64,000 nt of DNA from positions 38,130,001 through 38,194,000 of the forward strand of contig OZ024745.1 in the NCBI GenBank assembly GCA_964016885.1. Direction: 5' to 3'. The notes beneath the pieces were generated by a model. It did no database searches and was not told where the DNA came from. It saw nothing but the letters and a program-made list of their open reading frames with translations. Source of the DNA: Eledone cirrhosa (lineage: Eukaryota). The position numbers and the translations under genes are program-made. Positions 1-64,000 of the stretch are shown one piece after another. The number at the start of each line of letters is the position of its first letter. Within the stretch, counting starts at the first letter, position 1.

Positions 1-720
1 TATGAGCTAAATGGGCGTGGATATTTGAAGGATTTGTTTGCATAGTCTAATTTGAAAGAGTAGTTCTTTACATTATCCCAAATCGCTAAAATAGAAGACT
101 ATATACATAATACAATGAATTCAATATAGGATCATGACAATTAGATCTACTAATGATATTATATTATCGCTGAGTAAATTCTAAGAGAAATATCGGGAGG
201 AGAAAGAACTTACTATCTAACTAAAATAACGTGGGTTTAACTAAAATGTTTGATGTAGTTAGTGGGTCAGGTCTTTATAAAATGTTGTAAATCGCTGGGC
301 TCACAATAACGCAGAGAAAAAAGAAACATCATATGAGGTATGCGATTATAGCACATTGCTGTATGGTTCTGAATCATTGATTATTTATTCAGAATTCACA
401 GAAAAGCCGACACTTTCTTTATTTCTGATGCCTACGTGAAATTCTAAGTCTCATGTCAAGATAACATTTTTACCTTCGAAATGTAGCTAGATTAATTGCC
501 TAGATTGATGTCAATCTTTAGATAATTGAGAATAACAATGTCTAGGTTATATTAAATGTATGGCAAACAATGGGATTCCAAAAAGAGTTCCTCTTTGGTG
601 AACTTCTGATCCCGGCATAAGATTGATCAGTCAACACAAACAGAAACATATATATATCATATACCATATATATAATTATATGTATACACACACACACATA
701 CACCCACACACCCACACACA

Positions 721-764
<44 letters not shown>

Positions 765-854
765 AATATATATATATAACGAAAAGTAAAAGTAAGTGAC
801 CTGGTATGGTAATCTATGTTTTGTTTTGTTGTTGTTGTTGTTATTTTTTATTTG

Positions 855-893
855 TCCAATATTTCGGGATCTAAAAGTCCCTTCATCAGCGTT
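855..893 (-). ncRNA. Minimal hammerhead ribozyme-like motif (Penelope-type remnant)
   Basis: Minus strand reads CTGATGA-A-GGGA(cttttaga)TCCC-GAAA-TATT, with palindromic AATATT at stem III; stem I is weak. Confidence 0.45.
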
Positions 894-1020
894 TAAGGAA
901 CATTCAGTGGATAATGTTCCAAATTCCTTTCTTCTGATTTTGATTTAAAACTCGTTTTCAAGCATTTTTTAATGGTTATTTTGCTTTCCACGTGAATGAT
1001 GTCAATTGCCAATATAGTAT

Positions 1021-1716
<696 letters not shown>

Positions 1717-1718
1717 CG

Positions 1719-1772
<54 letters not shown>

Positions 1773-2247
1773 TGTGTGTATGTATGTATATATATATATA
1801 TATATACATACACACATTCACATGCACACACAAACAGTAGGGAAATTAAAAAACAAAAAAAAACAAAAAAACAAACAAGATAACGACCGAAAAAAAGTAA
1901 CTCGAAAAACGATTTTCTGAATAGGATACAATAAAAAATTAGTTTTTGAAAATAAAAATACAAACGAATGATACACATCTCCAGGGTTTTCAGCTGTTGA
2001 GTAAGATTTTGGCAGTTTCGAGCCCCGCAAAGGAAACTTCTGCTCCACCACCGGGGACATAGCATCTGACACAAGTCAAATCAATTAAGCTATAACATGT
2101 ATATCTAGAATTGTATGTGACGTCAGGGAGAAGGTATTATTATTTAATAGCGCGAAGGTCTCGTGAGACGCACAAAAGAAATAAATAAAGGAGAAAAGGC
2201 AAAAAGAAGAAAGTAATATATCGTGTTAAATATAAATCATTGAAATT

Positions 2248-2430
2248 GGATTGGCAGTATCGGTAGAGGGTCGGACGCCATGCTTTCCAGCATAGTTACG
2301 TCCCTTTACGATCTGAGTTCAAATCCCGCCGAGGTTGACTTTGCCTTTCATCCTTACGGGGTTGATTAAATAAAGTACCAGTAATGCACTGGATAATTGC
2401 TGGCCTTGTGCCTAAAGTAGAAACAATTAT
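2248..2430 (+). mobile_element. tRNA-derived SINE (Meta-domain-like core)
   Basis: Box A TGGCAGTATCGG, box B GAGTTCAAATCC, core GACTTTGCCTTTCATCC..GGGGTTGAT..AAAGTACCAG; related copies at 24.8-25.3 kb. Confidence 0.8.
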
Positions 2431-4167
2431 ATATATATGTATATGATATCTGGCACTTGTTTCTCAGAATCTATCGAGCCCGTGAATTAGACAATATATA
2501 TGTATGTATGTATGTAAACCTGCGGCTCAGTAGTTACCGATGATGTTGATCTTTTCTTCTTTTCTGGTTATAGCTACTGTCGCTCAGAGAGTGGGATTGG
2601 CTCAGTGCACAGTCTTTCCTCACTTTAAAAAATATCTTCACGCACAGGCATTGCACGATAGAATTAATTAATAATTATTAATAATGGTATATCGTGCACC
2701 GGCCATACTCGATAACGAGGGGACAGCCATCATGTATATATGTATACCTATATTCCGTCTTCTCTGTACAGTTTGATTGACACTATTATATTTGTAATTT
2801 TCTGTTCTTTTCATCGTCGATCTGAGAATAGATTCGCCTTATAGAGTAATTCCCAAACATATTTCCTCACGGCGCTTTTATACCTAAATATGAAAATGTA
2901 TTCAAAAGACTATTCAAACAAATTAGAATTGCATATAGCAGAACTAAAGAAACAATTTCTCTCAATTTTTCATTAAGTTGAAATATAGATAATTAATAAT
3001 ACAGAGAAACATTCTTTGTACTTCCAGCTTTGGGTAATATATAGAGCAAAGTTACAAATGAGAAGCCTGCACTCGGTGTTATATTGGCAACATTTTCATA
3101 CTTAATTTAGATACTTTTCACGATGGTAGTTATAATCTTTATTACACAAATTTTATTTGAAGAATTTACATTTTGAAATAGCAACTTGCTAATTATATTT
3201 CGTAGTGCACCCTTTGTAAACCTCTCTTATGGGAGCATTATTCACAAACGCTTCCGACCTTAGCTGTCTACTACTTTCAAAGATTGACCTATTTTTTCAA
3301 CATCTCGTCTGTCCCGCCGCGGACACTGCTGCGATTGTAGTGAATACCAGTGTTATTGTTCGTATTTCATATTGAATTCAAAGAATACAAAGTTAATAAA
3401 ATCTTTTGCCTCCCACAGTAAGTTCTCTCTATTATGTCAGCTGACAGCCATACAATCCTGTTAATTTAGAATTAAGCACTATCGTTGTTTTTTTACTTTT
3501 TTCCTTTACACCGTTTAACAATATAATGGCGCTTCTTCCTTAGCTTGCCATCTGAACAGGGGTATCTGCATTACATCGTTTATTAACTGTCAATTTCCTA
3601 TATTAAAGCCAGCTATATTGAATTCATCCTAACATAAGATTAACACATGCTCATACATGCCCAAACAGAAACAATGACGGACATTCACATACAAACATAC
3701 AAACACACATATGCGCACAAATACATACACACATTAATATACACTGACATAAATGCACAGACTTGCATGGTCCTTCATAAACATAGGAGCATGCATAACA
3801 TAGACACATACATCCACCATATATTCTTGATCACAACATAAAACTCAATATACCTTTGGAGAACTACAAGCGTTATTAACATATTCTCATCTCATTTATC
3901 TCCCTAAACTCCATCTCTCTCACCCCCTCTCTATCACTATATATATATAGTGATATATATACATATATATATATTTATTTATTTATATATATACACACAT
4001 ACATGAATATGTATTTCTGTATAGAGATACGATATTAATCTAATCATGTGCTTCTTTAATCAATGCTTTGGGTAGCAATTTCAATATATGTCTTTTATTT
4101 TAATCTCTCTGTGCTTAACAAAAAGCTTGGAGGTACCATATATTAGAGGAAACTATGCTGAAGACTA

Positions 4168-4246
<79 letters not shown>

Positions 4247-4249
<3 letters not shown>

Positions 4250-5112
4250 GACTATTGTATGCGCCTTGCACTGGAGAAGCACCAGGACTCTGGCTTTACT
4301 GTAGCACCGGCTCAGAGCAGGAGAGTTAAGGCGAAAAAGGTATCAGATGCTGAATTTGCTGACGACATAGTTTTGGTGACACATACAGTGAAGGAGGTAG
4401 AGGATTTGATGCGGGAGGTTGAGACTGTGTCGATGAGTGTGGGGCTGAGAATGAATGAGACTAAAACAAAATATCTGGTAGAGAATGTTGAGAAGCCAGA
4501 GGGCATCACTAATGTAGGCGCGAAGCCGCTAGAATTGGTTGAGGGCTTCCTGTATTTGGGAGAAAAAATTGGGAATACGGAAGATGATGTGGTTGAGAGG
4601 AAGAGCAAAGCCTGAACGGCGTGCCACAGCTTGAGATCGGTGTGGAATCGGACCTTCGTAAAGAACTGAAAATCCGCCTCTTCATTGCTGTAGGGGAGTC
4701 TGTGCTGCTGTACGGGTCTGAGACTTGGGCACTAATCAAGAAACTCACTCAGATGGTGGATGGGTGCTACACGAGAATGCTGAGGATGGCTCTGAACAGT
4801 AATCTGTAGACACTGAGGATGAAAAACTCAGAGCTGTATGGGAGCCTCCCAAAAGTCAGCTCAAAAGTGACACAGAGGAGATTGAGGTTAGCTGGACATG
4901 CTTACCGATATCCAGCGTTGACATTGCACTCAGTGCTCCTGTGGGAGCCCCTACATGGATACACTGGAAGAGGAAGACCAGGGTTAACGTATGTTGATGC
5001 CCTAAGGACAGACACTGGTCTGCTGGAGACGCAGGACATGGCAGCGATAATGAGGGACAGAGACCGCTGGAGAGAACTCGTCCATGGATCTCGGGAATTT
5101 TACCCGCTCTAG
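4247..5112 (+). mobile_element. 5'-truncated RTE-clade LINE inserted in (TA)n
   Basis: RT C-terminal motifs EFADDIVL, FLYLG, VLLYGSETW, RRLRLAGH, GRGRP..TYVD, with in-frame stops; flanked by (TA)n. Confidence 0.9.
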
Positions 5113-5169
5113 ATATATATATATATATATATAAGGTAGTCTTCAGCATAGTTCCCTATATATATATAT

Positions 5170-5871
<702 letters not shown>

Positions 5872-5901
5872 AGTAGTAACACAGGAGTTAGTTCACCATA
5901 C

Positions 5902-5939
5902 CGAGAACAATTGTTTCACCTTAGCAGATCTTCAGCTCG
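5902..5939 (-). ncRNA. Minimal type I hammerhead ribozyme inside a 90-bp hairpin (5886-5976)
   Basis: CGAG-CTGAAGA-T-CTGCTAAGG-T-GAAA-CAATTG-TT-CTCG; stem I CGAG/CTCG; palindromic stem III ACAATTGT. Confidence 0.7.
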
Positions 5940-6060
5940 AGGGGGAAGCAATTGTTCTCGGTATGGGGAACTAACTGTTGTGTTACTATTTCTACCAAAC
6001 TCGTCCCATGGACTGAGTGCTCTACCACTAACTACGGATATTACCTTCCAGTGTTCTACT

Positions 6061-6156
<96 letters not shown>

Positions 6157-7199
6157 ACACAATCACGTAAATAATGCACTCAAGAAACAAACCCAGTAAT
6201 AAATAAACCATCTAGTGGATATGACCATCGTAAACACAAAGACAGTTATGAACTAAGAGTCTATATTATTAGGTCTATGACATCCTCCAAAAAACGTACC
6301 ATCATCCATACTTCTCACCCTCTAATGAGTGTGTGGAGTAGCCGGACTTTCTCAAGCGGTAGTTGTCAATTTAGGCAGTTTCTGTATAAGAATAGACATT
6401 AAACAATATCTATTATTACTTGCAGCGACTACAACTCCATTATGTAATAGGCCTTGCTCCACTCTCTCCCGTATACACTTGAACTTAAACCCTCAAACAA
6501 TCCCCCAATATGTCGGAATGTCGCGCATCAGGAGGCGCAGGTTATAAACAAGCCTAATATACATACTCAAATGTAAAACGTAGCTAAGATTAAATAAAAT
6601 ACTAAACTATTAAATAAAAAGTGAAACGATTACAAGATGAAGAATATAAGCCGTCTACTTCCTATACTATCTATATACTACTAAAACTCTGTGATTGCTT
6701 GCTTACTTGTCTGTAATGTAATACAGCCAAAAGGGGGCATAATGGGAAAATACTTTGAAAGGAAGGTGACCTTGAAATGGGAATACAAATGGAATAAAAA
6801 AAAGTTTCGCCTAAATTGGAACACTGGTTTCCGACATATGGGGTTTTTCCAGGTACCTTCATTAACAGAGAGAGTGAGAGAGAATATAGAGAGAAAGAGA
6901 TAGTGGTTGTGAGAGAGTAGACAGAGAAGGAGAAGGGAAGAGAGGGAGAGAGCTGGTGGTGTTGTTGTGTATACATATATGTGAGTGTGTGTGTATATAT
7001 GTGTGTGTATATGTGTGTGTCTGTGATCAGTGTATATAGATTACACACACACACACACATTTATATATATACACACACACGTACATATATGGGCCTTCCA
7101 GTTTCATTTCACATTATATACATGTCTGTGTATATTTTAATTATTTAAAAATTATTTTTAAGTTAACATGATTTAAAAAAAAATATCTTGAAGTGAAAT

Positions 7200-8200
7200 T
7201 GACCCAACTGGTCACAGGTGGTCTTCGTATACTTTAAAAAACAAAATAAGAATAAACAAAATGCTCAATTTATTAAGGCATAAGCGAAATGAATCCACGA
7301 TGAAAAATATAAATCTAATATCAGGAAATACTAAACAATTATTAATATATAATAAACATACTATACACACTCGAATTAAATCACCATTAATATTAAATAA
7401 AATATATACGTATCTGCAAGTATAACATATTAAACCATGTAATCAGAGAAGGCCAAATAATTTTAACGAAACAAGACGTACACATCTGTATAACCTGGTG
7501 GTCGAAGACAAAGTGAGAGAATCAGTACCTTGGCACTATTTTCTGATGTCACTGGTCAAGTAACAGTCAATCAAAATACCAACCAATATTTATAGAATGT
7601 TATTACCCATACATTCTAAGTAGGTCATCATAGCATACAGTTTAAGATTTACAGTTTCAATGTAAAATTACGTACCCCTTACTTTTACAAAAAGGTTTAC
7701 ATCATGGCAATTATTCCAACATTTATTTAGGTCTCGAGCAAATAAATAAAATTAAGAATAAATGAAAATAATTCACACCATATGCTTTCCAAAGCAAACC
7801 GAAACCAACACCCTCTCAAAAAATGTTTTGATCTTTCTTAAATACGATAAGCTTCTACTAGCTTAAGGAAAATAAGTCACATTTCAAAATCCTATGTCTT
7901 TCATTTACAAACTATACATAACCTTGAGTTTTCCAAAATCTCCCTATTGGTGCAGAGACGCCTACGAAATCTCTTTATATAAATATTTCTCGTTGTATCC
8001 CTGTCTTACCATATGTTTTAAATGTTTATTAACTACCTCCGTAAAAAAACATTCATCTGGCTACTTATTCTACCACAGCGTGACTAGAAAACATATGTAT
8101 CCTAAAGACATTGGCTCATAGCTAGATGGAAAATGCATCCAAGCCACCTTAAAGCTAAAATTCTGCTAAAATGGCTTTTTTATTCCCGTGCTTTTTACTG
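7200..8200 (-). mobile_element. Highly degraded Penelope-like (Neptune-type) RT thumb/linker remnant
   Basis: Minus-strand translation gives LAMSQCL/RI and FTEVVNKHLKHMVRQGYNEKYLYKEI, resembling the PLE thumb pattern SQxLRxxRIC...RGY; boundaries approximate. Confidence 0.4.
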
Positions 8201-8753
8201 AAAAATTCCTACTGTAGATCCGGTTCCGGGTTGATGATGCAAGTGACAGTTGGAATAGACACTTATTTACATAACCGTTATTAGTAATCTGGCTTATGAT
8301 GAAACAAGCGCTGGTTTGGGTATATATTAATATTGTTTGATATTTTATTGACTGATTCGATTATCGATTATTTCTTGTTACGTGTATTAATTTTTGTTGA
8401 TGACAATAATTAATTTGTGGGATATATCAATAATTTTGATTTCCTTATTAGATGATTGTTGATCATGGTCGATTGCTTGTTGATCATGTTAATCTTTGTT
8501 GGTAACTCTAATTATTTCGTTCAATACCTCCACCACACCACTTATTCTGTAGTGAAGTATACTGATTACTGGATTAATTCCAGTTAGCATTGCGCAAGAT
8601 GGTGTGTGGCGCGATGTTTCAATACTCCATGTTTACGAGAAACACCTCGTGGTAATGATGTTTCTTGAATTTATATATATACATTTTCTTCCCTTTTTTA
8701 TTTTCATTATAATTATTATTATGCCTATATAAGAAATAATTATTATTATTATT

Positions 8754-10670
8754 GTTCTTTGAGTCTCAGTCATTGATGTTATTTAACTGGAACGTTTGTT
8801 GAAATGAATATCAAGCCGCTATCTGCAGCCTCAGGTATTCAGGACGTATCGGAGGATTCTTGCTGTTCCCAGCAAGCATGCCATTTGAAGTGTTCCAAAA
8901 AGCGGTGTTGGACTAATCTTCTTTAACCATCCTTGGAAACTCTTCGAGATAGTACCTAGTGCGCCCCATGACAATCGGGACGACCTTGATTTCCTGGCAG
9001 TTTCAAATCCTTTTTAACTCCCACTTTAAGTCCTGGTATCGGTTAATTTTCTCCCCCGCTTTCCTTTTCTTGCACTCTCGTGTCAAATGGGCAGGCTACA
9101 TCTATAATCAGGCACGATCTTTTTTCTTTGTCCAAAACCACCAGCTCAGGCCTATTGTGTTCCAATTTCTTGTCCGTCTGTATCCTAAAATCGCATAGCA
9201 CCTCCACCTGATCGTTTTCTATCACCGACTCTGGCTTATGCTCATACCACTTCCCAGAATGTGGTAAATTGTTTACTTTGCATAGGTGCCAGTGGATCAC
9301 CCTGCCCATCACATCATGTCTCCAGCTCTTATATTGAGTCTGGGCTAGGTGTTTACACTCGGATACAATGTGAGCCACAGTTTCCTCTCTCTTTCCACAT
9401 ATCCTACTCAGTGGGCTAGTCTCCTCCTTGTAAATATGGTGTTTCAGCCACTTCGTTTTGAGGGCCTGCTCTTGCGCAGCCATTAGCATTCCTTCTGTAG
9501 CCTTTTTAAGGTCTCCTCTTTTCACCAGTTCCATGTCTGTGGATCTCTGAATTCAGTTTTCTCAAAGAAGGCACTATGAAGGGATTTTTCATGAAGGTTG
9601 CTCTTTCTCCTTGTTGTTATTTCCTCCTTGGACATCCCCTGATCTATTGTCCTCTCCTTCAGTACAATTCTGACATTGGCTCCCTACTATCGGTCACGTA
9701 TTTGTATAGGTTGTTTTTCCCCATCTGAACACAGTACTCTATGCTGATAAGACCTCTTCCACCTTCAGATATCCTTAAGTAGAGTCTATCGACATCACTC
9801 CTTTTGTGGAACATGTTGTAGATAGTCAATAGCTTCCTAGTCTTCTTATCCATTTCTTTTTGTTCAGCAACATTGCATCTCAGAATTCCCGCACTGTACC
9901 TAATAATAGACACAGCTCGGGAATTTACTGCACTTATGGCATTCCTACTGTTCAGATGTGACTTTAGTACGCTCCTTATTCTCCGAATGTATTCAGATCT
10001 TATCAATTCCTTCATTTTTTTGTTATTGATCTCATCAGCCTCCATAACACCTAAATATCTGTATCCCTCTTCAGCATCAATTTCCTTTATCATCTCACCT
10101 GTTGGTACCTGTATTCCGTTGCTGCTGCTCAATTTACCTCTCTTCATCGCAAGGACTCCACACTTACTAATACCAAATTGCATACATATATCATTGCTGA
10201 AAATACGGACAGTGTCAACATGCACATCCAACTCCCTCTCACTCTTCCCGAATAGCTTAAGATCGTCGATGAAGAGGAGGTGATTGATGGTAAGCACTCC
10301 CTTTCTCAACTTGTATCCGCTCTCACTTCTCGCAGTATAATGGTCAGGGGCATCAGAGCATGGAAAAACAACAGAGGGGACAAACTATCTCCCTAGAAGA
10401 TACCTCTCTTGATCCTCATGCCTCCCAAAGATTCTCCGCCCGATGTTAACTCTGTTTTCCAGGACTTCATACTTTTGCTCAACAACTGTCTGATGTTATC
10501 TGCCACCCTAAAGATCTCTAGGCTTTTGGTTATCCAAGAATGAGGTGCCATGTCGAATGCCTTTTTGTAGTCTATCCATCCCATGGCAAGACCAGTGTGT
10601 CTCCTCCTGAAATTCCTCATTACCATCTTATCAATAACTAACTGGTCCTTTGTACCACGGGACTTCTTTT
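8754..10670 (-). mobile_element. 5'-truncated R4/Dong-clade non-LTR retrotransposon (RT + CCHC + restriction-like endonuclease), pseudogenised
   Basis: SRGTKDQL, WIDYKKAFD, HLLFIDDLKL, YRYLG, GGRGL, AAQEQAL, RICGKREETVAHIVSEC, RHD, NRPELVV..IIDVACP; 3' end abuts (AAT)n. Confidence 0.9.
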
Positions 10671-10770
10671 TCTTCTTCTTCTTCTTCTTCTTCTTCTTCT
10701 TCTTCTTCTTCTTCTTCTTCTTCTTCTTCTTCTTCTTCTTCTTCTTCTTCTTCTTCTTCTTCTTCTTCTT

Positions 10771-10845
<75 letters not shown>
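10662..10845. repeat. Compound (TTC)n(ATT)n microsatellite
   Basis: (TTC)n to 10800, then (ATT)15 at 10801-10845. Confidence 0.98.
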
Positions 10846-11061
10846 GAATGCCATGGTTGACGGAGGCTCGGCTCTGTAAGGTATTGTAAATTTTAACCGC
10901 TATAACAATTGTAAATTGTTTAAAACTTTAACCAAATTGTAGACAAAAACACACTCCTCCTCGTGAGAGGGGTCTGTCTGCCCGTTATTTGGCCCTTCGG
11001 GGTTAAATAACCGCTGATTGGGGTTTTGTGCCCAATATTTATTTTAAACCCCCCCAAAAAC

Positions 11062-13195
11062 ATGGCTACAAAAAAGAATTTTCACAAGTCATTCCCACTC
11101 ATTCCTTCTTCTTCTTCCTCAATCATCACTACACCAGAGAGAAGATTGTCTCTCTCCTTCCCTTCTCTAAATGCGTCTCTCTCCCTCCCTTCTCTTTCGC
11201 AAGCGACGCCAGTAAAGAAAAATAGTTTCCAAAATCACGTGCAAAACGTGGAACATTTCTCCACGACGACGACAACGACGAAAAAGGTGTGCGGTAAATA
11301 CGAAAACCCATTTCATTCGTCTGACGTCATGAATAATAGCAGTAGCAGCCGTAATAACAGCAGCAGCAGCAACAGTGACAAGGAAAAAAACAGTAGCAGC
11401 CGCAACATCATCAGCAGCAGCATAAACAACAACAGCATTAGCAGCAACAGCAACAACAACAGCAACAACAACAACAACCACAGCAACAGCGGCGGCGGCA
11501 GTCGTAGTACCAGCAGCAACAACAAACGTAACAGCAGCTCTGACGACGACAACAACAACAACAACAAAGAAAAACCAATCTCGTTTGCAGGTATCGCAAA
11601 GAACCTGGAAACCATCCTTATAACAAATGAGGAATTACAGGATGCAAAGAAGATGGTGACGAAAACCGGACACCGAGCAATCTGTAAGGCAGCCGAAAGA
11701 TGTTTCGAAACCCAACAGCACTGTACGGTCACGTACTGTACAGTAAGCACAAACTCCCGTAGGGTTGAAAGGGCCACAGAGGCTCAAATACAAACAGCCT
11801 TAAGGTCTGTGTGGCAGCGGAAAACGCATATCACCCGAGGCAAGAAATATGCCACCGTGGACGTGCTTTTTGCCACACCCCAGGAGGCAAAGGCTCAATC
11901 CTTAGTGACCCTAAGGAGCGAGGAAATGGTGTTGGTGCCCTCCTACTGCGGACGAAAAATTGTGAGGGTCAAACTGACCCACGTCCCTCCCGGGATGGCC
12001 CCATCTTGGCTGGCCGCGTCTGTCCTCGTCGGAATCGAGGACAAAACAACTGTACTGCAAGTACATAAAAAAGTACGAGAAGATTGGGTCGGCACCTCCA
12101 TTGAGATATTAATCCAAACCAACCAGGAGTGCATCGAAGCTATCCCGGATATGATAGACTTCGATAACGGCACTCAACTGCTCATAACTGTTGGGGGCAA
12201 ACGCCCGAAATGCTTTCGCTGTGGATCGAAGACTCACCTCAGGGCCTTCTGCAATGAGAACACCCTGAGAAAGGAGAAAACCCCCCCTACTTCCGAAACC
12301 GGCTCCACTGCTACCAGCAACAGGACAGGCGGCAACCAGGAAGGATAGGTACGTGACACCCATACCCGCGCTACGGAAATCAAGAACAGTAGCAGCAGTG
12401 GAAGTATTAACAACAACAACAGCAATACCAACTGCAGTTGCATCAGAGACTCCACTGCAAACATCACCAACAACAACAAGTGAAAGAGTGGTGCTGGTAC
12501 CCGTCCCCGACCTCATAGAATCGGACATGGAGTGTGAGGTGGGAGAGGGATTGTAAAAGGTCGCAAGAAGGCACATACGCAGAAGCAGCGCATCGTCGCC
12601 TTCGAAAAGGGAGGAAAGAAACGAAAAAAAAGTAAAGGCTACTGCAAAAAGACTTACAGCAGCAACACCACCAACACCATCACCACCCACACAAGCACCA
12701 CCATCACCACCGGGGGAAACCCCACCGCCAACAACAACAACACCTTCAACACGACCACCACAAGCACCAACATCGCAAACACAACAAAACACACACACCC
12801 AGCAACAACGACAAGAAAATAGCAGAACCACACCCCACCCCCAGAAAAACAAATGCACAGCAAGAAATACACACAACAAGAAATTAATGACTTACATAAT
12901 TGAACACAGACATTTCACAGCACGACTACATAATACCAGCACCAATCAAAACACCAACGAACATAAGACTGGTAAAAATAGCACAGAAATAATACACAAA
13001 CTTTAAAACGAAATTCCCCAACGCAGTTGGTGATTTCAGAGACCTAGGAGGGACACTCAACCGGAGGGTATATTCGGATATACTCACAGAAGAGCCGACG
13101 ACAGCCGAAGGGGCGATTCAACGGTCCCTTCACCAGACGATCAAGTGAAAAGGGATGGTGAAACCATCCTGTCTCTGCGAGAAGAAGTAAGGTAA
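11062..13195 (+). pseudogene. Tx1 ORF1 (copy A), gag-like zinc-knuckle protein, disrupted
   Basis: ATG at 11062; CFRCGSKTHLRAFC; N/S- and P/T-rich low-complexity tracts; premature stops from 12348; ends LSLREEVR*. Confidence 0.8.
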
Positions 13196-13229
13196 GTGGT
13201 CTTTCCCATCTTTTCCACTCCATTTCAAC

Positions 13230-14778
13230 ATGACCTCACTCAGAATAGGCAGCATAAATGTGCGTGGTTTGGGGTCGTCATGGAAGCAGGGCCACCTGCT
13301 CAACGACCTCAGGTCACTAAACATAGATGTAGTGGCCATCGGCGAGACCAGAATCTCCGAAGCACGGGCCTTCGCACCGATCTTCGGCGGCTACGATGTG
13401 TACGCATCTCCCAGCCGTCCGGGAACGGAGGGAGGAGTTGCTGTGATTTTTTTGAGAGGTTTGGATCTCGCCATACGGGCCATCTTCCTGAACCCAGAAG
13501 GTAAGTTGGTGGTGCTGGACGTGACCAGCGGAGACGGGCAAGCTTTCAGGCTAGTGGCCGTCTATGCCCCGACAGGAGCAGGGCGGCCTGATTTCTTCCG
13601 GCGTCTGGAGACCTTTCTTGGAACGTCCCGCTCTTTAGTGTTAGTGGGCGACTGGAACAGGATCTTAGATGCACGCTGGGACTGTGTGGGATTAGCGGAT
13701 AGGAGAGAAAGCTATCCCTGAAAGGTCGAGCGGAGGAGGCGAACGCGTACATCGCGTCCGTCATCTACTACCACCTGACCGTCGTACCTTGTCCTAAACC
13801 CCGCCTGACTGCGCTGGAGCGTTTGCTCTTTCGCTTTTTGTGGAAGGGACGCGCTCCGATGGTAAGGCGATCCATCTTCTGTCAACACCCGTTACGTGGA
13901 GGGCTGGGCATACCGTGGCTGATGATACGCAGACACGTGCTCAGGCTACGACGTCTCCACCTCTTCCTCGACGGTGATCTGGTGTGGTCGCCGTTTGCTA
14001 GACACGTCTTTCCCCAGCTCGTCTCCTTGACGGAGCTGCAGTCCTGAGTCAAGCGAAGACCGAGAAGGAGCGCTTGGAGACTGGAATGTCTTCAGGCGCT
14101 CACAGCCCTCGACCGATCGGGCAATGTGAGCGGTGGAAATTCCACCTTGGCGTTCTATAGAGGATTAGAGGAGGGGAAGAGCGACGACATACTTGGAGAA
14201 AATCTAGGCGTCGACGAAAATCAACTAGCCAATCTCTTCGGAAGGACTTCCGGGCCGGGGTCTATGGACAACTTCCAGAAATCCCTTGCCGGGCAGTGCT
14301 ACCGAGGAGCTTTGCCAGTTCGGGATAAACTGTATAGGCATGGAGGTGCCGTCAGCGGGCATGTCCGAGATGCGCGCAGGGTGACGAAACCGTCCTGCAC
14401 GCACTCGTCCAGTGTCCGATCATTGCTGATTTGTGGGTTTATGTCGAACACCTGCTGTCACATGTAGGACGGATCCAGCTATCAGCTGTGTCCATCGTGA
14501 GGATTGCCACGCCCTCTTCCTTTAGCCGGGAAGGGCAGGCAGTTTTTATCTGCCTTGTGGCCATGGCGAAAGAGATAGTATGGTGGACACGTTTGAAAGG
14601 CCTGAAGACGAGCACTTACCTCTTCGGTGATGCCTTGATTAACCTTTTCAAATTTCATTTGAAAAGGAAAATCAGGGTAGAGAGGGAAGTGCTCTCTTCC
14701 CAGCATTTTGTTGAAATATGGGTGAGAGAAGCAAGTATGGCCCGATTGAATGGGCCTAATCTGAGTATGTGTCTGTAA
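13230..14778 (+). pseudogene. Tx1 ORF2 remnant (APE N-half joined to post-RT region and zinc finger)
   Basis: SINVRGL, ETR, VYAP, GDWN; at about 13705 the sequence jumps to the region matching 19539 of copy B. Confidence 0.85.
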
Positions 14779-14923
14779 ATTAAAGGTGGAAAACTGGGAG
14801 AGGGCACTTGCCCTGGTGGTCAGGGTCACTGTGGCCTTTTAATGGGCTTTCTCCACAAATGTCCCTTGTTCAATTATTACATCCTCTGTTTCTTGTCTTT
14901 TACACGCAGTTAATAAAGAAAGA

Positions 14924-14974
<51 letters not shown>

Positions 14975-15183
14975 GGCGACCTACGTAGTAAATCGTATCA
15001 TCGTGAGCTCCGCAAAGGTTTGTTATTTCCGTTTGTTAAAAATTGCCATTTATGGAAAAATTTTATTGTTAACCATATATAAGCGCACATACATTGTTTT
15101 CCGAAAAGGACACCCAAAAAGATTGGGGCCTTGTGCCTAAAATTTAAACTTTTATGATTATCAAAAAATTTCTTTGAAAAAAA

Positions 15184-17164
15184 ATGGCTAATTCATCTCT
15201 GCACCAAGCAGCTGAAAGCCTTTCTCACAAATTAACACCTCACACCGACACCACCATTGTAAATGTTACTACGTTTGCCAACACTACAAAAAATATAAGC
15301 AGTAGCAATATTTTAAATTTGTCTCAGGCAGACATTCATTTCCCACCATTACCAATGACTGCAGGTGTTAAAGCCTCCACCACCACCACCACCACCACCG
15401 CGACAACCACCACCCCCACCACCACCGCGACAACAGAAACAAAAGAAGAAAAAAATAAATTAACTCGTGATGTCGAAATGAAATCAAGCAAAATGGACTC
15501 TTCCCCACCAAAGACGACTGACGCCACCACCACCACAACTGAAACTAAAATTAATATTAACACAAATAACGATAGCAACAACAACAACAATGACATTATA
15601 AAAACCACCCTCAGTTTTGCCAGAGTAGCAAAACAGTTCGAAGCATTTACGGTAACTCAGGAGGATTTAGAAAATGCCAAACAAATGGTAAAGAAAGATG
15701 GGTACAGGGTCAGCCTCACCCCCCCACCTAATAAAATGGAGCATCGGCGCCTATGCACCGTGTCGTATCGAACAATAAATGTAAAATCGCGCCGAGTGGA
15801 ACGGGCATCCGAGTCACAAATCCAAAAAGCTTTGGGACATGTGTGGGCAAGAAAAACCCACATCAGACGTGGGCAGAAGTATGGAACCGTGGACGTGTTC
15901 TTTGAAACACCAGAGGAGGCTAGAGAACACTCCATGGCCCCATTAAGAAGTGACGACTTCATACTCGTCCCAAGCTATTGTGTCCAGGACTCGTAAAGAT
16001 CAGGGTGACCCACGTTCCACCGGCCATCGAAATTCCCTGGCTAATAGCGGCCGTCCTCGCCGGCATCGAAGCCAACACAAAAATAATAGCAATAGCAAAA
16101 GAAAAGCAGGAGAACTGGTCCGGATCTGGGATGGAGCTCCTGATCCAAGCGGACCAAAAAAGCATTGAGGAGATCCCAGAGGTAATAGACCTCACTGACG
16201 GCAGCCACCTCACGGTAATTGTCGAGGGAAGAAGACCTAGGTGTGTCGTTTGTGGTGAAGGAACCCACCTAAGGGCTTTCTGCCCTCAGGCTAAAAGGTT
16301 GAGGCCACCTCTCCTACCCACCCCAGTGACACAACCATCAACACCACCAGTAGCAGAGATGGCAGCAACAACTGTAGCAGCAACAACAGAAGCAACTATA
16401 ACAGCAACAACCCCAGCAACAGTAGCAAAACCAACACCACCACCACCACCACCACCCAACACTTCAGAACTAGCACCATCGCCTACACCATCCACCACGC
16501 CACAAGCAAAACTAACGCCTGTGGAGGATTTTCCACTCCTCGGCCTATCACAACTGGAGATAGATTGTGACGACGAGGAGTGGGAAACGATATCCGGAAA
16601 AGAAAAAAGAAACCAAAAAAGAAAAAATTCTCTTCCTTCCCCCTCCAAAAACAAAATACAGAGGGAAACAAATAAATTAAGAAACAAAAAAGTTAGGACA
16701 GATATGCCACCATCCACACCAGCATCACCAACCCCATCAACCCAAACACCAACACCATCACCATCATTAACCCCAACACCACCATCACCTACACCACAAA
16801 AGTCACCAAAATGCGAAACAGAAACAAACCCACAACAAACGCAAACAAAACAAAACAACCAAAACGATACACGCTACACAGCATTAAATTTGAACAACAA
16901 GCAATTATTACACTACATCCAACACAACACCAGCATCACAGAAAAAGACTACACAACAACCCCAAAATTCACACCACCTCCACACATACAAATCACTCGC
17001 ATCACACAGAAAACGTACATGACACTAAACAAAAATTCCCCAAAGACATCGGAGACTTCCGACAAGCACTCTCCAGGAGGATTTATAAGGACATCCTTCC
17101 TGAGGAGGCCACAAGCAGTGAAAAGGATGGAAAAACCGTCCTTCCCCTACGAGAAGTAAGGTAA
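15184..17164 (+). pseudogene. Tx1 ORF1 (copy B), zinc-knuckle protein with two frameshifts
   Basis: Frameshifts near 15985 and 17030; CVVCGEGTHLRAFC; C-terminus KFPKDIGDFR..RRIYKDILPEE..LPLREVR* is homologous to copy A. Confidence 0.85.
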
Positions 17165-17198
17165 GTGGTCTTTCCCATCTTTTCCACTCCTTTTCAAC

Positions 17199-20100
17199 AT
17201 GACCTCACTCAGAATAGGCAGCATAAATGCGCGTGGCTTGGGGTCGTCATGGAAGCAGGGCCACCTGCTCAACGACCTCAGGTCACTAAACATAGATGTA
17301 GTGGCCATCAGCGAGACCAGAATCTCCGAAGCACAGGCTTTCGCACCGATCTTCGGCGGCTACGATGTGTACGCATCTCCCAGCCGTCCGGGAACGGGGG
17401 GAGGAGTTGCTGTGCTTTTTCGGAGAGGTTTGGATCTTGCTATACGGGCCATCTTCCTGGACCCAGAAGGTAAGTTGGTGCTGCTGGACGTGACCAGCGG
17501 AGACGGGCAAGCTTTCAGGTTAGTGGCCGTCTATGCCCCGACAGGAGCAGGGCGGCCTGATTTCTTCCGGCGTCTGGAGACCTTTCTTGGAACGTCCCGC
17601 TCTTTAGTGTTAGTGGGCGACTGGAACGGGATCTTAGATGCACGCTGGGATTGTGTGGGATTAGTGGATAGGGAAGGAGGGTGCAAGAGTCTCACCAACC
17701 TGCTCAGACGTTTTGAACTGTCTGACAGGTACCGAATGGATTTCCCGAATGTACCAATGTGGACTTGGACAAATCGCATAGGGTCATCCAGATCATATCT
17801 AGATAGAGTATTTTGTAGGGAAATAGATAGGTCTAGCATAGGCTGTCCACAATTCAAGATAGTCAGCTACACGGACCACAAATTCGTGATCTGTGTGCTT
17901 GACTTAGATAGGCTTCATAGACGAGGACCCGGCTACTGGAAGCTAAACGCGTCCTTACCAGCGCGCAAGGCCTCCAGAGACCGGATAAGCGAACTAGTTA
18001 AGCGGGCGTTGATGGGGGCCATCGTCAACAACAAGTGGTGGTTTGCTCTGAAAAGAGCAATTAGAATAGAGTCCATTAGGTTTAGTAAGACTTTAGCAAT
18101 AGAGAAAAATAGAGCAGAGGGTGAATTAGTTAGAAAATTAGATGAGGCGCTTCGCAAAGGCATCGCGACCGACGTACTTGCGGCGAAATTGGCCCTTGAC
18201 TAATTCTTCAATGCAAAGCACGAAGGCTGCGTTGTCAGAGCTAGGGTGTGTGCTCTCAGACACGAGGGGACGAAAGCCGTTCAATGGGCCCGAGTGGCGG
18301 AGGCGCGTCGTGGCAACAAAGCCACGATCCGGTCTTTGGTGGACCACGACGGGCGCATGCTACTCGATCCCGGGCAAATGTGTGAAGCTTTTCAGCGACA
18401 CTTCGCTCAACTGTTCGGGGGCAGTGGCGGGCCGGATAGAGGGATAGACTTTAGTGTCTACCTCGACGGACTGCCGCGGCTTTCGGCCACTGAGGCGGAG
18501 TGTTGCGAAAAGCCGATAACAACCGCTGAAGTACGGGATGCCTGACTAGTTGCACAAGGGGTAAATCGCCTAGTTTGGATGGTCTACCCTATAAACTTTA
18601 CGTACAAATGCCAGACTTGTTCGGAGGCCTCTTGGCGGACGTCTACTGCAACTGGCAACAGAACGGGAGAATTCCCAGCTCTGTGAGCCGAGGAGCGGTG
18701 GCGCTGCTGAGAAATGATCCGAACAAGGGGGATAACATAGATAATTTTAGGCCCATAACTCTGCTAAACACAGAGTTCAAGATTTTGGCCAAGGTGCTAG
18801 CAAAGAGGTTGGCGCTTGTCGTTGGTGGTCTGGTGGGAGAGGCACAGACATGCGCCATTCCCGACAGATCCATTCACGACAACCTCCACCTCATGCGATA
18901 CATCGTAGAGAGGGTAGCTAGGGAACCTGGCACCGGTGGGTCTTTGATCAATTTAGATCAGTCGAAAGCCTTCGATAGGGTCGACCATCGTTACCTAGCG
19001 GCAGTCCTGAGGGCGGCTGGCTTTGGGCCCGTCTTCAGAGGCTGGATCGCTGCCATGCACAGCGACATCTGCTCTGTAGTGAGAGTGGACGGTCACCTTT
19101 CGGAACCGTTCAGCATCATGCGCTCGGTCCGCCAAGGATGTCCCCTCTCGTCCCTCTTGTATGTATTGACTCTCGAGCCATTACTGCACAAACTGGAGAC
19201 GTTGAGGGGGTCCCGCGCGAACTAGGATGCGGAAGATCCGTGTCAGCATATGCCGACGATGTCACCGTAGTGGTGTCGAACGCCAAACACATCGAGGCGA
19301 TCGGCACTACACTAAGAGAATACGAAGCGGTGACAGGAGCAATGATCAACCAGGAAAAGTCAGTGGGCCTGCAGCTCGGCACCTGGAGAGGCAGGTCCAT
19401 GCCGTCCAACAGCGTCGTCGGGCGCTGGACGGACGGACCGGTTATATTGCTAGGGCTCTGGTTCGGTCCAGACCTCCAGACGGACAAAAACTGGGACGAG
19501 ATGACGAGCAGGGTGACTTCTCTCACCCAGAAATGGCCCGAGAGGAAGCTATCCCTGAAAGGTCGAGCCGAGGTGGCGAATGCGTACATCGCATCCGTCA
19601 TCTACTACCGCCTGACCGTCGTACCTTGTCCTAAGCCCCGCCTGACTGCGCTGGAGCGTTTGCTCTTTCGCCTCTTGTGGAAGGGACGCGCTCCGATGGT
19701 CAGGCGGTCCATCTGCTGTCAACACCCGCTACGTGGAGGGCTGGGCATGCCGTGGCTGATGATGCGCAGACACGCGCTCAGGCTACGACATCTCCACCTC
19801 TTCCTCGACGGTGATCAGGTGTGGTCGCCGTTTGCTAGACACGTTTTTCCCCAGCTCGTCTCCTTCTTAGAGCTGCAGTCCTGGATCAAGCGAAGACCGA
19901 GAGGGAGCGCTTGGAGACTGGAATGTCTTCAGGCGCTCACAGCCCTCGACCAATCGGGCAATGTGATCGGTGGAAACTCCACCTTGGCGTTCTATAGGGG
20001 ATTAGTGGAGGGGAAGAGCGACGACGTACTTGGAGAAACTCTAGGCGTCGACGAAAATCAACTAGCCAATCTCTTCGGACTTTCGGGCCGGGGCCTATGG

Positions 20101-20363
20101 ACAACTTCCAGAAATCCCTGGCCTGGCAGTGCTACCGGGGAGCTTTGCCAGTTCGGGATAAACTCTACAGGCATGGAGGTGCCGTCAGTCGGGCATGTCC
20201 GAGATGCCCACAGGGCGACGAAACCGTCCTGCACGCACTCGTCCAGTGTCCGAGCATTACTGACTTGTGGGTTTATGTCGAACACCTGCTGTCACGTGTA
20301 GGACAAATCCAGCTATCAGCTGAGTCCATCGTGAGGATTTCCCCGCCCTCTTCCTTTAGCCGG
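17199..20363 (+). pseudogene. Tx1 ORF2: APE endonuclease + reverse transcriptase + CCHC finger, disrupted
   Basis: SINARGL, GDWN, SYLDRVF, TDH, GYWKLN, FRPITLLN, DQSKAFDRV, VRQGCPLS, AYADD, CPRC..ETVLHALVQC; stops at 18203 and 18545; frameshifts near 19205 and 20078. Confidence 0.93.
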
Positions 20364-20752
20364 TGAATTAGTTTTCCGAGGTTTTTTATATGAAATCGTG
20401 TGTCGAAACAAATATTGTTATACTTGGGGAGGGTCATATTTGTGTAATAATATTGCCAGAATTAATAACAGAACACACTCACTGTTTGGTTGGTTTTCGC
20501 TTATGTGTCTTTTATATCGGTTAATTTAATTTTTTCGGTCCTCAATGTTACCATTGACTGACCAACGGTCAAAAATATAGATACAATATCGACACAAACA
20601 CGCGTTTGCGTGTGTGTATAGTGTTTTGTTTGATGTCTGTTCGTGTTTGGGTGACTGTGTATTGGTTAATATATTCTATCTTAGTTCACTAGTGTGTGTT
20701 TATATGTGTTTGTTGTTATTGTGCTTGTGTATGTATTTATTTATTTATCTAT

Positions 20753-20799
<47 letters not shown>

Positions 20800-22790
20800 T
20801 ACTTCTCTTAGGTCAGTGTTGTTTGTTTGGGTGTTGTTGTTATTCCATTCATTTTTTCTGTTTAGCCTAGGCCTTCTAAGTTCTATTTCGCTGGCCTCTC
20901 TGATTTGCCTATCTGCTGGGTAATTTCTATGTTTAGATATTATTCTAATTTCTATGTTGTCTATGTTACCGTCGTGTTGTTGTCTGGCATGTTCGTATAG
21001 TACTGAACCGTTTTTTCGTCCTTTTAGTTCCCCCCAGTGCTGGTCTATCCTTTCACCTATGCTACGAGCTGTCTCGCCTCTGTATGTTGTTGTCATGTTT
21101 CTGCAAGTACCCTCTGTACATCTCATGCTCTAGACTACGTTTCTAGTTTTACAGTTTATCCGGGGGTTTACTTTACATATGATACATTTGCTATTAGTAC
21201 AGTGGGTTTTCTTAAAAGGTTAGGTTTTGCTGATCAGGGATTTTATAGTGGTTCCTGGCTTTTCTACCACCTTAATCTTTAAGAGGGTCTTTCTAAGGGC
21301 CTTTCTACACTGGTTAGCTAATATCCCTCCAGGGGTAGCGTCCACACATATGACACTCTGGTATCTCTGGTTGTCGTTCCATGAGGTGGCTTTCCCTATC
21401 TTATGTCTAGTCCTATCTAAGCTATTCCATGATTTGCTCCTGTATAATGGGCAAATTCCTTTCATGTCCAGTTCTATGAGGGTCTTATACTTCTCCGTGG
21501 CTCCTTCGTATACTCTGATTCTGTCTCTTTGGTTGTAGCCAGAGAACTGTATGCGGTTGATGAAGTGTTGGATGTGTCTTTCCATTTCTGTTGGGTTGCA
21601 CATGCGGGACACGTTCTTCATCACTCGTACCAAGTCTGCGATCAGAATATTAAACATAGCACTACTGGACATTGCTGAGTTTTTGAGTAACAGGTATTTG
21701 GAGGCCATGGGTTTAGCATAGTGTGAGTGGAGAATTTGGGCTCTCTCGTCTATAGTATTAATCCAGAGTTCCGTGTCTAATACAGGTAGTCTATCGTTAG
21801 GATGTTTGGAAGGGAAGTCGATAGTTACAGTTATACTCTGGTGTATGGAATTAGCTATCTGCTGGATGCTTTCCATTGTGCTACGTTCTAAATCAAACTT
21901 GTTAGTGCTCTCTTGTGGGGATGTCCGTATTACTATATTGATGTCGTCTACGTAACGAGAGTACATGATGAGGTCTATGGATCTCTCATCAAGGAGATCC
22001 TTGAGTTTCCTTTCCCACCATACCATAAAAAGGTTGGCAACGTCACCAGCTATGCTGACGCCTATGGCTGCTCCCTCATTTTGGGTGTATTTCTTCTCGA
22101 TGAACTTGAATATGTGGCCCTTTAGAGTAGTTTTGATACTAGCCCCTATTGCATGTGCGACCATTTTTCTTACCTGATCATTGTTTTGTGGGGTCCGTAT
22201 AGCTTTGGTCCACCAAATCCACCTTCCCATGGGATTCTTTTTTGCCATTGAGGTTATGGCGGGGGGTCTACCTCTTACGGGTCTACTGGGGCAGAAATGT
22301 CGAAGGTCATGGCTGTCTAGGTAGTCATTGTCGTAGGTAAGTCTAAGTAGGAGGCCCAGTTCGTCTGTGTCGGCATCACAGAACCCCACCTCACTCTCAA
22401 TGATCATCTCCACACATTTTTCCACAGCAAAATCAATGTTAATGGATGGGTACAGTGATACCACATCCATACTGCCTGTTATGCAGTTGGATAGGTTTCT
22501 GTTTTTGTTGCACTCACTGATTCTGCTGAGGAGGTCCTCTGTACTGTCACATACATCTGGGGACATCTTGATTATGGGGCGTATAACCATTGAGAGGAAG
22601 TAGGAGATCCTGTAGTTGCTAGCTATATTTGCTCCGCATACAGGTCTTGTTGGTGTTCCTGTTGTCGGGTCGTCGACTGTCTTGTGGTCTTTGCGGAGCC
22701 GAAGCGAAAACCAACCAAACAGAGAGTGTGTTATGTTATTAGTTATGGAAATATTATTACACAAATATGACCCTCCCCAAGCATAACAAT
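20364..22790 (-). mobile_element. Penelope-like element (Naiad-like), RT + GIY-YIG, 5'-truncated with inverted terminal segment
   Basis: TRPV, SMDVVSLYPSI, GAAIG, YSRYVDD, LPVLD, HYAKPMAS; GIY-YIG YRGETARS..R..QH..RE; 22702-22790 is an inverted copy of about 20410-20500. Confidence 0.9.
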
Positions 22791-22959
22791 ATATATATAT
22801 ATATTCATATACACATATTCATATATATACATCTATATTTCTATAGGAATGGCAAAAATGAACATTTTATAGCGTTGGAACAATGTTATTGATTTAGATG
22901 GGGAATTAGTACGCAACAGTCTTATTTACCCCAACAACATGTTTCCGATATCCCTCTTC

Positions 22960-23120
22960 TCACTCTATGCCATTCTATTTCTCCTTTCATTTCTCATTCT
23001 ATCTTCTGATGAAGGACTAGATTCAGAAACTTCCAGAATATTTTTCTGCTATATCATGCGTTAAACTGGGATATTTCTTCGGTCTAATGTACAGTTTACT
23101 TTGTTGTTTTCGTTTACTTT
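22960..23120 (+). repeat. Short HHR-like repeat, related to 27030-27190
   Basis: TTCTGATGAAGGACTAGATTCAGAAAC here versus TTCTGATGACGGACTAGTGTCCAAAATG at about 27080, with shared flanks; both degenerate. Confidence 0.5.
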
Positions 23121-23142
23121 AAGGCAGTGCAACACACACACA

Positions 23143-23176
<34 letters not shown>

Positions 23177-23177
<1 letters not shown>

Positions 23178-23292
23178 CTAAGGACAGACACTGGTCTGTT
23201 GGAGATGCAGGACATGGCAGCGATAATGAGGGACAGAGACCGCTGGAGAGAACTCGTCCATGGATCTCGGGAATTTTACCCGCCTTAGATGT
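23177..23292 (+). mobile_element. RTE LINE 3'-end fragment (same family as 4247-5112)
   Basis: Near-identical to 5000-5112; lies between TA/TG microsatellites. Confidence 0.9.
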
Positions 23293-24243
23293 AGATATAT
23301 GTGTGTGTGTGTATGTGTGTGTTTGTGTGTGTGTGTATATATGTAAACATGTATGTATGTGTTTGACCGTTTCCTTGTCACTTTTTGTTTACACCGTGTT
23401 GATAAAATAGGTAGAATTACTTCTCTATACGTTCGAAATGTATCACTTATCTATTCAACAATATAAATTATTGCACTAAAAGTAAAGTATGTGTTGTCAT
23501 TATTATCGACTAAAACATATTATTACAACACCACATCATGGCCGCAGTCTGATAACTGCAACTAAGTCCAATAACTGCAACTTAAAAGTAAATGAATAGT
23601 ATTTGTCCAAATGAAGAATTATGAGTTTTAACTACCCCTCTTGGCCTATTGATATCTTTAGTGGAGTACTATGTTGTAGTTATTCCTTCGGGTCTCTCGT
23701 CATGCCTTTATCATAAACACACGGTGTACCACTACACTCAACGCAACGCTATATGTTATAGACACAAATCTTTCATACGGTATCTCCGATGTCTAGTGAA
23801 ACACCTTATACTTTCCTTTACATTTTCTCTCCAAGGCGCAGCCTGTTACAAGGATCTTTTCGTAGCGAAGAAAAACAGTCACCTATGCATAAAGAAAAAG
23901 GTAACCAGTGTCATCACAACTCATTTTATCCAGCTTAGGCATCGTTAAACTAAGCGTTATGTTGAAGGACGCCACTCGATCTGGAAATCGAGCTCAGAAA
24001 CTTTAGATGGTGAGGTCTACATCCGAGTTACTAAGGCAGGTGCCTTCACTGAGAGAGAAAGAGATTCGGAAATAATTTGGAAAGTTAAAATAAGACGAGA
24101 AACAGACGAGAGGAAAAGAGAAAGAGTAGAATGACTAGAAGAAACAGAGAACAGAAGAAGAATGGAGAAACGGAGAGTAACATAAAGAGAGGTAAATGAT
24201 AATAAAACTGGGAAAGAGAAGAGAAAATGAGATTGAAGTAACG

Positions 24244-24274
<31 letters not shown>

Positions 24275-24277
24275 TAA

Positions 24278-24345
24278 CAGAAGAAGAAGAAGAAGAAGAA
24301 GAAGAAGAAGAAGAAGAAGAAGAAGAAGAAGAAGAAGAAGAAGAA
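24278..24345. repeat. (GAA)n microsatellite
   Basis: Pure GAA run. Confidence 0.95.
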
Positions 24346-24814
24346 AGGAGAGAGTTTGATGTAAAGATGAGAGAGAAAGAGAAAAAAGGGGAGATAAGTA
24401 TGTTGAATGTCAAACGGTGCAGCAACATTAAGTAATAAAGGAGGAAAAATGGAGGCGAAATATTGGATAAAGAATAAAAGAGAAGATAAGAAATACAATG
24501 AAATGGAAGTTATTTAGAATTGGCAAGATGCCGAGACGTCAGTTGAAGGCTAAATCGACTGTGTTGTGATGGACACTAAGATTATTTCACTGACTTTGTT
24601 TTCCTGCGAAAATTCACAAGTGTCCAACAAAACTTTTCTAGAAACATTATAGAAAAGTTTTAAATGAAATATGTATTTTCGTCTGCATATTTTTGTTATT
24701 GTTGTAACTGCCACCCTTCCCTAAATTGTCGTTCATGGATGTTGTTGTTTGTGGCATTGTGATGTGGGGTCTTTTTATCCCTATTTGAAAAAATCTATGG
24801 GCAAACGCTCATCA

Positions 24815-25300
24815 CCGTTCTTCTTAATATAATTGTTTCTACGTTTGGCACAAGGCCAGCAATTACCCAGTGTATTACTGGTACTTTATTTTATCGACCG
24901 CCGTAAGGATGAAAGGCAAAGTTAACGTCGGTGGGATTTGAACTCAGAATGGCGTCCGACCCTCTACCGATAGTGCCAATCCACCGCCTTCTTAATGTAA
25001 TGGCTTCTTATATAGACACAAGGCCAGCAATTTAGGGGGAGGGGAAAGTCCATAAAATCGACCCCAGTGCGTGACTGGTACTTTATTTTATCGATCCCGT
25101 AAGGATGAAAGGCAAAGTTAACCCCGGCGGGATTTGAACTCAGATCATAAAGGACCGATACTGCCAATCCTCCGCCCTCCACCGTCTTCTTAATATAATT
25201 GTTTCTAGTTTGGGCACAAGGCCAGTAATTACCCAGTACATTAATGGTACTTTCATTTTATCGACCCCGTAAGGATGAAAGGCAAAGTTGACCTCGGCGA
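24815..25300 (-). mobile_element. Three tandem SINE copies (same family as 2248-2430)
   Basis: Repeated GGCACAAGGCCAG..TGGTACTTTATTTTATCGA..TAAGGATGAAAGGCAAAGTT..GGATTTGAACTCAG; the third copy lacks the head. Confidence 0.85.
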
Positions 25301-25304
25301 ACAA

Positions 25305-25920
25305 ATGTGTGTATATATGTGACAGTTTATTTATAAGCGTGTCTTTCTGCGAGTATGAATATATTTGACGGCTTGTGTGTTTTTCTGTATGAGATTCTTC
25401 GCTTACATCGACGTATGTTAGTAAGTGCCTGTGTTATATGCGAGTGAGTAATGGTTGTAAAACATGTGTAGGAAATGAATATGGTGTGTGGTGTGCACGT
25501 TAACAATAGAAAAAAACGCAGTAAATTGGTCAAGTTGTTAAATCGATAGACTTAATACATCACGATATTTGCTATTCATTTTTTTGTGTACATTTGATAA
25601 ATAAGTTACCTGTGCATTGATGGAGTTGTTATTGTGCGAGCTAATACCTGTCTTTGCGTTCGTAGCTCTCTGGCAACGTCACTGGTGCCAATCTATAACG
25701 GATTTTGCCTTTCTCTTGGACAAAATCAGTGTCGTATCCTCTTATATATATTCACACTCTAGAGACAAACTCATATATATACTCACTCGCATACACACAG
25801 GCACTTACTAACATACGTCGATGTAAGCAAATAATCTTATACAGAAAAACACACAAGCCGTCAAATATATTCATACTCGGAGAAAGAGAGGCTTATACAT
25901 AAACTGACACATATATACCC
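25305..25920. repeat. Fold-back element with ~145-bp inverted arms
   Basis: 25305-25450 is the reverse complement of about 25778-25920. Confidence 0.85.
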
Positions 25921-26376
25921 ATATTTTCTCATGAATTCCCCTCTCCTCTTCGCTCTCTCACACACACACCGCTTTATACATGACCTTTCACGCACACATG
26001 TATACCAGAAGCGAACAGTACCGAGGAAGCTGCTTCAGGCACAGACAGACAACAGAGTGATTCATAATTGAACCTTAAAGGCTCACGATTTCTTTATTGT
26101 TGTTTTCTGCTTTACAAATTTATATAACTAAATTAAACGTAGAATAATTTGTGTCACTCAGTAAATATCTCCAAAAATATTTGGCGCCGAGAAGCGCTGC
26201 TGAAATAGACAATTTGGTGAAGGAGGTCATATGTTTTTATGACTATGTAAATGAAAATGTAGACTTAGTAATTTTCTTAGTGTAGTCTGAGCAAGAACTG
26301 TATGTATGTATGAACTTATGTATGTCTGTATGTATGTATGTATGTATGTATGTATGTATGTATGTATGTATGTATG

Positions 26377-42432: not shown

Positions 42433-45400
42433 AAGACTGTTAGACCATATACAACATTTTTACGTCACATGATGTTACAAACTTCTTTCCCTGTCATTGG
42501 CAGACGTAGTACGCATTCCCAGCAAACAACAACCGATCATTGACCATCATTCGTCTGAGATGCATTTATAGCATGAATTAACTAATTAGTTATTTGTCTT
42601 TCATAATTCAAGTGTCTGGAGAAAACTATTGTATTCGCAATTATAGTTAATAAGGAAACAAATAAAACAAAAAAAATATATTCTTCAAAATAAAAACAAA
42701 GCAATAAGATCTATGAAAAAAAAGAACAAAAAAACAACAACAACAAAAACAAAGGCATTACAAAAGACAATGTAGAATGAAAAATAGAACATTCTAAGTC
42801 ATACTTTTATTAAATTCCATTTCATTGAGAGAATATCCATAAAGGAAGAAGCTTGTATGTACTACTTTGACATGCTAGACAAAGCAACTACATCTCTCAA
42901 ATCACACTGCTTCAATTTAAATAATGTAGGCTGCATTGGATAATGTAATCCTGATGATGGAGATCAATCTAAATTGAACAAGGGAAACTGTTTCAGCAGT
43001 TCTTTCTGAACTTCGCCTTACATCCTTTCGAGATTGATAAATATAGTATTGTCTAAACCGAAGAATTACCGGGATTTGTCCTGGATCTATGCATTCTGAG
43101 TTCGAATTGCAATATAGCCTACTTGGATGACAAATTTAATTCGCCAACAGGGTTTAACCATACCAAGGTGTCCCCTGATACCTTTAGTAGAGTGATATTT
43201 ATTATAAATGTTTGGATCAGGTTTACGGTTTGACGATACTTTACATTCTCTCTCCCACCAAACCTGAGCTTCCTAAACAAGGTCATAAACTCTGCCTTTT
43301 CCTATCTGACTAACCAATGAAAATAAATTAAAAAAAACAATAACAATGAATCGCCACACCTAAAGTGGTATTAACGGAAGCGAAACTCGACCTCTTGTTT
43401 TGCTAGAGACAACAACTGAGCCCCCTTCATATAACACTGTACATAGGATAATGTAACCCTAACTACAATATGCCTAGAACATTTACATAGTTACTGCTTT
43501 AAAAATGAATATGTGTTAAAAAATCAATAAAACTATAACAAGTATCTGACAGATTTGAATATATGTGGTGCACGGTTCGTCGATTCCTCGATAAGCATTT
43601 ATTTATTCTACCAACTGAAAGCCTAACTCGTGAAATAAGGTGTAAGTGCAATTCATTCGATGGGCCTCAACATCTTTTTATCTCCCAATTTTATTCACAA
43701 GGTCGACACTTGCCTGGTGTAAAAGTACTTACCTATGATGGTGCCATGTCAGAGCGAACCTACAAACTCATGATTGCGAAGCAAATTTCTTAATCGCTCA
43801 GCCATTCCTGCCTTCATACTAATGATTTTAGAAATAATTGTTTCTACTATTGGCACAAGGCCAGCAATTCACTGTAAAGTACATTAATAAATGTAAATAA
43901 TCCATTGTAAAGTACATTACTGGTACTTTACTATGGATTACTGGATTTTACAAATAATGCTCGTGTGATATATAAATGGATATAATAAGAGACATACAAT
44001 TTCTATTTCAATGAACTCTGCCATCTGCTATTATTTAATTCGTCAATAATATATCACGTGAATATAGTGATTCTTTATGATGTCTTAAAATAGTGGTTCG
44101 ACTCTGAATGCTGTTTATCAGCTATCATTCTCAATCAGACATATATATATATTCCACTGATTATCTCCTACAGATATTTCTCATTTTGTGCATGAAACAA
44201 TGCTTTTTGCGACCACAATGTTTTTTTTTTTTTAATATTCTGTCTTTATTCCTTATTTCGAGAAATATTGGGAATACCATAATGCTATTTTGTTTTGTAA
44301 GGATGTTCTAAAAATATTTCATGCACACGATATCCTTCAAGGTGTTATAAAAAATATCGTGAATATTGAATGATAGACGACGATCAATCGTTATCGATGC
44401 ACAAATGATTCCATATTTCACAGTATACATTATTCTCTTTCACAATGTACATTATTCCTCGTTCTGTTAACATGTACTATGAAACAGAAATTGGTTATTG
44501 TATAAGAAAAAAGAATGAGAGGAGAAATATAACAGAACACCTTTAAAAAAAAAACAGAGAAAGACAAAAAATATGATTGGAGGCAATCACAGTATTATGA
44601 TATATGAGTTTATTATTTTGGTGCTTTTATACATTTGATACTGACACAAAAGCGAAGAGTGAACGATGATTGTATTAACCTATCTACCAATCAACCCTGC
44701 ACCCAAACTCTCTAACTTTCTTTGATATGCATACAATACAATAATAAACCCTCTCAGAGTCACTTGATAAATCCCACTCACTAAATGGCACATACATACA
44801 CTCAAGTGTACACATGTCTAATCACACACACTCACCATTTATTCACATTTAACGAGTTTATCTTGAAGTAATTTATTTATTGTTTCAATTGCGCGTGGGT
44901 AATAACGTTCAGAGAGTTTGGACATTATGATTCAAATCTTTACTTGACAGAGTATTATCACGCAAATGACATAAAAGTGAGAAGTAAACTAGGCTCACAT
45001 TGCTATCATTAATTAAATTGAAAAGACATGACATTTGAAAAGACATGACATTTTTGATAATATGATACCCCATCTTCCTTAGATTTATATTATACATTGC
45101 CTTGGTATATCTCAAGTAACATGTTTACATTTACTGTGTTGCAATGAGGAAAATAATATAACAAAATAACGAGTTATCAAAATAATATCAAAACAGTGTG
45201 ACGCCACCGAAGCTTTTATTGCTGGTTTCGTGTTTGACGCTAAAAAACGATGAGTTGAAAGAGATGTGTGATAAATTTATCAGCACACATTTTAGCGGAA
45301 TTACACACCACCGCATACAAATTCGTTAACACCCACATCCCCCAAATACTACATCTTAACAACGGCATTTTTATTCAATTTCCCCCTTTATCTCTTTCAA

Positions 45401-45529
45401 CAAATCGATAGAAGTAGCAGTATTCTACGTTAGCTTAAATTAATATATAACATTATAATTTGTTTCTACAAGTTATTGAGAGATTTATTAGAGTTGAGTT
45501 TATTTGTTCTCAACGAACAGCCATTATGC

Positions 45530-46460
45530 TACATACAATATGTTTGGGTTTTTGTATATATACAGAGAAAAGTAAAGCAATACGAGCATTATAAACAGAG
45601 CAGGAAATGACGATTCATAACACCAGATGGAGAAACGCAATATTATGATATACAGGCTGGGGTATTCAAAAAGATACTCTAGCTCCTTTTACTTAATAAT
45701 TGTTCTGAATGACATCCTACGTATTTTTTGTGGATGGTAATAAGAGGAAAGGGCCAGTGCTTACACACAGAGGAAGCAGAATATAAACCTGCTAAAATGT
45801 CACTGATTTAGAAATTGTTGATGATTTTGCTGCTGTTCAAGTTCGACTCTACTACAATAACTCAAATGAGAGTTTATCTCAACAGAAGTTGATGTTAGCA
45901 TAGTCATAGAAGAAATGAAACACTAAAAGCACGTAAAAGACTGTGAGTACCCTGGATCTTTCTTAATGGACTCAGACAAGGACTTCCAAATAGGTAGATC
46001 CCTGGCCTAGAATATAATTTATAAGTTGGATAATATTTGGAAATCCAGTATCCCAAATAAACTTAAAATTAGCCTGTTTAGAACTGCGGTACAGCCTGAA
46101 ATTCTCTAAGGTTCAGAGACTTGGACTTCGTTCTCCCGTCTACAGAGCCGTTTAGATGGATTTTACATAAACGTTCTGAGAAATGGTCAAAATATTCCTT
46201 GGAAAACCCTTACCATGTTTAATCCAATACACTGACAAATCCCAAAAGTAAATGCCCGACTGACTGAGAGTCGTACAGGATTTACTGGTCACTGTTTCCG
46301 CGCAATAGATGAGATGTTTTCAGAGTCCTTATTGAGGGAGATCTCCTCTATCAGAAAGCTCAGATACAAGGATACCAGGGCAAACGACAATGGAATTGAC
46401 AAGGATCTCCTAAACATTTTGAAGGGAAACAGGTTGTGCTTGCTTGCCTAGGGGCGATAG
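45530..46460 (+). mobile_element. Old degraded RTE-clade LINE fragment
   Basis: ITPDGETQYYDIQAGV, DTLAP, YPGS, LDNIWKS, GSETW, FTGHCFR. Confidence 0.7.
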
Positions 46461-47032
46461 ATAAGAAATAAGATGGTATGTATGTGCTCAAACGTGTAAT
46501 CTGTCTGTGAGTGTGTGTTCATCTCTAGGTTGCGTGAACAACCCACAGAAAGAAGACACTCAGAGTAGTCATATAGCTAATTATAATTTGTCATGATAAT
46601 TATCATTCTTGTAAAATCTATCAATATTACATTTAGAAAACGTTTTCCTCCCTAAGTCTTTGTTCAATTCACAAATACTACACCGTCAAAAGTATTGGTG
46701 TCACCTCTCTCATTTAGGAACAACTTGACTCGTTCCTTTCATTTTGCACTTTTTGTTCCGTACCCTTGATTTTATCTTCTCTATCTTTATTATTTCTGTC
46801 ATGTTCCGCGAGACACCAGTTTCCGTTGACCACTTTCACAAACCTCTCACCGTGTTGTACCTAAATTACTTTCCTTCCTACCTGATCTTCACAACCTACG
46901 ATCCCACCTCCACGCTACCTTTGTAGTTGAAACCATATGTTAGCGCTTCCGACACAAAACATTACCTAGTCTCGGGGACCATTCTAGATTCAAACAAAAC
47001 CCATAGTTATTTGTGCCCAAGGTATGGGGGCT

Positions 47033-47064
<32 letters not shown>

Positions 47065-47076
<12 letters not shown>

Positions 47077-49632
47077 TAGACAATTATCAAAGTTGTGTTC
47101 AAATCATTTAATAGCTGACAATCGTTTCTTCCAAACTTTCGTTTGGAGTCGAGTCATCGGAGAATTATCAATGTTTGTACATGTAATTAACCTCCTATTC
47201 TACTGAACAATAATATAGATACATATATATTGATGTTGTGAACAACAGTTTCGTATTTACTGGGCGGTATGGATGTGACATATATTTTACGAGAATTGTA
47301 CCGCAACTAAAATTCAAATTAAAAGCACAGAGTGGAATACATGCAACAGATAATATAAGAGAATAGTCTAATATTTAAAGAGGCATTGAGAAAGGAGCTT
47401 TGAGAAAGAAAGAGTACATTAGCAATACATATGCAAGCGTGTAGAAAGTGCACATGCGTTAGTCATATATATGAGAAGGAAATAAGCAAAGTTATTATGC
47501 ATATATAGATAAATAAATACTATATTTTAAGCAAATATGTTAATGTATTACAATCTATGGTGGATGTAGTATGTTGATAGTGTTTGAATTTGTGTGTGTT
47601 GAGAAAACAAAGTTATTGCAGTCTCTTCCATTACATATGTTGAATTATATTTTAGTTAATGTTTATATTGAATGTTTTAAGTTAGTTAAAGCAATGGATT
47701 GTAAATTAGTCTTATTGTATTCTTATTCATGGACTATAGTTGTTCAACAGGTAGAATTTTCTAACGATTAATTTTCGGAAGTGAGTAAGGGGAGCTAATG
47801 CGTAAGGGGGGTTAACTAGCTAATTAAATTCAATTATTTAAATTATTTGCTCTAATACACATTATAATGTGATACAAGTGAATCTCTATTACATAATGCT
47901 ATATATTTATACTTGATTTTAAATACAGTGTATCTTACTATAATACATTAATGGTCTCATTAGATTGTTATCTATTCATTAATGGACAAGATATATGTTA
48001 TGGAAAATTGCATAGCTGTTTATATGTCCAAATAGATATATAATCCCTTATATACAATGCTATTAATTATAAATGTATATATACTTTATTATTATTATAT
48101 TGTGTTAAAAGTAGAACACTAATATATTTGTTATTAATTTAAATATTTAATTATATAATTATAAATGTATATACATTTTATTATTACATATTACATTAAA
48201 CGTCTCTACATATTAAATATCCATTAGTGTTTATAATATAATTAAGCTACAGTAGTTATATAAAAAGGTGGTAACTTTATGTTTAATTATAACCATTATT
48301 GCAGAGTATAAGGTTAGATATAAATAGGAGTTGTGTAAAGGAAAGAGCTGATCAAAGAGTGTGTAGCTGTGGGGCAGATAAGTTAGATGTGAAATGTTAA
48401 TAGTGGTGAAGAATTCAAATCTGACATTGTTATATACTAACAGCTAGGTTTAAAACGAGTGATGGTATCGGTGTTGGCACGACGAAAATGTCTCTGACTT
48501 TCTATTAAGTATAGTATGGGTCTCTAGAAGACAGAGATTACACAATTTATTCGGTGGTTTATACGATGAGGCCCTACCTACTACTTCCCATTGCAGTGCA
48601 AGTGGTCTATTCCTAGTTTTCAGAGAGTGTACGTAGCTAGATAAAAAAGTGGAGTTTGCTAGATTGTGTTTTTTGAAAGAGTGGAGGTACGAGTTGTATC
48701 TCGTCTTGAAGCTGTTCGAAGTAGAGCCGATATATGTTATAGAAGAGTTGTTTGCGTTGACGGTGCATGAGTAGACAATGTCTTTGGTTAAGCAATTATT
48801 ACCTAAGGGGCAAGTTCTATTAGTTCTACAGTTACATTTATTCTGGATGTTTGCTTGACGGATACTATGTTGTGAAGAATTCTGGTTGCTAGGGATAGCA
48901 CTAGGGTAATGATGCCTGTCATTCGTATTGTTATTGATTTCATTAGTGCTATTATAATTATTACTATTATTACTACTATGGATTACTGGTACTAAGTTTA
49001 CCTCCTGTTGTGTTTTAATTAGTTGGAAATAATTATTTATCTTCCTTTTATTGCTACTAGCTATATGGTATGCTTTGTTAGGTGTGGTGGAGTACGAGAG
49101 TTTAATGGTATTTTTATTGATAAGATTATGGTACTTGTGGCCGGATGGGAAGTTTTTTTCTAAGATTGAAAAGAAAGCCTTAATCAAGTTGGTAGAGACG
49201 TTTAGATTGAAAGGGGGATTGAAGAATGTATTAGTTCTTCTATTTTTGTTTTTAGTAATGTTTTTTGAGGTCATTTTACTCCTGTTTATATTATTATTAT
49301 CGTGGTGTTTAGTTTGGTGCGAGTTAAGTTTGGTATTACCCTTCGTCTTAGAGTTATAGTGGCTAGTGCTTTTATTATTTTTCCTCATGGCCATATTATG
49401 AGAAATAATGTTGTAACTATGTGATTTTATAGGTAGGAATTCGATCCCATTCATATGCCCTCATTTAGCTAAGACCTCATTATAGTATTGTGAATTATTG
49501 TTAAATATGATTTTATTATATGATAGATTAGTGACTATATTAGATATTCCTTTAGTAATAGAGTTTAATATGGATTTAGGGTGGTTAGAGTTGGTATTCA
49601 CATAAATTTGTTTTTCGTTAGGTTTATGAAAT
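47065..49632 (-). mobile_element. Penelope-like element 3' half (thumb, linker, GIY-YIG, long AT-rich UTR)
   Basis: FHKPNE..YVNTNSNHP; ORF 48450-49454 FFNPPF, IKLSYS, CNCR..CPLGNNC, YIGST..FKTRY, CNLCLLE, CQH; HHR-like remnant at about 47115-47160. Confidence 0.88.
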
Positions 49633-50482
49633 AGAAACAATTACTGACCTTTCCTGTTTATAGTATATACATAACTATAAATAGTATTATTATTATATGT
49701 ATATATATATATACACATGCCTGTGTGTATACACAGAGAAAGAGGCGTGAACATAAAAGTTACTGTGAGGAAGATAAGCATCAGCTGGAGGGCTTAACGA
49801 GAAATATTACATTATTACCAAAAAATTAGGGTAGGAGACTGAGAAAATTAGTGGGAGAGAGATTGGAAGAAGACAGAGAGGAAAAAGAGGGAGATACTGA
49901 AAGAGAAATTAAGAGAAATAGTTTCTTGAAAGGAGGAAGAGAGAATTGTGAAATTACCAAAAGTACTACAGACGTGTTACTGATTATCAAGATTATTACT
50001 GGTTATTCTATTGGCAAGGCAATACACATTGTATGACGAACAATCGTAAGGGAAACAGTCAATTAAAAACTGTATTTATGCACACACACACGCTGTTGCT
50101 TTTAGCTGTTGGAACTATTATGGAAAAACATCGAATTAGAAGAACAGTTTGTCAAATGGGTTCATTCTTCATTCCTTCCTGCAGCAAATATATTACTAAA
50201 ATGCCGAGGGCATTTGTTTGCCGCAAGCGAGTTTAATTGTCTTAGAGACGTCAGAGCGTTAACTTAAATGTCTTGATATTTGTTCCCTGTCTCTTACTTC
50301 TAAGTTCAAATCACGCTGGCGTCAACGTATTCGTCATAACCGATCGAGTGCGAGATGTATGTATGTGTGTATATATATACATATTTATTCAAATAACAGA
50401 TAAAAGTTTATGCAAGGAATCGCTGCTTTCACCCTTAACGGCATATTCTTTGGAGGATTTTAGGCTTCGCATTTATTATTAT

Positions 50483-50549
<67 letters not shown>

Positions 50550-50552
<3 letters not shown>

Positions 50553-50902
50553 AAAAGATGAAATCGAAAATGCAACTGGAGTCTTATTTAGAAAATATAT
50601 ATATATATTTATTTGGTTCCTTTACCGCTTTCGCAGTTCTTCTGCTTTTCAAAAGTAGAGTTGAGATGGAGCGTCTGAGGCTTTTCTCACATCTCAGATG
50701 TGAGAAAAACCACAGATCTCAACTCTACTTTTGAAAAGCAGAAAAACTGCGAAACCGGTAAAGGAACCAAATAAATATATATATATATTTTTTAAATAAG
50801 ACTCCAGTTGCATTTTTGATTGCATCTTTTTTCCTTATACTTTTAATCGTGTAGAACACCACGGTTATTTTTAATTTTGTAAAAAAACCCTCACTTTCTA
50901 AT
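50550..50902. mobile_element. Palindromic element with variant HHR on both arms
   Basis: Centre near 50694 (TTCTCACATCT-C-AGATGTGAGAA); HHRs at 50619-50656 (-) and 50727-50764 (+); flanked by (TA)n. Confidence 0.85.
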
Positions 50903-51102
50903 ATATATATATAGATATATATACATATATATATGTATAAAAACAATAAAGAAAGTGTGGTAAGAAACGAGGTGGACCAGAGTCGACATTGAGGGTAGTA
51001 GATTGGGTAATAGGAACAGTCAGAACCCCGAAGGTAGAGCTCTGAGTTCGGATGTAGCTCTCGAAACGGACGGACCTCAGCTGTCGGGATCGTAACTCTT
51101 CT

Positions 51103-51142
<40 letters not shown>

Positions 51143-51564
51143 TATATATATATATGTAGCGAGATCTGTGTACGCCTTGAACCTTTGGTGACACCTACAT
51201 CTCAAATACTAGGTCACCATTCTTTTGGTGTGAACAGGTTGATGCATTGGCTATCCTTTAATGGTGGGAGGCAGAAAGCGACAGGTATATAGAGCCTATA
51301 TTTTCCCACCTTGAACAGAAAGATCTGAGCATTACGCTTGCAACTAGCTATGTAAAGATTCACCGCTACCTTCAGGCGCTTGAGGTCTACAGAAACACAG
51401 AGACATCGGAGCACTACGAATTTACAACAAGCTATGTAAAGATTCAGCACTATGAACAGACCACAGTGGTCTACAGAAATAAAGAGAGAATAGACTAACG
51501 ACGAGAACTACTACAGATCATTCAGAGGTATACACACCATTACTCTCTCTCTCTCATTCACTAT

Positions 51565-51621
<57 letters not shown>

Positions 51622-51999
51622 AGGTTATGCAAGAAATGCTTAGGATTATCCTGAATGCAGTAATGGTTAATTACTACACTAGATAGAGTCGACGTACGGT
51701 GAGGGGTTACTCAACGAATTATGGAAGAATAGTTGAATAAACTCAGTTTCTGATCCATCTCGTAGCTTTCGTCCGCCTCCTCTCTATCTCTCTTTCTTTT
51801 TCTCTTTTCCTCCTATCGTTGTCTCTCTCTGTCTCGCACTCTCTCTCTCGCCCTCGGTCTACCTCCCTCCCTCTCCACATCTATGAACCTGCTCTCTGTG
51901 GCAATAAATAATTCCAAACTTGACTATATCAACACAAAGCCTAAGGTTGTCACTTTGAGAATAAACAATATAATAAAACCCTTAGCACAACATATTCAT

Positions 52000-52088
52000 T
52001 AAGCTATCTGTATTCTTCAAACCACTCTCCCCATTTCTCCAACCCCTACATCTCTCTCTCTCTCTCTCTCTCTCTCCCTCTCTCTCTG

Positions 52089-52136
<48 letters not shown>

Positions 52137-52200
52137 CCTCTTTCTCTCTCTCTCTCTCTCGCTCACTCTCTCTCTCTCTCTCTCCTTCTTTCTCTCTTCC
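52000..52200. repeat. (CT)n microsatellite
   Basis: Degenerate CT run. Confidence 0.9.
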
Positions 52201-52554
52201 TGTTCTACTCTATCTTCCCGAATAACTTCCTTTAAGAAATATAAGGGTATTTACATTTTAACCATTCTGCTCTGAGGAATCGGTAGAAGCAGCATTTGAA
52301 AATTGAGTTTCTGCAAATAATTCCAAATAATTACCAATTTGCACATAGCATGACTAGGCTCTATAACTACTGTTGAAACATGTGTAAGAACTGGGAATAA
52401 ATTACCTTTTCTATGATGTCTACATGTTATTATTCAATCTTTATATATATGTATATATATAAGAGAGTAAAGATCAAAACCAAAATCAAAATAAAGTAAA
52501 AAAGGGTGAGGACGTGTTGACAACGATAGGTGTGGGTGTGCGGGGGAGAGGGAT

Positions 52555-52583
52555 AAATAAAAACAACTTAAATATAAACAAAT

Positions 52584-52626
<43 letters not shown>

Positions 52627-52680
52627 CATACACATGTACATGCATATATACCTATACACACATGTAAACACACACGCGTC

Positions 52681-52770
<90 letters not shown>

Positions 52771-52977
52771 TACGTACACATACGCATGCGCACGCACGCA
52801 CGCAAAAAGAAATAAACACACGCATACAAATACACATATACTTAAATCTATACACATATACAACCACATATATACTCGTATACACAAAAACATATATACA
52901 TGCACAAGCATACATATATACACATACATATAAGCAAATACATACATACATATATATATACATATATACAAACACAG

Positions 52978-53014
<37 letters not shown>

Positions 53015-55264
53015 GAGACACACACACACACACACACATACATATGAATAAAAACAGGTATATATGTAAGTACACCTATGCCTGTCTGCATATGCTCCCA
53101 CATATGTGACTACGCTTAAAAACCTAGAGGGTAAGGAAGGGCAAAGGGGAGTAAAACTGAAATAAAATAATAAAAACAATTATTAAGAACAAGTAAGGAG
53201 GGAAGGGGTGTAAAAGTTGTAGTAGAGAGTAAGTGTTTGTGATGAGAACTGGATAAGGGTATATAGTTAAAAAGTGATCTGGGTAAAGGATAAATGTGGT
53301 GGGTATGTAGGTATTAAGGTATTGTAGATAGTAGAGAAGGGGGAATATATGGTTTAATACATCCTCTGTTATTTCTTGGTTCAATTATATACAAGTAAAA
53401 AATAAGTGTAGATTTACCGAATTTGATATTGTTGATTTTTACCACTCTCTCACTGAATCCTTATTAACAAAAGCCTTAGATTTTGCTAGACTTTTCTTTA
53501 ATATTTCTAAATTAGAAGAAGACGTTATCTTTCACCCTAGGAAAACACTACTCTTTGCTAATGAAGGTGCATGGGTTAAAAAATCAAGCCCTGAAATCTC
53601 TCTTGATGTTGCGATGCACTCATTTGATAGTGCCGATGTGTGCGACTTAGTAGGATTATTCCTCCTCCACACCCTTAAAGAGAAATTTCCTTGCCATAAT
53701 ATCGGTTTATACCGAGACGATGGTTTGGCAGTTTCTCATACCACCAACTGCCATGACCTTGATAAATTCCGTAAAGTCTTAATCAATACCTTTGCTAACC
53801 TAAACCTTAACATTACTATAGATACGAATCTTACTAATACTAACTTTCTTGATATCAACCTTGACCTAATTAACGCCTCTTTGAAACCTTATCATAAACT
53901 TAATGTCTAATTAAGATATATACACAATGAGTCATGACATCCCCCTATAGTCTTAAAAAATCTTATTCCTAATATTAGCCGTAGGATTTTTACCTTATCT
54001 CCGTCTATAGACATTTTTAACAAAGCCGCCCCTTATTATAATAAAGCCTTCAATAACAGCGGCTTCACCGAACAAATCAAATATTTACCTAGTCTTCTTT
54101 CTAACACTAAACACAATAACAGGAAAAGAAAAAATATTTGGTTTACCCCCCCCCCCCTTCTCTCTAACCTTTAAAACTAACGTAGGAAGAAAATTCCTCG
54201 CCCTCATTGACAAATAGTTTCCCCCTAATCATAGATATAATAAAATATTCAATGGAAATGTAGTTAAAATCAGTTACTCGTGCTGCCCATCAATGAAAAC
54301 TAAAATTACCAACTCTAATGGTACTAGAGTAAATCCAGGATGCAGTTGCAGGAAGCCGAAAGAATGCCCATTACATGGTAAATGTAATACCAAATATTTG
54401 TGTATGAGGCCAAATTGACACCAATGATTAAACCAGCCAGCCAGTAGTGAACGATATGTAGGCATGACTCAGGGCAGATTTAAAACCAGGTATTATGTAC
54501 ATGTCGCTTCTTTCAAACACCCAGAAAAAAGAACAGCAACGGCGCTGGCAAATGAAGTGTGGGAGTTCAAAGACAAAAACATTCCGTACACTATTGATTG
54601 GTCTATTTTAGACCATTCAAGAGAATACCAAAGGGACACGAAGAAATGTTCTTTGTGTACTACGGAAACATTTTGAATTATCCAAAACTTGGAAAACCCC
54701 TACACTTGTCTCAACTTTAAGATCGAGATATTTAGATGTTGTCCGCACCTGAAATCGCATCTACTTTTTAACTAGATTAACTACCAACGATTACTCAACC
54801 TCCTTGAGCTTCTTTCTTTACTTATCATGCCTTCCATTCACTACCAATTTCATTACTTTATGAACACATACTTTGTACCAATATATACTTTTTCTCCCTC
54901 AATTCTCTCTATATATCATTTGAATTATATTCCCCCTCGCCTACTATCTACCATACCTTAATACATACACACGCACCACATTTATCCATTACCCAGATCA
55001 CTTTTTAACTATATACCCTGATCCAGATGTCATCACAAACACTTACTCTCTACTTCAACTTTTACACCCCTTCCCCCAAACCTGTTCTTAATAATTGTTT
55101 TTATTATTTTATTTCAGTTTTACTCCCCTTTGCCCTTACTTACCCACTAGGTTTTAAGCGTACTCACATATGTGGGCGCATATGCATACAGGCTAATGTG
55201 TACTTACATATATACCTGTTTTTATTTATATGTATGTGTGTGTGTGTGCGAGTGTGTGTGTGTA

Positions 55265-55313
<49 letters not shown>

Positions 55314-55960
55314 TTGTTTATATGTATTTGTATATATGTATGCCTGTGCTTGTATTTGTTTATATGTATTTGTATATATGTATGCTTGTGCTTGTATATA
55401 TGTTTTTGTGTATATGAGTATATATGTGCTTATATGTGTGTATAGATTTATGTAAATGTTTATTTGTATGCGTGTGTTGATTTCTTTTTGCGTGCGTGTG
55501 TGCGCACGCGTATGTGTACGTATGTACGTGGGCTATGTACCTTTGAGATTCATTTTTCTAATTTATTGTATTGTTTTTTTGTATGTGAATGCATGTGGAT
55601 GTTTATGTGTATATATATATATATATGTGTGTATGCGTGTGTATAAGTATGTATATATATATGTATATCTGTGTGTATATATATATATGCACGTGTATGT
55701 GTATGTGTACGTATATTTATTTTTTATATATATATATATATATATACACATATATACGTGTGTGTGTTTACATGTGTGTATAGGTATATATGCATGTATA
55801 TATGTATATGTGTATGTATGCGTGTATATATATATATATATGTATATGCATATCTTGTGTATTTGTTTGTATAAAAGTTGTTTTGATTTATTCCACACCC
55901 CCTGCTTTCACCCTTAACGGGATCTTCTGAAGATCCCTTTAAGGGTGAAAGCAGCGATTT
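52555..55960 (+). mobile_element. Penelope-like element (YRDD-type RT + GIY-YIG), degraded, with ~0.8-kb inverted copy of its 3' UTR at the 5' end
   Basis: FDIVDFY, FDSADVCDLVG, GLYRDDGL, FLDINLDL, IWFTPP, YVGMTQGRFKTRY, CSLC (coding remnant about 53385-54775); 52555-53360 mirrors about 54925-55875. Confidence 0.9.
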
Positions 55961-56030
55961 TTTGCTTAAACTTTAATCTGTTATTATATCGAGCCCTCTT
56001 TGGATTTTAGTCTTAAACTTTATCATTATT

Positions 56031-56140
<110 letters not shown>

Positions 56141-56798
56141 TAGATAGATAGATATATATAGACACATATGCTAAGTAAATTATATAGGTTGATGATACAA
56201 CACTAAAATTATTCAGACATTTAAAGCTCTGTGATTATTCTAATATCCAGATTGGCGAATGGCAGTGCTGAAATAAATCCTGTTATTATACATTCGGACA
56301 TCGTAGTTCACCAAGTTCTAACAATTAATACATTAATTATTTGAATTACGTATTTCATTCTTCTCCTAAGGATGTTTTGTTCAATACCTTTGCAGAGATA
56401 TCATCAGAATGAATTCGCAAAAAAGTATTTATTTACCAACCATGTGTGTACACCATCATTATCGTTTTCTGACGCACCAATGATGATTACGTACACACAC
56501 CGACCGAAAATAAAATACTTTTCTGTGATATACATAATTGATTCTGATGATTTCTCTACCATGGTATTGAAAATAATATCCTTTGGAGAAGAATGAAACA
56601 TATGTAAATCGAATAAAATATATATTAATTGTTAAATCCTGGTGATATATTATTTGCGTTACGACAGTAGAGGTCCGATGAGCTTTTGATTCCATAGTCG
56701 TGCTAGATCGATACAGATCGAACCTTCAGCTGATCACTAGCAAAACGCTCGTCACTACTCAATAAACGTAAAACCAAAAAATCGTCCTTTATCATTAT

Positions 56799-56908
<110 letters not shown>

Positions 56909-57131
56909 AAGTAAAATAAAAAGTCAAATGTTTAAAATTTAGCTTCGTTTGTTACTGCTATATATATTTCGGTGACAGCCATCTTTGGCCGTGACCTCTT
57001 TAGGCAGTCCGAATTAGTGTGGTATAGACAAGTACATATGTTGTTGAGGTGTATACTTTTATCAATACTCTGATATGCCCAGTTCCTGGTTGGGTTGTTA
57101 TTTCGCTGAGGAACTGGAATCATATGCTCAA

Positions 57132-57246
<115 letters not shown>

Positions 57247-58000
57247 CGAGGGAAAAGAGGTAAGGAACCAGGTGGACCATAACGCACCAAAGTACAGAAT
57301 TAGCCGTCGAAACGGCTTGAGCTCAGCCGTGGGGGTCTTACGTACTCCTATAGAGAGAGAGAGAGAGAATGAGTGCGACAGAAAGACCGATAATTTCTTT
57401 TAAAGACAGTACCATGCGGTAGAAAAATACGCAGGGCAAATGATGACAAATGAAATAAATCAAAAGTAATGTATGACCCAATGTATTTTAGCATAACATT
57501 TCAGGGCTATCACCCTCTTTTCGGATGCGAAGCTGAAGCAAACCAAGAAAAAACAAACCAGCAATCAGCATTTTCTTCCCAAACTGGTCTATACTTCGGG
57601 AATTTCTGACTTACTATTTAAATATGAAATATTTATTTAGTAATTAGAGTCGCAACGCCTTTGGCACCATAGGGCAACGACATGATGTGTATACTTTATA
57701 TGCAATCTCCCTTATGCCAAAGAATTCTCCTCCAGAAGATAGAATTTAAATTCTTCCAATATTTGTTTGTTCCAATGATTTGAAATAATTTATATTGCTT
57801 CTTGAATTCCAGAAACCATGGTCGGGTAACTCTAGGAATAAGAGAGATTTTTTTTGTCAGTCTACTTCTATCCCCTGCCGCCAAAACTAGATTTCGACTT
57901 AAGTTTAATATGTTTTAATACTTTTGGGAGTTGAACATTTACCATCTATTTTTTCCTATTGTTGAAATGTCAAAGCGTGAGAGACAGATAACTTTTTAAT

Positions 58001-58044
<44 letters not shown>

Positions 58045-58046
<2 letters not shown>

Positions 58047-59303
58047 CGAAGGAAATGTGTTCAGGAACCAGGTGGACCAAAACGCACCAAAGTACTCAAT
58101 ACTTAGTGTAGTAGAGTAGGTAATAGGAACGAGTAGTACCCCGGCGGCTGAGCTCAAGCAGTTTCGACGGCTAATTCTGGACTAAATGAACATTTTTATC
58201 CTGGTATATGAATAGCCGAGCTTCTCAGGAGGTAATTCCATATATGGTAAAAGTGATTGTCACAAGGATTGGTCAAAAGTTTGTTGTTGAGACACATAAT
58301 TCAATCATGGCAATTTGTGGAAGGAAGGAGTAGCTGAACCTGTCAGTAGAAGAAAGAGGGAGAGGGGGTGGAGCGAACCCAGTCGTGCGTTGATAGTGCC
58401 AACTACAGCAGGGCAGGAGGTCAAGGAAGTATACTAGGGAGGAGGAGGGGGAGGAAGTCGAAACAATAAGTAAAACAATATGGGGTAAATATATAGAAGA
58501 ATACCGAGAATGTTAAACAAAATATTAAATATATATTAAAAAAAAAAAAAAATTCTGGTTATTATTCCCTAACGACAGCCATCAAGTCTCTCACTGGTAC
58601 TGCTAGACTATAGAAAAGTTTAATAGGTGGGACGGAATTATAATGAGACCATTTTAAGGGATAGTAGTAATCAACCGAGTATATCTTACGGTGACGAGTC
58701 AACAAGGGGGGGCCAAAATACTAAAGAAACTACCACGAAATAATAATTCAGAGTCCCGAGACTAATACGAAATAATTGTTTCTACCCTAGGCACAAGGCC
58801 AGCAACCACCCAGTGCAAAAAATAAACTAATACGAAATAATAATTCAGAATCCCGAAAAAGAATATTAATACTATCTCTAAGGGTGCCGCTACGATACAA
58901 AATTCTACTGCAAACTACATAAATGCTCGTACGATCCCCCCCCCCCCCAAAAAAAAAAAAAAATACTGATATAAGTGAAATTAAAGCAAAGATACCACTA
59001 AGAAATGTAGAAAGCACGGAAAAGGGGCAGCCATCGGATAAGAAAGCAAGTATCCGGGGTCTATCACATCTGCTATAATCCTTGTGACAATCACTTTTAC
59101 CATATATGGAATTACCCCCTGAGAAGCTCGGCTATTCATATACCAGGATAAACATTTTCATTTAGTCCAGAATTAGCCGTCGAAACGGCTTGAACTCAGC
59201 CGTCGGGGTCCTACTCGTTCCTATTACACACTCTACTACCCTAAGTATTGAGTACTTTGGTGCGTTATGGTCCACCTGGTTCCTTACCACATTTCCTTCG
59301 TTA
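58045..59303. mobile_element. Element with ~225-bp inverted arms containing an extended type I HHR-like fold
   Basis: 58045-58270 mirrors 59077-59303; related fragments at 50945-51095, 57255-57345 and 59315-59357. Confidence 0.8.
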
Positions 59304-59356
59304 TATATATATATATCGAAACGGCTTGAGCTCAGTCGTCGGGGTCCTACTCGTTC

Positions 59357-59435
<79 letters not shown>

Positions 59436-59449
59436 ATGTATAAAAATCA

Positions 59450-60316
59450 ATACAATATAATTACCTCATTACCAAAGGTTTCCCGAATGAGGCGAATACG
59501 AAATAAACGACTTAATTCGTTCGTCAGACGAGGCAATATAAAACATGGGTAAATGCTTAGAAAAACTCATCAGGAAAATCAAAAAAAAGATATAGATAAA
59601 TGAAATAGAAATTGAAATATATAAAAGTCTCTCAAAAAATATAGTTAGGTGTGTGTATATGTATGTATATACGCTCACAGATGTGCATATATGTATATGC
59701 GCACATGTATATGTATAGTGAGAAAGTGTGCGTAATTCTAACATTTAGGGCAAATGTATCTATATATATGTATTATACAGACAGAAATGGTTACATCGTA
59801 AATATATGAATATGAAGGCGCGCGCATAAAACGCCTGCACACTCGTACACTTAGATGCGGAAAGAAAGGAGGTAAGGGAGTGTAATAATTAAAAGAAAAG
59901 TATCAGTCTCGATATATTTATAAAAATATAATAACGATAAATTAGAAAGAAAAAATATTAGAAAGAAAAAATTAAAGAAAACAAAAAAAGGGGGTACATA
60001 CATACACAGACACGCGTGTCTCACAAAAGAAATGTAAAAATAATTATGCTTATATACACACGCGCACTTACACATCTATACGTTCGATACGTACATACAC
60101 ACACACACACACACATACTTATACTCACGCATATAAACCTGTTTGCATGCCCACACATGAAACTGAGTAAGTAAAAAAAGGGAAAGGGGGGGGGAGAAGA
60201 AAAAAGGAACAAAACATAAAACCGAGATGTCAAGTACACGGATATAAAGACACGTACACATACGCGTAATATATGCATACACACACACACAAACACATGT
60301 ACACACACATATACAT

Positions 60317-60357
<41 letters not shown>

Positions 60358-61520
60358 CATACACGCACGCGCGCGCACATACGTAGTCACTCATGTACAT
60401 ATATAAAAAGTATACACACATTAAGGCGTTCAGCCATATTGATACAGGGTGTAAAAAACTTGTGGATAAATAAGTACAAATATAAAATTGTAAGATAGGC
60501 TGCGCAAAAATAAAATAAAAATAAAAATAAAAATGAAAATTAAAAATATATCTGGTTTGAAAAACACAAAAGACATGTGTAATCAGTTAGTGGAGGAAAA
60601 GGGGAAGTAAAAGAAGGGGAAGTAAAAAATAGAAAGTGGATCGGAGAATAAAGGGGGGGGGGGTGAAGTAAAAATAAAAGTAAAAATAAATGAAATTATT
60701 GACAAGGATAAAAATGAAAGTAAGTTAGAAAGGGTAATTAAAAAGAGAATAATAAGAGTTTATGGAGGATAAGTATCTGAAAGTGTGTTAAGTTTATATG
60801 AGCTGGAAAGCAGGTGTGATTTCATGTGTGGGCAACTGGTGAAAATTTCCGTCTTTGTGTTCAGGCAGGTCTTTGGTGATTTTAGATTTTGCAATATCCA
60901 AAATTTTTCATTTATGCAGAGTGTGCATTTTCTTGTTCCCCTAGCATATTTTTTAGATTGGTTCAAAATTGACCAATCTAGTTTATATTGGATGCCTTGG
61001 TCTTTCAAATCCCAAATTTTGCTAGCCAGAGCTGTTGTAAATCTTTTTTCTGGATGTCGAAAGGATGCGACATGTGAGTAATAACGCGTTTTGAATCTGT
61101 CTTGCGTCATACCCACATATCGTTCACTGGTGGCTGGATAGTTGTTGCTGATGGTTGTCACTTTAGCCGCATATACAATGGCTTTGGTGTTGCATTTACC
61201 TTGTAATGGGCATTCACTTTTGATTCTACAGGAGCAAGTTTGATTTTCTCTAGGTGATATTTTGTTGATGATATAGGACTTAATAGGGGGACCGCAGGAA
61301 TAGTTAATTTTAACACAATTTCTGTTACAGATCTTATAGTATCTATGTGTTCTAGGGAAATGTTTATCTAGGAGTTCTAGGAATGTTTTGCCTACATTAG
61401 TTTTAACTGCTAGAGAGTAGGGGGGTGTGAACCAGATTATTTTTCTTTTCCTATTTTTATGTTTAATAGGGTTAGTGTAGTTAGGTATGTATTTAATCGG
61501 TTCGCTAAAGCCGCTATTTT
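59450..61520 (-). mobile_element. Penelope-like element 3' part (related to the 53.4-kb family)
   Basis: IIWFTPPYS, VKINYSC, CSCRIKSECPLQGKC, YVGMTQDRFKTRY, CTLC..EK, CPH; HHR-like CTGACGA..GAAA at about 59475-59530. Confidence 0.88.
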
Positions 61521-62114
61521 GGACAAAGCTTTAGTATACGGCCAAGCTAGCGTATATGCATAATCGGTTTGTAGCTTTAGCACTCGGATGAGGTAAGACC
61601 CCAGAGTAATAACATTACGTTCAGACAGCTTAGCAAATCAGATATAGCAGTCGGCAGTCCAACCGCATTACCAGAGCAACGAAAATACAGGACCCAGGAA
61701 AAGATTTGATACTGACCTGTACATAACGGTGAGACTGAGTGTAAAATATATAACTTACATCGTATATCCACAATATAGATCACAATATCACATCCAACAT
61801 CAGCGCTAATTTTCTGCAAATATATATATACACATATGTGTGTGTGTGTCCGAACATACATATACATTCACATATTTATAGGGATTTTTTTATACATACA
61901 CTAACGCACACATATATATGCATACATACATACATATATATACAAACAACTATGCTTCTAATATAATATTCTACACTACTAAATTGCATTGAGTTCTCTT
62001 TTCCTTTTCTCCTTCCATTGCAATTCACACCAGTTTGAATTCTTCATCTTTCTCTTACCTTCACACTCATCCACTCTTCCTTTCTTTCTGATTATTATTA
62101 TTATTATCATTATT

Positions 62115-64000
62115 GGCGACCTACGTAGTAAATTGTATCATCGTGAGCTCCGCAAAGGTTTGTTATTTTCAGTTGTTTAAAATTGCCATTTATGAAAATT
62201 TTTTATTGTTAACTGTATATAAGTGCACATACATTGATTTCTCAAAAGGACACTCAAAAATATTGGGGCCTTGAGCCCAAAATTTAAACTTTTTATAATT
62301 ATCAAACAAAATTTTTTCTTTGAAAAATGATGGATGACTCAAAGTCACTCCTTCCTCACAATCTAACACTTCACACCGACACCACCATTGTAAATATTTC
62401 TACGTTTGCCAACACTGGAAATGTAAGCAGTAGCAATATTTAAAATTTGTCTCAGGCAGACGTTCATTTCCCGCCATTACCAATGACTACAGGTGTTAAA
62501 ACCGCCACCCCCACCATCACCACAGCGACAACAGAAACAAAGAAAAACATAAATTAGCTCGTGATATCGAAATGAATTCAACCAAAATGAACTCTTACAC
62601 ACCGAACACCACTGACGCCACCACCACCACCACAACTGAAACTAAAATTAACAATAGCAAAAATAACGATAACAACAACAGCAACAATGAAATTAAGAAA
62701 ACTACGCTGAGTTTTGCCAGAGTAGCAAAAACGTACGAAGCGATCCAGGTAACTCAAGAGGAATTAGAAGAAGCCAAAGGAATGGTAAAGAAAGATGGGT
62801 ACAGGGTCAGCCTCCCCCCACACCTAATAAAATGGAGCAACGTCGCCTATGCACCGTGTCTTATCGGACAACTAACATAAAATCGCGCCGAGTGGAACGG
62901 GCATCCGAGTCCAAAATCCAAAAAGCTTTGGGACATGTGTGGGCAAAAAAAACCCACATCAGACGTGGGTAGAAATATGGAACCGTGGACCTGTTCTTTG
63001 AAACACCACAGGAGGCCAGAGAAAACTCCATGGCCCCATTAAAAGTGACGACTTCACACTCGTCCCAAGCTATTGTGGTCAGAGACTTGTGGAGATCAGG
63101 GTGACCCACGTTCCACCGGCCATCGAAATTCCCTGGCTAATGGCTGCCGTCCTCGCCGGCATCGAGGCCAATACCAAGATAAGTGAAATAGCGAGAGAAA
63201 AGCAGGAGACTGGTCCGGATCTGGGATGGAGCTCCTGATCCAAGCGGACCAAAAAAGCATTGAGGAGATCCCAGAGGTAATAGACCTCACTGACTGCAGC
63301 CACCTCACCGTAATCGTCGAGGGCAGAAGACCTAGGTGTGTCGTTTGTGGTGAAGGAACCCAGCTAAGGGCTTTCTTCCCTCAGGCTAAAAGGTTGAGGC
63401 CACCTCTCTTACCCACCCCAGTGACTCAACCATCAACACTACCAGCAGCAGAAATGGGAGCAACAACTGTATCAGCAACAACAGAAGCAACTGTAACAGC
63501 AACAACCCCAACAACAGCAGCAAAACCAACACCACCACCACCCAACGCGCGAAGAACTAGCACCAGCGCCTACACCATCCACCACGCCACAACCAAAACC
63601 AACGCCTGTGGAGGATTTTCCACTCCCCGGCTTATCGCAACTGGAGACAGATTGTGACGACGAGGAGTCGGAAACAGTATCAGGAAAAAAGAAAAAAAGA
63701 AACCAAAAAAGAAAAAAATTCTCTTCCTTCCCCCTCCAAAAACAAAGTACAGAGGGAAGCAAATAAATTTTCAAACAAAAAAGTTAGGACAGATATGCCA
63801 CCATCCACACCAGCATCACCAACCCCATCACCACAAACACCAACACCATCACCATCATTAACCCCAACACCACCATCACCAACACCACAAAAGTCACCAA
63901 AAAGCGTAATAGAATCAAACCCACAACAAACGCAAACAAAACAAAACAACCAAAACGATACACACTACACAGAATTAAATTTGAACAACAATCAATTATT
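62115..64000 (+). mobile_element. Tx1-clade LINE copy C (5' UTR + disrupted ORF1), running off the window
   Basis: Same GGCGACCTACGTAG start after (ATT)n; collinear and highly similar to copy B 14975-16910. Confidence 0.92.

What the first reader, a model, noticed from the sequence alone, without database searches (positions are those of the whole stretch)
10801..14975. Tx1 family that appears sequence-specific for (ATT)n microsatellites
Seen: all three 5' ends (10846, 14975, 62115) start with G immediately after ...ATTATT, in the same phase and orientation. The one visible 3' end is AATAAAGAAAGAA running into (TTA)n, without a poly(A) run. A and B form a head-to-tail tandem separated by (ATT)17. 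Established: Tx1-clade families such as Kibi and Koshi target TC and TTC microsatellites. Inference: this is an ATT-targeting Tx1 lineage, and I do not recall one being described.
Basis: partly seen in the sequence, partly recalled or inferred. Interest (0 to 1): 0.7.

Follow-up and report, generated by a model that had tools for sequence, protein, structure and literature searches.

The report
Octopus LINE inserting into ATT microsatellites
Three copies of a Tx1-type retrotransposon in this likely octopus DNA each start directly after a run of ATT repeats, so the family likely inserts specifically into (ATT)n microsatellites, a target not found in print for Tx1 elements in my searches, though only a handful of junctions could be read.

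Summary
Observation confirmed. Copies A (10846-14923), B (14975-20363) and C (62115-end) each begin with G right after ...ATTATT, in one phase and orientation. The one intact 3' end is AATAAA-GAAAGA-(ATT)17, with no poly(A). Only 4 of the window's 168 perfect microsatellites are AAT-class (124 are AT), and 3 of the 4 abut these copies. A and C are not preceded by another copy, so a 3' tail alone cannot explain them. Public reads gave one more junction: a 3' end, then ATT, then a 5'-truncated copy. The RT groups with a sister lineage that forms tandem arrays whose spacer is an 18-bp target duplication right after AATAAA. That supports reading (ATT)17 as target. New details: A and B/C have different 5' ends and ORF1s on a 93-95% identical ORF2, and A shares its array with an R4/Dong-like element on the opposite strand. 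No genome was available, so the family-wide flank tally is undone. Verdict: likely a new target variant of a known behaviour.

The parts
10663..10800 (+). (CTT)46 array, first half of a compound microsatellite
10799..10845 (+). (TTA/ATT)15.7 array, 5' flank of copy A; likely target
10846..14923 (+). Tx1-type LINE copy A: own 5' type, internally deleted, intact 3' end
11062..12348 (+). ORF1 of A (open part), with a CCHC knuckle; broken further on
   Evidence: no Pfam hit
13230..14778 (+). ORF2 remnant of A: APE start joined at 13703 to the C-terminal part (about 1.87 kb missing)
   Evidence: (PF03372)
14912..14923 (+). 3' terminus AATAAA + GAAAGA, no poly(A)
14924..14974 (+). (ATT)17 spacer between A and B; likely duplicated and slipped target
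   Evidence: analogy
14975..20363 (+). Copy B: second 5' type, ORF1 15184-17159 (frameshifted), ORF2 from 17199 (APE, RT; stops and frameshifts), 3' end lost next to another repeat
17199..17900 (+). APE endonuclease domain of B with N/E/Y/D-N/D/H catalytic motifs present
62091..62114 (+). (ATT)5 ATC (ATT)2 array, 5' flank of copy C; no Tx1 sequence in the 500 bp upstream
62115..64000 (+). Copy C, B-type 5' end and ORF1, 87.6% identical to B; runs off the window
8754..10669 (-). Neighbour: 5'-truncated RT + CCHC + restriction-like endonuclease LINE (R4/Dong-like) whose 5' end abuts (AAG)46(AAT)15
   Evidence: clade label from recalled motifs
8739..8753 (-). (AAT)5 at the 3' end of the R4/Dong-like element

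Best explanation
These are copies of an L1-group (Tx1-type) LINE, from a family that is high-copy in two other sequenced samples, and it likely targets (ATT)n microsatellites: all three 5' ends and the one intact 3' end abut ATT in one phase and orientation. Inferred mechanism: the APE endonuclease nicks the (AAT)n strand and the freed end primes reverse transcription on an RNA that ends just after AAUAAA without a templated poly(A), perhaps by pairing with read-through AUU. A staggered second nick then duplicates a short stretch of ATT (18 bp in the sister lineage), which later changes length by slippage. Both flanks remain target, so re-insertion gives head-to-tail tandems such as A-B. The first G may be the copied cap. 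Two 5'/ORF1 modules ride on one ORF2 and show the same flank, as expected if ORF2 sets the target.
For: (1) 3 of 3 5' ends and 1 of 1 3' end abut ATT; AAT-class arrays are 4 of 168 microsatellites in the window and 3 of the 4 touch these copies. (2) A is preceded by a compound array at the end of an unrelated element and C by non-Tx1 DNA, so their ATT is not a neighbour copy's tail. (3) A and B/C have different 5' ends yet the same flank. (4) Raw reads of a public run show a 3' end, 4 ATT units plus 5 more letters starting with ATT, then a copy starting at 14322 (about 600 bp from the 3' end): 124 reads, one start (tables 5 and 5c). (5) The RT is sister (100/100) to a lineage whose arrays have AATAAA, then a 12-20 nt spacer, then the next unit, with no poly(A) in 62 of 62 junctions found; in L115 the same 18-bp spacer (16 of 18 identical) flanks both outer ends of a two-unit array, which makes it a target duplication. 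(6) Microsatellite targeting is established for Tx1 elements (PMC4494074, PMC3812793, passages).
Against: Very few junctions: 3 5' and 1 3' in the window, plus one read stack with a single start, itself in a tandem where ATT could be a tail. No genome-wide tally. The read call listed only 24 of 4255 loose ends and none at either terminus, so it neither shows nor excludes non-ATT flanks. Depth falls in the last bin (X1 55,757 against 245,775 in the bin before; X4 311,497 against 764,533) and 8 contigs of X4 leave the reference at 14868, so many relatives have other 3' ends with unknown flanks (an edge effect may contribute). The sister lineage shows no ATT in 62 of 62 junctions and uses a different target in each array, so targets in this clade shift easily. 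No biochemical data.
Confidence: 0.7

Rival explanations
1. Looser or subfamily-limited preference: the family targets several (NTT)n or A/T-rich repeats (Koshi-like TTC as well as TTA), and ATT is only what these copies hit.
For: A sits in a compound (TTC)46(TTA)15 array. Relatives with other 3' ends are common in the runs. Sister arrays have at least six different spacers. Crocodilian Tx1 families are only 'preferentially' in (TTCC)n/(TTTC)n (PMC4494074).
Against: No junction in (AT)n although it is 31 times more frequent in the window; at A the element sits in the shorter TTA part, not the longer TTC part; all junctions share one phase.
Confidence: 0.14
2. ATT is made by the element: an encoded (ATT)n 3' tail (as the I element ends in TAA repeats), with re-insertion at its own tail or a repeat also carried at the 5' end.
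For: The spacer at A-B and the read-derived joint both follow a 3' end. Trinucleotide tails exist in other LINE clades (PMC3747384, passage).
Against: A and C have ATT upstream without any preceding copy. Two different 5' ends would each need an ATT head of variable length (15, 17, 8 units). In the sister lineage the sequence in this position is a target duplication.
Confidence: 0.12
3. Chance or passive accumulation in a microsatellite-rich genome.
For: The window is very rich in simple repeats; few loci.
Against: About 1e-3 even for one independent junction; random hits on microsatellites would fall in (AT)n (124 of 168), and would not share phase and strand.
Confidence: 0.03

Closest known systems
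Koshi (TTC)n, Kibi (TC)n and crocodilian Tx1 families in (TTCC)n/(TTTC)n
   Same: APE-type Tx1 LINEs inserted in microsatellites (PMC4494074, PMC3812793; passages).
   Different: Repeat unit here is ATT/TTA; host is likely an octopod rather than fish or crocodilians; phylogenetic link untested, and the nearest relatives with context do not target microsatellites.
Keno (U2 snRNA) and Mutsu (5S rRNA) Tx1 families
   Same: Loci of these types (L002, L006, L007 at U2; L009, L014 at 5S) came up as relatives and end in a poly(A) signal plus a short A-rich stretch running into the target. The Mutsu label is recalled.
   Different: Different targets; about 30% RT identity to P0001; separate clades in the tree.
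Dong (R4 clade), TAA-repeat specific
   Same: Same microsatellite as target (PMC3812793 lists TAA for Dong, DongAg and the snail DongBg).
   Different: Dong uses a restriction-like endonuclease (R4 clade; PMC4640811 plus recall); this element uses an APE and lies in the opposite orientation to the Dong-like neighbour, so shared targeting would be convergent.
Octopus L1-Tx1 families in repeat annotations
   Same: O. vulgaris has 80 L1-Tx1 families (56 Mb), 13 recently active with 421 near-full-length insertions (PMC13282606, Table 1 and supplement row); this family may be one of them.
   Different: That paper does not contain the word 'target'; no target preference was seen in the passages of it or of PMC8967140.

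Membership tests
L1 group LINE | ORF1 plus ORF2 with N-terminal APE, RT and C-terminal zinc region | tested here: met
   PF03372 and PF00078 on B; best PDB matches are L1 endonuclease and ORF2; P0001 (71-82% identical) carries zf-RVT
Tx1 clade | RT phylogeny with known Tx1 families | tested here: inconclusive
   Falls on the side of a 97/93 split that holds U2-inserted and 5S-inserted anchors, but the backbone is unresolved, the other side is not firmly identified as L1, and no curated Tx1 reference was available
Tx1 clade | ORF1 with CCHC knuckle, ORF2 about 1150 aa | tested here: met
   CX2CX4HX4C in A and B ORF1; full-length relatives 1145-1160 aa; feature recalled as typical of Tx1
Tx1 clade | Target preference in more than 20% of flanks (criterion of PMC4494074) | tested here: inconclusive
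   4 of 4 window junctions are ATT, but family-wide flanks were not obtainable
Kibi/Koshi | Target (TC)n or (TTC)n | tested here: not met
   Immediate flanks are ATT at all junctions
Kibi/Koshi | Same RT lineage | not testable with these tools
   No Kibi/Koshi sequence or TC/TTC-flanked Tx1 locus among those fetched
Dong/R4 (for copies A-C) | Single ORF with C-terminal restriction-like endonuclease | tested here: not met
   Two ORFs and an N-terminal APE
Dong/R4 (for the neighbour at 8754-10669) | RT, CCHC, PD..D endonuclease, no APE, TAA flanks | tested here: inconclusive
   Motifs read by eye; none of the 120 listed relatives has an APE Pfam hit, full-length ones are about 1060-1250 aa; no PDB match; clade not tested by tree

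The most novel reading that the evidence does not exclude
An abundant, strictly (ATT)n-specific Tx1 lineage in octopods that converged with Dong/R4 on the same microsatellite from the opposite strand, swaps 5'/ORF1 modules on a shared ORF2, and belongs to an undescribed invertebrate Tx1 clade whose endonucleases retarget rapidly (a different 12-20 bp target per tandem array in the sister lineage): a natural series for learning how APE domains read DNA.
Probability: 0.35. Interest if true: 0.6.

Novelty: new variant of a known kind. Interest (0 to 1): 0.42.

Why it matters
Target-specific LINEs are few and their APE domains are the natural models for how an endonuclease gains sequence specificity. 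An ATT-specific Tx1 would add a new motif, extend microsatellite targeting by Tx1 to molluscs, and give a case of two unrelated endonucleases (APE and restriction-like) sharing one microsatellite on opposite strands. In practice it would mean that ATT/AAT microsatellites in octopus genomes are insertion hot spots, which matters for marker design and repeat annotation. It does not change how LINEs are thought to work.

Tried and rejected
Whole genome: none held, so no flank tally. Earlier findings of the scan: four look-ups, all empty. Metagenome scans: APE query found nothing; the alignment query returned 80 loci, none octopod-like by E-value (best segments 23-42% identical), and stopped at 57 of 64 parts. 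Viral contigs: no relatives; 15 exact matches to a 19-nt 3'-end motif had no further similarity and are chance. Read: counts of records running over the stretch's ends (X4 36 of 28,789; X13 867 of 230,818; X1 26 of 26,311; X9 0 of 151) are not split by end or by flank, and the tool drops human-like reads, so they were not used as evidence. X9 holds next to none of the family. Idea that the sister-lineage spacer is an snRNA, SL RNA or tRNA: no Rfam or ARAGORN support. Atlas and PDB searches did not name the neighbour's endonuclease. Supplements of PMC4494074 were not readable and its Fig. 3, which lists Tx1 targets including repeat units, is not held; Kojima and Fujiwara 2004 and Repbase were not seen. 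An ATT-targeting Tx1 could be listed there.

Full report
Observation. The three 5' ends lie at 10846 (A), 14975 (B) and 62115 (C); each starts with G directly after ...ATTATT on the + strand. The upstream arrays are (CTT)46(TTA)15.7, (ATT)17 and (ATT)5ATC(ATT)2. A ends AATAAA-GAAAGA at 14923 and runs into (ATT)17 with no poly(A); B follows head to tail. B's own 3' end is missing: similarity stops at 20363, next to DNA repeated elsewhere in the window. C runs off the window.

Is it chance? With the three arrays masked, ATTATT ends at 1.0e-3 of positions (both strands) and three units at 9.4e-5. Of 168 perfect microsatellites of 15 nt or more, 124 are (AT)n and 4 are AAT-class; 3 of the 4 abut these copies and the fourth is the 3' flank of another LINE. 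Even if A defines the motif and A-B count as one locus, C alone gives about 1e-3.

What the element is. B has ORF1 (15184-17159, frameshifted, CCHC knuckle) and ORF2 from 17199 with an APE (PF03372, E 1e-14) and RT (PF00078, E 5e-20), broken by stops and frameshifts. The APE catalytic motifs are present and its best PDB matches are L1 endonucleases. A lacks about 1.87 kb of ORF2. A and B/C are two 5' types: their 5' UTR and ORF1 hardly align as DNA (138 bp at 70%; 52% aa over 124 aa) while ORF2 is 93-95% identical; B and C are 87.6% identical. The closest named proteins are from Octopus sinensis (a fragment in P0003) and Argonauta (P0006), so the host is likely an octopod. The family is abundant in two public runs (28,789 and 26,311 contigs laid at 85% or more); ORF2 bins are several times deeper than A's ORF1 bins, which fits several 5' types and truncation.

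Phylogeny. An RT tree (36 rows chosen from 80 dereplicated ones; LG+G4, no mixture model) puts B with P0001, P0126 and the Argonauta protein (100/100), sister to a clade at 42-45% identity (100/100) (the 80-row quick tree agrees). Loci inserted in U2 genes (Keno-like L002, L007) and at 5S genes (Mutsu-like L009, L013; label recalled) lie on the same side of a 97/93 split, but the backbone is open and the other side is not firmly identified. Tx1 is therefore the best label, not a proven placement. No Kibi or Koshi sequence was available.

Target or tail? No genome is held, so the decisive tally could not be run. Four lines still favour target. First, A and C have ATT upstream with no preceding copy: A follows a compound array at the truncated 5' end of another LINE, and the 500 bp before C match only simple repeats in the window. 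Second, two different 5' ends have the same flank. Third, raw reads of run X13 hold a joint from the stretch's end (3' end plus four ATT) through five more letters, ATTTT, to position 14322: a second copy's 3' end, ATT, then a 5'-truncated copy (124 reads, one start). This is one locus in a reduced-representation library and is itself a tandem. Fourth, the sister lineage shows the same layout with non-repetitive targets. Host-like contigs in one GTDB record (L081-L117, L122) consist of head-to-tail arrays; in the 62 distinct junctions that my motif search found, AATAAA is followed by a 12-20 nt array-specific spacer and the next unit, full-length or 5'-truncated, with no poly(A) and no ATT (L081-type junctions were not picked up by that search). 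In L115 an 18-bp spacer stands before the first unit, between units and after the last (16 of 18 identical at the outer ends): a target-site duplication. (ATT)17 occupies that position in A-B. The sister arrays also carry ORF1s of 38-55% identity on ORF2s of 92-99.7% identity, like A versus B/C.

Against. The junction count is small. One search showed only 24 of 4255 loose ends, none at either terminus, so it says nothing on non-ATT flanks. Depth drops in the last bin and 8 contigs diverge at 14868, so related subfamilies have other 3' ends whose flanks are unknown. The sister lineage has no ATT and a different target per array, so ATT may be limited to a subfamily.

Mechanism. Shown: structure, junctions, domain content. 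From established LINE biology: APE nick and target-primed reverse transcription. Inferred: the nick falls on the (AAT)n strand (from orientation); priming may use read-through AUU rather than poly(A); a staggered second nick duplicates ATT units; both flanks stay targets, giving tandems; the first G may copy the cap.

Neighbour. On the minus strand, 8754-10669 encodes a broken RT, a CCHC motif and a PD..D-like endonuclease motif; its relatives are single proteins without an APE hit. Its 3' end runs into (AAT)5 and its truncated 5' end abuts (AAG)46(AAT)15. I label it R4/Dong-like from recalled motifs. Dong elements target TAA repeats (PMC3812793). So one ancestral array seems to have been hit by both types, in opposite orientations.

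Literature. I saw search listings, passages of PMC4494074 (also its abstract and outline), PMC3812793, PMC4640811, PMC8967140, PMC13282606 (plus one supplement row) and PMC3747384. Tx1 microsatellite targets named there are TC, TTC, TTCC and TTTC; TAA is named for Dong. The octopus papers count L1-Tx1 families (80 in O. vulgaris, 13 recently active) and give no target in the passages seen. None of these nine searches showed an ATT-targeting Tx1, but Repbase, Kojima and Fujiwara 2004, and Fig. 3 and the supplements of PMC4494074 were not seen and could hold one.

Verdict. Real feature; likely (0.7) an ATT-microsatellite-targeting Tx1-type family; a new variant of a known kind; interest 0.42.

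Noticed in passing
L081-L117, L122 (GTDB record CAXXMW, titled 'uncultured Arenicella sp.' MAG; handle G001): Many contigs of this bacterial MAG are eukaryotic LINE arrays: head-to-tail Tx1-type units of 6.4-6.9 kb with mostly intact ORFs, 11 or more junctions in a row on contig_8, each array with its own 12-20 nt spacer that is a target duplication (18 bp in L115), no poly(A), and several ORF1 types on near-identical ORF2. Looks like contamination of the MAG and an undescribed array-forming lineage worth its own study.
   Followed up: partly
window 8739-10800 (-): 5'-truncated R4/Dong-like LINE flanked by (AAT)n, sharing its array with copy A in the opposite orientation; the (AAG)46 run starts exactly at its Lys codons and may have grown from them.
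   Followed up: partly
window 13186-13200 and 17155-17170: Both A and B have a consensus-like splice donor (AAG/GTAAGT) about 35 nt upstream of the ORF2 ATG; donor-like motifs also occur 35-50 nt into the 5' UTRs here and in the sister lineage.
   Followed up: no
window 21220-22818 (-), 34474-35199 (-), 48450-49460 (-), 60760-61530 (-): RT and GIY-YIG-like frames that look like Penelope-type elements (label from recalled motifs; weak RVT_1 hit for the first); B's 3' end is cut off next to this kind of repeat.
   Followed up: no
L007 781-833 and 5838 onward; L009 5520-5623; L014 3' end: Metagenome contigs hold clear U2-inserted (Keno-like) and 5S-inserted (Mutsu-like) Tx1 elements, useful as anchors.
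   Followed up: partly
P0003: An Octopus sinensis 'tectonic-3-like' gene model begins with about 60 residues of this family's APE domain, probably a mis-annotated or exonised fragment.
   Followed up: no
L118-L121: Four more GTDB MAG contigs (Cetobacterium, Fusobacteriaceae, Metamycoplasmataceae) are LINE ORF2 fragments, probably host contamination.
   Followed up: no
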